Assembly (NCBI GenBank): GCA_000004985.1
Contig: GG738930.1
Length of the DNA: 64,000 bases
Reading direction: 5' to 3' (one strand)
Source of the DNA: Naegleria gruberi
Taxonomy: Eukaryota
In this document: positions 1 through 64,000 of the stretch, one piece after another
Layout: every line of letters starts with the position of its first letter
Position numbering within the stretch: position 1 is the stretch's first letter
Position numbers and translations under genes: made by a program
The notes under the pieces: generated by a model
Databases searched by the model: none
Seen by the model: the letters and a program-made list of their open reading frames with translations, nothing else
Told to the model about the DNA's origin: nothing

Positions 1-477
1 TTTTCCCAACAAAATATCACTATTTGAATCAACTATTGCCGTATTAGCTCCTCCTACTACTGTATGCATCAAATTATTATTACTATTATTGTCAAGACTT
101 GGATTAATTGCAGCAAAATTAAATAATTCTAAAAAGGTGCTTGGCATCATGCCTCCTCCTCCCTGCATCATCATCATCATGTTATGTAATTGAATATCCA
201 TCTCTGAATTACTATTTTGTGTCGAAGACGAACCAACACCATGATTAAAGGCTATTGCTGGTCCCGATTCGGCTTGAAAATATGAAGAAGGAGCAGTTGA
301 ATTCATTGCCGAAGAAGAAGAAGACAGAGGCGAACCAAACGGAAACAATGAAAATCCATGTTGTTGTTCTTGCTGTTGTTGTTGATTATTCTGCTGCTGA
401 TGCTGCTGATACATGAAACTATTAAAATTATTATTAAAATTATTTGCTGAATTCGGAGAGTTGAAATCTTGGTTCAT
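1..477 (-). CDS. Gln/Asn-rich low-complexity protein, 5' part (partial; continues past window start)
   Basis: ATG at 477-475 on the minus strand opens a frame reading MNQDFNSPNSANNFNNNFNSFMYQQHQQQNNQQQQQEQQHGFSLFPFGSPLSSSS... with no stop down to position 1. It is absent from the ORF track because it runs off the edge. The composition matches other Q/N-rich genes in this window. Confidence 0.4.
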   Translation of the reverse strand, partial: MNQDFNSPNSANNFNNNFNSFMYQQHQQQNNQQQQQEQQHGFSLFPFGSPLSSSSSAMNSTAPSSYFQAESGPAIAFNHGVGSSSTQNSNSEMDIQLHNMMMMMQGGGGMMPSTFLELFNFAAINPSLDNNSNNNLMHTVVGGANTAIVDSNSDILLGK

Positions 478-700
478 TTTTTTATTTTTGAATTTTGTTT
501 CTATTTTGGCGGTAACCGAAAATTTTGATTCGAATTTGAGGATCTGGTTGGCTTTGGAGCTCCGTGTATGAGTTTCTTTCATTCTCATGAGTTGAAATTA
601 ACAGAGTGGGTGGTGGATGGTATTTACAAGGTTGGGCTGAGTTGCTATTGTTACAATTAAAGTGCTCTTGTTGATTTTCATCAATTCCTTAGAGGGATTC

Positions 701-1002
701 TTAGACAACAACTTCGTGATGGTGATCGTCATCCATTGACGAAGATGCAGAACTAGTTCCATTCTGAGAAGGAGATAATTCTGATTCAATCTTTTCAGTT
801 TGGTTGGTTGGCAATTGCAGTAAGAGCTTGTTAGATTCCATTGGACTAGTTTCAGTTGTTGGAGTGATGGTCGATGGAGATTCAATGTGAGAGCTGCCGG
901 CAACGTGGAGCATCAGTTCCTTCTCAACCATAGAGACACCACCGGTATGACCTGTGGAACGTTGTGAAATAGAGCCATTATTGAAACCGTGTGATTTTTG
1001 AG
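701..1002 (-). CDS. possible 3'-terminal coding segment (S/T/P-rich) emerging from the assembly gap, perhaps the C-terminus of the UBL-domain gene
   Basis: Minus-strand frame ...SPSTITPTTETSPMESNKLLLQLPTNQTEKIESELSPSQNGTSSASSSMDDDHHHEVVV stops at 701. The composition resembles the upstream UBL gene. The link across the gap is unverifiable. Confidence 0.25.
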
Positions 1003-4000
1003 NNNNNNNNNNNNNNNNNNNNNNNNNNNNNNNNNNNNNNNNNNNNNNNNNNNNNNNNNNNNNNNNNNNNNNNNNNNNNNNNNNNNNNNNNNNNNNNNNN
1101 NNNNNNNNNNNNNNNNNNNNNNNNNNNNNNNNNNNNNNNNNNNNNNNNNNNNNNNNNNNNNNNNNNNNNNNNNNNNNNNNNNNNNNNNNNNNNNNNNNNN
1201 NNNNNNNNNNNNNNNNNNNNNNNNNNNNNNNNNNNNNNNNNNNNNNNNNNNNNNNNNNNNNNNNNNNNNNNNNNNNNNNNNNNNNNNNNNNNNNNNNNNN
1301 NNNNNNNNNNNNNNNNNNNNNNNNNNNNNNNNNNNNNNNNNNNNNNNNNNNNNNNNNNNNNNNNNNNNNNNNNNNNNNNNNNNNNNNNNNNNNNNNNNNN
1401 NNNNNNNNNNNNNNNNNNNNNNNNNNNNNNNNNNNNNNNNNNNNNNNNNNNNNNNNNNNNNNNNNNNNNNNNNNNNNNNNNNNNNNNNNNNNNNNNNNNN
1501 NNNNNNNNNNNNNNNNNNNNNNNNNNNNNNNNNNNNNNNNNNNNNNNNNNNNNNNNNNNNNNNNNNNNNNNNNNNNNNNNNNNNNNNNNNNNNNNNNNNN
1601 NNNNNNNNNNNNNNNNNNNNNNNNNNNNNNNNNNNNNNNNNNNNNNNNNNNNNNNNNNNNNNNNNNNNNNNNNNNNNNNNNNNNNNNNNNNNNNNNNNNN
1701 NNNNNNNNNNNNNNNNNNNNNNNNNNNNNNNNNNNNNNNNNNNNNNNNNNNNNNNNNNNNNNNNNNNNNNNNNNNNNNNNNNNNNNNNNNNNNNNNNNNN
1801 NNNNNNNNNNNNNNNNNNNNNNNNNNNNNNNNNNNNNNNNNNNNNNNNNNNNNNNNNNNNNNNNNNNNNNNNNNNNNNNNNNNNNNNNNNNNNNNNNNNN
1901 NNNNNNNNNNNNNNNNNNNNNNNNNNNNNNNNNNNNNNNNNNNNNNNNNNNNNNNNNNNNNNNNNNNNNNNNNNNNNNNNNNNNNNNNNNNNNNNNNNNN
2001 NNNNNNNNNNNNNNNNNNNNNNNNNNNNNNNNNNNNNNNNNNNNNNNNNNNNNNNNNNNNNNNNNNNNNNNNNNNNNNNNNNNNNNNNNNNNNNNNNNNN
2101 NNNNNNNNNNNNNNNNNNNNNNNNNNNNNNNNNNNNNNNNNNNNNNNNNNNNNNNNNNNNNNNNNNNNNNNNNNNNNNNNNNNNNNNNNNNNNNNNNNNN
2201 NNNNNNNNNNNNNNNNNNNNNNNNNNNNNNNNNNNNNNNNNNNNNNNNNNNNNNNNNNNNNNNNNNNNNNNNNNNNNNNNNNNNNNNNNNNNNNNNNNNN
2301 NNNNNNNNNNNNNNNNNNNNNNNNNNNNNNNNNNNNNNNNNNNNNNNNNNNNNNNNNNNNNNNNNNNNNNNNNNNNNNNNNNNNNNNNNNNNNNNNNNNN
2401 NNNNNNNNNNNNNNNNNNNNNNNNNNNNNNNNNNNNNNNNNNNNNNNNNNNNNNNNNNNNNNNNNNNNNNNNNNNNNNNNNNNNNNNNNNNNNNNNNNNN
2501 NNNNNNNNNNNNNNNNNNNNNNNNNNNNNNNNNNNNNNNNNNNNNNNNNNNNNNNNNNNNNNNNNNNNNNNNNNNNNNNNNNNNNNNNNNNNNNNNNNNN
2601 NNNNNNNNNNNNNNNNNNNNNNNNNNNNNNNNNNNNNNNNNNNNNNNNNNNNNNNNNNNNNNNNNNNNNNNNNNNNNNNNNNNNNNNNNNNNNNNNNNNN
2701 NNNNNNNNNNNNNNNNNNNNNNNNNNNNNNNNNNNNNNNNNNNNNNNNNNNNNNNNNNNNNNNNNNNNNNNNNNNNNNNNNNNNNNNNNNNNNNNNNNNN
2801 NNNNNNNNNNNNNNNNNNNNNNNNNNNNNNNNNNNNNNNNNNNNNNNNNNNNNNNNNNNNNNNNNNNNNNNNNNNNNNNNNNNNNNNNNNNNNNNNNNNN
2901 NNNNNNNNNNNNNNNNNNNNNNNNNNNNNNNNNNNNNNNNNNNNNNNNNNNNNNNNNNNNNNNNNNNNNNNNNNNNNNNNNNNNNNNNNNNNNNNNNNNN
3001 NNNNNNNNNNNNNNNNNNNNNNNNNNNNNNNNNNNNNNNNNNNNNNNNNNNNNNNNNNNNNNNNNNNNNNNNNNNNNNNNNNNNNNNNNNNNNNNNNNNN
3101 NNNNNNNNNNNNNNNNNNNNNNNNNNNNNNNNNNNNNNNNNNNNNNNNNNNNNNNNNNNNNNNNNNNNNNNNNNNNNNNNNNNNNNNNNNNNNNNNNNNN
3201 NNNNNNNNNNNNNNNNNNNNNNNNNNNNNNNNNNNNNNNNNNNNNNNNNNNNNNNNNNNNNNNNNNNNNNNNNNNNNNNNNNNNNNNNNNNNNNNNNNNN
3301 NNNNNNNNNNNNNNNNNNNNNNNNNNNNNNNNNNNNNNNNNNNNNNNNNNNNNNNNNNNNNNNNNNNNNNNNNNNNNNNNNNNNNNNNNNNNNNNNNNNN
3401 NNNNNNNNNNNNNNNNNNNNNNNNNNNNNNNNNNNNNNNNNNNNNNNNNNNNNNNNNNNNNNNNNNNNNNNNNNNNNNNNNNNNNNNNNNNNNNNNNNNN
3501 NNNNNNNNNNNNNNNNNNNNNNNNNNNNNNNNNNNNNNNNNNNNNNNNNNNNNNNNNNNNNNNNNNNNNNNNNNNNNNNNNNNNNNNNNNNNNNNNNNNN
3601 NNNNNNNNNNNNNNNNNNNNNNNNNNNNNNNNNNNNNNNNNNNNNNNNNNNNNNNNNNNNNNNNNNNNNNNNNNNNNNNNNNNNNNNNNNNNNNNNNNNN
3701 NNNNNNNNNNNNNNNNNNNNNNNNNNNNNNNNNNNNNNNNNNNNNNNNNNNNNNNNNNNNNNNNNNNNNNNNNNNNNNNNNNNNNNNNNNNNNNNNNNNN
3801 NNNNNNNNNNNNNNNNNNNNNNNNNNNNNNNNNNNNNNNNNNNNNNNNNNNNNNNNNNNNNNNNNNNNNNNNNNNNNNNNNNNNNNNNNNNNNNNNNNNN
3901 NNNNNNNNNNNNNNNNNNNNNNNNNNNNNNNNNNNNNNNNNNNNNNNNNNNNNNNNNNNNNNNNNNNNNNNNNNNNNNNNNNNNNNNNNNNNNNNNNNNN

Positions 4001-5236
4001 NNNNNNNNNNNNNNNNNNNNNNNNNNNNNNNNNNNNNNNNNNNNNNNNNNNNNNNNNNNNNNNNNNNNNNNNNNNNNNNNNNNNNNNNNNNNNNNNNNNN
4101 NNNNNNNNNNNNNNNNNNNNNNNNNNNNNNNNNNNNNNNNNNNNNNNNNNNNNNNNNNNNNNNNNNNNNNNNNNNNNNNNNNNNNNNNNNNNNNNNNNNN
4201 NNNNNNNNNNNNNNNNNNNNNNNNNNNNNNNNNNNNNNNNNNNNNNNNNNNNNNNNNNNNNNNNNNNNNNNNNNNNNNNNNNNNNNNNNNNNNNNNNNNN
4301 NNNNNNNNNNNNNNNNNNNNNNNNNNNNNNNNNNNNNNNNNNNNNNNNNNNNNNNNNNNNNNNNNNNNNNNNNNNNNNNNNNNNNNNNNNNNNNNNNNNN
4401 NNNNNNNNNNNNNNNNNNNNNNNNNNNNNNNNNNNNNNNNNNNNNNNNNNNNNNNNNNNNNNNNNNNNNNNNNNNNNNNNNNNNNNNNNNNNNNNNNNNN
4501 NNNNNNNNNNNNNNNNNNNNNNNNNNNNNNNNNNNNNNNNNNNNNNNNNNNNNNNNNNNNNNNNNNNNNNNNNNNNNNNNNNNNNNNNNNNNNNNNNNNN
4601 NNNNNNNNNNNNNNNNNNNNNNNNNNNNNNNNNNNNNNNNNNNNNNNNNNNNNNNNNNNNNNNNNNNNNNNNNNNNNNNNNNNNNNNNNNNNNNNNNNNN
4701 NNNNNNNNNNNNNNNNNNNNNNNNNNNNNNNNNNNNNNNNNNNNNNNNNNNNNNNNNNNNNNNNNNNNNNNNNNNNNNNNNNNNNNNNNNNNNNNNNNNN
4801 NNNNNNNNNNNNNNNNNNNNNNNNNNNNNNNNNNNNNNNNNNNNNNNNNNNNNNNNNNNNNNNNNNNNNNNNNNNNNNNNNNNNNNNNNNNNNNNNNNNN
4901 NNNNNNNNNNNNNNNNNNNNNNNNNNNNNNNNNNNNNNNNNNNNNNNNNNNNNNNNNNNNNNNNNNNNNNNNNNNNNNNNNNNNNNNNNNNNNNNNNNNN
5001 NNNNNNNNNNNNNNNNNNNNNNNNNNNNNNNNNNNNNNNNNNNNNNNNNNNNNNNNNNNNNNNNNNNNNNNNNNNNNNNNNNNNNNNNNNNNNNNNNNNN
5101 NNNNNNNNNNNNNNNNNNNNNNNNNNNNNNNNNNNNNNNNNNNNNNNNNNNNNNNNNNNNNNNNNNNNNNNNNNNNNNNNNNNNNNNNNNNNNNNNNNNN
5201 NNNNNNNNNNNNNNNNNNNNNNNNNNNNNNNNNNNN
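1003..5236. other. assembly gap, 4234 N
   Basis: Run of n; it interrupts the large minus-strand UBL-domain gene. Confidence 0.99.
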
Positions 5237-7523
5237 GATGTTGTGGTTGGGGACTTGGCCTTTTCTACTTCTGGTTTTGGTTGTTCAACGACAGGGGTTG
5301 GCTTGCTTGATTCAGCAACTGGGCTTTTCAACAATATCATCAAAAGAAACAGAATCCAACAGATCCATACTATCCTTAGACATGAGTTCTTCCAACATCT
5401 TATCAGAATCAGATGAAGCTTGAGGCTTTGGTTCTTCCTTCTTGGTTTCTTGTTGTTTAGAAGCTTCTGGTTTAACTTCCTTCTTAGTGAGAAGAGGCTT
5501 TGGCATGAATGTTAATGGTCTATTAGGATACAAGGTCTTGTATTGTTGATGTCTTTGTGTAGCAAAAGAAGCAATAACAGAACTTCCTTGAGTTCTATAG
5601 AACATTTGTACATTGGATGGAAGGCTATTGAACATGGAATCCAAAAGGAGAGGTAACAATACAGATGATGAGCCACTAGTACAATGAGTTTCGAATAATT
5701 CTACAACTTCACCAAGAGCAAGAGTGGTGAATCTATTAAGAGCTGAAGCAAATGGAGATGGCACAGTTCCATCAATTGTGCCATTACTGATAGAGTGATA
5801 TTGGCTTGGTTCTTCAATGATTAGCTTGAAGAATAAGGTAACATAATTTCTGACAAGTTGAGTGAGCAAATCAATAACATCAGATTCACCAGCTCTGGAA
5901 GCAATTTCGAGTTGCAAGTCATGATTCTTATCCATGTAAGTTTCAAAATCGGTCATGATTTCTTCAACCTTTTCTTGAATATTTTCAGAAGAGGTATCAC
6001 CCTTCAAAACTTCTGAAATAACAAAATCTCTCATTCTTCCCTTTGTAGATTCCAAAGGAGCCCAATTTCCAGAAATAATTCCTAAAAGATCTGTAATTTG
6101 CAATCCATCAGTAGCAACAGAAATTAATCTATCAAAAATTGATCTTTCAGACTCGTTTGATTCAGTCAAGTTAACTCCCAAAGATGTCATTGCTCTCTCC
6201 ATAAAACTATTCAATGAAAATTGTTGAGCACTTGGTTGAGTGGTTGTTGGTGCTGTTGAAGTTTGTTGTTGAGTAGTGGTAGCAGAACTAGTTTGACTAG
6301 GTTGAGATGGTGTTTGTTGGGATGGTTGTTGTGCTGTTCTGTTAACAGTGGTGGAGGATGTTGTAATGAGAATAGGTTGTGGTTGTTCAATGGTTTGAGG
6401 TCTTGGTCCTAATGGTGAATTGTGAATAATATTGTGCAATCTATCCAATTGATTTGGTAATTGATCCAATTCATTGGCATTAACATGCAAATTCAAGTTA
6501 ACACCTGTAATACTTGGTTCGGAATGAGTAGTAGTACCTTGATTTCCACTATTTGATGTTGCAGTGGTATTACGTGTATTTACGATGACACCCAAATCTC
6601 TGTGTAATTGTTGGAGTGTTGGCAATACTTCATTTCTGGCAAGATTAGCAGCAAGACGATTTGGTGTAGATTCACTCAAACTATTAACAACAGTCTCCAA
6701 TGATCTGACAATATTTTGTCTTTGTTGTTCATTGTTGAGAAGGTTAATAATTGAACGTGCTCCATTAATGAGAGATCTTGTTTGATTATTATTATTGTTG
6801 GTATTATTATTTGCTTGTTGTTGTTGTTGTTGTTGCTGTCTTTGTGCTGTTGGTGGATTGTGAGAGTGTGAATGAGGGTGTGAATGTCCATGATTGTTAT
6901 TATTATTGGCATTAGCTCCTGGTTGTAAAATTCCACCTAAAACACTGTTCAAGATTGAAGAAATATCAATACCACCTCTTTGATTGTTATTGCTATTTGG
7001 TGATTGTGAGTCTACAATACCAGTGATTACCATTCCAGGACCCAAAGCACGGAAGGTTTGAGCATGTGGATGAGCTCCAGCATTTGTTGATGATGTTGTT
7101 CCAGTAGCTCCAGTGGTGTTTGTTGTAGTGGCAGAAGATGATGATGAAGAACCACTACTGGCTTGAGCCTCTGGAGGTGGCATATTTACAAGATGAATAA
7201 CATGGTCATTAGATATTTCTAATTTTCAATAATATAATTGTTAGACTCTCGGAATAATGATTTAAATATCCTACATACTGTAATCAGAGAGTTTTGTACC
7301 GTTTTTCAAAACCTTTCCTTGATAGATGAGCCTTTGAAGATGAGGAGCAGTGTTACTCTTCTCAGCAAGTAATTTTCTAAATTCTTCAACGTCAATCTAT
7401 TATATTGTTAATAAATCAATGAATAAATACTTCCTTTGACTTTCAAATACTTACTTCCGGATCCACTTGTAATTCAATTTGTTGGCCATTCATAGCCTTT
7501 ACCTTCACGTTGATTGTTGTCAT
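5237..7523 (-). CDS. large ubiquitin-like (UBL) domain protein, Q/N/S/T/P-rich (BAG6/Scythe-like or ubiquilin-like), at least 3 exons, 3' end lost in gap
   Basis: Exon 1 is 7523..7455 (MTTINVKVKAMNGQQIELQVDPE), with donor GTAAGT. Exon 2 is 7396..7279 (IDVEEFRKLLAEKSNTAPHLQRLIYQGKVLKNGTKLSDY, phase 1), with donor GTATGT. Exon 3 is 7218..5312 and is in frame with the 623-aa ORF (KISNDHVIHLVNMPPPEAQ...). An N-terminal ubiquitin fold (RLIYQGK) is seen directly. In-frame TGA at 5314-5312, but a second frame continues with similar K/E/P-rich composition into the gap, implying a frameshift or missed feature. The BAG6 family assignment is tentative. Confidence 0.6.
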
Positions 7524-7619
7524 TTTTTTGTTTAATAAAAATACATTTCCGATCTTGAGAAAGATTCCGATTATCAAGATTTCGTCATCACACAACTTTC
7601 ACAACTTATTAACACGTTT

Positions 7620-7991
7620 TTATTTTTGATCATTAGGAACGAGGGAGAGTGTTACATCATTATGTGTACTTGTATCTTGTTTTGAATTGGCAACGAAAAG
7701 AGCTGCTCTCATTGCATTCTTCATCTTCTTTTTAAGCTTTCTTGCTTCATCGATAAAGTAAGGGTGTCTGTAGAGATCTAGTAATTGAGATTTGTGAACA
7801 AGATCAACAATATCCTCATTTTCTAATGATTCAAGTTTTCCAATATTGATCAAGTTGGCCACGTCATGTTTAAAATTGCTAATCACTGATTGTGTTTGTG
7901 ATTTTTCACTCTCTGTTTCTTCTCGAGAAACCGGTACAGTTTGGTTTTTCTTGACCTTGACATAGTTATTGTCCACTTTCATTTTCCTCAA
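7620..7991 (-). CDS. small ORF (123 aa); possibly the C-terminal tail of the CSC1-like gene across the 50-N gap, or a separate gene
   Basis: ORF ...HKSQLLDLYRHPYFIDEARKLKKKMK... lies directly downstream (minus sense) of the truncated channel ORF and is separated only by gap 8002-8051. Frame continuity cannot be tested. Confidence 0.25.
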   Translation of the reverse strand: MRKMKVDNNYVKVKKNQTVPVSREETESEKSQTQSVISNFKHDVANLINIGKLESLENEDIVDLVHKSQLLDLYRHPYFIDEARKLKKKMKNAMRAALFVANSKQDTSTHNDVTLSLVPNDQK

Positions 7992-8001
7992 TTTGTTTAA
8001 T

Positions 8002-8051
8002 NNNNNNNNNNNNNNNNNNNNNNNNNNNNNNNNNNNNNNNNNNNNNNNNNN
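8002..8051. other. assembly gap, 50 N
   Basis: Run of n. Confidence 0.99.
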
Positions 8052-10953
8052 AACATTATTAAGTGTCTTTCTAGTATGTAAGAAAATACGAAAAACACTA
8101 ATCCTGCCAAGTACACAAAGGGAGCAACTGAACCATAAAAGGCTATCAGGATGAGTAGGGCAGATTTAAAACCATAATTCACCTCATAATCAAAAGGCAT
8201 TCTTGCCATTTTCTTATTGATAGAAAGAGTGATGACTGTTGAAACTAATTGAATGGAATACTCAATGGTTTTTGCAATGAATGAAAAAATAAATAGAATA
8301 TTGATAATGTCCAATCCGAAAAATTCAAAATAGACAACCAAATTGTTGAATTGAGGATAGTGAGACACATAGTTACTGAATGCCATAATGGTATTGAGGA
8401 AGAAATATTTGGTAAAATATGGAAAGACAAGTGTAGCAGAAAGCATAAAGAAGAACATCTTTTCAGAGACGTACAATGAGTAATGAGTCTTGGAAAAGTA
8501 ACCTACAGCATTTGCTCCTAACACCACTACAAGTTTTAGCAATTCCATGAACAATCCAGGTACCTCCATTAACAAATCCACCAAGATTCTAAACAGATCA
8601 ACCATTCCAGCAACTTGCAAACTCTCAGCAAAATCAATAACAAATGTTAAAAATTCCTGTTTAGCCCATTGTGAAACACTTCCCACTCCAAGAATAAAGA
8701 ATACCAAAAGCATAGCACAAAACAGTCCCAAATTAATACCTATCAGCCTTAATTTTCTCTTCTTGTGGCTTACACTAAAGTTCTCAAAAATCACATCGTC
8801 GGGTGGAACAGCTGCTGTTACGACAATTTCTTTGTCTTCATAAAAAGGTATCAAATATTCCATCCATTGAGTTACTTTAGATCTAGAAGCGTTAAAGTTT
8901 CTTAGCACCTCTTTGGCTTCATCCATTGAAAAAAATGTTACAAATCCATATCCAGTCCCATACACATCTGTAGGATCGTTGGTATTAAAAGCTCCAGTAG
9001 TTAAAAATGCGTCATTCTCCATCGATTCATTTACATAGTACTTTTTCTTAATTGTATTAATCTTTTCAGTTATCTGATCCCTTTCCAATATTAATTGATC
9101 TTCTCTTGATGTACATTTTGCAAGACAGCCAGTAGTAGGTGGTTTATCAGGTTTGATATTTTCTAGCTTCTTTTCAACTTTAGCAAGAGCTTTTTCTAAT
9201 TCTGTAAGATGATTAAGATTTACAGCAACATGACATACATAATGTTCTTTCCATTCATCGTCAGTTCTGTATTTTCCAAGAAGGATCTCTTCATTGAATA
9301 GTTCTCCTAACTCCTCCTTAGCTGTTATCTCCTTTGGAATATTCTTTACCATCAAAGTGTAAAGGTGACCAAAATGACGAATTGTTGCCGAGAGTGCCTT
9401 TTCATCTGTGATAACCTTGTCTGTGACAAACACTCTAGATTCATGTTTGAGTGCATAGAGTAGAAATGCTCCCAACAAACAAGCTAAAAAACTGTTGATA
9501 ATTACAAATATCAAGAATACGTGTTCTTGCCTTCCAGATGTTAAGGTGGCTGCTGTATATTTTGAAATATCCATGAATGGAATCCAAGGTGGAGCTTGGG
9601 AGGCAAATATGGAACAAGAAAGATAATAGAGTAGGCTCCACAAATAAATAAATAAACAATAATAAATCTCATAAACCAAAAATAGTAATATGACTCTGAC
9701 CCAACTTCCTTAGCAATATCATTATCATTTGCCAGCACAAAGGCTCTAGCCATGTCATAAAGCCTGGCTAATTTGTGAAAAAACATTGGTTTTTCTGCTG
9801 GCACTGGTGTCTTTTTCATATCGAAATGTCTTGTAAAATTTGTTTCCATATCTTCCTCATACAATCTCGTATTAAAACACAGTACTAGAGTTGTCATTAT
9901 TCCTATTACAACAATTACAGCAATACTTAGGTAAATATGTGCTCCAGAGACGGTGAAAACCCAATAGCCCTCCGCATAAACTATTTGATCTGCCAGAACA
10001 AAAGTACATTGATACTGAGAACCAAAAAGGTCAGGATCAGTTTCTTCCAGAGGGTTATCAGAAGCATAACTGAATTCAGATAAATCTGATCTTGGAACTG
10101 CCAATGAAAACCCCATCCTATAATACTTATTTGAGGTGGCAGCAATAGATAAATCCAGGAATCTAAACCAATTCTGTTCACCAAAGAAAAATTCAGCATT
10201 TTGTGTGTTAAAAACATGAAATAAGTAAGAAAACATGGAAGAAGTATTGCTATATCCTGATAGATAGGATAGGCTAGAGATTTTGTCACTGTAATTATTT
10301 GATTTGATATTATTCCAAAGTGTATTCAGAGTAGCTCCATTATCCGTACTATTGAGAAATGAATCATTCCTAGATTGAATCGGAAATATAGGAGCAAAGA
10401 AATATCCTATCTGATAGGATTTCCTCATCTGGCTCAATTTATAGTTTAGATGGGTTTCATTTATGAATTTAAGATGAGGTTGAAACCATATGGGAAACAC
10501 TAAGTTTCTCACACTACTCGAATAAGTTCTATGTATTTCCAATTTGATATTTGAGCATTGACTAGAGTTTGTAATTATACCTGTATAACAATAGCTGGGC
10601 AGTTTGTACATTGTACTATTCTGGGCTGCATCCTTACCCGTAAATAAATTAGATATTATATTCCCAACTGGTGTTGAGGTTGTATTATATACATTCTTTG
10701 TTGGTATTAACCAATTCACAGAAGAAAAGGACATTGATGATGTTGTATAAGAAGAAAAAGGACTTGAGCACTCCATCTCAGATGAGACACACGTCTGTGA
10801 GAGAGCACACCAAATACCACCTTCATCATCCAAACAACTTTTACATTCCTGATAGTATCCTTCCGTCGATAAACATCCTAATAGTAATAGTACCAATACA
10901 ATAATAAATACATTTTCATATAATACACAATAAGGTTCCTTTCTCAACAACAT
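8052..10953 (-). CDS. CSC1/OSCA/TMEM63-family (DUF221) putative stress-gated cation channel with a long Cys-rich N-terminal ectodomain, 3' end cut by gap
   Basis: The 560-aa ORF (9679..7997) carries TM helices, the cytosolic segment ...RVFVTDKVITDEKALSATIRHFGHLYTLMVKNIPKEI..., then ...GYGFVTFFSMDEAKEVLRNF... and a further multi-TM block, the layout I associate with OSCA/CSC1. The upstream overlapping 537-aa ORF (11154..9541) has a probable start at ATG 10953 (MLLRKEPYCVLYENVFIIVLVLLLLGCLS, signal/anchor). This is followed by a Cys-rich, N-glycosylation-rich region and 2 TM segments. The two ORFs overlap in different frames over 9541-9679, so an intron or frameshift joins them; its position is not resolved. 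Confidence 0.5.
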
Positions 10954-11394
10954 TCCGTATCGTAGTAGGCATGGAGTGAGAGATGGTGTATTATCTTTTT
11001 TTTTAGGTTTGTTACATATTGGATAAGTTGATGGTTGCTGATTGAGCGCCAAAATATTTTGGAACAACAACAATAAGGAACTTGTGGTTTGACTGTTTGA
11101 TGAACTATAGCGACAATTAGATGAGCCCTTATTCTTAATAACAACATCAGGCATGTCTTAGTGAGAGTAGGTAAGGTATCTTTGGAATATTTGCTCTTCA
11201 TTTTACCCATTAATTTAATTTAAATAAATAGTTAATAGTTAATTATGAAGCAAGATTATATATAATAGAATTATATTAAAAAAAAACATAAAAGGTTAAT
11301 CAAAAGAGTCTATAATGATGATTGGATAAGTTTGATCTGAATGAAAGGATAAGACCAACCTACCTGAGGATGAAAATTTCGTCCATTCCAACAA

Positions 11395-12489
11395 TTATTC
11401 CACCAATAATTCTTGAAATATTAACAAATCTTTCAGCTTTTCTCTATTATTTGTAGAACATTCCACTTTGGAAATGTGACTCAAAAATCCATTCAAATTT
11501 TCACCAAATTGTTCATCATAAACTCTTCCCTTTCTATGAAATGTTTTCAAATATTCAAACAGTGCATAAAACTTGTCAAAATGTTCATTATCAAAAGCAT
11601 TTTTGAAATATTTCAAATTACACTTTGTAAAGTGCTCAATACATCTCTCAAATATATTCAACTTGTTTAGATTCTCATAAAATATAATAGCATTTCTATA
11701 TATTGATAAATCTGTTGGTAAAAACTCCCAATAACCAAATAATGCTCTTTCTACAAATTTTGGTTTTCTGTTGGTGTGAAAAAAGATATTCTCCCTAGTT
11801 GACATCCATTTGTGATTAATATTCAATACAGTGGCCATTTCATTATAGTCAAATAGTAAATCCAAAGTTGATTCAATTGATGTTGGTCTATTAATTTGCA
11901 CATAGCAACAAGCATTGTGTTCAATCTGTGGTAAGATATTGTAATGAATATCATATTTCCATTGAGCTGAAAATTTAATACCACTATATCTGTATAATGT
12001 GAGAATGGACTTTCGAATAATGTTCAATGTTTCTTTCCAATTATTGAACTTTCCTGTTTTCTTCATGCATTTTATCAAATTCATGTGATAGCTGTTCATT
12101 ATATTAGCTCTATGAATGTGAAATTGACGAATCATTTGTCTTCTCTTATTCAAATCTAATGAAGAACTAAAACAATGATCCATCAAATATGACTTGACAC
12201 TTCCCAACAGAATATTCAAACTCTCCTTTGGGTAATGCAATGAAATATGTGGTAAAATGACCTCTCCTTTCCCACGATGATTGTTTCTTCTTCTTCTTCT
12301 TCCTGTAATGGGAGGTTCATTCGCAACAATTTCCTCTATTTGATTAATAAATCGTAGCATGATGAGTTCTGGTTGAATGAGTTTAAAAAGTGTGGTGAAA
12401 TTGTCTTGAAGAAACCAATTAAATAAAGTTGGAAAGGAAAGGTACGAGAAAATTTCACTGATCAATTCCGAGGGCAGATAATTATTCAT
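11395..12489 (-). CDS. F-box-like domain protein (hypothetical)
   Basis: Real ATG at 12489. The N-terminus MNNYLPSELISEIFSYLSFPTLFNWF matches an F-box. Single 364-aa ORF. Confidence 0.6.
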   Translation of the reverse strand: MNNYLPSELISEIFSYLSFPTLFNWFLQDNFTTLFKLIQPELIMLRFINQIEEIVANEPPITGRRRRRNNHRGKGEVILPHISLHYPKESLNILLGSVKSYLMDHCFSSSLDLNKRRQMIRQFHIHRANIMNSYHMNLIKCMKKTGKFNNWKETLNIIRKSILTLYRYSGIKFSAQWKYDIHYNILPQIEHNACCYVQINRPTSIESTLDLLFDYNEMATVLNINHKWMSTRENIFFHTNRKPKFVERALFGYWEFLPTDLSIYRNAIIFYENLNKLNIFERCIEHFTKCNLKYFKNAFDNEHFDKFYALFEYLKTFHRKGRVYDEQFGENLNGFLSHISKVECSTNNREKLKDLLIFQELLVE

Positions 12490-12898
12490 ATATTTCTTTT
12501 ATTTTTTTCAATTTCGAATTTCACTACAATGATTACTATTCACATTTCCAACGAAAAGTTGATGAGATCAATTCAACTACTAGATAATTGAAATAAATGT
12601 GCTTTTGTTCCAGACGAAACCCTAAATAAATATTAGAAATTCCTTTACAAAAAAAATGAAACGAAATCGAGAAGGCTTCTTTAGCTTCCTTCCAGAAAAT
12701 GCTTTGAAAAAAAATTGTCAAACTTCAACACTCCTCCATGAGCGATTCAAAGGTAATTTTCCAAAATCATCATGATAAATTATTCCGATGATTTCATGAT
12801 TTGATGATGATTATAATATATTATTTATATGAATTATAATCCGATGATGAATAATGATCATGAAATTGTTGAATTCTATTTAATTGAAATTTTTAATA

Positions 12899-14326
12899 GA
12901 ATTATTAATTGATGATATTTGTGTTGAAATTTTTTCCTTTCTAAATTCTTGGTTTGTTTTACAAACTTGTACGTTGGTATCAAAACAGTGGTTGAATGTA
13001 ATTAGAGAAAGAGCTGAACTTTCGTTAAAGTTTGATGAGAATATTTCACATGATAGACTCGTTTCGATTGGAAAGAGTCAATTTTTGGAACGTATTTGGA
13101 ATTCACATTTTCCTCTAGTGACTGCGATGAATTTTCAAAATGTTCTACTAAAGATGAAGAATTTGAGAAGAATTTCGCAGAATGGTGGATATGTAATTTT
13201 CTCACCTTTTAATTTAAATTTTGGAGAATTGAAATATTTGACATCGCTTGATATTAGTAATAAGCACTTGTCAGATGAATATATTGCAACAATTGGTAAT
13301 TGGGATACATTGAAAGAGTTAGATGTCAGTTTAAATAGTGATATTACTGAACGTGGAATTGGAATAATTAGTGAAAAATCTCTATTGAATAAGTTAAGTG
13401 TTCATTCAATGACCATCAGCACAAAAGGTTTTGAATTGATCAGTAGAATGAAAAATTTGACAGATTTAAACATTATGCAAACTGTATTGGATATTGAAAA
13501 AATCAAATTCATTTCTGAAATGGAACAGTTAACAGCAATTGACATTTCTTTCAATAATATTGGAACTGATGAATTAGGATTGATCTGTAAGCTTGAAAAA
13601 CTCAGAATACTCAAAGCAAATGGTAATCAAATTAATTCTGATGGAGCTAAATTGATCAAAGATTTGAAACATTTAACTCATCTCAGTATTAACAATAACC
13701 AAATAGGAAAAGAAGGTGTCAAATGTATTGGTGAACTTGAACATTTAACACATCTTGCAGTTGGTAGTAATAGAATTAAAGATAAAGGATTGAAATATAT
13801 TGGAAGATTGCAAAGATTGAATTTCCTTTCCATCTATGACAATGGGATTAAAGGAAAAGGTGTAAAATATCTAAGTAGTTTATCACGTCTAGTAACTCTA
13901 GACATCCATTCGAATGGAATTGATAGTTCCAAAACAACAAAACTTATCAGTGAAATGACACAATTAAGATCACTTGATATTAGTGATAATTATTTTGGAA
14001 ACTCTTTTAAATGTATAACAAACTTGAAACAATTAACTAAGCTTAATATCAGTGAGAATGATCTTACTGACAAGTTTGCTTCCTCAATTAGCCAATTGAG
14101 CCAATTGACCTACCTTGACATTCGCGGAAACGAAATTATCTATGAGGGATTCAAAGAAATTTGTGAAAAATTGGAATATTTAACCTATCTTGATTTAAGT
14201 GATAATCAAACAAATGAGAAGGCGATATCATTTCTGGCGAGTTTCAAGAGATACTCAAAAATCAAACAATTATTCTTTGATTCAGAAGTTGATGAGGATA
14301 GTACCAGCGATGAAGATAGTGATTAA
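12899..14326 (+). CDS. F-box / leucine-rich-repeat (RNI-like) protein; 5' exon unresolved
   Basis: An F-box-like LLIDDICVEIFSFLNSWFVLQTCTLVSKQWLNVI is followed by about 14 LRRs (LTHLSINNNQIGKEGVKCIGELEHLTHLAVGSNRIKDKGLKYIG...). The ORF opens just after the acceptor-like tttttaatag at 12898/12899. Upstream ATG 12738 (MSDSK + GTAATT donor) is a candidate first exon, but the phases do not reconcile. Confidence 0.6.
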   Translation, partial: ELLIDDICVEIFSFLNSWFVLQTCTLVSKQWLNVIRERAELSLKFDENISHDRLVSIGKSQFLERIWNSHFPLVTAMNFQNVLLKMKNLRRISQNGGYVIFSPFNLNFGELKYLTSLDISNKHLSDEYIATIGNWDTLKELDVSLNSDITERGIGIISEKSLLNKLSVHSMTISTKGFELISRMKNLTDLNIMQTVLDIEKIKFISEMEQLTAIDISFNNIGTDELGLICKLEKLRILKANGNQINSDGAKLIKDLKHLTHLSINNNQIGKEGVKCIGELEHLTHLAVGSNRIKDKGLKYIGRLQRLNFLSIYDNGIKGKGVKYLSSLSRLVTLDIHSNGIDSSKTTKLISEMTQLRSLDISDNYFGNSFKCITNLKQLTKLNISENDLTDKFASSISQLSQLTYLDIRGNEIIYEGFKEICEKLEYLTYLDLSDNQTNEKAISFLASFKRYSKIKQLFFDSEVDEDSTSDEDSD

Positions 14327-14628
14327 TATTTGTTTATTCGAAATGTTTCGAATAGTGACCTTTCACATCAATTGGAAAGATATTCATTTTATAAGTAAAT
14401 ATAAAAATGAATTCATTAAATTAGAGTTTATTAAAAATACCTTGAACCAATGTACTAGATCTGAGATTTAAGAATGAATATTTTAATGTTTCATTAAATC
14501 CACAAATTAATGCCTTTAAAATAATATTTTTTTAACAATAAATAACACTCTCAGTTACAATTATTTGTTTTTACAACTCTTTACAATGAGCAGTTAAATC
14601 TGGAAATGGAGATATTTCTACAAAAAAA

Positions 14629-15345
14629 ATGGCAACAATTCACAACATTATTCTCCTACTCTTCTCCTGCCTTCTCCTCCTCTCCCAACAAGCCCACTCA
14701 AAAAAACAGTTGACCACAGTGTGTAATTTAGATAATGCCCAACAATGCATCGGAAGATTTTCCAGTTGGGAACATGGTTCCATGATTTTCAATACTTGCA
14801 ACCAAAAAATCCACATCCAGTTTGTGTGCTATAAGAAGGGCCTTCCTCCAACAGCTACAGCCAATTGGTATCAAAGTTTTTCTTTGGATACGTGGGTGCC
14901 AACTTCTTCCAATCGAAATGTTACTACTTTCCTCCCAACGAATGCAATAATGTTCAATTCTATTGGATGTGATGCTTTACCAACTTACCCAACTACAACT
15001 GCTTCTGATTTGGCAATGGTTGGTTCTGTTATTGGAGAGGACAATATTTCCAGTTCATGTACTGAAATGTGTATTCAGAGATATGCACCTCAACCAAGAA
15101 CAAGTTCTGATTCATACCCTGTTCAACTTGTGAACATTTGTAATAGAAATGTGATTGTTCAAGTGGCATGTGCAGATCGTAATTGGAAGTTTTATTACAG
15201 AAATATTGAAATGCAACAATGGAACCCAAAGCTTGATCCAGTTTTGGGAGCCCCAAATGCTCATCCAAACAATGTGATTAATGTTAGTAATTATTTCCCT
15301 AATGCATGCATTGAGGCGTGGGCAATGGCAACAACAAATGCTTAA
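14629..15345 (+). CDS. small secreted cysteine-rich protein (effector-like), 238 aa
   Basis: Real ATG at 14629 in the context aaaaaaaATG. N-terminal signal peptide MATIHNIILLLFSCLLLLSQQAHS. About 14 Cys. No recognisable enzyme motif. Confidence 0.6.
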   Translation: MATIHNIILLLFSCLLLLSQQAHSKKQLTTVCNLDNAQQCIGRFSSWEHGSMIFNTCNQKIHIQFVCYKKGLPPTATANWYQSFSLDTWVPTSSNRNVTTFLPTNAIMFNSIGCDALPTYPTTTASDLAMVGSVIGEDNISSSCTEMCIQRYAPQPRTSSDSYPVQLVNICNRNVIVQVACADRNWKFYYRNIEMQQWNPKLDPVLGAPNAHPNNVINVSNYFPNACIEAWAMATTNA

Positions 15346-15460
15346 TGTGTGATACATTAAATAATTCAATTTATTTCCAATGTGATTTTGTAAATTTCAT
15401 AAGAGCTTGATACATCATTCTCTTCACCACATCAAAGTCATACTTTAAATATTTTGAGAA

Positions 15461-16465
15461 TCACTTGGTAAGTGTATATTTTGAAATCCAATATGGATTT
15501 TTACCCTTAATGCACAATCTCTTCCAATTTGTTAATGTACAGATACTCTTTGATCCTTTTTTCACCTTTCCTCTCACATAGATAAATTCTAATAAAATTC
15601 CTTTCTGGAAATTATAATTTCTCAAATGTCCCTTATTGAACTCTACACATTCCTCAAACTCATAGCAATCAAAGTTTTCATATCCTTCATTTCGTTTAGT
15701 CTTGTACAGGCCATTCTTAAAACAATAACCACAAGAAGCTTCTTCATAAGTATCATTGTTACGACCGTCCAAAATTGGAACAACTGGTGAAAAGCCTGTG
15801 GTGAAGACAAATCCCTTCACCCAAATTTGATGAAATTCTCTGTATCGAATTTGAACTTGATGGATAACTGGGTCAGTATTCGAATATTTTTCCTTTGGAT
15901 CAAACATTCCCATGGCAGTATCACAAGTTGTTTTCATACTCAAAGAAGGTTCATCCACAAAGAAGATATTAGGATTATACACTATACATCCCTCACTGGT
16001 AACACTCTTATCAATAGCTCTCGGAACAAACAATTTCTCAACTACTTTTGCAATCGATAGGTGTAACAATTCATCCCCTAATCGAATCATGTAGATCTTA
16101 CTCTCTGTTGCCTTTCCAACAAACAATGAAACACTCTTATCCAAATTAAAATCCTCAATCAAAATAATTAATTGCTTCTTCTCTATACAATACTTGTTAA
16201 TGGTCAATTTAAATTCTCCAATTCGTTCAACTGGATAATTAATAATCAACTTGTATCGTTTCTCCGTCTTTCCTCCCTTCATCTTTTCAAATCTTACTTG
16301 AATACTTCCCTCATCACCATATGTTTCAAATTCCAATTCAACTTGCTTCCGATTATTTTGTTTATTTCCATGTCCATGATGCCCTCCTGAGGTTGATCCA
16401 AATATCGACTCGAATATTGAAGTCAATTCACCGATCATTAATTTGTGTTGGATGGATTTGGACAT
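15461..16465 (-). CDS. hypothetical protein, 334 aa
   Basis: Real ATG at 16465. Continuous ORF with a Cys/His cluster near the C-terminus (ASCGYCFKNG...FDCYEFEECVEF). No family recognised. Confidence 0.5.
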   Translation of the reverse strand: MSKSIQHKLMIGELTSIFESIFGSTSGGHHGHGNKQNNRKQVELEFETYGDEGSIQVRFEKMKGGKTEKRYKLIINYPVERIGEFKLTINKYCIEKKQLIILIEDFNLDKSVSLFVGKATESKIYMIRLGDELLHLSIAKVVEKLFVPRAIDKSVTSEGCIVYNPNIFFVDEPSLSMKTTCDTAMGMFDPKEKYSNTDPVIHQVQIRYREFHQIWVKGFVFTTGFSPVVPILDGRNNDTYEEASCGYCFKNGLYKTKRNEGYENFDCYEFEECVEFNKGHLRNYNFQKGILLEFIYVRGKVKKGSKSICTLTNWKRLCIKGKNPYWISKYTLTK

Positions 16466-16893
16466 TTTTTTTTAATTAGTTTTTTAAATTGTTTTTTGTT
16501 TTTCAAGTTTTTTAAAGTTCATAGATTTTTGAAGGATCAATTTCGGAGGTGAAATTTCTCTTATTGTCAATGAAATTAAAATTAATCAATATGAGTCCTT
16601 CATATATTCCTCCAACTATGGAAAATAATAATTGTAATTGCAAACTTTCAAACAATTTCAAAAAGAATTTTCAATGCAAAGGAAATGGAAGATTATTTTA
16701 ATGAATTTTGGTGGAAAGTATACGAAGCATATGGTGGAATTGATAGAAAATCATTCGAAACTTTACAAGAAATTAAAAAAACATTAATCATGAATGGAGA
16801 ATTGAGAAGAAAGATCATTCTAACAAAATATGTCAAAACTCAACTTATGAAAAATGTTTTCAAAATGCAAAGGAAAGAATTAAAGAAATTCGA

Positions 16894-17494
16894 ATGACCA
16901 TGTTTGGAGATAGTACAGTTGGAAAATCATGTCTGATCGTAAGCATTGTATTGGGATGGTTTGTGGATAAGTAGGTTATTTGAAATTATCTATTTTTTAA
17001 ATGAAATTTTAAAAGTTATCCAACAATTGAAGATTATTATTGTAAACAAGTTATGGTGGATGGGAAATCGATAATGTTGGAAGTTTTAGATACTGGTACG
17101 TGTTTCAATGGATGTTAGAGTTGAATTTTTAAATTATTGTGAAATTTGGATAGCTGGACCTCAAGATTTTGATGCATTTAAAAATAAGTATACTAAATTT
17201 GGAAATTGTTTCATTGGTGTTTGTTCGGTGGGAGATTTTCAAACAGTAAAATCACTTAGAGAACGAGTTGGTTATATTACGAAGATTAAAGATAGATTGC
17301 TAAATGATTTCCCCATGTTATTTGTCATTAATAAGACTGATTTATTGGAAGAAATAAAAGGAAAGGAAGTTATCGAAAATTATAGAAAGGAAATTTTCTC
17401 AATTATCGAAGAATTTTCTCTCCTTAACACATCAATATTAGAAACAAGTGCTAAAAAAAGAGAAAGTGTAACCAAGATTTATGAGGAAATTTAG
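16894..17494 (+). CDS. divergent Ras-like small GTPase (3 exons: 16894..16970, 17016..17095, 17154..17494), 165 aa, no CAAX
   Basis: Exon 1 is MTMFGDSTVGKSCLIVSIVLGWFVDN (G1 GxxxxGKS), with donor GTAGGT. Exon 2 is YPTIEDYYCKQVMVDGKSIMLEVLDT (switch I TIED), with donor GTACGT and acceptor ggatAG. Exon 3 is AGPQDFDAF...VINKTDL...ETSAK... (G3 DTAG, G4 NKxD, G5 SAK). The phases reconcile (2,1). Introns are 45 and 58 nt. Confidence 0.65.
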
Positions 17495-17655
17495 TTGCGG
17501 TACTGAAATTTTACAAATTGTAATTGAAAAGGATTCGTCAATAATTCGAGAATTTCAAAAATCAAATCAAAAATGTTCGCTCATGTAGAAGTAATGCCTC
17601 TCCCACCAATTTTTTAACTGTGTTCAATATTTTCCAAGTTATTTTACAAAAAAAA

Positions 17656-18132
17656 ATGGGCAACGAGGTGTCAGAACCATTAACTAACCAACGATCACCA
17701 CTCAGTGAATTTGAAGGTATTCCAATGGAAATTCAAGTACACATATGTTCATTTGTTCCAAGGAAGGAATTTTCAACTCTTCTTCTCATTAGCAAAGCTT
17801 TACATCAGCAGATATTGAGGTCGGATGAAATATTTGCAAATTATTATTCGGATTTTAGGGAACATGCTTTGGAAGAGCTGAAAAGATTGAATGGATCTTT
17901 AATAAGTGGAGTACCAGTTCATGTGCCTATGGAATTGTACGAGTGTGATGATGGGATGATGCCATTGAATATTGAGAAAGTTGAAACGAAACTGCACTCG
18001 AAATGTTCCAAAAATTATCAAAGATTACAACAAGCTGTCAAGGATCATAATCAAACCATTGAATCCATTGAAAGATTTTCTGGACACCAACGGAGACAAA
18101 TCCGTTCCAATTCTAATTGCAGAATATGCTGA
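17656..18132 (+). CDS. F-box-like protein with N-terminal MGxxxS myristoylation-type motif
   Basis: First in-frame ATG at 17656 gives MGNEVSEP.... An F-box-like IPMEIQVHICSFVPRKEFSTLLLISKALHQQI follows. The 3' end may continue by splicing. Confidence 0.45.
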   Translation: MGNEVSEPLTNQRSPLSEFEGIPMEIQVHICSFVPRKEFSTLLLISKALHQQILRSDEIFANYYSDFREHALEELKRLNGSLISGVPVHVPMELYECDDGMMPLNIEKVETKLHSKCSKNYQRLQQAVKDHNQTIESIERFSGHQRRQIRSNSNCRIC

Positions 18133-18852
18133 AATGACCATGTACAAATTACTGTAGGCTGTACACAACATGCCTGGGCAGGAAAATAGTTGGGCATCTG
18201 TTTGAAAATTAATAATATTAAAGTCAATATTACTTCAATTAGCTCATATTAAGAGTATGCTTTAGTTTCCCAAAGCTCCTCTGCAACAAAAAATTCTCAA
18301 AGAACTGAATCTTTGCGACCTGTTTGTCCCAAGCATGAACCAAAGCACTGATAAGAAGACTGGAAACATGCATCAAATTCTCGGCTTAATTGTGGTTGTA
18401 TTAAAAAAAAGTTAAGTTTCTTAGCGAGAGAAGGTTCAGCCATCTTTGGACGGAACTAGGAATCGTCATACATAGGCAGATCAAATGCCTCCGAGTTGTC
18501 TGTGGAAATGGAAGGTTCGCTACCCGTTCCAGTTTCATCATGGCGATACAAGTTAATGTATCAATTGTTCCACATTATGATAGAGGCAAACACAGGCTTC
18601 AGAATAGTTGTGCTTGGGAAATTACCTCGTGTTATGGTTGAGAAATATTTTTTAGCGTTTTTTATTTTTATTAAAAAATTCATCAATATTTATGATTAAA
18701 TTTTATTGTGATGAAGAGAAGAGGCCAAGACAAATGGAAAGAGAACCAATTGCTGAGAATCTAACAATTAATAGTAGAACATACTTGATTGCAATCAAAT
18801 AGTCAGTCATCAATCCAATAATAAATTCTCCTTATGATTTCCATACGAAAAA

Positions 18853-19980
18853 ATGAAAAAAGTTCAATCTTCCGATTTAAGCCCCAAAACAACGTCATCG
18901 AATCGATACAGTGATGCTGATGATGATAATAATTATATGGTGAACCATCCATTCTATTCTCGTGAAAAGCAAAGTAGTAGCAGTGGAAGTAGTAGTAACA
19001 ATAATAACAACAATAACAATGGAAATGATTTGGATAGGAGAAAAACAACTCCAAGAAAATCTTCTGATCGGTCGAGTACAGACAATAGTACAAGTACAGA
19101 ATTTAGTCAAATATCACATTATAATAATTTAAAATTTAGACAAAAACAATTGAATGAATATACAGTGAATAATGACATTATTCCGAACGTATCACATTTA
19201 AATATTTTGTTGATTGGAGAAAAAGGAGCAGGAAAGAGTAGTTTGATTAGTACATTTCATCGTTCCCTTCATGAAAATTATGGTGAAGCACCAATAGCAG
19301 TAATTGGAGAAAATCGTGCATCAGCGTTTACAAAGAAAAAGAAAGGTTATGCTGTCAATTTACCAAAATCAATATTTGCTCATGATACAAGGGGATTGGA
19401 AACCTTCTTGAAATTAGAATTGGAACAAGTAAGAGCTATGAGGGATGGTAAAATAGGAGATGATGTAGAAGTGAAACAAAAGGCGAGTTGGTCTCTATGG
19501 GACTATTTATTTTCAATGTTGAGTAGAAATCCTGCTGCAATTCTAGATCCAGATTGTCTTGTAAATAATACTACTGTTCAGGATATTCCTCATGCTGTGA
19601 TATTTGTCGTTCCTGCAAATCAAAGGAATGTACCAAGTGAATTGGAGGATTTTGTAAATTTATTCTTGGAATATGGATACAAACCATTATTTGCTGTCAC
19701 AAAAATTGATGCTCATGGAAGTGGAGACTTATATGCAGCAACTCATTTGTACGATACTAAAAAGACTCAACTGGTGCAAATGTTTGAATTGGAATATACA
19801 GATGTTCATGCAATTCAAAACTATACAGAATGGGATCAAAAGAATGTTAGCATTGAAAGCATGGCTCTCGATTTATTACAGAAAGCAGTGACAAGAGCAG
19901 AGGGTTTCATTCAACAACATATGGACAATGAAAAAGACAAACAAAGTGCTGGTCTCATCTCCAAATGCGAAATCCAATAA
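18853..19980 (+). CDS. P-loop GTPase (AIG1/IRG/septin-like class), N-terminal S/N-rich region
   Basis: Real ATG at 18853. Walker A ILLIGEKGAGKSSLISTF. Continuous 375-aa ORF. The family is not assignable by eye. Confidence 0.55.
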   Translation: MKKVQSSDLSPKTTSSNRYSDADDDNNYMVNHPFYSREKQSSSSGSSSNNNNNNNNGNDLDRRKTTPRKSSDRSSTDNSTSTEFSQISHYNNLKFRQKQLNEYTVNNDIIPNVSHLNILLIGEKGAGKSSLISTFHRSLHENYGEAPIAVIGENRASAFTKKKKGYAVNLPKSIFAHDTRGLETFLKLELEQVRAMRDGKIGDDVEVKQKASWSLWDYLFSMLSRNPAAILDPDCLVNNTTVQDIPHAVIFVVPANQRNVPSELEDFVNLFLEYGYKPLFAVTKIDAHGSGDLYAATHLYDTKKTQLVQMFELEYTDVHAIQNYTEWDQKNVSIESMALDLLQKAVTRAEGFIQQHMDNEKDKQSAGLISKCEIQ

Positions 19981-20363
19981 AATCACTTGTAAATATATTT
20001 GCAAAGAACGTTGAATGGTATAGTTCAATTTGATCGTGCATGGGAAGGAACATAATATCTTGTCTACAGTTCTGCACAAACGCAGGTTTTCCTGTATAAA
20101 TAACTCTTTTGCTTTTGAAAACAAGTAATTTCGTTTCAAACAAATTTCCATTCCAACCATCACTCGAACTTAAATCCCTTCAAAAGCAAACATTAAAAAA
20201 AACATCTACACTGATATTAATAACAAATTGATCAGAATTAATATATTCGTTAATAATATTATTAGCAAAGAACCTGTAACAATAGTACACATACAATAAT
20301 CATAAGATTATATTCCGATAGTCAATATCCAATTGTAAATTAGTAAATAACAACAACAACATC

Positions 20364-21128
20364 ATGCCAGCCAAACAAAAAAGCAAAAAGTCATCAAAGC
20401 ATCAAGAACTCTCCGATAGTGATGTACAAGACTCTGACTATGAAGAGCAAAGAACAACAAGATCAAGCAAAAGACTCTCCAACAAGACATTAGCAAATAT
20501 TGCCAAACAAACCAAATTGGTGAAAGCACTTGCAGAAAAAAAACCAAAGAAACAAAGAAAATTCCTTTCTCTGAGTGAAGAAGCCAAAATCAGTGCTGTT
20601 AATGCCAAATTATTGACCTTTATTGTTGGAAAAAAGAATCCAATTTCAAGAAGTGAAATGACAGCACGTGCTAAACAGTATCTCACCAGTGATGAGGAAT
20701 TCAATGGATTGAAAATCACCATTGCAGCTCTCAATAGCATTTCATTGGTTATGAATCATAGATTTGGAGCTCTTTTCAACATTGCCAGTATTTTGGCATC
20801 TTACAAGGAATCTCAAACAGTGACAGCTTTGGAATTGGAATTTGCAAAGAAAATTCTTGATGGAAAATTGTCTTCCATCAATGCAAATGCAAATGATTTT
20901 GTCAAGATGTTCTGTGATTATAGAAATAAGGACACCCCAATTAAGAATCCTGACCCTCAATTTGCTGACAAGCTCTTCTCAGCAATTCAAAAAGAAGTTC
21001 AACTAGTCCAATCAACCACTAAAGACATTCCATCTCAAGCAGATATCACAACGATATTTTCTGATAAAGCTGCTATTAAAAGAATAGATCATGAATTGAA
21101 AATGTACAAGAAAACAATTTTAGAATAA
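20364..21128 (+). CDS. Lys-rich hypothetical (probably nuclear) protein, 254 aa
   Basis: Real ATG at 20364. Basic N-terminus MPAKQKSKKSSKHQ.... Confidence 0.5.
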   Translation: MPAKQKSKKSSKHQELSDSDVQDSDYEEQRTTRSSKRLSNKTLANIAKQTKLVKALAEKKPKKQRKFLSLSEEAKISAVNAKLLTFIVGKKNPISRSEMTARAKQYLTSDEEFNGLKITIAALNSISLVMNHRFGALFNIASILASYKESQTVTALELEFAKKILDGKLSSINANANDFVKMFCDYRNKDTPIKNPDPQFADKLFSAIQKEVQLVQSTTKDIPSQADITTIFSDKAAIKRIDHELKMYKKTILE

Positions 21129-21308
21129 AATCAATTATTTGATTTTAACAGGAGTTGCAGAACTTTGTTCTTACTTTCCAACTCCGCTCAATTCAATAAC
21201 ATAACACCGCAGACTTTGTATCTTCATGTGTGAAAACAATCATCAGCAAATCAACAAATCAAAAAAAAACAACTTGCTAGTAGAGAGAGAACGAAGAAGA
21301 ATCAACAA

Positions 21309-23000
21309 ATGTCATCATCAATTTTTGAAGGAACCTTCCCACAAGCAATTCTCAAGCAAATTCCAATGTGGGCCATGCAAGAGGGTGCTCCATTCTTTGC
21401 ACTCCTGCAGAATGACACCAACAATAATACGAATGGAACATCACCGACCGATGGACAAGTGCCTGATTGGTTGGGATGGGTTGGTGTTGTTGCTTGGTAA
21501 GTAGTTTATTGTTGTGTTGTTTTGTGTGTGATTTTAAAATTGTTGTTGGTCTTGATGAAAATTGTGGATTTTCACAATTGTTTGATGAAAAATTAATTTC
21601 CGAAATGTTTTTACTGATGAATATTTGGTAACTTTGATATACTTACAATAGTATTATTGCATGGTATGTTTTATTATTTCGGTTGATAAAAGTTCAACAA
21701 CAACAAAAAATCTTTGAATCCGATTATAATATTCGACATTTGTGAATAATTGCATAATTTGTTGACAAATTCAATTATTGGTTTTGACAATGTGTTAATG
21801 ATCATTGAAATTCAATGTAGGGGTACTTTTGGTCTTCCATTAAAAGTCAAATGGATCAAGGAAGCAAATATGAATCCAATCGTTTTTCAATTTTACTTTT
21901 CATCAATGGTTTTGATAACTTCTTTCATTGTTTTGATTTGGAATGAGTGGTATTTCTCATTTTGGGGAATTTTGGGTAAGTTATTTTTGTTTGCATAGTG
22001 GAATGACTTGAAATTTTTACAATTTCATTTTTACAATTTTCACACAATGCACAATTTCAAATTATTTCAAATTTTAGGAGCTGCTGTGTGGGTACCTGCT
22101 TCTTTATTAAGTTTAATAGCCATTCATTTACTTGGATTGGGTGTTGCTCAAGGTGTTTGGAGTGGTGTCAATATTATTACAAGTTTCACTTGGGGTGTTG
22201 CTCTTTTCCATTCTGAAATTGGAAATCCTTACTTGACAGCTTTAGCTTTAATTTTGATGGTTGTAGGAATTGTTGGTATTGCAACTTGTTCTAAATGGAA
22301 TTTACCTGAACTATTGCCAGCTAGCTCAACTGAAACCAAGTCACTTGTCAATGAAACAGTTACACATTATGATGGAAATGAGGAAAATCCAGAAGCACCA
22401 AATACTTTCAATCCAGAAGTTCAAAATAATGAACAAGCTGTTGAGCAAACTATTGAAACAACACAAGAAGAGGAAGAATATCCAACTCAACCACTCTCAA
22501 GAAAGGAAAAAATTGTTTCCATTTTGAAATCATCCAAAAATTACATTCTAGGTCTTGCATGCTCGGTTGGAGTTGGTGTTTTGGGAGGTTCTCAATTTGT
22601 TCCATCTAGATTTGAAGAAAAACCTGGTGTAGTTTACGTGGTTGGATTTGGATTTGGATCTGCAGGTATTACATCTGCCATTCTTGTCATTTACTATATT
22701 TATTATATTATCAGATATAGAGTTGTCTTACCATTCCATCCAAAGGTTGCAGTTTTCCCATGCATTACTGCTTGTTTATGGCAAGTTGGTAATGTTATGG
22801 CCACCTACGTGTCCATGTCAAGTCTTGGATTTACTATTGGATTGCCATTGACACAGGCAAGTTTGGTTGTTGCTGGTATTTGTGGACTTTTATTCTTTAA
22901 GGAATTGAGAGGATGGAAGGCAATTTTACAATTCTTTGTTAGTGCTCTAGTTTTCTTAATACCTGGTTGCATTTTACTTTCTTTATTTGGTAAAAAATAA
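21309..23000 (+). CDS. multi-pass membrane protein, TMEM144/DMT-superfamily-like transporter (3 exons: 21309..21496, 21821..21975, 22078..23000)
   Basis: Exon 1 is MSSSIFEGTFPQAILKQIPMWAMQEGAPFFALLQ...GWVGVVAW, with donor GTAAGT at 21497. Exon 2 is GTFGLPLKVKWIKEANMNPIVFQFYFSSMVLITSFIVLIWNEWYFSFWGILG, with donor GTAAGT at 21976. Exon 3 is AAVWVPASLLSLIAIHLLGLGVAQGVWSGVNIITSFTWGVALF...QASLVVAGICGLLFFKELRGWKAILQFFVSALVFLIPGCILLSLFGKK. The phases reconcile. There are about 10 hydrophobic helices. The resemblance to TMEM144 is from memory of motif pattern only. Confidence 0.55.
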
Positions 23001-23050
23001 CTTTTAATTAATGTCTTTTAAAATTTTATTAAGTTGACTAAATCTTGATT

Positions 23051-26000
23051 TTATTTATTTGAGGGCACCATCTTTTTCTTCTTATTGACATTATTTGGAG
23101 GTTCTTGCTTTCGTTTTACAATAGTGTTTACCTTCTTACTGTTTACTTTCACCTCTTCCTTCCTTTCATCAAATTTAATTCTCTCAAAGTATTTCACCAA
23201 TAACAAATAATTTTCATGCCCTACTAGAACAGGTAAATTTGACAGATGGATGAAATTAAATTGTGTATCTTTTTCTAAAGATATTAATCCTTGTTGAACA
23301 AGTTCTGTATTACTATTTGGAAAATTGTTTGTTGTTTTTTCAGTGTTTAGTTTATCCAGTTCAACATTAAAGTGTGCAAAAATTTTACAAAATCTACAAT
23401 TCTCAAAAAAATTCTGGAGTTTCGGCTTGAAAGTTTTCCACCATACTGTAGTGGCCTTTGTAAAGTTGTTGATATAAAAAAATTTGCGATCCAATAATGA
23501 TTTTCTTTTAAGCACTGACTTTGAGTAAGCTTCTTGTGAACAGTTGTGAAGCTTGCTGCTGGTTAGATACAGTGTGTTATTGTTGAGTAAGATCAAATCA
23601 GGATGACACAAGTTGGTTGGGAAATAAATCAATCCATCCACAATTTGTCTAAAGTATTCTCCCTGGGTTTTATCGCTTAATTTACTGATACAATACCAAT
23701 ACAAAAAGTCACCACGTTGTGTGAAATCGGGTTCATCAACACCAGTACATGGCTTAGTATATTTGCCAATTATAGAATTCAATACATCCAATGCTTCTGT
23801 AGCCCAAGTACTTTTAGAGTAATGGGTGTAAAACTCTAATGCATCCATCTGACATGTTGCTCGGAAAAGTGTGGCACCTTTAACTTTTAGAAAAGGTACA
23901 TCTTGAATTGGCTTACTATTGTAGTGCTGTAGTATTAGAGCAAATATTGTTTTCCAATATTTAGCATCTTGTAAATCTTCACAGGAAAGAAGGAATCTCA
24001 ATACTTTCATTGGTGTAGTACAATCTTCATAAGTTTGGGGAAATTTCTTCATCATAATATTTGTGCAAACTTGTTTAGTTATTGTATCTGAACAATCAAA
24101 GAAATAGTCTCCATAAATTCCCTTTGGTGTGGCAAGTCCAGATCCAACAAGAGTTGCTGCCATACTCTCTCTCCCATGAATAAGTGAGGTTGAGAAAATA
24201 TGGGTGTTCGTAGCTCTGATAAACATTTCCTGTAATATATTTAGAGAAATCTTTTTGTTTTTGATATGAGCCAATACAGTTTCTGTAATGCTATTGGTAA
24301 ACTCTATCCAGCAAAGTTTAAGGGGAGAGATCTTCATAGATTTGAATGGATATGCAATTAATTTTTTAAACTCTGAATATGGTTGATTTTTGAAATTGGT
24401 TGTCAATTTTTCACAGACAAGTCCAATAACTCTTCTCCTTGTTGGAAAAATTATCTTTTCATCTTCCTTATCAAACAAATTTTTCAGATAATTAGTATCG
24501 TGCATTAACCCAATCATATTCTTTGCTGTTGTTGCTGATATGGAATCTAAACCAAAAAAAGAAAATATGTTATTGGTGATATCCTGATGTTTTCCATTAT
24601 TGGACTGGACTATGTCTATCACATCAGCCGTAAAACAAGTACCACAATAAATATCACAAACTGGTGTAGATATTCTACCTCTTATTATGCTAATCTCAGA
24701 GTGTAACAGTGTAAGAATATCTCGCAAAGTGCCATTTTTGGAGAGTAAAAAAGTTTCCTTAATAGAAAACACATTTGCTTCATCAAATGCAAATATAAAA
24801 GGCTCAGTACTTGCACCCAATTTTTGAATCAGATTATTGACCAAGGAGGAAGTACAATTTCTCAATTCTTCAATATCATACTCTACCCATCTGTTCTTTA
24901 TGAGATAGTTAAATATTCTATTTGCAGCTTTGGTGTTGCCAGTATATTGAGCATATGCTAAAAACTGTTTGCATTGCTTGAATGGTTTGTGTTCAAGATC
25001 TTTCCACATATCTACACATAAATCCAAATAGATAAGTCTTGCAATCAGGTTGCAGTGCACTAATTGTCTTGCAGTTGCAAATAATTCCAATGCAGTTTGT
25101 GTATCCTCAATCCTATTGTTCAAATTCAAGGAACAATAATCTGTTCCTCGAAAATTTGTTGTGTCATCTCTACAGCAAGTGAACAGGACCCCAAGATTAA
25201 CACCTAATCTTCTTGATATCTTACCATATATATCCAAAAGTTAAAATTGTACTTACCAATGCTGTTTTCCCAGTGCCAGAAGGTGCAATCAGGGAAACAG
25301 TATCACCCCTGATTATGTGGTTATTCAATTCTATACGCTCACTATCATCTTGTAAATCCACTTGAAAATTTGGAATGAAAGGAAGTATCTCTTTTACAAG
25401 TGTACTCTTTTGGATCATCAATAAGGGAACCTTTACATCTTTAAGGGACAAAGGGGAGGGATTTTGTTCCATGACAATCTGATTCTTAAAGGTTACCTTT
25501 TCTTTATCAATAGTTTCGAGTGGACAATCTTGTTTCACTTGTTCAATGTTTAGGTAATCCTTTTTGCGTTTTCCAGAATAAAAGAGGGTAAATGCTGTGT
25601 TGAAAAGATTATTCACATCTTCTTTCCTATCCATGCTTTCACAAGATTGTCCTTGTATTAGTTTCTCTAATGTTTGGTACCATGATAATTTGGCATCGTC
25701 AGTCAAGCCTTTCATTTGTTGTTTCAGCTTTTCCATTATCGACAATTCTGAATACGATTTAATGACATTGACTTCATCTCTAATGTTATTGAATGCCCAA
25801 TTAGCAACAGTACGGCAAGTAATAGCAAACTCAAGGCTTATATTCCCAGCATTCTTTGATTCTAAAAATCTGTTAATCATAGCCATAGTAACCGTATCCA
25901 CAGTGCTCTTTTCATCTATTAAGACACTTACAAGAGAATTACCATTGAAATCATGTTCAAGGAATGGTTGCAAAATAGTTTCCGACAAGCCAGTGTTAGC

Positions 26001-26063
26001 GGAAAGTTTGGTGAAAAGTTGGTGCGAGGTCCATGTTTTTACTTCTTCAACCGAATAACTCAT
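23051..26063 (-). CDS. large P-loop NTPase (STAND-like) with SAM-like N-terminal domain; two ORF segments joined by a 37-nt GTAAGT..AG intron or a frameshift
   Basis: Real ATG at 26063 (MSYSVEEVKTWTSHQLFTKLSANTGLSETILQPFLEHDFNGNSLVSVL). Walker A IAPSGTGKTAL sits at the end of the upstream ORF (26063..25257). The downstream ORF (25219..23051) continues ISRRLGVNLGVLFTCCRDD... into a long helical region. A candidate intron spans 25256..25220. Confidence 0.55.
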
Positions 26064-26110
26064 TTTTTTTTCAGTTTTTCAATTTATCTTAATAAAATTG
26101 AATTTATTTT

Positions 26111-29035
26111 TTAAATGATGTTGCAAATCATTAAGCTGATCACCATAACAAGCATCAAATTGCTGAAAACAATGATATTAGAATTACTTGACTTATCTTG
26201 AATAAGTACTTGATTTGCCAAATTGTTAACACCAACAGCTGTTGTTGTAATTGAATTTGAAGAACTGCAATTACTCTCAAATGCACCAATATCATTCGTT
26301 AAACCATTATATGAAATACCGTCAATTTTCACACCCTTATCAATCAGGGTAATTCCATTTGTTACATTACAACGAAGTGTAAAATCACTGGCAAGAGCAT
26401 TATTGAAATAGTAAGCCAAATTATTCTTACTAGTTTCGTACACATTCTTCTTGACATCCATCACACTTGGCCAATCAATATATTGCCAATACTTCACAAC
26501 ACTAATATCAGTCATGACATAATTATGATCAATATTCCAATAAGGTGTCAATGAATAACTCAAAGTTGGTTTCTGAATTGGTGAATTGACAAACACATTA
26601 TTTCTCATGTCAACTGTTCTTGGATAATATGAATTAAGTGATTTTTTAACTCTCAAATCCAATGCCAACTCATCCAGAACTGCTCTATTCAACCCAATCA
26701 CTTCATTATACAGATTTACATCTGTCAAAACTTGTGGGGAAGAAACAGATCCATTCACACTACTAATTAATCCTCTCTTTGTAATTGCTAACCAAAATGG
26801 ATAAGCTACACCATGAGTAGTATTCAAAGATGGAACAATATCATTCTTGTGTAAATAGAGTAATGAAGTATTTGTAATGACTCGATTAATATGAGCTAGA
26901 ACTTCCAATTTTAGTGAATCTGGCATTTGAGATTCAGCACTATATGTTTGAACTGTCTTGACCAAAGTTTGATTCTTATTCCAAATTAAAATGTTTGCTT
27001 TTTGGTTGGTCAAATATTTAATATCCTGAAATAGATTTGTCCATTTAATTGTTGCCTTGTCTCCAATGTAATGGAATCATCCACTAAAAGATATCTGTAC
27101 CAAACATTGTAGANNNNNNNNNNNNNNNNNNNNNNNNNNNNNNNNNNNNNNNNNNNNNNNNNNCAATACTCCATAACTTTCAAATCTGGTAATATTTAAA
27201 CTACTAAAAATGTAATATTCACTTCTAATTATGTTAATTCCTGTTTGTAACATGGAAACTTGAATATTATTTGGTAAACTTGCAGCTGCTACATATAATT
27301 GTGAATTTACAACTGCATATTGACCAACTTTTGATATCAATCCTGGGTGGTTTGCCATTGAATATTTATCATTTACCAAAAATGCTACATTTTTTGCAAC
27401 ACCAATTATGTTAGTTACATTATTGTAATATAAAATCTTTCTAGAAATTGTAATAGTACCTGCAACAGTGTAATGGAATATGGTTGCATTGACCCAATAA
27501 TTATCACTCACTTTGGAACCATCGGCTTTATATCTGAAAGTTTCGTCTAGTTTCATATAATTCAACAATGCATTAGGTGGTGTGAAATTTGTATTATTCA
27601 CATTGATTGTCAAGTAATTATCAACTGTAAAGTAATCATCTGAATTAGCTGGAAGTGGTCTCATTGCCAATATGAAATTATTATTATTTACATTGACATT
27701 GACAGAATCTCTTTGTAATGGAGCAGTATAAATCTTGAATGGCAATGTAGTACTAACAGATTGAACTGTGTTCATATTAATTGGATAAGAACCATCCAAT
27801 CTAACTTGATTATTAACTCCTTTTATGGAAATAGGATGTCCAGGAATGGAAGAATATTGAATTTTAAGAGTTTCTCTATAAGTTCCTGGATAAATATATA
27901 AAGTATCATCTGGGAACAACATGTATTGAGCTCTTGAAATAGTTTCCCATGCTGATGCATATGATTTTCCAGTATTCAAATCTGTTCCATTCTTTTGGTT
28001 GACCCAATAAATTTGAGGAGCAATCGAATAAGTATGAAGAACCTTTCCTTTCCAGACACTAACTTGTAAAATCTTGAATCTGGAACCAGATTGAACATAC
28101 TTATCAAAGAAACCAATCTTACCATCATTCGAATAAAATACTTTCATTGCATTAGTATCTGAATCAACTGCATTGACCAAATAATCAGCATTTGCCACAC
28201 TCAATTGACCAATCGATATTTGAATAGCATTATTAACTTTCTTAACATAAATCTTGTGATTAGTTGTAACAACTGGATTACCATATGCACCAACTAATAA
28301 TGTTGAGCTGTGGATGACAGTTCTCTGACCATTCAATACACGTGTAATGGTTAATGGACCTGGGTTTTGTAATTGAATTTCATAATAGTTATTAGAATCA
28401 ATATAATTGAATATGAATCCTCTTCCAGGTGATGAATAATATGAGTTGGCAATAATTTGAAAAGTGACATCATTGGAAGTGACATTAATTTTGGAAATTG
28501 TAATGGTATTAGCAGAGTTAATTGTTAAAGAATTGGAAGAAATTGAGTGTGAACCTTGGGTACTAATCCAACCACCTCCCATTCCATTACTTGTTGTGAA
28601 ATTATCTTGTTGTAGTAATAAATTGGTGGATGTTAATTTTTCAGCACTTTCAACATTGATTGTAATGTAATCAGTCTGAGTAATAGTTTTGGATGATTGT
28701 TGATTGTAATAGGTTGAATTTCTCTGAATGGTGAATGTTTTGCCTGCTTGACCTGCACCTGGATTGAAATTGAATACTTTGTTGGTGGAATCGTATACCA
28801 TACCACTTGAAAGTGGACCATAGGAGTATGTGATTGGAGTTTTAGGTTGACTATGTAATTGGACTTCTGTTGACGAAATACTCAAAAAACCATACTCTTT
28901 TACTCTTGCACCGCCGATTGGAACAACATAATAATCACCTTGGTCGACGCCATTTGGTAAGTTAGCACAAAAAGCAAACTGGTTGACCAACAATAAAAAG
29001 AAAATTAGGATTCCCCTCTGAAATGAAAGGCTCAT
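26111..29035 (-). CDS. large secreted glycoprotein (about 950 aa) with ConA/LamG-like and beta-helix-like regions and a C-terminal hydrophobic GPI-type signal; interrupted by a 50-N gap
   Basis: Real ATG at 29035. Signal peptide MSLSFQRGILIFFLLLVNQFAFCANLP. The 652-aa ORF runs to gap 27114-27163, and the 300-aa ORF after it has the same flavour. It ends ...SNSNIIVFSNLMLVMVISLMICNII. Many NxS/T sites. Confidence 0.55.
27114..27163. other. assembly gap, 50 N
   Basis: Run of n inside the secreted-protein gene. Confidence 0.99.
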
Positions 29036-29498
29036 TTTTTTGAATGGTTGGGTTGCTATGGATGACCATTCACGCTGTTAAAAGAAAACAATTAGAAATC
29101 GAATAGTTTTCCACAGTGTGTACTGGAATGCAATATCGCATTGTTACAAACAGTGTTTTACCAGTTCAATCAAGTTGACCATCAAATGTCGGTAAAATAG
29201 AGGTAGGCAACATCTTCTATCATTTTTTGGCTTGTGTCTATCGGATAGTTTGACTCTTCCTATTTAATAGAAAATCATTCAAATTGAATAATTGTGAAAA
29301 ACCATAGAGAACTTCCATGGGTTGAAGTATTAAATTGAATTGTATAAAAAATTAAAGAGGATTCTTTTCACAAGTTCTCAATATTTCGTGTTTGATGCGT
29401 TCGAACACAATTAAGGCAAACTCTAAAAATTACCAAACGTTCCTTCTCTTGTACGGTTTCATTTTTTCCTTCCTTTTTTTCATTTTATATGTTATTTA

Positions 29499-29604
29499 AG
29501 AACAATTAAGGTTTGTATAGTAGGAAATATAGCTGGCGTAGCTCAGTCGGTAGAGCGTTGGTCTAATAAGCCATTGGTCGCCGGTTCGATCCCGTCCGTC
29601 AGCA
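29499..29604 (+). repeat. tRNA-Ile repeat unit including a conserved 5' flank (copy 1 of an inverted pair)
   Basis: The 5' flank aagaacaattaaggttt...aatata is shared with the reverse complement of 44419-44454. The tRNA bodies are 73/73 identical. Confidence 0.7.
29532..29604 (+). tRNA. tRNA-Ile (anticodon AAT)
   Basis: 73 nt, GCTGGCGTAGCTCAGTCGGTAGAGCGTTGGTCTAATAAGCCATTGGTCGCCGGTTCGATCCCGTCCGTCAGCA. The acceptor stem pairs 7/7 (one GU). D arm GCTC/GAGC. Anticodon loop CTAATAA. T loop TTCGATC. One mismatch each in the anticodon and T stems. Confidence 0.8.
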
Positions 29605-29868
29605 ATTGTTTTTTATTTGTAGAATAAAAGAAAGCACGCAAAACCAAATTCGAAAAGTAACGGAATTTAATTAAGAACTGTTAAACTCACAGGTAAGGAA
29701 AAATTCTTTCATCTAGATTTTTAGAACTTGTGCTTAGAATGAATAAATACACAACGATTTCTCCTTACTCCCGAGGCAATTTAATATTATATATTAGGTT
29801 TAATTCATCACTCCAAACCAAAAATCTCCCGCTAACTTATTAAGATATTAAAAATATTTACAAAAAAA

Positions 29869-31437
29869 ATGAACCAACTCGATCCTAGTGCCTTATCCCA
29901 AATTGCTTCATTCCTTACTGTAGATGATATTGATGCTTTCAAATTTATAAACCGAAAGAATGTGGCAGTCTTCGGAAGTGGTATAAAATCTCAATCGTTG
30001 GTGAATCGGGACTTTTCCTATCTTTTTGATGAGCATCATGAGAACAGTGATTTGGAAAGGGAGTGGTCAATCTTTGAAGATCGTAATATACCATCCATTC
30101 TGATTCAATTGAATTTTTTAGAGGATGATTTTCCAATCCCTCATGTATTGAGATTCTTTAGACATTTAGTTGGAGAAAAGAATTTTAAACAATGGAGTAG
30201 TACAGAAGCCGATATTATCATTAATTGGGGTTCGGAGGGAAGAAGTTCAATGGATTTAATATTTAAGGAAATTGATGCTCTTTCGTCTATTAATTTGAAA
30301 GGCATGGAGGCAGAGAATCAGGAACAAACAGTAAGAGAAATGATCTCAAATTGGAGAGAAAATAAGAGGTTTTTCATAAGTGAAAACGATGTTCTAAACC
30401 CTTTCCGAGTTTTTAAAAAGATTAAGATCAAAATTCAAGGGTTTCAGGATAAATTTTCAAATCTGTATGAGGAACACCCGAGACCAATTCGTTGTAAAAA
30501 TTGCATCCATGTAACAAGTTCCCATCCCAAAACATTTTTCAATGAATATGACGTGATTATGTTTAATGGTTCCATCAAACATGATTATAAAACATGTAAA
30601 ACATTTGACAATCTTCCAAGAGACAAGTTTGAAAAGTTTGATGAAAAATGCAGGCTTATTCTCTATAGTATAGTTAGATTCAAGTTGATTCCATTAATGG
30701 AAGAGTTTTCTATTGACTTGAAAACCATTGTAGACAAGAATACTATTCATTCTATTACAAAATTTATAGAGAAAAAGGACCTAAGTGATGCAGAAAAACA
30801 GCACAAGTTGTTTTTATTCTTTACCACACAATATAACATTTTAGAGGCTTACAGAAACAGATACTTAAAAGGAGATATTTCACCACAAATATTTGTTGAT
30901 AAGGAAATGCAGGACTTGGAGGTTGTACTTGAGTGTTGCTACTTTGATCTGATAAGACTAAACTTTGAGAGCATGAATGATTTACAGCGACAGATGTTTT
31001 TTGAAACATTTACAAAATCATTTTTAAAATCTCAACTAATGATATCGGATGAATTATTGGAAGAATATGGCAAAGCAACTAATCAAAAAATAGAGAACCG
31101 ATTTAAATTGGAGAAGAAAAAGGAAAATGTAAAACTAGTATTTCAGACTCTGGAATTTCAAAGAGTTATTGGAATTGTTAGAAACAATATTTTACAATTT
31201 CCAAACAAGAAAACATCTTCATGTTTTAAATCTATTGAGCTAAGTAGACCTCAAAATCAAAAAATGATTTTTGACACCAAAACAGGCACACTGAACAAGT
31301 GCATTTCCAAGTTTTGCTGCTCGCATTGGTTAACTAGTTTATGTAGTCTCACTACAGTGTTAACATCTTGGTGCTGTACATATCCGTGTTGCAACGATCC
31401 CAAAAGATTTTCAAAAAGTATAAATATGATAGAATAA
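29869..31437 (+). CDS. hypothetical protein with F-box-like N-terminus and Cys-rich C-terminal tail, 522 aa
   Basis: Real ATG at 29869 (aaaaaaaATG). N-terminus LSQIASFLTVDDIDAFKFINRK. The C-terminus ...CCSHWLTSLCSLTTVLTSWCCTYPCCND. No family recognised. Confidence 0.5.
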   Translation: MNQLDPSALSQIASFLTVDDIDAFKFINRKNVAVFGSGIKSQSLVNRDFSYLFDEHHENSDLEREWSIFEDRNIPSILIQLNFLEDDFPIPHVLRFFRHLVGEKNFKQWSSTEADIIINWGSEGRSSMDLIFKEIDALSSINLKGMEAENQEQTVREMISNWRENKRFFISENDVLNPFRVFKKIKIKIQGFQDKFSNLYEEHPRPIRCKNCIHVTSSHPKTFFNEYDVIMFNGSIKHDYKTCKTFDNLPRDKFEKFDEKCRLILYSIVRFKLIPLMEEFSIDLKTIVDKNTIHSITKFIEKKDLSDAEKQHKLFLFFTTQYNILEAYRNRYLKGDISPQIFVDKEMQDLEVVLECCYFDLIRLNFESMNDLQRQMFFETFTKSFLKSQLMISDELLEEYGKATNQKIENRFKLEKKKENVKLVFQTLEFQRVIGIVRNNILQFPNKKTSSCFKSIELSRPQNQKMIFDTKTGTLNKCISKFCCSHWLTSLCSLTTVLTSWCCTYPCCNDPKRFSKSINMIE

Positions 31438-31698
31438 TGGGAAAGTATCATTCTGAAAGTTTGGCCAATTGTTGCTCCTCATGCTGTACTTTAAGAACTG
31501 ACCACAAGTATTTACCTGTATTGGATTTGACGAGCGGAATTTTACAAATTAATAACTGTATGGGTATGTGTATTCCAATGTGTAGGGGAGCTTATGCTGA
31601 TCACCACGAGCAACATTATTGCGATAATAATCGTTTCTAATAAACCGATTAAATAATTACTGAAACTGTATTGAACTATATCAGAATAAATTATTTAC

Positions 31699-32663
31699 TT
31701 AGAACCACTTTTTACCAAACTTGCCAAACTTCTTTCCGATTTTTCCAATCTTTCCAAATTTACCAAACTTGCCCATTTTCTTTCCCATCTTTTTCAATTT
31801 TTTCATATCCTTATGAGTATGATAACCTGGTGTGACATGAGCGTGCATTGTTGTAGTTGGTTGTTGATAATAACTAGTTGTAGTTGTTGTACTACCAGTG
31901 ACAACAGGTTGTTGTGGATAACCAGTTTGCATTGGTGGAGCATATCCTTGCATTGGTTGTTGTGGATAACCTTGTTGAGGGTATCCTTGTTGGACCATAG
32001 GTTGTTGAGGATAACCTTGCATTGGTTGTTGAGGGTAACCTTGTTGAGGATATCCCTGTTGAGGGTATCCTTGTTGTGGATAACCTTGCATTGGTTGTTG
32101 AGGATATCCTTGTTGAGGGTATCCTTGCATTGGTTGCTGTGGATAACCTGTTTGCATTGGTTGTTGTGGATAACCTTGTTGTGGAACCATTGCTTGAATT
32201 CCAAAGTCTTGAGCCAATAAGTCAACAACAAGACTTCCAGATTTGGCTCCAGTCAAAGATAATGTCAACTTTTCAACTACACCTCTCTTCAATGAAGACA
32301 ATGGTGCTGAACAACTTCCCATAGAATCATGTTTACCGATCAAATCATGATCAAATACATCAAAAGTTACCATTTCTCTACTAGGATCACTAACAGAGAA
32401 TGTAAAAGTTTGTGCCCAGGTTGGATTGAGGGTAGCTGGTTTCACAGATGTTTTCTGAGAGGAACTTCCAACTCTAACCACAACATATGGATCTGTTAGT
32501 TATTATTATTATTGGCGTCGTTTTTGATCATCACAAAACAATTATTTCACATCAAATCACGATCAATAACCAAATTTTAATCACACTACTTACCCGATGT
32601 ACCACTAATGTCTTTAGCAACAAGTCTTTGACCTGCAACAACGGTTACTGTCAATGTTGGCAT
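31699..32663 (-). CDS. C2-domain protein with (GYPQQ/PMQ)n repeats and a Lys/Gly/Phe-rich basic C-terminal tail (2 exons: 32663..32594, 32502..31699)
   Basis: Exon 1 is [23 protein letters not shown] + G, with donor GTAAGT. The 91-nt intron ends ctaacAG. Exon 2 is [34 protein letters not shown]...[16 protein letters not shown] (C2 hallmark SDPYV...NPxW). About 16 GYPQQ-type repeats follow, then the tail [34 protein letters not shown]. Confidence 0.65.
31880..32215 (-). repeat. in-frame tandem coding repeat, GYPQQ(PMQ) units of 15-24 nt
   Basis: Visible as reiterated ggataaccttgttg / tggttgttgagg motifs on the plus strand. It generates spurious ORFs in the other frames. Confidence 0.8.
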
Positions 32664-33100
32664 ATTGATGATGATGAATTATTGAATATTTGAATGGATG
32701 ATGGACAAATCCTTTTTCCTATTTTTTTGATGAAGATTTGTACTTGTTGGAAAATGTTTTAATAGACGACAGGTAACATGGGGCGCTCTGAAAATGAATG
32801 TAACCATTCATCCATGATCCTTCTATTAGGGTTCTTCTTCTTGTGCAGTTAGTTATTTAATTATTAATAATAATTACTATCGTGATGATTAATCAAATTC
32901 TTTTCCTTTTGATTTTTTAAATTGTATCAAGTACAAGGTACAATTATCAGTGTTTTCATCTAGACTACATCCGTTCTCATTAATCTTCCAGCTACTTCAA
33001 ATGTTTACTTTAAGAAAGACATCGCTTCTTGTTCAATGTTTTTTTAGAATATTTGGCGCCGTTTTTAATTATTTAATTTCAAATCTTAAAAAAATTGAAA

Positions 33101-35461
33101 ATGACAAAGATTAGAGAGTTGGATGATCAAGGAGTGGAAATACCTGTGGAGGATGATTCGGATGATTGGGTTGATGAAGAAGAGGAGGACAATGAAGATG
33201 ATTGGGAGGATGATGATTCAGATGAAGAAGAAGAGGATGGAGAGGACGATGATGATGAATTAGGAGCTGATATTACGGAATTGTTTTGTTTTTCGGAATC
33301 ATTTAATCCTAATGAATATATTGAAAGAATTAAAAGCAGAGGAGGCTTAGTCGTGGAGCATCCTGAAGACTTTTTGAGAGTTTGTCTCTTTGATAATGAG
33401 TCTGATCTTACAAATGAAGATGAAAAGAAGGCTTTTGCAATGCTTACCAAGAGAAAAACCAGAGAAGACTGTTTCCAACTCCTATCTGAAGAGGAAAAGA
33501 AATACATCTCTCATATTAGTGATGACTATACTGTTGTAATAATTACTTCAAAGGAAGATTATCAAAAAAAGACTCCAACTTGTCAATTAGCTTCCTTCCT
33601 CATCGATTATACACAAATAATGGTTGGATCAATAGTGAATTCAAACTTTTTGGATATTTATTTGGAAAATCCTTCGAAAAATGTTGATGATATCATCTAT
33701 TCAGAATCTAACGATTGTTCGATTGGAATTCCCTTCCAAACAAATCATCCAGTGTTTCTCTTGTCCACAAGTGAAGAAAAGATGCAAGAAATGAGACAAT
33801 ACTTTTCTGAAAAGGACGTACCAATCATGTCCAGAGAAGTTTATGACTTTCAACCAATTACCTTGTCAGATTGTACTATTGTGATGAATGAGGAATTCTT
33901 CTCCAGAGATCCAAAATCTCTTACTTTGGAGGAAATTGATATTTTACAATTCTATGTCCACACAAATGGTATCACCTTTGAAAGAGCAAAAGAGTTATTT
34001 GAAGAATGTAAGGACATTAGTAGTGCAGACTATGACTATTGTGAGGAAATGTTGAAAAAGATGAACATTTTCCAACAGGTCTACAATTTCTCAACCATTA
34101 ACAAGAGAAGATTCAGAAGACGTATCTTGGATGAAGCAAAATCAAAAGAATTTACTGAACATTTGAAAGAATTGCCAATCTACTTCAATGACTTGATTGA
34201 AAACATACCTAACGAAATTATTTATCATATTCTTCCATACTTGCCAGTTCATGAATTACTGCAATTTAGATTGCTTTCTCATGTAGCCAATTTAATTTGC
34301 TTGCAAGACTTTTTGTGGAAGGATGTTTGTTCGAGCACTTGTAAAAACCATCACTTCTTGAAACCTCTTCTCTCCAATGAAAAGATATTCAACCTTCCCT
34401 ACATGCTCATCTACAGAAATCATATCCAACCTTTAATTATTGATTACAAACAAATCAAGAAGGAGATGTTTTTGGAAAACCTTGCAGAAGAGAAAGTCTT
34501 TAAACAATTTATTACACCTGCTCTATTTATTGATACATGTGTTAGTGAAGATTCCTCAGTACCTATTGGAACAACTAAAATGTCAGGTGAACCTGATCTA
34601 CCAAAAGGATTTGACTCTCAAAGAATAGTGAATTTGACTCTTCTTTTGCAGTTGAATATTGAAGAAAATAAGGATAGTGATCTCTTTGGATTGGCCTACC
34701 AAGTATTTAAGCAAAAATCCTCCATGTTCCCAACAACAGGCATATTATTTATATTTTGCAATAGTGACGACGAATTATCTCCTTCTAAGGTTTTCCACTA
34801 TGTGGGATCAACTGATAATTTGGAACGACTCAAAAGAAGTGCTAATGATTCAAGATTTTGCTTTACTGTCAAATTCTATGAAGCTTTGAGTTTATGTAAC
34901 GATTCCCAAAACTTGTTTGCCAAAGATATTGATGAATATGAAAAACAACTCAATAAGGGTGATGATGACAAGTCTGAAAAGTTGAGTCAAAGTTTACACG
35001 CACCATTCTTAACATCAGAACCTCACAAACTTTTTGGTGCTCTTCCTGTTCTCTATGATGATGAATGGTATGATGAGAATGATGATGCATCAAGCAGTGG
35101 ATCCGAGTCTGAAGATGATTACGAAGAAGATCCATACTTTTACATTGACCTTAACCAATTTGCAACACCTTTAATACAATTATCAGAGGACAGTAAAACA
35201 CAGGAGAATAACATATTGGAGAGTTCTGTTGATGTTGAGAGTGCCTTCCTTCTCGCTGGATCTGGAGAAGGCGTTGCTGTAGATAAGGACTGTACATGGA
35301 AGGAAATAATGAGCTTAGAGGATGGCTCCAAGCTCTTTGAATTGCAAAATCATTTCACATCATGCTTCTCCTATCAACCAGGAACTAAAATGTACAAAAA
35401 GTACAATCATCTCGTTAAACAAATGAAAAAACAAGCCAAAAAATCAAGACATGAACATTAA
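33101..35461 (+). CDS. acidic-N-terminus protein with an internal F-box-like domain, 786 aa
   Basis: First ATG at 33101 (MTKIRELDDQGVEIPVEDDSDDWVDEEEEDNEDDW...). An F-box-like IPNEIIYHILPYLPVHELLQFRLLSHVANLI lies mid-protein. Confidence 0.55.
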   Translation: MTKIRELDDQGVEIPVEDDSDDWVDEEEEDNEDDWEDDDSDEEEEDGEDDDDELGADITELFCFSESFNPNEYIERIKSRGGLVVEHPEDFLRVCLFDNESDLTNEDEKKAFAMLTKRKTREDCFQLLSEEEKKYISHISDDYTVVIITSKEDYQKKTPTCQLASFLIDYTQIMVGSIVNSNFLDIYLENPSKNVDDIIYSESNDCSIGIPFQTNHPVFLLSTSEEKMQEMRQYFSEKDVPIMSREVYDFQPITLSDCTIVMNEEFFSRDPKSLTLEEIDILQFYVHTNGITFERAKELFEECKDISSADYDYCEEMLKKMNIFQQVYNFSTINKRRFRRRILDEAKSKEFTEHLKELPIYFNDLIENIPNEIIYHILPYLPVHELLQFRLLSHVANLICLQDFLWKDVCSSTCKNHHFLKPLLSNEKIFNLPYMLIYRNHIQPLIIDYKQIKKEMFLENLAEEKVFKQFITPALFIDTCVSEDSSVPIGTTKMSGEPDLPKGFDSQRIVNLTLLLQLNIEENKDSDLFGLAYQVFKQKSSMFPTTGILFIFCNSDDELSPSKVFHYVGSTDNLERLKRSANDSRFCFTVKFYEALSLCNDSQNLFAKDIDEYEKQLNKGDDDKSEKLSQSLHAPFLTSEPHKLFGALPVLYDDEWYDENDDASSSGSESEDDYEEDPYFYIDLNQFATPLIQLSEDSKTQENNILESSVDVESAFLLAGSGEGVAVDKDCTWKEIMSLEDGSKLFELQNHFTSCFSYQPGTKMYKKYNHLVKQMKKQAKKSRHEH

Positions 35462-35496
35462 ATAAATCCCTGAAGTGTTATTATTTATTATGTACA

Positions 35497-36876
35497 TTAT
35501 TGCTCAGGAACGTGAACGAATGATATGTTATGGAATTTGAAATTATTCTTTGAATTCTTCTTTTCATTTTCAAAGGCCTCCTCCTTATAGAAAGTCCAAG
35601 ATTGATTTCTTGCATTTCCTCCATTCGAAGATGAAGATGCTTGTTGTTGTACACTATTTCCCGATGAATTCACAAATGTGGAATCTTTTGGAAATTCAAC
35701 ACAGTGATGAATGGTTGAACTCGTTGTGGTCACAGTTTCAGTAACGAGTGTTCCAGTCTTTCTCTGTTTCGAAATTCCTCTCAAATTATTCAGAGAACTA
35801 GAACTGTTACTCTTTCTTGAGAGTGAGGCCAATGAAGGAGTAGGTGACAAATTTCCAGGAGTATTCGTTGTTGGACTGGCAGGTGAAGTGCTTGGATTTT
35901 TCACAACTGCCGACAATAAATTATTAGACGAAGCACTCCTATTATTCACAATGAATGAATTTCTTCTCTGGAGAGTGGACAACTTGAGTGATCTTTCAAT
36001 CATTGCATTACTAAATTGTTGTTGCTGTTGTTGTTGAATGATATGATTGTTTTGATTGTTTTGGGAATTGTTAAATTGTGGTGGACATGTACTAGTTGTG
36101 GTATTGTTGTTAAATGTTGTGAATGGAGTTGTGGATAAATTAAATGATAATTGTCTTGGGAGTTGTTTCGTATTATTGTGAACATCTTCAATTGGTGTTT
36201 TGGATTGATTTAATTCAGAAACTAATCCATTGATATCCAATTGTAAGAAACATGGAGTTTGTGGACTCAATCCATCCAAAGCTCTATCAAGATCAGTTAT
36301 TGCTTCCATTGAATTCGAATGTGAAAGTGTCATACTATTCGAAATGATACTGTTACAAGTGGATTGTGAAGGAGAGGTGCAATTATTCATAGGAGAAGGT
36401 GTTTTGGATTTTAAATTATTTCCATTCTTGTTACAAAACATGCATGGTTGCTTTAGGTTTCGACTAGTTTCGCAATATTTACAAGTGTTTGATGATTGTT
36501 GGAAGGAATGAAATTTGTTTGGATAACTTGTGGTTCTTCGGAGTGAAGATAATGATGAATCTGATGGGATGTGGAGTGAAGAGGGAAGTTGTGTAAAGGT
36601 TTCGTCTAGCATCATGTGGCTTTCGATTTGTTGTTCGAAAGTTAGATTCGTTGGAGAGGAAGGTCCAGAAGTTTTAGGAGGGCAATTAAATGATTGTCCA
36701 TTCACATCTGGATTATGATTGTTAATCAGCTTATTGTACAATTGGTTATTTGAAATGTTAGAAACGTTATTCGAAAGTAAAAGATTCATCAAACTGGCAC
36801 TTTCATTACTATTGGACGTAGAAGAAAGCGAACTATTCATACCACTGAAATTGAAATGTGGTTGAGAAGTCATCAT
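35497..36876 (-). CDS. Ser/Asn/Thr-rich low-complexity protein with a C-x2-C-x9-C-x2-C putative zinc-binding motif
   Basis: Real ATG at 36876 (MMTSQPHFNF...). Motif CKYCETSRNLKQPCMFC. A poly-Q stretch. Confidence 0.45.
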   Translation of the reverse strand: MMTSQPHFNFSGMNSSLSSTSNSNESASLMNLLLSNNVSNISNNQLYNKLINNHNPDVNGQSFNCPPKTSGPSSPTNLTFEQQIESHMMLDETFTQLPSSLHIPSDSSLSSLRRTTSYPNKFHSFQQSSNTCKYCETSRNLKQPCMFCNKNGNNLKSKTPSPMNNCTSPSQSTCNSIISNSMTLSHSNSMEAITDLDRALDGLSPQTPCFLQLDINGLVSELNQSKTPIEDVHNNTKQLPRQLSFNLSTTPFTTFNNNTTTSTCPPQFNNSQNNQNNHIIQQQQQQQFSNAMIERSLKLSTLQRRNSFIVNNRSASSNNLLSAVVKNPSTSPASPTTNTPGNLSPTPSLASLSRKSNSSSSLNNLRGISKQRKTGTLVTETVTTTSSTIHHCVEFPKDSTFVNSSGNSVQQQASSSSNGGNARNQSWTFYKEEAFENEKKNSKNNFKFHNISFVHVPEQ

Positions 36877-38122
36877 TGTGTGTAAAAGTTTTTTTGTTTA
36901 GTTTTCTTCAGACGAAACTTGATAAACACTGAAAAGGATCGAACACAATATCTAAAGTTCGGCTTTTAGAACGCCAAAGGTGTTTGCCGTTGTATTTCGG
37001 TTGTGTCAGTTTTCTTGTTACTTTCTTTCACAATAAGCAAGCAAACGCCAAGATTTTCTTATTTCGTCAACTTTCGTAAATTGTTTATGGCATGTAAAAA
37101 AACCGACTTGAGAGATTTCCATTCCAAAGAGTTAATGTTTGGTCTTTCACAGTTTGTTGAGCTTGTACATTTAATTATTTAAAAACTATTTACATTACTA
37201 ATTGACTATTGTTTCTAATAATTGAAATTAAACTAAACTGATCAGAAGAAACGAATCAGATACAGTAGTAAGGAACAATGAAGATGAAAGTATTGTGAAG
37301 TGTTTCTCATCTATTTTTATTTCCACAACGGTCTTGTTTGGTAAGAACCAGAAAAAAACATTTTCATTTCGAATATCTTCTCTCGCGTTCTATTTGGTCT
37401 ATTCGAAACACGTCAAAATTACAACATCCTAAACAGTGAAACGTGTTGAATCCTTCTCTTCAAAATCAGATAGGTTTCGCCTATTCGTAAAACTAGACAA
37501 ACCGAAACTCAACACAACGGACGCATTATCTGCTAACAAGAAAGCCACAAGCAAAAGGGTTGCCAAAAGAATTAAATCATCATCAATGGTTACAAACTTT
37601 CATATATGGTTGATATTAAACAATTTTAGAGGTTGTAATTTTATATTATTAATTTAAATTTGTTGTTATTAAAGAAATTGAAATATTGTCTGACAATTTT
37701 CGAAAATTATCTTGGAATTCATGAGAAGGAATCATTTTGAAAGAAACAGTCTCCTCACAATTCATATTTCTTAAATGTATTGAATTTCATGTACATGTTG
37801 TGAAAGTTCGTACAGAATATAAAGATTTTGTATTTGTGGAATCAATTGACAATCACCTCGTTTTCCACAGAATGAACTGTGAATAATCATGAATTTCTAA
37901 TCTTTTATCAACCTAATTGACCAAATCAAGTCTATTTAGATTCGAATGAAAATTGTAATAAACGATCTTATACAATAAAACAAAAAAATTGAAAGATCAC
38001 CAATGAGATAGTAAAGAGACTTAGATCGCCCATTTCAAGTTCAAATTAGTTCCGTCTCATTACTATCCATTTTAAAAACCTCAGTTTAGTCTCACATACA
38101 AAAATAAATCACACTTTAAAAA

Positions 38123-39964
38123 ATGTCATCCTCTCCATTTGGCATTCACAAAACTGATAAATCATCATCAGCAACTCCACCAACCACCATCAACAATAGT
38201 GTGCCACCACCTCCTCCTAACAATATTGTTAATAATAATAATAACACAACTTTACCAAATTGGAGACAACAACAATTGACAAAAAAGGAAGAATCAAAAA
38301 GTGTTGCTGTTGGTTGTAGTTTACCAAATGTTCCACCTCCACCACCTTCAATTGGTTCAGGTTATCAAATTCCTCCTAAAAATGTCACTACTTCACAGTT
38401 GACTAGTTCAAGTAAATCTACTACTCAACCAATTGTTCCTCCTCCTCCACCTGGTATTGTTAACAACCATTCAATGAATCAACAACCAAATTGGAGACAA
38501 CAACAACAAATTAAAAAGGAAGAATCTAATAGATCTGTAACTAATGCTACTCAACAACTGCCAAATGTTCCACCTCCACCTGGTAATAGTGTCACTCAAA
38601 ATCTCCAACAACCAAATTGGAGACAACAACAACAAGCAATGAATACTAAAAAAGAAAACATAACCATTCCACCTCCAATACCAAGCTCAACAACAACTGT
38701 CAAACTTCCAACTAGTACAGCACCTCCAACAAGCTCAACAACTGTCACATCCTCTCATGCTGTTACAGTAGGTAGTGGTGGAATTGTTGTTCCTCCCCCT
38801 CCACCTGGTAATTTTGTGGCAATAACTCACCAAGCAAATGTCAGAAAACCAATTATTAACACTTACATTCCACCAGTAGTTGTCAGTACTGAAGAAACTT
38901 TGGAATTTTACAAGGAATTATGTGATAAAATTCCAGAAAAGAGAATTGGACCTGGATTTAAGGACATTCCAGAACCAAAATTCAATTGTAAAAAGCATAC
39001 GAATACTGGTGATTCAGAATTGGAACTTTCGATTGAGGATAGTGATCCAAATTATGTTGTAATACCTTCTCAATTCCAATACGATAGTGGACTGGGATTT
39101 AGTTTTGCATTCTCTGTCAGAATTCACAATCCAAAGCCTTATTACATTTTTGTAAGGGAGGTGCAAGTTTTTTACAAGGATATGACTGGAAAGTGGATTG
39201 AAGCAAATTTTCCATCCTACCAAACATTGGGAATCAATTTTCATCACGATGACAAGTTAAAAGTTGAAGGAATGGAAAAACTTTGGTGTCATTTCACAGC
39301 CAATTTCACACCAATTCCAAAACTTAGTCAAGTTATTTGGGGAACTTCTTACAGTTATATTACACATCCCTCTCTCCCTCAACCATTGACCTTGAAATTG
39401 ATCATTCATGATTCTCTTGAAAAAACCAAAGAGTTACTTGTTGAGCAAGTGAATGTAATTTTCCCAAAAAAGAGAAACAATCGATACATTGAAATATTGA
39501 ATGAAATCTCAACATTTAAAAAGGGAACCAAGTATGGAATTGAAACTGTCGAATCGTTCTATAAGATTGTTTTTTGTGAAGATATGTATTATGGGGATGC
39601 CAAATTCATCTCATTTGGATTTCAAGATCATGAGGAACGAGAGGAAAATAGAGATAAAATCCCAACCTCAATCGAGATTAGTTGTGGCAGTATGAGTGAA
39701 AGTTCCAACTACAGTGAAACACAATACATCCAAATTGATTTTATTGAAAAGTTGGAACAGCAAGCAAAGAAGGAAAACCTTTCTGAGATTCCATATGCAC
39801 ACTTTGGTGTTGTCTTTCTATTCGATTCGAAAGGGCTCATGTATGGGGCGAGAGTGAAGATTGAGTCGACCTCTCAAACTGTGGAAAAAATTGTCTTGCT
39901 TAGAGATTTGATTAAGGTACTCAAATTGGACAAACAAACTATCAAGAAGAGATTTATTTATTAA
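38123..39964 (+). CDS. proline-rich protein with three PNWRQQQ(Q)-KKEES repeats interleaved with PPPPP tracts, plus a globular C-terminal domain, 613 aa
   Basis: Real ATG at 38123 (aaaaaATG). The repeats are LPNWRQQQLTKKEESKS, QPNWRQQQQIKKEESNRS and QPNWRQQQQAMNTKKENIT, each preceded by a VPPPPP(G/N) tract. Confidence 0.55.
   Translation: MSSSPFGIHKTDKSSSATPPTTINNSVPPPPPNNIVNNNNNTTLPNWRQQQLTKKEESKSVAVGCSLPNVPPPPPSIGSGYQIPPKNVTTSQLTSSSKSTTQPIVPPPPPGIVNNHSMNQQPNWRQQQQIKKEESNRSVTNATQQLPNVPPPPGNSVTQNLQQPNWRQQQQAMNTKKENITIPPPIPSSTTTVKLPTSTAPPTSSTTVTSSHAVTVGSGGIVVPPPPPGNFVAITHQANVRKPIINTYIPPVVVSTEETLEFYKELCDKIPEKRIGPGFKDIPEPKFNCKKHTNTGDSELELSIEDSDPNYVVIPSQFQYDSGLGFSFAFSVRIHNPKPYYIFVREVQVFYKDMTGKWIEANFPSYQTLGINFHHDDKLKVEGMEKLWCHFTANFTPIPKLSQVIWGTSYSYITHPSLPQPLTLKLIIHDSLEKTKELLVEQVNVIFPKKRNNRYIEILNEISTFKKGTKYGIETVESFYKIVFCEDMYYGDAKFISFGFQDHEEREENRDKIPTSIEISCGSMSESSNYSETQYIQIDFIEKLEQQAKKENLSEIPYAHFGVVFLFDSKGLMYGARVKIESTSQTVEKIVLLRDLIKVLKLDKQTIKKRFIY
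38240..38690 (+). repeat. three tandem coding repeats of about 150 nt (polyPro + PNWRQQQ + KKEES)
   Basis: Reiterated ccaaattggagacaacaacaa at roughly 38260, 38488 and 38613. Confidence 0.7.
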
Positions 39965-40066
39965 AATATGAATAAACAAAACGAAACCATTTTTTTTATT
40001 AGAAAATATTATATCAGATATTGCTATTTATTATTTAATAATAATTATAAATATTACATAATAAAA

Positions 40067-42603
40067 ATGAATAGACAACTATTGGAATATGTTTATAATC
40101 TCTTTCCGAATCCAACAACTGTAAAATTAAAATTCATCCGATCGGATGATGATATGAGCCTTGTACTACATCAAAACATTGCAGTCTTGTTTTTTCATTA
40201 CAAGGGAAAGACTGTTAATGTAATTGATGAAACAATTTTAGATAATTTGGGAAAGGTTTGTTTTTAAAGATCATCAGCTGATTGAATATTTAAATTATTT
40301 AAATATTAATTATTGGAAAATTACAGATGATCGGAGATGTAGAACGTTTAGTATTGGAAGGTAAAATACATGGATTAATGATGTACAGTTTAAAAAAGGA
40401 TTGTTTTATTGCAGGAGCTGATGTAAATATGATTTATACAATAACTGATAGAGAAAAAGCAAAAACTCTCTCAAGAACAGGACAATACCTCACGAGAAGG
40501 ATTGAATATTTACCAATTGTTGTTTTGGCTGCAATTCATGGAGTTTGTTTGGGAGGAGGATTTGAATTGTGTTTGGCAGCATCCCATAGAGTTTGTTCTA
40601 ATTATTCAAAAACTTATTGTGGACTTCCTGAAACGAAATTGGGGATTTTGACAGGTTCAGGTGGGTGTGTCAGATTGCCACGATTGATTGGATTGGATAA
40701 TTCGATTCAAATGATTTTACAAGGAAGTTCCATTGGAGCTAAGAGTGCATTGGAATGTGGAATTGTTGATCAGGTGTTTCCTTACGAAGTTGAACAGAAT
40801 AATGATGAATACATATCAAAAACCAAACCTCAAGCACAAGATGTGGAATTCTTTCAAAGATCTTTCGAATATATCAAGGATTTATCTGTACAGACACTTC
40901 CTGAAAGGGAGGAATTAATTGCTGAAGCAATGAAGGATATATTACAAGTTGCTTCCTCACGATTATTCAATAGGGAGCCATCTTTCCAATTACAAAAGTA
41001 CAAGAGAAGGAAAATATCTATCAGAGAATATCTGAAAGACAATCCAATTGGAAGATTATTTATCGAGTTTATTGCTTCAAATAATATCAAGAAACAAACA
41101 AGAGGAAGACCATTCCATTCGCCACACAAAATATTGGAAACAATAATTAGTGGATATACCATGACAATAGATCAAGCCCTGGAGATTGAGGCATCTAATT
41201 TTGCAGAGCTTGTCATTGATCCAGTTTCTAAAAATTTGATTTCCCTCTTTAACATGTTGGAAGCTGCTAAAAAGGCCGAAAATTATTGTGATCCTCAATA
41301 TTGTCATTTGAAGATCAAGCAAGTAATCAACAGGATTGCTGTTTGTGGAGCTGGTCAAATGGGATGTGGAATTACTCAACTCTGTCTATCAAAAGGTTAC
41401 AACGTCTATCTAAAAGAGGTGGAATATCACTACTTGGAAAATGGATTGAAACGTATCAAGAATGAGCTCTACTCTAAACAAATTCGTTCTGGAAAGGTAA
41501 CAGAAAATCAACGAGATGAAGTCATTTCCAAATATTTAGAAACTGGCTTGAAATATGACCCAATAGAAAATTGCCAAATGGTTATTGAAGCAGCCCTTGA
41601 AAGAATTGACATTAAGAAGGAAGTTCTCGAGAGAGCACAAGCATTCAACAAGGAAATAATTTTTGCCACCAATACCTCCTCAATTCCATTAACATCCATC
41701 GCAGAGGAGAGTAACATGAAGCAAAATGTGATTGGGTTGCACTTTTTCAATCCAGCCAATGAGATGCCACTTGTGGAAATTATTGCTACGAGATATACTT
41801 CACAGGAGGTATTAGCGAAAGCTTACCAATTTGCTCTAGATTTGGGGAAAATTCCAATTGTTGTGAATGATAGTCCAGGATTTTTAACAACCAGATTATT
41901 TGTGGTGTATTGCATTGAGGCAACAAGTATTGTATTGGATGGTGTTCCATTTGAGGAAATTGATCAACGATTACAAGAATTTGGATTTTCAACAGGTGTA
42001 TTGTCTATGCTAGATCACAATGGTCTCGATGTTGCCATTCACGTCATGCCAATCCTAGCCCAAAATTTGGCACTCAGATTTGACCACTACGAAGCCCTTA
42101 AAGAACTAGTTAAAGGTGGCAATACAGGTGTGAAAAATAGAAAGGGTTTCTACTTGTACGATGAATATGGAAGACAAACTGGAATCAATCCGGAAGCTCT
42201 CAAAATTATTTCTCGCTATCAAGCCAAGAGAGAAAGAAAAGTAACACTGGCAACACTCTACGATGATATTGTTGATCGATGCATTCTCGTCTTGGTCAAT
42301 GAGGCAAGTAAATGCATTGAGGAAGGAATTATTGCACTACCTGAAGCTGTGGATATTTCAATGATTATGGGATTTGGATTTCCATCATTCCTTGGAGGTT
42401 TACTTTCATTTGCTGATTCGTTGGGAATTGCAAATATTGTAAAAAGATTGGAAGAGCTCTCTATTAGATATGATTCTGTCAAAATGCCATCAAAACTGTT
42501 GGTTGATATGGCAAAATCTAATCATCACTTCTTCCCTGAACGAGTTGTTTTGCATTCAATTATTGCCAAACAACAAAATCAACAACATGCAAGTAAATTG
42601 TAA
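40067..42603 (+). CDS. peroxisomal multifunctional beta-oxidation enzyme, L-bifunctional type (enoyl-CoA hydratase/isomerase + 3-hydroxyacyl-CoA dehydrogenase), C-terminal -SKL (2 exons: 40067..40255, 40327..42603)
   Basis: Exon 1 is MNRQLLEYVYNLFPNPTTVKLKFIRSDDDMSLVLHQNIAVLFFHYKGKTVNVIDETILDNLGK, with donor GTTTGT. The 71-nt intron ends ttacAG. Exon 2 begins MIGDVERLVLEG.... The crotonase fold is seen in AGADV, GGGFELCLA and LPETKLGI. The 3HCDH NAD-binding site is IAVCGAGQMGCGITQ. The protein ends ...QQHASKL (PTS1). Confidence 0.8.
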
Positions 42604-43443
42604 AGTATTGTAAAAGAATTTGAAATTTATTTTAACGGATGGAGAAAAGTTTATTTGAATGGTAGGATTTTGATGAAGCAATAACACGAAAGTGTTATTA
42701 ACGTTGATCAGTGGTTGGGAGAAATTTACAAAGAAAGGAATGGAGGTTAGAATACAGAGTTTCGAATAAACTTTCTCCATCATAGGCAGTTGAAGATTAT
42801 TTTACAAGCAGTTGTTAATGTTTTACAAAGTGTGGCTCTGACTTGATTGTTGTAACAGTACTAACAGCAGCAACAATTGCAAGAGTAACAGCAGCAGTTC
42901 TTAAATTCCACATTACGAATTGAGTTTTGGTGAAAGGAGTTTTTTTCTGATTTTTTGTTTGTAACAAGATTGATGTGATCAAAGTTTTCATTTGATCAAA
43001 TACCATATTTGAAACCAATTTGTTTATCTCTTTCGAATATCAAACATCATTTTACAATAGTTTAATCATCTTGAATACAATGATCTACCAAATATCATAC
43101 AATTCAATTCCATCAACTCCTGCCTCATTGCATTATCAGTATACTGTTCAATAATGGTCTTATTTTCATCAATAGCTTTTGTTGGAAGTTGAGAAATTCC
43201 ACCCTTTTGAGGTTTGCTCAAATCAAACCATGGAAAAATAATTCAGCTTTTACATTCCAAGGAAATAATTATTTCTTGTAAAATCATGAGCAATAATTCT
43301 AGGCGCTGTAGTCTTCATACAACTGTCCGAATGTTTTATTGTTGACAGCGCGTGCGTTTTATTCAAGTTTAACACGCACACATTCTTAATAAAAAAAACA
43401 GAAGAACTTTTTGAAAAACATATTCGAAATAAGACAAAAAAAA

Positions 43444-44259
43444 ATGAAGATTGGAATTATTGGTGCAGGTCATATAGGATCAACCCTTGCAAAACTACTT
43501 GTTCAACAAGGTCACACTGTTTTGATTGCCAACTCAAGAGGTCCTCAAACATTGAAACAAGTACAAGAGGAGACTAAGGCAAAACCTGTCGAGCTGTTGG
43601 AGATTGTTCAAGAAGGTGATTTGGATATCATCATTCTCACAATTCCATTTAAAAACGTTTCTCTCCTTCCCAAGAATTTGTTCCAGAACCTTCCTCAACA
43701 AGTGATTGTGGTTGATACGTGCAATTATTATCCAGGAGTTAGAGATTCTCCTACTGATGAATTGGACAAGGAGATCATTACCCATAGTGAATGGGTTTCT
43801 CAACAAATTGGTCATTCTGTAGTTAAAGTGTTTAACAATATTTTGACACATAGTTTGGCAGTTAAGGGTGCTAAAAAAGGTCAAACAAGAATTGCACTAC
43901 CAGTTGCTGGAAATGATCCTTCAAAAAAGAAAGTGATCCTTGATTTGGTTGATCAACTTGGATTTGATCCTGTTGATTCTGGAACTTTGGATGAATCATG
44001 GAGACAACATCCTGCCACACCTAGTTATTGTACTGATTTGAATGTGGATGATTTGAAACAAGCCCTTCATAGTGCTGACAAAACGATTAGAGTTCAACTT
44101 CTCAGTCAAGCATTTTCTCAATACGGTAAGGTACATCTTGCTTATTGTGAAAAGCATGGAAAAGATGCTACCAAGTTTACATTTCAAGACTTACTAGATG
44201 AGGGAGGTGATGAAATCAATGACATTGTTGTCAACATTAACCGTTCATTGTATCAATAA
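43444..44259 (+). CDS. NAD(P)-binding Rossmann oxidoreductase of the F420-dependent NADP reductase-like / COG2085 type (bacterial-type), intronless, 271 aa
   Basis: Real ATG at 43444 (aaaaaaaATG). MKIGIIGAGHIGSTLAKLLVQQGHTVLIANSRGP (GxGxxG). ...IALPVAGNDPSKKKVILDLVDQLGFDPVDSGTLDESWRQHPATP is typical of bacterial dinucleotide-binding reductases, as far as I recall. Confidence 0.65.
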   Translation: MKIGIIGAGHIGSTLAKLLVQQGHTVLIANSRGPQTLKQVQEETKAKPVELLEIVQEGDLDIIILTIPFKNVSLLPKNLFQNLPQQVIVVDTCNYYPGVRDSPTDELDKEIITHSEWVSQQIGHSVVKVFNNILTHSLAVKGAKKGQTRIALPVAGNDPSKKKVILDLVDQLGFDPVDSGTLDESWRQHPATPSYCTDLNVDDLKQALHSADKTIRVQLLSQAFSQYGKVHLAYCEKHGKDATKFTFQDLLDEGGDEINDIVVNINRSLYQ

Positions 44260-44345
44260 TGAACTTATCTGTAAATTAAGGCACATTAAATATTGATTCA
44301 CGATTGTCATGTTTTTAAATCAATTATTGCAAAACTAAAATTATT

Positions 44346-44418
44346 TGCTGACGGACGGGATCGAACCGGCGACCAATGGCTTATTAGACCAACGCTCTAC
44401 CGACTGAGCTACGCCAGC
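44346..44418 (-). tRNA. tRNA-Ile (anticodon AAT), second copy, inverted relative to the first
   Basis: The reverse complement of 44346-44418 is identical (73/73) to 29532-29604. Confidence 0.8.
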
Positions 44419-44454
44419 TATATTCATTGATGAAATAAACCTTAATTGTTCTTC
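44346..44454 (-). repeat. tRNA-Ile repeat unit including a conserved 5' flank (copy 2 of the inverted pair)
   Basis: The reverse complement of 44419-44454 contains gaagaacaattaaggttt...aatata, matching 29498-29531. Confidence 0.7.
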
Positions 44455-44539
44455 AAATTATCTTTTTCAAGAATGAATACGTTTAAGAGCATTGCAACAG
44501 AATGAAAGAGGATTTGAAAGGAAGTTAAGCAACAAAAAA

Positions 44540-45772
44540 ATGGAACAAATTCTTAAGGAAGAACACTACTTGAGGAATGAAGAAAACCTCAATGTATCAT
44601 CATCCGATAGCAAATGTTCTTCATCAAATAAGAGAGGCCACGAAAGTATTGAATCTTCAGAAGAACACAATCATGAACAATCCACCTTACAACCTCCTTC
44701 TAAATCGCTCAAATTAAATGTTGAACCTCATCAGCAACAAGACGATCTCGAAATACTTCTCAACCGATTGAAAGAAATTGAAGAGGAAAAGTGCAAGATA
44801 ATTCAAGAATTCAAATTACAAGAAGCCTTATTAGAGAAGGAACGTTTGGAAATTCTCTCCATGATAACTCTTGGTAATGAAGAATTTGATACAAAGAAGC
44901 CCGTTCACCTCAATGTTGGTGGATACATACTGACTATTTGTATGGGTGTATTTGTCAATTCTGTGAGGGAACCAAATAATGTAATTGATAAGATGTTTAA
45001 GGGAATAATTCCACTTCATGAAACTCCTTCATTAGTATTCGAGGAGAAGGTTTTCTTTATAGATTGTGATGTTGCTATTTTCAAGATTATTATCGAGTGG
45101 ATGAAAACAGGAGAATGTGAAAAGCTTTCGGAAAAGGAACTGAAATTAGTATTGAGAGCTTGTGAAGAGTTTGGATTTGAGAATTTTAGGAATCACTTGA
45201 TACAAGAAAAACAAGCAACTCTTCCACCAACAGCATCTGACACTATAACTAATTCTAATATTTTGGATCCTAACATATTAAGGGAACTCTTTGAAAAACA
45301 TGTAAAGTCAAAGAATGATGGTTTATTATATAGAGGAACAAGAGATGGTTTTAAGGCAACCGACTTTCACAAACATTGTGATCAACAAGGGAAGACTGTG
45401 ACGATTGTTCAATCAAGAAATGGTCATATATTTGGTGGATTTACATCAAATAATTGGGAATCTTCCAAAGGTTTCAGAACAGATCCCTCTGCATTCATAT
45501 TCAAGATTGATTCTGCATCCATTTCACGATTTGATATCAAATCTGACTCGTATAGGAATGCAATTTCTTGTGATATTGAAAGTCTTCCTTCTTTTGGTTT
45601 GGATTTCAAACTCTCCTCATCATGCAATGAAAATTCCAACTCATACTCCAACTTTGGGCACACCTATCAATTACCAACTGGATTCACTTATGAAAGTGAG
45701 CAGGCAAGAAAGTATTTAGCTGGTAGTTGCAAATTCCAAGTAGTGGAAATTGAAGTATTTAAAGCACTCTAA
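44540..45772 (+). CDS. BTB/POZ + TLDc domain protein
   Basis: First ATG at 44540 (MEQILKEEHYL...). BTB: PVHLNVGGYILTICMGVFVNS...VFFIDCDVAIFKIIIEWMKTGECE. TLDc: LLYRGTRDGFKATDFHKHCDQQGKTVTIVQSRNGHIFGGFTSNNWE...YLAGSCKFQVVEIEVFKAL. Confidence 0.7.
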   Translation: MEQILKEEHYLRNEENLNVSSSDSKCSSSNKRGHESIESSEEHNHEQSTLQPPSKSLKLNVEPHQQQDDLEILLNRLKEIEEEKCKIIQEFKLQEALLEKERLEILSMITLGNEEFDTKKPVHLNVGGYILTICMGVFVNSVREPNNVIDKMFKGIIPLHETPSLVFEEKVFFIDCDVAIFKIIIEWMKTGECEKLSEKELKLVLRACEEFGFENFRNHLIQEKQATLPPTASDTITNSNILDPNILRELFEKHVKSKNDGLLYRGTRDGFKATDFHKHCDQQGKTVTIVQSRNGHIFGGFTSNNWESSKGFRTDPSAFIFKIDSASISRFDIKSDSYRNAISCDIESLPSFGLDFKLSSSCNENSNSYSNFGHTYQLPTGFTYESEQARKYLAGSCKFQVVEIEVFKAL

Positions 45773-46173
45773 TTTTCAATACAATTTATTAACTTTAACA
45801 TATTTACAACTTCTCTAATATTTGCTAATTCGAAAAATTATTTATCTGTAAACCTCTGTAAACCTTCCTGCCTCACTTAATTGAATCTCTCTCATAGCCT
45901 TATTTGATATCAAACATTTGCAAATCAATATCTAAAAAAGTCCTTATGAGGATCATTCAGTCAAAAACCTATTTTTACTCATAATTTACAGTTCTCTCCC
46001 AAAATCAGAGCTAGACTTTACAAAAAAAAATCCAACACATAATATCTTGCGTTTTTTGCGGTCAACAAGAGAGAAGAATCTTTCTTGCAATTCGGAGAGG
46101 AAAAAAGAAAACCCTCATCATTTTCATCAATTAATTGCAACCATCACCATCAGCAGCAACAACAATTGCAGCA

Positions 46174-47784
46174 ATGACCATAGTTACTAATTCATACAAT
46201 TTTAATAATTGTCATAATAGTAGCACCAATAATGCAAGAAAAATGTTGATGAGAGAAAAATTTATTAAATTGGCGCTTCACCTGCAAGATTTGAATGAAA
46301 TTAAGAATGCATTTGTGGAAAAGTATGAAGAAATGAAGAGCCTTGTAGAAACAGTTTTGGAGTGTGGATACGAGCATGATGATGAGGATGAAACAGTTTC
46401 GAATTTTGTAAATGACGAAGAAGAAGAAAAATTGATCAAGGAAGAGTTTGTGAATTTTCTTGATCTGAATGAATTTTTACTGCCCTCACAACAGGAAGTT
46501 GTTGAGCAAGAATCTCATACTGGATTGTTCGATTCACAGTCAATTCCAAAGAGTCTTTCGTCTATGAGTTTATTCAGATGTGCTTCGAGTGAGAGTTTGC
46601 TAACTTCACAGCAATTGTTAAATGATTCTGTAATGATGCAACAAATTGCTTCACCAGAACATGAATCGACAAGTTCAGGAAGTGCATTACTACCATTAAA
46701 TGTGCTTTCAGTTGTTGGTCAACCTTCTGATTTGATTTCACAGAATCTTGTCAAGTCAACCAATAATGTGAAACGGCACAAGCGTGCCAATAAATCACAT
46801 AAGAGAAAGAAATTAATAGAGAAGGAAGATTCTTCAAAAAAGATCAAGATGGAAGAATCAATTGTTCAAACATCCATCGACAATTTTGCAACATTGCTAA
46901 CGAAAGAAAATCCAATCACATGTCAGTCGCCAAAACAAACAGTTTATGGCGAATTTAATTGGATTAATAGTTTTGGATCATTTGGATCTGCAGATGGTCA
47001 ATTTGATGGCCCAGTTGATATTAAATATCTCAGTAGAAGAGACTATCTCCTTGTGGCCTGTTACAATAATAAGAATATTCAAATTTTTGATGCTAAAACA
47101 CTTGAATACAAGTATCAAATTTCCACACAGAGCGAAATTAGAGGAATGGCACTCGATCCCACCAATGACAATTCAATCCTAATCAGTTGTGATGACAGCA
47201 TTGTATCCAGATATACCATTATGGAATCATGGCATGTGGAAATGTATGGCTCTAAAGGATGTAAATCGAATCAATTCAATGGGCCTACAGGAATGGTTGT
47301 CGATGAAGAGGGCAGAATATTCGTATGTGATTGTCTCAATTCTCGAATAGTTGTCCTCTCAAAGGAAGGTCAATTTTTGTACAATTTTGGAGAGAAGGGA
47401 ACTAAGAAAGGTCAATTTCTCATGCCATGGTCTATAACAATTGATTCGTTTGGTAATTTACTGATTACTGATAGTGGACGTCATGTAATTCAAGTTTATT
47501 CACCCAATGGAGAGCATTTGAATGAAATTGGAAAAAAGGGATCTTCCAAATTCGAATTCAACACACCGAGAGCCATCACAATTGATCAAATCACTGGGAA
47601 TGTTCTCATATGTGATGAAGGAAACAATCGTATACAAATATTCAATTCTACTCTGACAGAACATGTGAAAATCATTGAGGATCGACTCCATGCTCCAACT
47701 GGACTCACTTTAGATCCAACAAGAGCCCTCCTCTATGTTTCTGAATGGGATCTGGAACATAATTTCATACAAATTTTCAAATAA
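46174..47784 (+). CDS. NHL-repeat beta-propeller protein with acidic, S-rich N-terminal region
   Basis: First ATG at 46174 (MTIVTNSYNF...). At least 5 NHL repeats, e.g. FNGPTGMVVDEEGRIFVCDCLNSRIVVLS and FNTPRAITIDQITGNVLICDEGNNRIQIFN. Confidence 0.65.
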   Translation: MTIVTNSYNFNNCHNSSTNNARKMLMREKFIKLALHLQDLNEIKNAFVEKYEEMKSLVETVLECGYEHDDEDETVSNFVNDEEEEKLIKEEFVNFLDLNEFLLPSQQEVVEQESHTGLFDSQSIPKSLSSMSLFRCASSESLLTSQQLLNDSVMMQQIASPEHESTSSGSALLPLNVLSVVGQPSDLISQNLVKSTNNVKRHKRANKSHKRKKLIEKEDSSKKIKMEESIVQTSIDNFATLLTKENPITCQSPKQTVYGEFNWINSFGSFGSADGQFDGPVDIKYLSRRDYLLVACYNNKNIQIFDAKTLEYKYQISTQSEIRGMALDPTNDNSILISCDDSIVSRYTIMESWHVEMYGSKGCKSNQFNGPTGMVVDEEGRIFVCDCLNSRIVVLSKEGQFLYNFGEKGTKKGQFLMPWSITIDSFGNLLITDSGRHVIQVYSPNGEHLNEIGKKGSSKFEFNTPRAITIDQITGNVLICDEGNNRIQIFNSTLTEHVKIIEDRLHAPTGLTLDPTRALLYVSEWDLEHNFIQIFK

Positions 47785-48219
47785 ACTAAAGACATTAACA
47801 AGAATTCCGCCTCTAGAAAATTAAGAAACTTCCTTATATAGGTCAATGGGCTACCCTTGCTCTTGGAGTTTTAAATTTCTCTCAATTTCAAACATTTCCA
47901 CTGTTCAAAATATTTATGAATATCACTCTCAACCAATTCTTAGAACTCGTTACAATTTAACAAAAATACTTGTTGTTTTTTGTTCTTCAATTTTGTCGAA
48001 TATTTTTGTTGGCGCCCACAAAAAAATTTCAAAAACAAATCAAAAAAAACAACGCAATTTCTTACCTCACGTTTTTGAGAGTAAAAACAATTGATTTACA
48101 TCAACAACAAGCTTGTGAGAAGTGGGTGAATTCACGGACAAGATTCAATCATACCTCTCTATTAATATTATTCAGCAATATCTTAGCATCAAGCTATTTT
48201 TAATTTAAAACAAAAAACA

Positions 48220-49230
48220 ATGCCGTTGTTCTTTCATGAAGGCTTGCTCAAGAAGAGTCGTTCGAGAGCTTCTACGAAGAGGGAGAGAAACACAAACTCC
48301 ACCTCCGAAGGATCATCACTGAAGAGAAAATATACAGATTATGAGGAAGAAGAATTTTGTGATTGTACTGATGATTTTGCTTGGAATTTGCCGATTGCTT
48401 CACCAATTTCAAGTATGGAAGATGTTTGTGATTCTTTTGATCAAAAAGTTAAGAGAATCAAACCTTCATCAAATTTAATTAAATCGGAATTTAGTTTTGG
48501 ACAAACAAATCAAACCATTGTAAATAATTATATTAACATGAACTATAATACAAACAATTCAGAGTTGGACATTTTAAACACCAATTATGAAAGAGTTGAA
48601 AAGATTGAGGAAGATGAATATGCAGAATATTATAGAGTGACAAGAAAATACGACCACAAATTTTGTAAATTAATATTGTTGAAAAACAATTCAAGCGGAG
48701 ACGATATATACAAACTATTGAGTTTGAGAAATTCGAATATAGTAGAAATCACACATTGTGGTCTCATTGGTAAGCGACCATTCCTTGAAACGAAATGGTA
48801 CAGAGATGGTACATTAGACCAACTCCTCAAGAGAGGAGAATTTATTTCCGAGAATAGCTTAACGAGAATGGCCAGCAGTCTTTTAGATTCATTACTATTT
48901 ATTCAGGAAAATAATATTGTCTGCAGAGACTTCAGACCTTCTAACATTCTGGTCGAAAGACATGGTGCATTCGAGTATGATTTGAAATATAATTTGGAAT
49001 TTATTTGCTTTTCATCCCACTCCACTGAATCACAAAAGAGAAATATCAAATCCATTGGACAAATACTCTTCATGCTAATGACTAGAAAATCATGCATCAA
49101 TGAATCTATTACAAGAGAATATCTATTAGAGAACATTTCAGGAGTCTATTCTCCAAAGATTGTCGATCTTGTCCTTGTCCTACTCTTCTCTGATTTAACT
49201 ACTTGCGAAATCTTCCAATTCTTGAATTAA
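48220..49230 (+). CDS. protein-kinase-like domain protein, probable pseudokinase
   Basis: Real ATG at 48220. A kinase-like catalytic-loop remnant is CRDFRPSNILVERHG. There is no GxGxxG and no DFG. Confidence 0.45.
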   Translation: MPLFFHEGLLKKSRSRASTKRERNTNSTSEGSSLKRKYTDYEEEEFCDCTDDFAWNLPIASPISSMEDVCDSFDQKVKRIKPSSNLIKSEFSFGQTNQTIVNNYINMNYNTNNSELDILNTNYERVEKIEEDEYAEYYRVTRKYDHKFCKLILLKNNSSGDDIYKLLSLRNSNIVEITHCGLIGKRPFLETKWYRDGTLDQLLKRGEFISENSLTRMASSLLDSLLFIQENNIVCRDFRPSNILVERHGAFEYDLKYNLEFICFSSHSTESQKRNIKSIGQILFMLMTRKSCINESITREYLLENISGVYSPKIVDLVLVLLFSDLTTCEIFQFLN

Positions 49231-50239
49231 TTCAAATAAAACACGTCCAATCTGTTAAATAATTCAACACTTTAGTAATATTCTATTATCCTTCTTGTCT
49301 CTTAATTGGAGTGTAATTATCAAAAGGCTCATTTATCATTGAAGCATCTGTGCAGCCAAGTTGAACGGACCTGTGGCTAGTACTTTTTGAGATTATTGAT
49401 AGAATCCAAAGTTCAGCACCTGAAACACTATAAAACCAAAATTGTGCATAGAGAGCGAGTAGGGATTATCTGTTACTGGAATAGGGGTCTCAAATTTATC
49501 GTTGCTTCACTAATCTTTCAACAAGTTGCTAAATATTTCAAGATCGCCACAATTCAAGGTATTTCCCCAGTTGCAACCTTTCCTAAAATGTACTTTCATC
49601 TTGTAAGATTTCTTAGGACAAAGTTCTTTTTTGATTTAATTGTCAAGATTCTTCAATACCTTTGCGTTTCATAAACGAAAAAAGTGGAGAGACAACATGC
49701 TATAAAGTACTACTCTATTTCCAAGAACATATGCGGCTGAGAGTTAGTATGAAACAAAAAGAACAACATCGAGTCGATGATTAAGAAGAAGAAGCATATT
49801 GAATCCTATAAAACACAAAGAAAAAGCAAACATTGATCACCAACAACACTTTTTGACACGTTGATACAAAATAATTGCTCAAAGCAACAACTAACCAAAA
49901 GTTCAAAGTCTTCTAATACGGCAACTCGAGACAGAATTGGAAACCTCGTCAGCCATGAGTTTTTTAAGATCGAGTTTCCTACTGCCCATGCATGTGTCAA
50001 CAGTGTTGATTGTAAATAATAACAAGAAGAATATTTAACAGAAAAAAAAGCTTTACTCGCAATCTATACAAGCTGAGTATTAATTATGTGTGATTGAAGA
50101 TAACCACTGTCAATGAAACATGATTTGGTTTCGATTAAAATGACGCTTGAATTGCCATTTTACAAACACTCATTGGAACTATTGATACTTTCCATTACTT
50201 TCTGTCCATGAGTGAAAACGAAAGTGGTCTAAACTGGAC

Positions 50240-51775
50240 TTATTTAAAGGTACAGGTGTGGAATTGAAGACCAGTATCCTTCTTATTCTTACTAATTCCA
50301 TCTTCGATCTGAATCTTGATTCCACCATCAACAAGTTTACATTGTTGCATCTTGATTGGCTTATCGTTTGGATTTGCTTCAACTAACAAACCTTTCGAAT
50401 GTTGTTGATTAACAAAAGTGAATTGATTATGATTGTTCTTATCTTGTCTATTGGCTGGAATCTTTCCCTTCTTATTTGAACTGTTATTACTGTTGTTTGC
50501 AGAGTGTTGATTAACAACAACTTGTTGTCCAACAGTAGTAGTAGTATTATTATTATTGGACATGTAAACTTGTCCATTACTGTTATTCATCATGATTGAA
50601 TTGCCAAATGAATTGGTGGACACATTGGCTGGAGACATGGACATATTGGATGAACAAGTTGAAGTAACAGATGGTGAATTCAATCCACCATTCATATTAT
50701 TCACCATTAACATGTTATTAGCACCACAACTTTGCATCTTGGAATTTGAATAACTTTGAATGGCTTGGAAACATGAAGTTGATCTCTGATGACTACCACC
50801 CTTTCTAATACCTCTTGATTGAGAGGATGAGGATGAGGATGAATTGATGGAGCCTAAGGAAGGAGACTTTGAATGATGGTGAATGCTACGTCTCATACTT
50901 GGGGAGAGACTTTGAATGTTGGTACAATTGGCGAGCATGGAACCCAAGTAGGCTACTTGTTGGGATTGATTGTTATTGGTAATGCTTGGAGAGTTGTTGT
51001 TGATCAACATGGTATTGTTGTTATTATTATTGGTCATGATTGTAGGGGTGGAAATATTTAAAGTATTATGATTGTTTGGGTTGGTATTATTGGAAATGGC
51101 GAGTTGATTGAGTAATTCTTGAACTTGTTGTTCAATACTGGTTGTATTTACATTATTATTACATGAATTATTATTATTATTATTAATATTAATATTATTA
51201 TTTAAATTTAAATTATTATTATTATTAATAGGAGTTGTAGTGGAAGTATTATTTGGATTATTATTATTATTAATGAATTGTTGCCATAATTCAAACACTG
51301 AATTAGTATCCAAGGAGAGTCTTGGTGTACTAGGTGAATGTTGTTGTTGTTGTGTTTGATGATTATTTACATAGCTTTGACTCGTTGTATTACAAAAGGA
51401 GGTGGAAGGATACATCATCATTGTACGATCAACTGCAGCATCCTCACCACATCCAGCCAACAAGACATTACTCTTTGTATGAGGCGTAACAACAACAATA
51501 TTGTGTGCTACTGCTGATGATGATGCTGATGAGGAGGAGGCTTGTGTTGTGGAAGGTATAATAACAGTTGGTGGAGAGAGCGGATGATTCAAGGCTTCGT
51601 GACTCTCCAACTCTTCTCGCATTACAGCGCTAAAATCAAGTTCATCTTCATCGAGCATGGAATCAAAGAGACTTTCTATGGAGGAGGAATTATTGCAAGT
51701 CATCATCATGTGGTGCTGATTATTATTATTATTTGATGATGATGATGATGATTGGAAAAGATTGGAGTAGTCCAT
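50240..51775 (-). CDS. Asn/Ser-rich low-complexity (prion-like) protein, 511 aa
   Basis: Real ATG at 51775 (MDYSNLFQSSSSSSNNNNNQHH...). Long poly-N tracts encoded by att/aat runs at 51160-51240. Confidence 0.45.
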   Translation of the reverse strand: MDYSNLFQSSSSSSNNNNNQHHMMMTCNNSSSIESLFDSMLDEDELDFSAVMREELESHEALNHPLSPPTVIIPSTTQASSSSASSSAVAHNIVVVTPHTKSNVLLAGCGEDAAVDRTMMMYPSTSFCNTTSQSYVNNHQTQQQQHSPSTPRLSLDTNSVFELWQQFINNNNNPNNTSTTTPINNNNNLNLNNNININNNNNNSCNNNVNTTSIEQQVQELLNQLAISNNTNPNNHNTLNISTPTIMTNNNNNNTMLINNNSPSITNNNQSQQVAYLGSMLANCTNIQSLSPSMRRSIHHHSKSPSLGSINSSSSSSSQSRGIRKGGSHQRSTSCFQAIQSYSNSKMQSCGANNMLMVNNMNGGLNSPSVTSTCSSNMSMSPANVSTNSFGNSIMMNNSNGQVYMSNNNNTTTTVGQQVVVNQHSANNSNNSSNKKGKIPANRQDKNNHNQFTFVNQQHSKGLLVEANPNDKPIKMQQCKLVDGGIKIQIEDGISKNKKDTGLQFHTCTFK

Positions 51776-53954
51776 GATGTTATTATTATTATTATTGGTG
51801 ATGATGATTTGATGATAAATGAGGGTTTAATTTACAATAATCTGTTGATTGTTTCGGATAGGAATTTGAAATTAATGAGAAGTCAGTCAGTATCATCAAC
51901 AATGAGAATGTACTTACGTTTTTTTGATAACTATTTCGAATAGAATTGCTGATATAATGAGAATGTACTTCAAAAACGTTTCGAATAATAGATGATGAAT
52001 GATGAATATCGCTGATTGGATGGAAAAGAGTGCTCTACTTTAATCTGAGAAAACAGATGACAGACCTAATAAGGAGCTTGCAATATGATCCTCGTAAACA
52101 GACCTAGGTTGAAATGGTTTCTTTTCAGATAGTTTCGAATAAGAAAGGTGTCCTCTGTTCACCAGCGATTTTTGTTGTTTGTTTTTATTTTAAAAGTAAA
52201 GAACCAACTGCTAGAAACAAGTTTGCTTTTGAAAATGATCGGATTTAAAAATCGTCCGCTTTCATTTCTATCAAAAACTACATGGAAGAATCTGGTGACT
52301 CGATGCGCTTGTATGCAAAAACCAAATATCGAACTGTTCACTACCCCATGAGATGTGCATCATTCAACGATCAACAAGTAGGATTGTGATGAGTTTTAAT
52401 GTCATCCATTGTAGTAGTATTATATTTGGGAGCACATTGGACGAAACTGGTCATTTAGAATATGATGATTGTGGGTGAAATCACAGAATCTAACCATTTA
52501 CAACACAAATACAAGAATGTAAATTTTATGGAGCAAATTGAATGTCGTTTGTAGAGCTCATTAAAATTGATGATAGATGGCGTTGCATGCAAAGTTCAGT
52601 TAGATTCAGAATACATTCTGCTTGGGTAACAAAGATAACAACGGAATTACTAATAAAGATCATTAAAATTTCATTTGGAAATTTGATGTATTCATATTTT
52701 TAAATTGTCAACATCAACTGCCATTAATCAGGGCTTTGTTTTGAGGTCAGAAATCATTTTCATTGTCTGATAATTAAGGAACTGAGGCATTGGTACCTCA
52801 TTGTCAAGTGTAGGAATTTTCAATACTACAAACAGAAGTAATAATTTCAAATTTGGTCAATTAGGGAGAACACCTTATTTAATCATTGAAAATGAGTTTG
52901 GATCACAACAAATCTCAAACAAATTCAAAGTAGTGAGATTTCAATAGAATTGACAATATTCATCACCATTTGAATCTCTTTCAATTATTTTCATGAAGAG
53001 AGAAGAAACCAAGTTTCGGATAACCACATGTTTATCCTTCTAACCCAATAAATAATTGAACAACGAAAGAGCCATGAAAAACTCAATGAAAAGTTGTTAA
53101 TTACCATGATGATGATGCAAAGTGCACCAATCTCTTTTACAAAAAACCCAAACATTCGAATTGTCTATCAGAAACCAAACGAATAACGGCCACAACTCGA
53201 TCGATAATTAAAACCAAATTTGCACCTTCCCATTGAACCGTTTTTCCTTAATCACAACAACTGTTTTTATCGAACAACGGAAACATGTTCGGAATTTTTC
53301 AATCCTTTTTAATAAAAATTGCATCCAATTAAAAAAACTGTAAATTCTCACCGTAGTTTGGAAATTGAAGTTTACAAAAAAAAAGTCATCTCACGTGATT
53401 GGTTTCGAATGAGAATTTGAAAATTGTAAAATGATGGAACAAATCTTTCCTTTTAAAAATGTTCAAATATAAAATTGGTTATAAATGACCTGATTTGAAG
53501 GCGTCGTAATTTTGTATGTAAACGTCAACTAGCGCACTAATGAAAAAGTATTAGAAAGTTTCGTATTTCAATACAACATGGTGAATCAATGCATGAAGAG
53601 TTTACTTTTTTGTAATTATTAAAGTTGAGAAAACGTGTTTGGTAAGCAATTTAAAATTTCCAAGTTAAAACTTTGCGAAAGAGAATCTTCAATGTTTAGT
53701 TTACTTTCTAACAAGGATGATCATGCAAAACGGAAGATTAAATATCTTACCCCGGTTGTATAGATCCAATCAGTTGCTTGTGGTGATTGCATTTTCATTG
53801 TAAAAATAGATTCGAATAGATTTTCACAAACTACAATTTTTTATTATTGGGTAGGAGAAAATTCAAGACTTTAATTGTAGATCATTGTAAACCATTGAAA
53901 ATGATCATTGATTTCAATGTTCTTTTTTTTAATATTTAATTTAATTTGAAAAAA

Positions 53955-54569
53955 ATGAATGAAAGTGTTGGGATTAGTTTAGATTCGTTTATTGGCTCTT
54001 CACTGCTTTATTCCAAACTTTCGGTTAATTCACTTTCCCATACACAATCCAACATTCTAAATAACCATCAATTTCTCTCATTATTCCAAGAAACTCTCCA
54101 CTGCAAACAAGTTATCCGAAACTTTGTTGGTTCTGTGGATGGATTCAAATCCGAAACTCTTCATTCCAAATGCAATTATCTGAGAAACATTGTGGTGGTT
54201 ATCAGATCGAGAGTTTATCGTTCAATATTTGGAGGTTTTACAAGAGAACACTTGACAGACAAGTTTCGTATTTTCAAGACAGATTCTAATGCTTTCTTAT
54301 TTAAATTCAATGAAAGTGGAATATTGGAAAGGTTTCCCATCAAGAAAGCTAATTCGTGTGCATTGATCAGTTGGAGTGAAACTCATTTAATTGAATTTGG
54401 AAGTGATCTGGCAATAGTTGAGAATTGTAATGTGAATTTTCATTCATTTTCAAGCTTTTGGATGTTTGAAAGTCCTCCAGAAATGAATATTATGGAAGCA
54501 AATTCATATCTGGCTGGATCTTGTCGATTTCAAGTTGAGGAATTGGAAGTATTTAGTGTGGAAATTTAG
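53955..54569 (+). CDS. stand-alone TLDc-domain protein
   Basis: First ATG at 53955 (MNESVGISLDSF...). TLDc motifs TLHSKCNYLRNIVVVIRSRVYRSIFGGFT, NAFLFKFNESGILERFPI and YLAGSCRFQVEELEVFSV. Confidence 0.6.
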   Translation: MNESVGISLDSFIGSSLLYSKLSVNSLSHTQSNILNNHQFLSLFQETLHCKQVIRNFVGSVDGFKSETLHSKCNYLRNIVVVIRSRVYRSIFGGFTREHLTDKFRIFKTDSNAFLFKFNESGILERFPIKKANSCALISWSETHLIEFGSDLAIVENCNVNFHSFSSFWMFESPPEMNIMEANSYLAGSCRFQVEELEVFSVEI

Positions 54570-54782
54570 ATGAGCTCAACTCTGTGTGAAATTGACTTGC
54601 AAAATTGAAAAGCTCAGCTCGTGGATAGGCACATGTTTTTTTCTAATTTTGAACAACTCCTTTGAGCTTCTTCACCAACAATCTGCGCCATTACATTAAA
54701 AAATGTTTTCATTCAAAGGAGGACATTCTTTGATGGTCATTTTGCTCAGTTTGCTCTTCATCATCATCTCACAGCATCTGAT

Positions 54783-55687
54783 TTGGAATGTACTGCAGCT
54801 CAATTGGAAAAAACAGCCAATTTGTTGAGAAAATCAAATTCACCATTCGCATCGACTCGATTTGCACAATTGGCCAAAGTTAAAAAAGCATTGGCAAATG
54901 TTCGAAATGAGATTGAAATTGTCAATTCGACATGTGTTGCATTTGATGGTCCTGATTGTAATATAACAAAATTAACTAGCAGCCCCATCTTAATACAAAC
55001 ATGTAATTCTAAATGTATAGCATGTCTATCTCAAGATCAGTGCTCTCTGTGTTCTGGAAATTGGATGGGATTCAATTGTTCATTATGTAAATCAGGTTGG
55101 ATTGGAACAGATTGTAATTTAGCTGATATTGGGGATTTGGTGTCATCAACAATTCTCACAAATACCAATCATTCTGTAAGGCTACTGACTGAAATTTTGA
55201 ATAATGTTCCTACCAGCAATAAGAAATTACTTTTCAGAGCTTCAAGGGATGGTTTCACATCAAGCTCATTCCACACTTGGTGATAATAAGGGACCAACGA
55301 TTGTATTAATCAAAGCAAAAGGTGGAGCCGTATTCGGAAGTTATGCAAGGTTTTCTTGGGCTTCTTCTTGGACTAATGGATTTGCTTTGGATACATCTTC
55401 CTTCTTATTTAATTTCTTCAACCAATCAAGAAAGATTTGTCAAATTTCCTCTCATTGGTTCAGTTTCTATTAATTATAACAGTGCTTATGGACCAATTTT
55501 TGGTGGAGGTCATGATTTATTAATTGTTGATAATTCAAATCAGAACTCCAACAGTTATGCGAACTTGTGTTACAGTTATTGTAACAATGATGCAACAATG
55601 ATACCTGGTAGTATTACGGCACAATCATTTATGGCTGGATCAGCTTACTTCCAAGTTGATGATTATGAAGTGTATTCATTACAATAG
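54783..55687 (+). pseudogene. EGF-like Cys-rich + TLDc gene disrupted by two single-base frameshifts (pseudogene or sequence errors); the 5' end is also out of frame with the upstream signal-peptide-like ORF
   Basis: Three consecutive ORFs in frames 0, +1 and +2 together spell a complete TLDc. Frame A ends ...LLFRASRDGFTSSSFHTW*, where removing one G at about 55279-55280 gives FHTCDNKGPT. Frame B is ...GPTIVLIKAKGGAVFGSYARF...SSFLFNFFNQS. Frame C is ERFVKFPLIGSV...GPIFGGGHDLLIV...FMAGSAYFQVDDYEVYSLQ, where removing one A at about 55429 restores FNQSERFVKFP, matching the neighbouring paralog FNESGILERFPI. The Cys-rich N-terminus is CNITKLTSSPILIQTCNSKCIACLSQDQCSLCSGNWMGFNCSLCKSGWIGTDCN. The upstream MFSFKGGHSLMVILLSLLFIIISQHL (from 54704) is in yet another frame. 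Confidence 0.55.
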
Positions 55688-55749
55688 AAGGAGAGGAATG
55701 TGGAGTGGGATTCAAGGTTTAGAATTATTAAGAATGAGTCATTCTATAT

Positions 55750-56283
55750 TCAATTCATTTCCAACAAGGCCAATAAATCTTCCAAATCCGATCTAATATT
55801 TGAGATTGGGGAGCGTAGAGTAGCATTGTGATCCCAATTTCTTTTTACAATTTCAAAATATTTCATTACTACTATTACAATGTTGGGAGATGTTTTTTCA
55901 TCTGGCAGCATGTACTCTGAAATCCATTTGAATATTTGATCTTCTGTTTTGAAAGGAATTATAGGTCTAAGTCCTTTAACAACCAATCCTGGAATGTTGA
56001 AAAGACTCACATTAGACCATAACCTTTCTTCCTCATTGTTGGTTTCGTACATTCTTGTCAATTTGAAACTTGATGAATAAGGTATCACTTCAAAGAATAC
56101 TTCCCACATAATAATTGCAAAGGAATAGACATCTATCATGGTTGCTGTTTGTCTCGAGGCCATATTCGATTCACTTGGTCCTTCTAAAACCTCGCTTGGA
56201 CAATAAAACAATGTACCTAAATTAGTTCTGTATTTAAATTGCAAGAGTTTTCTGTAAAAGAAGTTGTGCCAGGTAAACCACTA
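55750..56283 (-). pseudogene. orphan protein-kinase C-lobe fragment (subdomains VIII-XI), minus strand
   Basis: ...LQFKYRTNLGTLFYCPSEVLEGPSESNMASRQTATMIDVYSFAIIMWEVF... shows the (GT..Y..PE) and (DVYSFA..WE) motifs. There is no N-lobe upstream on this strand; the upstream space is occupied by a plus-strand kinase N-lobe. Confidence 0.55.
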
Positions 56284-57447
56284 ACCTTGAAGCTGCTAGT
56301 CCATAATTTTTTCGGTGATACTATTACTGATTTAAGCAAGATTAGGATTATGTATGATATTGATCAAGACATTGTTCTTTCTCTAAATTTCTCAACAGAC
56401 AGCACAATTCAAATAACACCCTACCCAGTCCAAAAGGAAATTGGAGCCTTAGAAAGGAGTTTGACACTTTATTCAGAAGACTCTCAGTATTTTTTTAATG
56501 TTTCATTCACATTTGTAAAATGCCCTCAAATGTTTACAATGGATGATGTGGTTATATCAGGTCAACCAGCAGTTGAATGTATCCCAGAACAAGTTGTACT
56601 CTCAAGAGATTTTGTAATTCTAGTTGCTGTTCCAACTTCAATTGCTGTTCTAATACTGGGAATATCTATTGGTCTGTTTTCTCTTTATGTCCTTAACTTT
56701 ATTTCGGTAAGAATGTGGAGACTGAAAAAGAAAGAAAAAGCAGAATTGGAATTGGAAATGAGAATTATTGACAAGAAAGTAATATTTCAAAATTCTGTGG
56801 TTTCTTCCCAATCTACATTGTCAGAAACTGCCAAATCAAAACAATCAAACAATAGTGATCTATCCGTTCCACTGATAGAAAAGAATGAAAAACCGTCATT
56901 TATTATTCCTATTGAAAATATTGAAATTGTTAGAAAACTTGCCGAAGGAGGACTAGGAATAGTTTATCTTGGGAAATTAGTTGGAAAAATTGACGTTGCC
57001 ATAAAACTTCTGAAATCGACCGACCAAGGAGATGAGTTTGAGCAAGAAGCTTCATTACTGAGCTCACTGAGACATGATAACATTCTGACATTATTTGGTA
57101 TTTGTGTAACATCAGAAAACAAATACATGGTTACTGAGTTTGCTGAAATGGGCTCTCTTGATAAATCCTTATACAGAGCCAGGATTGGGGAAATTACTCT
57201 TCCACTGAAGAACAAACTCTCTATATTAATAGCCACAGCTAAAGGCATTGAATATTTACACAATTTGACACCAACTGTTGTTCACCGTGATTTAGTAAGT
57301 ACTACAATCTTGTTAATTTATTGTTATTAACCAATATTAACTTCAACAGAAACCTGGAAATATCTTGCTTGATAAGAAGAGTGTTGCCAAGATTTGTGAT
57401 TTTGGCCTATCAAGAACGATTTCCAATTCCATGAACAGTGTCTTGAC
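56221..57447 (+). pseudogene. receptor-like TKL kinase fragment: ectodomain tail + TM + kinase N-lobe through DFG (exons 56221..57294 and 57350..~57447); lacks signal peptide/ATG and C-lobe
   Basis: Open frame from the stop at 56218-20. TM is ILVAVPTSIAVLILGISIGLFSLYVLNFI. Kinase motifs: LAEGGLGIVYLGKL, VAIKLLK and HRDL, then GTAAGT donor at 57295 and a 55-nt intron. Next comes KPGNILLDKKSVAKICDFGLSRT. After SVLTG the frame becomes antisense of the beta-helix ORF. Confidence 0.6.
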
Positions 57448-58787
57448 AGGGGCACTCATAAACTCTGTATTTGGAGGTTTCTTGAATTGGAAAGATGATC
57501 CAGTAGACTTTAGATTGGACAAATATCCTTCTGCTCCGAGTGATGCTGTATTCTTGTTAAAGGTACATGTTTCAGAAATGATTAGTGATTTTGGATTCTC
57601 ATCTCCCTGGTTTCTTCCAAATAATAGAGCTCCACCTTTAGATGCCTTATTGTTTAGAAATTTACATCCTGATATGAGACCAGTTTTTTCAATTCCAAGA
57701 ACAGATATTGCTCCTCCACCACCTTTAACGTAGCCAATTGAGTCATCTTTTCTTTGACTGTAACTTTCCAATAAAACTCTATTTCTTATGAAAGTAGAAT
57801 CTGAAACTTCCAATTCTTTTACATACTCTATATGAACTGCTCCTCCACTAATAGATGCATTATTTCCAATGAACGTATTGTTTGATAACTGAGCTTTTGC
57901 AATGAATAGAATGAACATTCCCCCTCCACTTTCGGCACTGTAATTATTTTCGAATATATTATTAGTTACTGAGGCCCAACAATAAGTTGTCATATCAGGT
58001 TGACAATATCCTAGGAAAAGTGCTCCACCCTTCTGTCCCCTATTTAGCTGAAAAATATTGTTATCAAGTTTGGCAGTCACATAATTATTGACATATACAC
58101 TTCCTCCATAAAGACTACCCTTATTACGAGCAAAATATGAATTGGTAATATTCACATTGGCACAATTAAACGTCAACAATGAACAAGTGTAGAAACACTC
58201 TCTAGTTATTTCACTATTCATCATTGAAAAATAGTCCACAAGCACATCTTTCACATCGATAATGCTAATTACTTGTCTATTTGATGTGCTATTAGCATTT
58301 TGTAGCAAGGCATACGCTCCTGATTGAAGATATAGCTTTGGTCTCTTTAGTGATGTACCCTTAATATTAGAATCAGTAAATTTGAATGTTTCAAAATCTC
58401 GAACAAATATCTTTCCTTCTTGATCTATAATTCCATTTGTTGCTGTTACTTGTTGTATTTTAGAGAATCTTAAAAGTGCAGCTACCTCATAATTGTGCAA
58501 TTGGGCATAATTTCCCATATTTACCTCCATATGACTGTCAGAATCCAAAAGAGAGGAATTTTCAATTACTAAATTCCCTGAAAACACGATAGCAAAATAT
58601 TCTACAGTGCTGTTGACTATTTCGAAAGTAGTAGATTTTACATCTCCTTGAATGTCATTTCTAGGATAGTACTTGAAATCAGAATCATTAAAGTATGAGT
58701 TACTGATCGTAAATGAGATGAGCTGGTCAAAATTATAATTGACACCGTATAAATTACAATACTCATAAGATATGTAGGATATATCTG
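57343..58787 (-). CDS. right-handed parallel beta-helix (pectin-lyase-fold, PbH1 repeats) protein; 5' end in gap. The true 3' end is probably near 57450, because the last ~35 codons are antisense to a kinase exon
   Basis: The frame is open from the gap edge 58787 (DISYISYEYCNLYGVNYNFDQLISFTISNSYF...) through ...NNIFENNYSAESGGGMFILFIAKAQLSNNTFIGNNASISGGAVHIEYVKELEVSDSTFIRNRV... to the stop at 57343. Confidence 0.6.
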
Positions 58788-58959
58788 NNNNNNNNNNNNN
58801 NNNNNNNNNNNNNNNNNNNNNNNNNNNNNNNNNNNNNNNNNNNNNNNNNNNNNNNNNNNNNNNNNNNNNNNNNNNNNNNNNNNNNNNNNNNNNNNNNNNN
58901 NNNNNNNNNNNNNNNNNNNNNNNNNNNNNNNNNNNNNNNNNNNNNNNNNNNNNNNNNNN
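58788..58959. other. assembly gap, 172 N
   Basis: Run of n. Confidence 0.99.
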
Positions 58960-59600
58960 CTAGCAACAACAAGAAAATCACCACCATCACGTTGTTGATT
59001 CTTTCCATTTTTTTGTGTGGGAATTGCTAGATTTTTCAACACTGTTTTTGGTCAAAACATCATGACGGAGTGAACCAACAAACCAACACAATTTGTTGCT
59101 TTGCATACTTTTTTCCTTCCGATACAACGTCAATCCCAATCGTCATCATTTTCCGTACATCAATATTTGTTACCGTAATCACAACAATTAAAAATGTTGA
59201 AGGAGATGTGAGGGTTAACCTCGTGCGAAATACTAGAATTTTGAATACTATAGTGTGATGATTTTCATACTTTCTTTTGGTGATGATGAATATCAACTAT
59301 TGTATTTTTTTAAATTGTTAAATAATAATAATATTTAAGAGTGATTAATAATTAATAATATCAAATTGAATATTAGGGATATTTCAAAATAATGAAGAAC
59401 ACACCAAGTTGGTTTTCAATACTCTAAATCTAATGGTTATTGAGTTAATTCGAATTCCTAGTAATATGTGTATGAAACTTCAGAACAGATTACAACAAAA
59501 TGGAAAGGTTACATTGAAATAACGGTTTCACTTTAAATGATTGGTTATAATCAACTTACTGGTTGGTTGATAGCACTACTTTTTAACACAACTAAAAAAA

Positions 59601-59987
59601 ATGCAAGACTCAGATGAAACATTCATTATCAGAAACATTCAACAATATGAAGAAGTAGACATGCCACTCAGTGCCTTGTTACTTCAAATCGTTCAATCCT
59701 ATGGTTTCCAGTTGAAAGACCATTCACAATTTGACGACTTGGAAAGAAAAATAAGAGAATCGGCAATTTCCACCTCGGGCTCTGAACTTTCTGATAAAGA
59801 ATTGCAAGAAATTTCAAAGTTGGCACAACAAGCAGAACCATTATTGACAGAAAAATCAAAAATTAGAGGAGCTTTGAGAGAAAGAATGATACTTGTTGCT
59901 CCTCGAGTTTATGAAAAGCTTGGTGAAGTTGTTGGAGCTAGAATGATCCAAAAGTTTGGATTAGAAAACATGATTAATCAGGAATAA
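59601..59987 (+). CDS. hypothetical small protein, 128 aa
   Basis: Real ATG at 59601 (aaaaaaaATG). No family recognised. Confidence 0.4.
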   Translation: MQDSDETFIIRNIQQYEEVDMPLSALLLQIVQSYGFQLKDHSQFDDLERKIRESAISTSGSELSDKELQEISKLAQQAEPLLTEKSKIRGALRERMILVAPRVYEKLGEVVGARMIQKFGLENMINQE

Positions 59988-60442
59988 TAAATACAGTTGA
60001 CCATTAACTGAACAATGTGTGTTTTGTAGAATTCTCCCGAGGTAAACTTTGTGTAAAATTAGCAAGGAAAAATATTCCATTTTAATTGTTATTTGAACTA
60101 GAGGGGTTATTATCAAGATACTAATCGAGATTCATCAAGGGAAGTAAGGCCGAGACTGACCCAAATGCCCTGAGATAAAACCTAATGAATTTTCTACGTT
60201 CCATCATCAACGTGGTTGATGATCAACAACTGGGACACTTTATCTTGTTCCTACTGTCTATTCAAACTTCTTTGCAATTTCCTTCTTTTTCCATTCCAAT
60301 CTCCTAAGCAATTAATTCCAACCTTTCTTTTGCACAGTTGAAATGCAAAAAGATTCGACAGAACATTCAAAGCATGTCCAAGATTTGTTGCATGAACTAG
60401 AATCACTGACTCACAGCCATTATCCAAAGTTTAGATAAAAAA

Positions 60443-60733
60443 ATGTCTGAACTAGACGAAAGCGACTGTTGTTTGAGCTGTATTAATTCTTCATTCAAAA
60501 GTCTCGAAGAAAAACAGGAAGAGCTCATTTCCATGTATTTTTGTTGCTGTTTCCTCTTTTTTCCCCCTTTGGCTTTCTATTTAATGTTTAAACGAATTGG
60601 ACGAATCAGTTGGAAAGTTATTGGAGTTTCAACAGTTTTAACTTTCTTTTGTTGGATACCTGGAGTAATCCATGGACTTGTCAAGTTTTTCAAGCTGAGA
60701 AAGGCACTTGTTACATTTGGTGGAAAGGTTTAA
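60443..60733 (+). CDS. Pmp3/UPF0057-family small proteolipid with Cys-rich N-terminal extension
   Basis: Real ATG at 60443. ...FLFFPPLAFYLMFKRIGRISWKVIGVSTVLTFFCWIPGVIHGLVKFF is two-TM with a PPL motif. The N-terminus is DESDCCLSCINSS...FCCCF. Confidence 0.5.
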   Translation: MSELDESDCCLSCINSSFKSLEEKQEELISMYFCCCFLFFPPLAFYLMFKRIGRISWKVIGVSTVLTFFCWIPGVIHGLVKFFKLRKALVTFGGKV

Positions 60734-61226
60734 ATTTGTTTCATTCCATGAATTCAATCAATTTTCGCTTATTTATATTTTTCCAATTTTGATTTTTCAA
60801 ATTTTCCCTTAATCCGAGATGAATCCAATGATTTTTCTCATCCACAACAATAAATCCATCACTTGCATAATATCATGTTTTTCAAAGTTGTGCAATTCTT
60901 GAATTGAATGAGCTAATTAAAAATATCGTTTAGATAACCCAATCAAGTGCTTGGGAATTCTCAAGCACCTTTCAATGTGGAGATGTAATCATATGATACG
61001 CTTCACGTTGTTACCTTCATACTGAATGCAACCATTCAAGCTAACCAACATTTCAAAGATACTTTTTTAAAATTGATTAAAAACCTTCAAGCCTGAAAAA
61101 GATTCAAAAATATTTAATTAGCATTAAAAAAAAATCACAACAGGAAGACTTTGATTTTCTATAGAACGAGTCTTTTTTAATCAAATTTTGTTTTAATAAC
61201 ATCATAGCTTGTAAGCCAATACAACA

Positions 61227-64000
61227 ATGAGTAATTATAGTGATCATCAGAAGAGTGGTAATTCTTCTTACGCATCTTCTAGTAATAATAATAGCCGAGG
61301 AGGAAAAAGACCATCCAGAGGTAGAGGAAATTATCATCATACAAGTAGTGCTGGTGGTAGTGGCAGCAGTGTTAGTGGTGGTTACCATCATCATCATGCC
61401 TCCCAACCACAACAGCCTCCACAACAACAACAACAACATGTTAGAGAGGGTCCACCAAAATACAAAAAGAAACAACCTCTCGCTTTTGTCAAGATTCCAT
61501 CTTCAAGTAGTGTTGAAGAACAAGAAGCTAAGAAACAAAAACAAGAAACCAAAATTGTAAATAATAATACAATTAATGATGAACAAGTTGATGCCGATGA
61601 TGAATTAGGCCTCGATGTTGCAGACTTTATTCCAACATACATCAACAGATTCCGTGAACTTTTGACCACATTGTATAGTAATAGCCAATTAAATCAAGAC
61701 CAATTGTTAAATATTGCAAATAGAATTTGGAGTGAAGTTTTAGAACCAACACTTCTTGCCGAATTAAATCCAAGCCTAGAATCACTCTATACAGCATCAT
61801 CTAGGAAGGGAAAACTCACGAATTTTATTGGTGATAAGGATATTAGACTTGTCACAGTAATAATGGGCATTGATAAGCTGATTACTAAGGTTCATCATTC
61901 TAGTAGCATTGTAGAAGTTGTTCCAGAATTCATTTTACATCAAAAGGGTATTAAAGTTGAAGGAGATGATAGAATTATTGAGTTGCTTCCTCAATTTGAT
62001 ACACTCTTTTTCGAGATATTAACACATGAAACAAGAAGAATTTGGAGACAATCCAACTCTGATATGAGTATTAGTATTTCCAATTTTGAAACTGATTTTA
62101 ACAAGTCTCTGGTTGGTTGTAATATTTCTCAATTTGAGAAGCAAATTGAGGAATTAAAGAATGAAATTGAGCAATTGAAAAAGTCAGAATCTATCTATGC
62201 AAAGAAGAGAAAGGAAATTGAGAATGAAATTGATCGTTTAATGGAAAAGTCTTTGGACTTGATTGATTTGGTTGAAGAAGCCGAGAAGGAAGAAAAGCTT
62301 TCCAAGAGAACCATGTCTAGTCGTTCATTGTCAGAAGAATCTGATGAAACTACAGAGGATGAAGCAATCACACCAAAGACCTCACAACCACCAGTTGTAG
62401 AACAAATTCTTCCAACAACAAATGTCAGCCAAGAAGGCAAGACTGTCTTTTTGCAAAAGATTGCAGCACTCATCAAGGTTGCCCAAGCTGAAGAAACAGA
62501 AAGTTCCGAAAAGCTCAAAACCTACTCTACCATTGCTTCAATGATTGATGCCTCTTTCAATTATTTCAAGGATAAGAGTAATCAAACTGAAGGTATTGTT
62601 CCTTTGAGCTATTCTTCGATATCAACACCAACCATTCTCTTCTTGTTGGACTTTTTTAAGGAAAATCCTGAAAAGATTCCATCCAGTGTTATTTCCAAGG
62701 TTTTGTCATTGACATCTTGCTCTTTGAAGGGAAGAAGATTTGAGGAAAAGAATGAAATATTTGCTCGATATCATGTTGTTTTGATGCATTTTACCAAGTA
62801 TCTTACTATCAGAAAGATGGAACTTTTCATGAATCTTATGAATAAGATTTCTTCTTCTCTCAATGGTGTTGATTCTGAATTTATCTTTTCTCTCTTGAAA
62901 CAAAATGCTCCTACACAATATAGAAATGGTAATACTCTTATGGGATTCTCAGATAGAGTTAACTTGGTAAGATTGTGGCAAGTACAAGCATTCTGTGCTA
63001 CTCTCGTTATGACTAATCCAAAACTTGCCAATCAAATTTTCACCTTCTATGAACGTCACTGTCTCTCATGGATGAATCTTTGGGAAGAAATCAAAAATGT
63101 TTGCCTCAGAGAAACATCACTCACTGCCGTAAAGAAGAAGAAACAAAAGAACGACCTAGCTTCATCATCAAACGTAGCTAGTGCATCTTCATCTGAAAAG
63201 GAAGAGTCTGAAGTTGTAGCTGTTGCCTCTCAAATTACAGAAAAGGTGCAATCACAAGTTGCCATTAGTGAATCACTCGAAACTGACATTCAGAATATTG
63301 AAACTCAATTAGGTAAATCTCCTGAAGTTTTAAAACAAGAAGCTGAAGAACATACCATGCTTCAAATAACTAGAGATTGTACCAAGATTTTCAAGGAAGA
63401 ACTCGAACCAAGTGAGGAAGAACGTAAGGGTAAGAAAGAATTGGTAGATGAAATTTCTCAAGTTATTCAATCCCTCTTCTCTTCTAATCAAAATATTGGA
63501 GATCAACAAGTTCAACCACCAAAGATTTATACCTATGGTTCCTATGCTAGCGACTTGAGTTTAAAGGGTTCCAGTGATATTGATATGTGTGTTTCATTTG
63601 CAGGTTTGGAGAATATTCAAGAAAACAGCAAGATCCAAGGTAGATTATTGGAAATGATAAGAAAGGAAATGGACGGAAAGAGTAAGAAGGATACCAACAC
63701 TCTCTTCCCTCATTTGAAATCCCAAAATCAAGAAGTTATCAGAAGCAGTAGAGTACCAATTCTCAAGATTCATGATAACAAGAGAGATTTGGATTGCGAT
63801 CTCTGTGTTGCCACCTATTTGGGTGTAGTTAACACTAGAATGATCAGCACTTATTTGCAAGTCGATTCAAGAATGTTGGCCTACTATAAGGAAAATGGTT
63901 TGGCAACCCTTGCTGATTCTGAAATTGATAGAATCAAGACCTTTATTTACATGATCAAGAGATGGGCCAAGAGAAGACATATCAATGATCCTCCAGGTGG
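61227..64000 (+). CDS. Cid1/Trf4-family non-canonical poly(A) polymerase / terminal nucleotidyltransferase with about 700-aa N-terminal extension (partial; runs off window end)
   Basis: ATG at 61227. Hand translation is open to 64000 (MSNYSDHQKSGNSSYASSSNNNSRGGKRPSRGRGNYHH...). The C-terminal region IYTYGSYASDLSLKGSSDIDMCVSF ([GS]..DhD nucleotidyltransferase motif) ... RVPILKIHDNKRDLDCDLCV ... IKTFIYMIKRWAKRRHINDP resembles a PAP-associated domain. Not in the ORF track because it has no stop inside the window. Confidence 0.6.
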   Translation, partial: MSNYSDHQKSGNSSYASSSNNNSRGGKRPSRGRGNYHHTSSAGGSGSSVSGGYHHHHASQPQQPPQQQQQHVREGPPKYKKKQPLAFVKIPSSSSVEEQEAKKQKQETKIVNNNTINDEQVDADDELGLDVADFIPTYINRFRELLTTLYSNSQLNQDQLLNIANRIWSEVLEPTLLAELNPSLESLYTASSRKGKLTNFIGDKDIRLVTVIMGIDKLITKVHHSSSIVEVVPEFILHQKGIKVEGDDRIIELLPQFDTLFFEILTHETRRIWRQSNSDMSISISNFETDFNKSLVGCNISQFEKQIEELKNEIEQLKKSESIYAKKRKEIENEIDRLMEKSLDLIDLVEEAEKEEKLSKRTMSSRSLSEESDETTEDEAITPKTSQPPVVEQILPTTNVSQEGKTVFLQKIAALIKVAQAEETESSEKLKTYSTIASMIDASFNYFKDKSNQTEGIVPLSYSSISTPTILFLLDFFKENPEKIPSSVISKVLSLTSCSLKGRRFEEKNEIFARYHVVLMHFTKYLTIRKMELFMNLMNKISSSLNGVDSEFIFSLLKQNAPTQYRNGNTLMGFSDRVNLVRLWQVQAFCATLVMTNPKLANQIFTFYERHCLSWMNLWEEIKNVCLRETSLTAVKKKKQKNDLASSSNVASASSSEKEESEVVAVASQITEKVQSQVAISESLETDIQNIETQLGKSPEVLKQEAEEHTMLQITRDCTKIFKEELEPSEEERKGKKELVDEISQVIQSLFSSNQNIGDQQVQPPKIYTYGSYASDLSLKGSSDIDMCVSFAGLENIQENSKIQGRLLEMIRKEMDGKSKKDTNTLFPHLKSQNQEVIRSSRVPILKIHDNKRDLDCDLCVATYLGVVNTRMISTYLQVDSRMLAYYKENGLATLADSEIDRIKTFIYMIKRWAKRRHINDPPG

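Follow-up and report, generated by a model that had tools for sequence, protein, structure and literature searches.

A putative NADPH oxidoreductase gene of probable bacterial origin in the amoebae Naegleria gruberi and Willaertia magna

Background

The solved structure closest to the protein described here, by sequence (E=3e-16) as well as by fold, is that of SMa0349 of Sinorhizobium meliloti (PDB 4HUJ), a structural-genomics protein from megaplasmid pSymA, which gives no mechanistic guidance since its function is uncharacterised. The fold is shared with the N-terminal NADPH domains of STEAP3, STEAP4 and STEAP2 (2VNS, 2YJZ, 6HCY, 7TAI), in which electrons pass from NADPH to flavin, and with the F420 reductases Fno/NpdG (TIGR01915; 1JAX/1JAY, 5N2I), under whose name many of the homologues have been annotated automatically.

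Bacterium-to-amoeba transfers are documented for Naegleria, Willaertia and Acanthamoeba, together with exchanges that involve Legionella. Three reports describe the pattern in phagotrophic protists as a single metabolic gene, set among genes of vertical descent, with host-like composition and bacterial nearest relatives (PMC4082486, PMC6892926, PMC4053784). The gene reported here resembles that pattern, but it is multi-copy and probably older than the split between Naegleria and Willaertia. In the searchable literature we found no paper on this gene, its family, COG2085 in protists or F420 in Naegleria.

The gene lies in a 64,000-nucleotide stretch of N. gruberi contig GG738930.1 (assembly GCA_000004985.1), hereafter the window. 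An original prediction from the sequence alone had described it as a bacterial-type, F420-dependent NADP reductase-like gene and as a candidate for horizontal transfer, pointing to its lack of introns among intron-bearing neighbours and to the tRNA next to it.

Results and discussion

Coordinates and native status of the gene

An ORF scan revealed an uninterrupted coding sequence of 271 aa plus TAA on the plus strand (43444..44259), with the ATG at 43444 and the TAA ending at 44259, whose product (MKIGIIGAGHIGSTLAKLL...NINRSLYQ) is 100% identical to the deposited N. gruberi protein NAEGRDRAFT_75850 (XP_002669187.1; UniProt D2W380). The ORF is colinear over its full length with the bacterial homologues and, as had been predicted, has no intron; its ATG coincides in the alignment with the start in all of them. 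Matches to bacterial proteins of up to E about 1e-70, together with the identity to the N. gruberi protein, show that the ORF is not a chance one. The program-made ORF list opens the reading frame further upstream, at a TTG (43411). The leader or intergenic region (43319..43443) is probably shared with a divergent small gene on the minus strand; it has no Shine-Dalgarno site, and the A-rich context that precedes the ATG, gacaaaaaaaaATG, is also found before other genes of the window, including the neighbours of the reductase gene.

The G + C content of the gene is 37.5%, like that of its neighbours, and its GC3 (0.26) and codon index (0.72) are within the range of 27 other ORFs of the window. 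Thus the comparison with flanking genes that had been proposed as a check found no compositional anomaly as a mark of recent transfer. The scaffold is 158 kb long and carries eukaryotic genes on either side. Both the gene and the adjoining tRNA-Ile are retained in a second Naegleria isolate, in which the gene has 6 synonymous and 3 nonsynonymous changes (pN/pS 0.14, Fisher p=0.005); the gene is therefore under purifying selection and is maintained. It is a real, intact gene native to the N. gruberi nuclear genome and, judged by these sequence features, appears to be of expressed type. Function in the recipient is further pointed to by a confident structural model, by several paralogues and by a retained orthologue in Willaertia magna.

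The neighbourhood matched the original description in part. The FadB-like gene upstream has one 71-nt GT..AG intron (40256-40326) and the small minus-strand gene (about 42815-43318) has an apparent three exons, whereas one ORF makes up the whole of the BTB/TLDc gene on the downstream side (44540-45772). In the window, some 28 ORFs run uninterrupted for 180 aa or more, so the intronless state is common here. The tRNA-Ile(AAT) (44346..44418, minus strand), detected by ARAGORN and Rfam, is separated from the stop codon of the reductase gene by 86 nt, in agreement with the predicted distance of 87; the plus strand carries an identical tRNA at 29532-29604. The inverted repeat spanning both copies is only 93 nt, no larger duplication exists around them, and no tRNA was found next to the reductase copy of W. 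magna. tRNA-targeted integration is a bacterial mechanism, and the tRNA was rejected as an integration landmark on these three grounds; its adjacency is incidental, with no functional or mechanistic tie to the origin of the gene. Contrary to what had been proposed, neither the absence of introns nor the neighbouring tRNA is evidence of transfer.

Domain organisation and predicted structure

Pfam analysis confirmed a bacterial-type, COG2085-like Rossmann protein of 271 aa. PF03807 (F420_oxidored) matched residues 2-95 with E=2.6e-18 and 66.8 bits against a gathering threshold of 21.6, covering positions 1-94 of the 94 in the profile. This N-terminal Rossmann NADP(H)-binding domain (43447..43728, plus strand) contains the sequence GAGHIG (residues 7-12; 43462-43479) and the 2'-phosphate-type motif NSRGP (residues 30-34; 43531-43545), in which G7, G9, G12, R32 and G33 are invariant among 54 homologues; the segment GSGDF...SRNP of STEAP3 aligns to the same region. 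Invariant or near-invariant columns in the 54 homologues also define a conserved core specific to the subfamily (43714..44031, plus strand), with DTCNYYP (residues 91-97), R100-D101 and ESWRQHPxTPxY (residues 184-195), which is presumed to be a substrate or dimer region. The C-terminal part (residues 213-268; 44080..44247, plus strand) forms a two-helix hairpin in the AF2 model (helices 213-238 and 247-268) and ends in NxxxxINRS. Most bacterial members have a hairpin about 22 aa shorter, and the PDB matches, which span about 206 columns, do not include this part.

The AF2 model has a mean pLDDT of 96.4, and Foldseek matched it to 4huj, 2vns, 2yjz, 5n2i and 3dtt with probability 1.00 and TMt of 0.67-0.83. 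The Rossmann domain and the small subdomain are superposable on the Fno/STEAP-type fold, and the GxGxxG and SR-x-P motifs are invariant. On this model the product is predicted to be soluble, with a mass of about 30 kDa, and to consist of an NADP(H)-type Rossmann domain, a small subdomain for substrate binding and the helical hairpin at the C terminus. 4HUJ (Foldseek E=3e-16, 32% identity, TM 0.81 normalised to target) shares the core of Rossmann domain and small subdomain, but at about 205 residues it is without the C-terminal hairpin, and it belongs to a different subfamily that does not have the DTCNYYP and ESWRQxPGTP signature. The STEAP domains (TM about 0.81-0.83 normalised to target) have a GxGxxG...SR(N/G)P motif that aligns with the amoeba protein at about 25% identity. 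The amoeba protein differs from them in being free-standing and soluble, without the transmembrane haem domain, and is much nearer to bacterial proteins than to STEAP.

Distribution of the family

At least four copies of the gene occur in N. gruberi, this one included, and paralogues are located on two other scaffolds. W. magna has one intronless copy, flanked by F-box, Fritz and PEMT genes on a contig of 377 kb. In a search with the single sequence and in another with a profile of four amoeba proteins, N. gruberi and W. magna were the only named eukaryotes among the best 120 matches of each search, in which about a quarter of the proteins carried names and distant eukaryotic members may be missed. 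The eukaryotic distribution given here is that of these database-wide searches. All other relatives listed in both searches were bacterial or metagenomic, and bacterial relatives number in the thousands. The species genomes of GTDB yielded 588 confirmed loci in many phyla, with 43-54% identity to the amoeba protein; the family forms 1189 clusters (50% identity) at E<=1e-10 and is carried by 212 plasmid records, of which 79 are of conjugative or mobilizable plasmids. The family is thus predominantly prokaryotic, as the original prediction had stated, and its spread in eukaryotes is narrow and patchy among the matches listed, against a broad spread in bacteria.

Since the relatives beyond Naegleria and Willaertia are essentially all bacterial, an old transfer from bacteria is the most likely origin, and the candidacy for horizontal transfer was upheld. 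Closest homologues that are eukaryotic (fungal) and vertically distributed had been named as the outcome that would speak against it. The closest homologues are indeed eukaryotic, but they are confined to Naegleria and Willaertia and are not broadly vertical; the fungal framing does not apply to this host, a heterolobosean amoeba. We infer that a bacterial gene was probably acquired before Naegleria and Willaertia diverged. It would have entered their common ancestor by horizontal transfer, would then have been duplicated in the amoeba lineage to give the four or more copies of N. gruberi, and would have taken on host composition. The transfer is probably old and not recent, and the gene is domesticated. 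The donor may have been a member of a bacterial subgroup with an INRS-type C-terminal tail, best represented today by two uncultured sequences, of which one is a Legionella.

Phylogeny of the amoeba copies

Neighbour-joining (NJ) trees were constructed from 250 sequences over the core columns and from 39 sequences over the core, over all columns and over the tail alone. The copy P0002 grouped with W. magna at 100% bootstrap and the query joined them at 58-89%, which places the duplication before the split of Naegleria and Willaertia. Backbone support in these distance-based trees was near 0 in every data set, and the deeper nodes are unsupported.

The copy P0126 may have been acquired apart from the P0001/P0002/W. 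magna group, in which case there were two or more independent transfers; we regard this history as doubtful, though worth serious attention. P0126 and the query share only 37-42% identity. The best BLAST matches of P0126 are bacterial and not other amoeba copies, its tail has no detectable similarity to the other amoeba tails, and the bootstrap value for joining it to the other amoeba copies is 9% with 250 sequences and, with 39 sequences, 22-53% over the whole protein or the core and 3% over the tail alone. Its hairpin is, however, as long as theirs, and P0126 falls with them in the best NJ tree for each data set but the tail-only one, which argues for the single, duplicated acquisition.

Possible relationship to an uncultured Legionella

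Two sequences, P0004 (from SRR22388317) and P0012 (from SRR24908176), are the best non-amoeba matches of the profile, at 326 and 306 bits with the rest at 295 or below, although shared amino-acid composition may raise the scores of low-GC genomes. Outside the amoeba copies they alone combine the lengthened hairpin with similarity of the tail. In P0012 the gene has a Shine-Dalgarno site and adjoins rlmD-relA-scpAB, with a RelA 84% identical to that of Legionella species; its contig is assigned to an uncultured Legionella. Apart from Naegleria and Willaertia, the long-hairpin variant occurs only in this Legionella and in a single environmental sequence that is unplaced. P0004 and P0012 were not recovered as sister to the amoeba copies (4-11% bootstrap). 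The core of P0012 is 60-64% identical to other bacteria and about 53% to the amoeba proteins; being nearer to bacteria, it favours the direction from bacterium to amoeba. A specific exchange, in either direction, between Legionella-type intracellular bacteria and vahlkampfiid hosts is conceivable, if rather unlikely.

We consider it improbable that the link runs in reverse, with the long hairpin having arisen in amoebae, P0012 being host-derived, like many eukaryote-like effectors of Legionella, and the true donor belonging to another bacterial lineage. The lengthened hairpin is otherwise found only in amoebae, and the best 80 GTDB loci include no Legionella, which marks the gene as rare in that genus. 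The region around P0012, in which an AraC fragment and a toxin-antitoxin gene occur, looks variable, and the P0012 protein has an extra acidic C-terminal extension; Legionella is also reported to acquire host genes (PMC12482156), which would fit such a reversal. Against it, the identity of P0012 and P0004 to other bacterial proteins with the INRS tail (55-64%) clearly exceeds that to every amoeba copy, the matches to the cores of these two include the amoeba proteins only at ranks 91 to 300, and the two group together at 100%, never inside the amoeba clade.

Predicted function

The label of F420-dependent reductase was not sustained. The amoeba protein scored 35.3 bits with the npdG equivalog (NCBIfam TIGR01915), below the cutoff of 149.8, and although it shares PF03807 and the overall fold with Fno/NpdG, it has an extra C-terminal hairpin and resembles characterised Fno less closely (20-22% identity) than it does the STEAP domains or 4huj, which is uncharacterised. 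A genuine F420H2:NADP+ oxidoreductase (Fno/NpdG), implying deazaflavin metabolism in Naegleria, would accord with the Pfam family name, with the source annotations of the homologues, with the fold matches to the Fno structures 5n2i, 3dtt and 1jax and with the three luciferase-like monooxygenases among the bacterial neighbours, since certain enzymes of this type use F420. We nevertheless hold this to be most improbable given the scores above, and given that no F420 biosynthesis genes (cof/fbi) occur among the bacterial neighbour families listed (top 25 per side). Most of the bacteria that carry the gene, among them Hymenobacter, Bacillus, Pantoea and Acidobacteria, are not known to produce F420.

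Among 230 candidate neighbour ORFs at 80 bacterial loci, picked by a procedure that is crude in high-GC genomes, no conserved operon and no dominant partner were found. Regulators of the HxlR, TetR, PadR, MarR and AraC types recur near the bacterial homologues, with reductases, OsmC and AhpC nearby. Two other assignments were considered and rejected. Pyrroline-5-carboxylate reductase (ProC) would have a P5CR_dimer domain, for which Pfam gave no match, and PYCR1/ProC structures match at an rmsd of about 15-16 A; as to a STEAP metalloreductase, there was no ferric-reductase (FRD) match, and the 271 aa comprise the soluble domain plus the helical hairpin. The sequence is best read as that of an NADPH oxidoreductase of the Fno/STEAP fold rather than a dedicated F420 reductase. 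It would transfer hydride from NADPH to a small redox-active acceptor, perhaps a flavin, a quinone or another electrophile, and likely has a role in stress or xenobiotic redox metabolism.

Other explanations of the origin

Vertical inheritance would make the gene one of early eukaryotes that has been lost nearly everywhere save in vahlkampfiid amoebae. The closest homologues among the matches listed are eukaryotic (the paralogues and W. magna), the composition is fully host-like, animal STEAP proteins have a homologous domain, and the unsupported tree backbone makes a root between amoebae and bacteria formally possible. Yet no other eukaryote appeared among the matches listed, even with the amoeba-specific profile, and the identity of the amoeba proteins to bacterial sequences from many phyla is about 50%, as against about 25% to the STEAP domain. 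A particular variant of the tail is also common to these proteins and a bacterial subgroup, and vertical descent would require very many independent losses, including those in N. fowleri and N. lovaniensis; we give it very little credence.

Bacterial contamination or mis-assembly, which the bacterial family and the intronless gene might suggest, is effectively refuted by the host-like G + C content and GC3, the surrounding eukaryotic genes and eukaryote-type tRNA-Ile(AAT) on the scaffold, the lack of a Shine-Dalgarno site, an identical junction of gene and tRNA in an independent sample, and the paralogues on other scaffolds and orthologue within the W. magna contig.

Conclusions

An acquisition from bacteria before the divergence of Naegleria and Willaertia is the most likely origin of the gene, a believable but fairly ordinary case of transfer for a bacteria-eating amoeba. 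The general picture is unchanged, as metabolic-gene transfers into phagotrophic protists are expected, and one clean, unusually well-behaved case is added to the bacterial genes domesticated by free-living amoebae. The analysis also flags a large, often plasmid-borne bacterial subfamily to which automated annotation routinely gives the name "NADPH-dependent F420 reductase", yet which fails the curated model. The possible link to Legionella, which consists of one indel and the similarity of a short tail, would interest researchers of gene flow between hosts and parasites; if the amoeba version had been returned to Legionella, the acidic C-terminal extension might be a secretion signal and the protein a host-derived redox effector.

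Genomic context of the reductase gene

The reductase gene (43444-44259, plus strand) is uninterrupted from ATG to TAA over 271 codons. Its stop codon is followed after 86 nt by a tRNA-Ile(AAT) gene in the opposite orientation (44346-44418, minus strand). Pfam placed PF03807 (F420_oxidored) on residues 2-95 of the product at 66.8 bits. The original prediction was therefore correct in describing an intronless 271-aa ORF of a Rossmann family with an inverted tRNA-Ile alongside. It had implicitly expected a fungal host, and this was wrong, since the protein is 100% identical to N. gruberi NAEGRDRAFT_75850 (XP_002669187.1, UniProt D2W380), encoded on a 158,571-bp scaffold.

A second tRNA-Ile(AAT) copy at 29532-29604 is identical to the first, and the inverted repeat that they form is just 93 nt. 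Common to the two copies are the 73-nt tRNA and a 17-nt element, AAGAACAATTAAGGTTT, found about 20-36 nt upstream of each (29496-29531 and 44419-44454); the remaining flanks differ. It may serve Naegleria as an upstream promoter element for Pol III. Neither the adjacent tRNA nor the missing intron, both offered as support for transfer, can serve as such: the repeat is short and no tRNA lies close to the Willaertia magna copy on its 377-kb contig, and about 28 ORFs of 180 aa or more run uninterrupted in the window, so that missing introns are unremarkable and say little on origin.

The neighbouring genes had been described as intron-bearing, which holds for one of them, apparently for a second, and not for the third. 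Upstream, a FadB-like enoyl-CoA hydratase/3-hydroxyacyl-CoA dehydrogenase gene (40067-42603, plus strand) has one 71-nt GT..AG intron at 40256-40326, and its exon 1 (40067-40255) encodes the N-terminal part that the hydratase domain otherwise lacks. Between it and the reductase gene there is a probable small minus-strand gene (about 42815-43318) of apparently three exons, the pieces of which read MKTTAPRIIAHDFTRNNYFLG..., ...PWFDLSKPQKGGISQLPTKAIDENK... and MVFDQMKTL...SEPHFVKH. It is divergent from the reductase gene and the two start codons are only about 125 bp apart, so their promoter may be bidirectional. Downstream, the BTB/TLDc protein gene (44540-45772) is a single ORF.

Elsewhere in the window, the composition profile showed GC = 0 over about 4 kb, marking an assembly gap at 1001 to about 5000, and the very long ORFs inside it are artefacts. 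An imperfect tandem coding repeat at 31933-32193, inside ORF 31699-32481 (minus strand), has 12-15-nt units in 57-nt blocks with a Q/G/Y/P-rich reverse-strand translation. Dispersed direct repeats about 130-230 nt apart occur at 38206-38833, encoding proline-rich PPPPG-type motifs and a ACCAAATTGGAGACAACAACAA unit; the ORF containing them (38123-39964) had no Pfam match.

Distribution of the family

N. gruberi has further copies: NAEGRDRAFT_66125 and 66113 share at least 90% identity and lie on the same 507-kb scaffold, and NAEGRDRAFT_75146 is more divergent. The copy of W. magna, reported as the closest relative of Naegleria (PMC12482156), is intronless and flanked by F-box-like, Fritz and PEMT genes. 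When 5.8 billion proteins were searched, the matches listed below those of Naegleria and Willaertia came from bacteria or metagenomes; they are 220-250 aa long and share about 50% identity with the query across 70-80% of its length. A profile was built from four amoeba proteins (the query, NAEGRDRAFT_66125, NAEGRDRAFT_75146 and the Willaertia protein) and was expected to recover any further heterolobosean orthologue. Among the matches listed, it returned amoeba proteins and then bacteria, with none from N. fowleri, N. lovaniensis or other EukProt entries.

Scanning GTDB with one genome per species confirmed 588 loci, the best 80 of which showed a flat 43-54% identity across many phyla (Acidobacteriota, Bacillota, Bacteroidota, Pseudomonadota, Myxococcota, Actinomycetota, Verrucomicrobiota, Gemmatimonadota and others). 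When the representatives of 50%-identity clusters were searched exhaustively with HMMER, 1189 clusters matched at E<=1e-10, and the family occurs on 212 plasmid records, of which 79 are conjugative or mobilizable. These searches suggest a mobile family that is widespread in bacteria and has a tiny foothold in eukaryotes, the classic signature of bacterium-to-eukaryote transfer.

Lengthened tail and candidate donor

In many bacterial members the C-terminus is a two-helix tail that carries an NxxxxINRS-type motif (INRS tail). The tail is about 22 residues longer in all four amoeba proteins, and among 371 family members inspected comparable lengthening was found elsewhere only in P0004 and P0012, two homologues of uncultured origin. 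In tail-only BLAST against 431 family members, three of the amoeba tails had these two as their best non-amoeba matches (E 2.5e-5 to 0.03), and the relation was reciprocal. They also led the non-amoeba matches of the amoeba profile, P0004 with 326 bits and P0012 with 306, while the others listed had 295 or less.

P0012 (L001 2094-2999) lies on a 32-kb contig of 36% GC and has an AAAGGAG ribosome-binding site. Its neighbours (rlmD, relA, scpA, scpB and rluB), with a RelA 84% identical to that of several Legionella species, indicate an uncultured Legionella as the source. It has about 30 extra C-terminal residues, ...NSQRAEETQETTYTPAFFMK, in which a block rich in glutamate precedes hydrophobic residues close to the end, an extension that may resemble Dot/Icm translocation signals. 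Next to the gene are one for a YafQ-type toxin and an N-terminal AraC fragment. P0004 (L002 1-1375, SRR22388317), the closest non-amoeba relative by profile score among the matches listed, has an A-rich leader, acaacaaagcaaaaagacATG, on a 1.4-kb contig with neither a Shine-Dalgarno site nor another convincing ORF; its source might be another eukaryote, or else a bacterium not using Shine-Dalgarno sites.

Legionella parasitises Naegleria (PMC12482156). Movement from amoeba to Legionella would be the less likely direction, since P0012 and P0004 are 55-64% identical to other bacterial INRS-tail proteins and less similar to the amoeba proteins, which appear only at ranks 91 to 300 of their core matches. 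This fits the amoeba copies being fast-evolving derivatives of the INRS-tail bacterial subgroup. The grouping of amoeba proteins with P0004 and P0012 was not recovered in trees (4-11%), so a Legionella-like bacterium as donor would be only a lead.

Phylogeny and age of the proposed transfer

Trees were built by distance methods with bootstrap. In a tree of 250 sequences over 211 core columns, a clade of the query, NAEGRDRAFT_66125 and the Willaertia protein had 80% support, and within it the latter two paired at 100%. In a 39-sequence set this clade received 58-89%, varying with the columns used, and NAEGRDRAFT_75146 joined it in the best tree of all column sets but the tail alone, with support of just 22-53% (tail alone, 3%); this copy could stem from a separate acquisition. 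All deeper nodes had essentially zero support in both sets, and the trees place the amoeba clade within no named bacterial clade. Because the Naegleria paralogue pairs with Willaertia and leaves the query outside, the duplication is older than the Naegleria/Willaertia split, and so is the acquisition; the proposed transfer is ancient, not recent. The main interpretation of the original prediction, a bacterial-type gene and horizontal-transfer candidate, stands. With a broad bacterial family and, among the matches listed, eukaryotic copies in Naegleria and Willaertia alone, a vertical origin followed by massive loss is very unlikely.

Native status in Naegleria

The GC of the window, about 33%, is in keeping with the 33-37% reported for Naegleria genomes (PMC12482156). 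GC3 and codon usage, proposed earlier as a check, placed the reductase gene inside the range of its neighbours: GC3 was 0.26 (0.21-0.33 in 27 other window ORFs), and the codon-adaptation index, with the other window ORFs as reference, was 0.72 (0.63-0.80). Overall GC (0.375) was likewise inside the range of the 27 ORFs. An A-run precedes the ATG, as at other window genes, and the leader lacks a Shine-Dalgarno sequence. An independent assembly of another sample, ERR1078381, shows that a second Naegleria isolate also has the gene, its product 99% identical in amino acids and the tRNA junction kept. Upstream of about 43245 the contig of that isolate (L086 1-1221) departs entirely from the window sequence, and an insertion of 17 nt lies between gene and tRNA. 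The isolates differ at nine coding positions (6 synonymous, 3 nonsynonymous), for a pN/pS of 0.14 (Fisher p=0.005), which indicates purifying selection. The gene is native to the Naegleria genome. Bacterial contamination is excluded by composition, leader, the same gene-tRNA junction in the second isolate, the paralogues and the W. magna copy.

Fold and predicted function

The AlphaFold2 model, from 54 homologues, was of very high confidence, with a mean pLDDT of 96.4 and a pTM of 0.92. Foldseek gave the uncharacterised S. meliloti pSymA protein SMa0349 (4HUJ) as top PDB match, followed by the NADPH-binding domains of STEAP3/4/2 and then by putative and genuine F420:NADPH oxidoreductases (3DTT, 5N2I). 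These matches align over about 190-207 columns, in accord with sequence searches, and none of them covers the C-terminal hairpin (helices 213-238 and 247-268). As the family shows no variation in the GxGxxG and SRGP motifs, and these line up with the corresponding segment of STEAP3, NADPH binding is a safe inference from sequence. The "F420" label should go: the NCBIfam equivalog for NADPH-dependent F420 reductase (npdG-type) scored 35 bits, far short of its cutoff of 150, and characterised F420H2:NADP+ oxidoreductases (Fno) are just 20-22% identical to the query.

No conserved operon was found around bacterial homologues, and no F420 biosynthesis genes were among the neighbour families listed (top 25 per side). 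HxlR, TetR, PadR, MarR and AraC regulators recur there, with scattered reductases, OsmC, AhpC and MFS transporters. From the fold matches, NADPH motifs, failed equivalog and neighbourhoods, the protein is predicted to be an NADPH-dependent oxidoreductase acting on a small acceptor, with a plausible role in the metabolism of redox stress or xenobiotics. The acceptor site probably consists of the invariant DTCNYYP, RD and ESWRQxPGTPxY motifs. The reductase gene most likely adds a well-documented case to the bacterial metabolic genes that phagotrophic amoebae are known to have domesticated.

Follow-up and report, generated by a model that had tools for sequence, protein, structure and literature searches.

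Naegleria species encode single-pass receptor kinases whose predicted architecture consists of a signal peptide, an ectodomain of Chlamydia-Pmp-type repeats, a conserved ectodomain tail, one transmembrane (TM) helix and a TKL-type Ser/Thr kinase. Members include C9374_000528 (XP_044552356, 1273 aa), C9374_010964 and C9374_009604 of N. lovaniensis, and NAEGRDRAFT_74710 (XP_002670288) and NAEGRDRAFT_65139 of N. gruberi. In sequence databases these proteins are labelled only as hypothetical, uncharacterized or generic protein-kinase proteins. A literature search found no paper joining Naegleria, polymorphic membrane proteins and kinases, and a search on the kinome returned nothing relevant. Inversions that divide a gene are known from other organisms. 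The human F8 intron-22 inversion, which arises by recombination between long inverted repeats, has a breakpoint inside the gene, separates the gene parts and abolishes the product. In spirotrich ciliates, scrambled germline genes contain inverted segments that are joined at pointer repeats.

The sequence studied here is a 64-kb window (the whole stretch of DNA that was analysed) of a scaffold of Naegleria gruberi NEG-M. We propose that positions 59008 to 55750 on the minus strand represent one gene of the single-pass receptor kinase family with its central 1.22 kb inverted, and we favor, with moderate confidence, a real and recent two-break event as the cause. The features of the locus are as follows.

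55750..56226, minus strand: segment A, corresponding to P0058 residues 1081-1262: remaining activation segment (TNLGTLFYCPSEV), kinase C-lobe, and a stop codon at 55750-55752
56227..57448, plus strand: segment B, the inverted piece, 1222 bp (boundary ambiguity permits 56224-57451); aligns to P0058 residues 706-1089
56227-56610, plus strand: ectodomain tail of B
56611-56703, plus strand: TM helix of B, followed by the juxtamembrane region
56911-57294, plus strand: kinase N-lobe of B
57295..57349, plus strand: intron of 55 nt, GT..AG (GTAAGT...ACAG), phase 0, at the HRDL / KPGN boundary; at the same codon boundary, the N. lovaniensis homologue is interrupted by an intron of 64 nt
57350-57448, plus strand: exon of B from KPGNILL through DFGLSR to SVLT
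56227..56235 (plus strand) and 57464-57472: two copies of the 9-mer TCTGTATTT; the first begins at the first base of B if the breakpoint is read as 56227
57420..57493, no strand: quasi-palindrome with 17-nt arms (14/17 matching) and a 40-nt loop, with its centre at 57456, which is 5-8 nt away from the B/C junction
57449..58787, minus strand: segment C, the ectodomain of Chlamydia-Pmp-type repeats (Pfam Chlam_PMP); aligns to P0058 residues 418-701
58788..58959, no strand: gap of 172 N in the assembly, separating signal peptide from ectodomain within the gene; this contig end is 1.3 kb from the B/C junction
58960..59008, minus strand: putative signal peptide with ATG (MERINNVMVVIFLLLL), predicted from position and hydrophobic character and separated from segment C by the assembly gap

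Nine intact Naegleria homologues, C9374_000528 and NAEGRDRAFT_74710 among them, which carry both Chlam_PMP and kinase domains, were mapped to the 64-kb window by tblastn. Each matched the segments it reached in the order C (minus), B (plus), A (minus), with seven of the nine matching all three, and none had another match within the 64 kb. At the protein level (blastp), the order C, B, A was likewise found in P0058, P0066, P0072, P0065, P0086, P0154 and others, and no family member with A, B and C in separate genes was found among the homologues examined. Because each homologue matches the segments it reaches in this order, the alignments identify C, B and A as pieces of one ancestral family gene whose middle piece is inverted in this sequence. 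The original prediction had described the three segments with these strands and contents and had argued that they form one coherent receptor kinase once B is flipped. All three are present as judged by ORFs and Pfam, both the homologue order and the Pfam match of fused B and A agree with a single kinase, and the check it proposed, for intact collinear relatives, yielded nine with the predicted segment order.

The kinase domain is split between the two strands. Segment B matched PK_Tyr_Ser-Thr with 119.6 bits over profile positions 1-155 of 258, and segment A matched Pkinase positions 154-207 of 263 with 20.8 bits, which alone is below the Pfam cut-off; fused, they gave a single match over 1-223 of 258 with 148.6 bits. 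The halves are complementary, with profile positions 1-155 on the plus strand (B) and 154 onward on the minus strand (A). The kinase motifs (glycine loop, VAIK lysine, HRDLKPGN, DFG, the APE-like P-S-E, and DVYSF) are all present but divided between B and A, and no single polypeptide at the locus holds a complete kinase domain (PF00069 / PF07714). The glycine loop had been read as GxGxxG; it is AEGGLG (AxGxxG), with Ala in place of the first glycine as in the family. RMWRLKKKEK directly follows the TM helix of B. The rebuilt activation loop, DFGLSRTISNSMNSVLT[T/G]NLGTLFYCPSE, fits the family pattern and length, and exactly one residue separates the B and A matches of homologue P0065. This alignment agrees with the earlier claim that A starts in the middle of the activation segment. 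The 55-nt intron was also found as predicted, with a polarity fitting the present orientation of B, and the conservation of its HRDL|KPGN position in the N. lovaniensis homologue supports the view that B is an authentic part of a gene, now lying inverted.

The same segments could be read as three independent functional units: C as a secreted protein with Pmp repeats, B as a truncated kinase-like membrane protein on the plus strand, and A as a separate C-lobe protein on the minus strand. Each piece is an open frame, and C retains a promoter-side ATG and signal peptide. However, B lacks a start codon and a signal peptide, as had been claimed, and it also lacks a C-lobe, while A begins within the activation loop. 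Given the protein kinase fold, half of the domain does not make a functional unit, and every homologue long enough has the parts in one collinear chain. A plus-strand C-lobe downstream of B, named in the original prediction as evidence that would speak against it, was looked for by tblastn of the nine homologues and none was found. We consider three separate units very improbable and treat the locus below as one interrupted gene.

Segment C matched Chlam_PMP (PF02415) with 26.3 bits against a cut-off of 20.6 and contains nine FxxN and six GG[AGS]x motifs, with GGA[ILV] motifs among its repeats. It had been described as a PbH1 beta-helix ectodomain, but Pfam gave no Beta_helix or PbH1 match for it. 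In an AlphaFold2 model (mean pLDDT 54), only residues 190-390 were confident and all-beta. The top Foldseek matches of the model in the PDB were all right-handed beta-helix proteins, as the beta-helix description would predict, but they were weak (E >= 3e-3, TM <= 0.36). Pmp-type repeats, with their FxxN and GGA[ILV] motifs, are the better description. The gene was also said to begin at 58787; instead, the ATG and putative signal peptide lie at 59008-58960, past the 172-N gap.

Searches of two very large protein collections found neither a gene model for the locus nor a near-identical protein. When the query was the conceptual restored protein of 987 aa, the top match had 34% identity. An exhaustive phmmer search with segment B gave no full-length relative closer than 43%, and no paralogue was found elsewhere in the 64-kb window. 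Because no close paralogue was found and the best identity was 43%, the gene appears not to be a recent duplicate. The ENA metagenome ERZ929261 contains contigs 98.4% identical to the window, yet no protein from the kinase locus was present in that collection. In JGI metagenomes, neither a protein scan for the locus nor a search for the DNA pattern of the restored B/A joint found anything.

Activation-loop alignment and homologue mapping narrowed the breakpoints to 56224-56227 and 57448-57451, bearing out the prediction that both fall inside coding sequence. When B is flipped back, the kinase is rebuilt but the C/B joint stays 1 nt out of frame; the two junctions require different x1+x2 values modulo 3. 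The frame problem is located at a run of four G (57449-57452). A second intron that might absorb the offset was rejected because the N. lovaniensis gene has one continuous exon over the C/B linker, and so was an intron in the activation loop, since the site of the N. lovaniensis activation-loop intron, NLG|TLFY, is uninterrupted at the locus. A large deletion at the C/B joint is not needed: linker length is variable in the family, and P0058 has a linker no longer than the one at the locus.

No inverted repeat longer than 7 nt was found between the two junction windows. The 9-bp direct microhomology that had been noted near the junctions does exist, but at 56227-35 and 57464-72 rather than at the coordinates first given, and a match of this length between windows of such size has a chance probability of about 0.08. 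With B restored, the two TCTGTATTT copies form a 9-bp inverted repeat around the C/B joint. We rejected this 9-mer as a mechanism, since it is at chance level (~8%) and its orientation is wrong for mediating an inversion. The quasi-palindrome beside the B/C junction is the sole such element in 55-59 kb, and the density in the window is 0.32 per kb.

We propose that one break fell in the variable linker right after the last Pmp repeat and the other between SVLT and TNLGT of the kinase activation loop. Rejoining of the ends would have taken place without homology, with 1 nt lost or gained at the linker joint. End joining is indicated because there is no inverted repeat longer than 7 nt and both breakpoints lie in coding sequence. 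An offset of 1 nt in the frame upon re-inversion is what end joining typically leaves, unlike a computational flip. We infer that the inversion is present in the NEG-M genome, that it was produced by end joining and that it killed the gene.

A different origin would be a reversible, programmed DNA inversion that switches a surface receptor on and off, or a stable heterozygous inversion in the population. The gene product is a surface protein from a family that is expanded and variable, one junction lies within the quasi-palindrome and the pieces show no decay, all of which such an inversion would accommodate. However, site-specific or homologous inversion switches require inverted repeats, which the segment ends lack, and flipping B back does not restore the frame. 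Pfam scans of ten neighbouring ORFs elsewhere in the window found no mobile element or recombinase. We therefore give this origin very little credence. It is similarly far-fetched that the inversion is real and polymorphic (heterozygous in polyploid NEG-M or varying among isolates), born at a quasi-palindromic fragile site and toggling the receptor kinase between intact and broken as a eukaryotic analogue of phase variation.

After such an end-joining event, the gene would be non-functional. The ORF of segment C as now arranged continues into the antisense of B and ends at a stop at 57343; with promoter and signal peptide intact, the product would be a truncated ectodomain with a short nonsense tail. 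The piece with the TM helix and N-lobe would have neither start codon nor signal peptide, and the C-lobe piece would be orphaned. The 2,973 coding nucleotides of the segments contain zero stops, a state whose probability under neutral decay falls to ~5% at 1.6% divergence, so the event is either recent or artefactual. If real, it would be very recent, with less than ~1.6% neutral divergence accumulated since. The convergent neighbouring TLDc gene has two frameshifts, at about 55278 and about 55410-55440, and no gene model, and the absent gene model of the kinase together with this broken neighbour is consistent with a dead locus.

The principal alternative is an artefact of assembly, a possibility that the original prediction had also raised, or of cloning. 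In that case NEG-M would carry an intact collinear gene, and the draft Sanger assembly would have taken up a clone that was rearranged or chimeric, or would have been mis-joined in a contig end with thin coverage. Sanger coverage is usually thin near contig ends, the gap and contig end lie 1.3 kb from the junction, and the scaffold has four N gaps. That all three pieces are fully open with zero decay is what an artefact predicts, and the two frameshifts in the adjoining TLDc gene suggest that sequence quality is poor in this region. With 1.22 kb between the junctions, both might be spanned by the paired end reads of a single 2-3 kb plasmid clone, and the frame problem at the four-G run may reflect a miscalled base and not a scar of the junction. 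On the other hand, with no inverted repeat longer than 7 nt between the junctions, there is no sequence that could have led an overlap assembler to flip B. Random chimerism would not be expected to produce a pair of reciprocal junctions within 1 nt of each other, and a pure flip would not yield the 1-nt offset. An artefact is possible but is the less likely explanation, and we read the locus as, more probably, a gene that died very recently. Provided that the assembly is right, it is a young unitary pseudogene, its disabling lesion being the inversion plus the 1-nt frame offset, with intact relatives and little or no later decay.

If real, the locus would be a clean, datable case in which a small inversion with two breaks killed a Naegleria gene and left both scars legible at close to nucleotide resolution, and it would add an unannotated dead member to the Pmp-repeat receptor kinase family. 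If artefactual, a mis-built 4-kb stretch of a reference scaffold (54.7-59.0 kb) hides one or two real genes from annotation. Either way, the effect is local, on annotation and assembly quality, and no new biological principle is involved.

Compared with known systems, segment C shares FxxN and GGA[ILV] motifs and a Pfam match over the cut-off with Chlamydia Pmp repeats (PF02415) and bacterial beta-helix surface proteins. For residues 190-390, the predicted fold is similar to right-handed beta-helices, with weak matches (E >= 3e-3), and the bacterial matches additionally carry PF13229. In Chlamydia, however, Pmp is the passenger domain of an autotransporter, whereas the repeats here would form the ectodomain of a eukaryotic single-pass kinase. 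As in the F8 intron-22 inversion, an in-gene breakpoint divides one gene, but here both breakpoints lie in the gene and in coding sequence, and there is no inverted repeat longer than 7 nt. The locus resembles spirotrich scrambled genes in having an inverted segment flanked by its neighbours and a short repeat close to each end of that segment. In contrast to those genes, the 9-mer is direct and at chance level and unscrambling does not restore the frame; Naegleria is not known to separate germline from somatic nuclei. The closest counterparts are the Naegleria Pmp-repeat receptor kinases, with which the locus shares the Pmp repeats, a tail with a V.PG motif and Cys pair, one TM helix, a TKL kinase, the activation-loop signature [MIVL]-T-x-N-[LIV]-G-T-L-F-Y and the intron at HRDL|KPGN, at 33-43% identity over B and A. 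They have all parts on one strand, whereas the locus has its middle third on the opposite strand. Because B is so placed and re-inversion still leaves the C/B joint out of frame by 1 nt, the locus is, to judge from its sequence, a disrupted and not an intact member of this family.

Six-frame translation and the list of open reading frames (ORFs) bore out the three open pieces originally described: C and A lie on the minus strand, and B between them on the plus strand. Their features are as follows.

59008-58960, minus strand: ATG followed by MERINNVMVVIFLLLL, adjoining the far side of a 172-N gap
58785 downward, minus strand: segment C, 442 open codons
56611-56703, plus strand: 31-residue hydrophobic stretch of segment B, preceded by the ectodomain tail and followed by RMWRLKKKEK
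from 56911, plus strand: kinase N-lobe of segment B, with HRDL ending at 57294
57295-57349, plus strand: 55-nt intron of segment B, GTAAGT...ACAG
after the intron, plus strand: KPGNILL...DFGLSRTISNSMNSVLT of segment B
ending with the stop codon at 55750-55752, minus strand: segment A, with TNLGTLFYCPSEV at its start

In segment C, FxxN motifs occur nine times and GG[AGS]x motifs six times, and the Pfam family Chlam_PMP matches it with 26.3 bits (threshold 20.6). The start codon had been overlooked: the ATG lies across the gap, so the gene extends from 59008 to 55750 and has an assembly gap inside it as well. In Pfam comparisons, segment B covers positions 1-155 of 258 of PK_Tyr_Ser-Thr (119.6 bits) and segment A positions 154-207 of 263 of Pkinase, while fused B and A give a single kinase match (1-223 of 258, 148.6 bits).

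An exhaustive phmmer search with segment B recovered relatives that align across its ectodomain tail, TM helix, and N-lobe and carry Chlam_PMP repeats and a kinase domain, including N. lovaniensis C9374_000528 (1273 aa), C9374_010964, and C9374_009604, and N. gruberi NAEGRDRAFT_74710 and NAEGRDRAFT_65139. Twenty-seven relatives were compared with the window by tblastn. Of the nine intact homologues whose mapping was read, seven matched C (minus), then B (plus), then A (minus) with strictly rising protein coordinates; the remaining two kept this order but matched some segments only. The matches of one homologue, P0058, are listed below.

P0058 residues 418-701: 58254-57505, minus strand
P0058 residues 706-1059: 56245-57315, plus strand
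P0058 residues 1053-1089: 57350-57457, plus strand
P0058 residues 1081-1262: 56244-55792, minus strand

None of the 27 relatives matched elsewhere in the 64-kb window, and no C-lobe for B was found on the plus strand downstream of it. This mapping, proposed beforehand as a test, favours A, B, and C as pieces of one gene with a flipped middle. In N. lovaniensis, a 64-nt intron interrupts the gene precisely at HRDL|KPGN, so the intron of B is a family feature in B's present orientation, in agreement with the view that its polarity marks a genuine gene piece. The closest full-length homologue (N. lovaniensis PYSW02000010.1, 3001-7388) has six short annotated introns (46-159 nt) in its kinase part, where KPGNILL is encoded by an exon of 21 nt; of these six introns, the N. 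gruberi locus has a single one, which points to intron gain or loss in the family or to over-prediction in annotation. The annotated model of the paralogue NAEGRDRAFT_65139 (997 aa) likewise breaks off inside the activation loop, having reached position 164 of the 263 in the kinase profile; a gap or a missed intron (N. lovaniensis carries an intron at NLG|TLFY) probably accounts for this.

The family activation loop reads DFG[LI]SR, 11-15 residues to [MIVL]-T-x, and then N-[LIV]-G-T-L-F-Y; here its halves are DFGLSRTISNSMNSVLT(G) from B and (T)NLGTLFYCPSE from A. In another intact homologue, P0065, exactly one residue separates the B match (ending at 57448) from the A match (starting at 56223). 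Loop pattern and spacing together fix the B/A joint to a 3-nt ambiguity, with breakpoints x1 at 56224-56227 and x2 at 57448-57451 (x1 + x2 = 113675) and an inverted segment of 1222-1228 bp. Given the shared genomic frame of C and A and the 55 nt lost with the intron, x1 + x2 must equal 1 (mod 3) for the C-to-B joint to be in frame but 2 (mod 3) for the B-to-A joint. If a clean flip restores the kinase, C and B are joined out of frame and a stop follows about ten codons on; one additional nucleotide, for example in the G-run at 57449-57452, would give ...NTEFMSAP-SVFKLQEFSVKEVVPGKP... The C/B linker is variable in length in the family and here not shorter than that of P0058, so no more than a single-nucleotide scar or an error in base calling is needed.

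Inverted repeats shared by the junctions do not exceed 7 nt, which leaves inverted-repeat recombination without a substrate, and likewise a site-specific switch or a flip by the assembler. The direct 9-mer TCTGTATTT noted earlier lies near both junctions, although at 56227-35 and 57464-72 rather than where it had been placed, and such a match arises by chance in 8% of random window pairs of the same size from this sequence. A quasi-palindrome (57420-36/57477-93, 14 of 17 positions, 40-nt loop) has its centre 5-8 nt from the B/C junction; no other lies in 55-59 kb, and the density over the whole window is 0.32 per kb. With B re-inverted, its arms would become direct repeats just upstream of each breakpoint.

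We lean towards a real inversion: no repeat is present on which an assembler could go astray, the two junctions are reciprocal, and the restoration is imperfect, as is usual in end joining. The same three points weigh against an artefactual middle segment, which we regard as less likely; in its favour are a contig end only 1.3 kb away, the absence of any decay, and possibly low sequence quality, as the neighbouring gene is also broken and unannotated. This convergent neighbour is as follows.

54783-55687, plus strand: EGF-like and TLDc gene, with the TLDc domain at 55131-55681

Its domain runs over three reading frames via two +1 frameshifts (~55275-55282 and ~55410-55440), whereas the window's two further TLDc genes (45323-45760 and 54123-54563) each occupy a single frame, and neither a gene model nor a near-identical protein was found for it. 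Two adjoining genes within ~4 kb (54.7-59.0 kb) are therefore both broken and unannotated, and this stretch could be either poor sequence or an actual patch of decaying genes. For the kinase locus, two large protein collections contained no near-identical protein, indicating that the reference annotation has no model here and that the ENA strain contigs lack the locus; two scans of JGI metagenomes for it were empty. Nanopore reads of NEG-M are public (BioStudies S-BSST1363; PMC12344493).

No stop codon occurs in the 2,973 coding nt of the three pieces. In a simulation of neutral substitution, with indels left out, such a sequence remained free of stops with a probability of 16% when divergence was 1% and 5.6% when it was 1.6%. 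Contigs of an ENA metagenome (ERZ929261, run ERR1078381, project PRJEB11402), matching window positions 46345-50690, are 98.4% identical to the scaffold and represent a close strain, and near-identical ENA counterparts exist for five of the nine genes checked in the window. Given the stop-free pieces, the inversion is no older, roughly, than the divergence of NEG-M from this strain, or it never occurred in vivo.

The window has a G+C content of 33.5% and four N runs, one of which (58788-58959) affects the receptor kinase locus. Nine single-exon ORFs are identical to annotated N. gruberi proteins (NAEGRDRAFT_75837, _75838, _75841, and others) of one 158,571-bp scaffold, and a Pfam scan of ten other window ORFs found no recombinase or mobile element. 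At 26111-29035 (minus strand), ORFs of 300 and 652 aa flank a 50-N gap (27114-27163); neither has a Pfam match, the longer opens with a signal-peptide-like N-terminus, and the pair is probably a single secreted-protein gene. Two long overlapping ORFs at 23051-26063 (minus strand; 728 and 280 aa) also lack Pfam matches, and the shorter has a GTGKT P-loop-like motif close to its end.

In intact form, the gene's product would be a TKL-type receptor Ser/Thr kinase that crosses the membrane once and has an ectodomain of Pmp repeats. AlphaFold2 modelled segment C confidently for residues 190-390 only, as short stacked strands, and the top Foldseek PDB matches of this model were all right-handed beta-helices, albeit weak (E >= 3e-3). 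We infer that the present arrangement could produce at most a truncated secreted ectodomain. The original observation is correct and its interpretation supported; the locus is of an ordinary kind: either a known lineage-specific gene family has here a member that is disrupted and unannotated, or the assembly is locally at fault.
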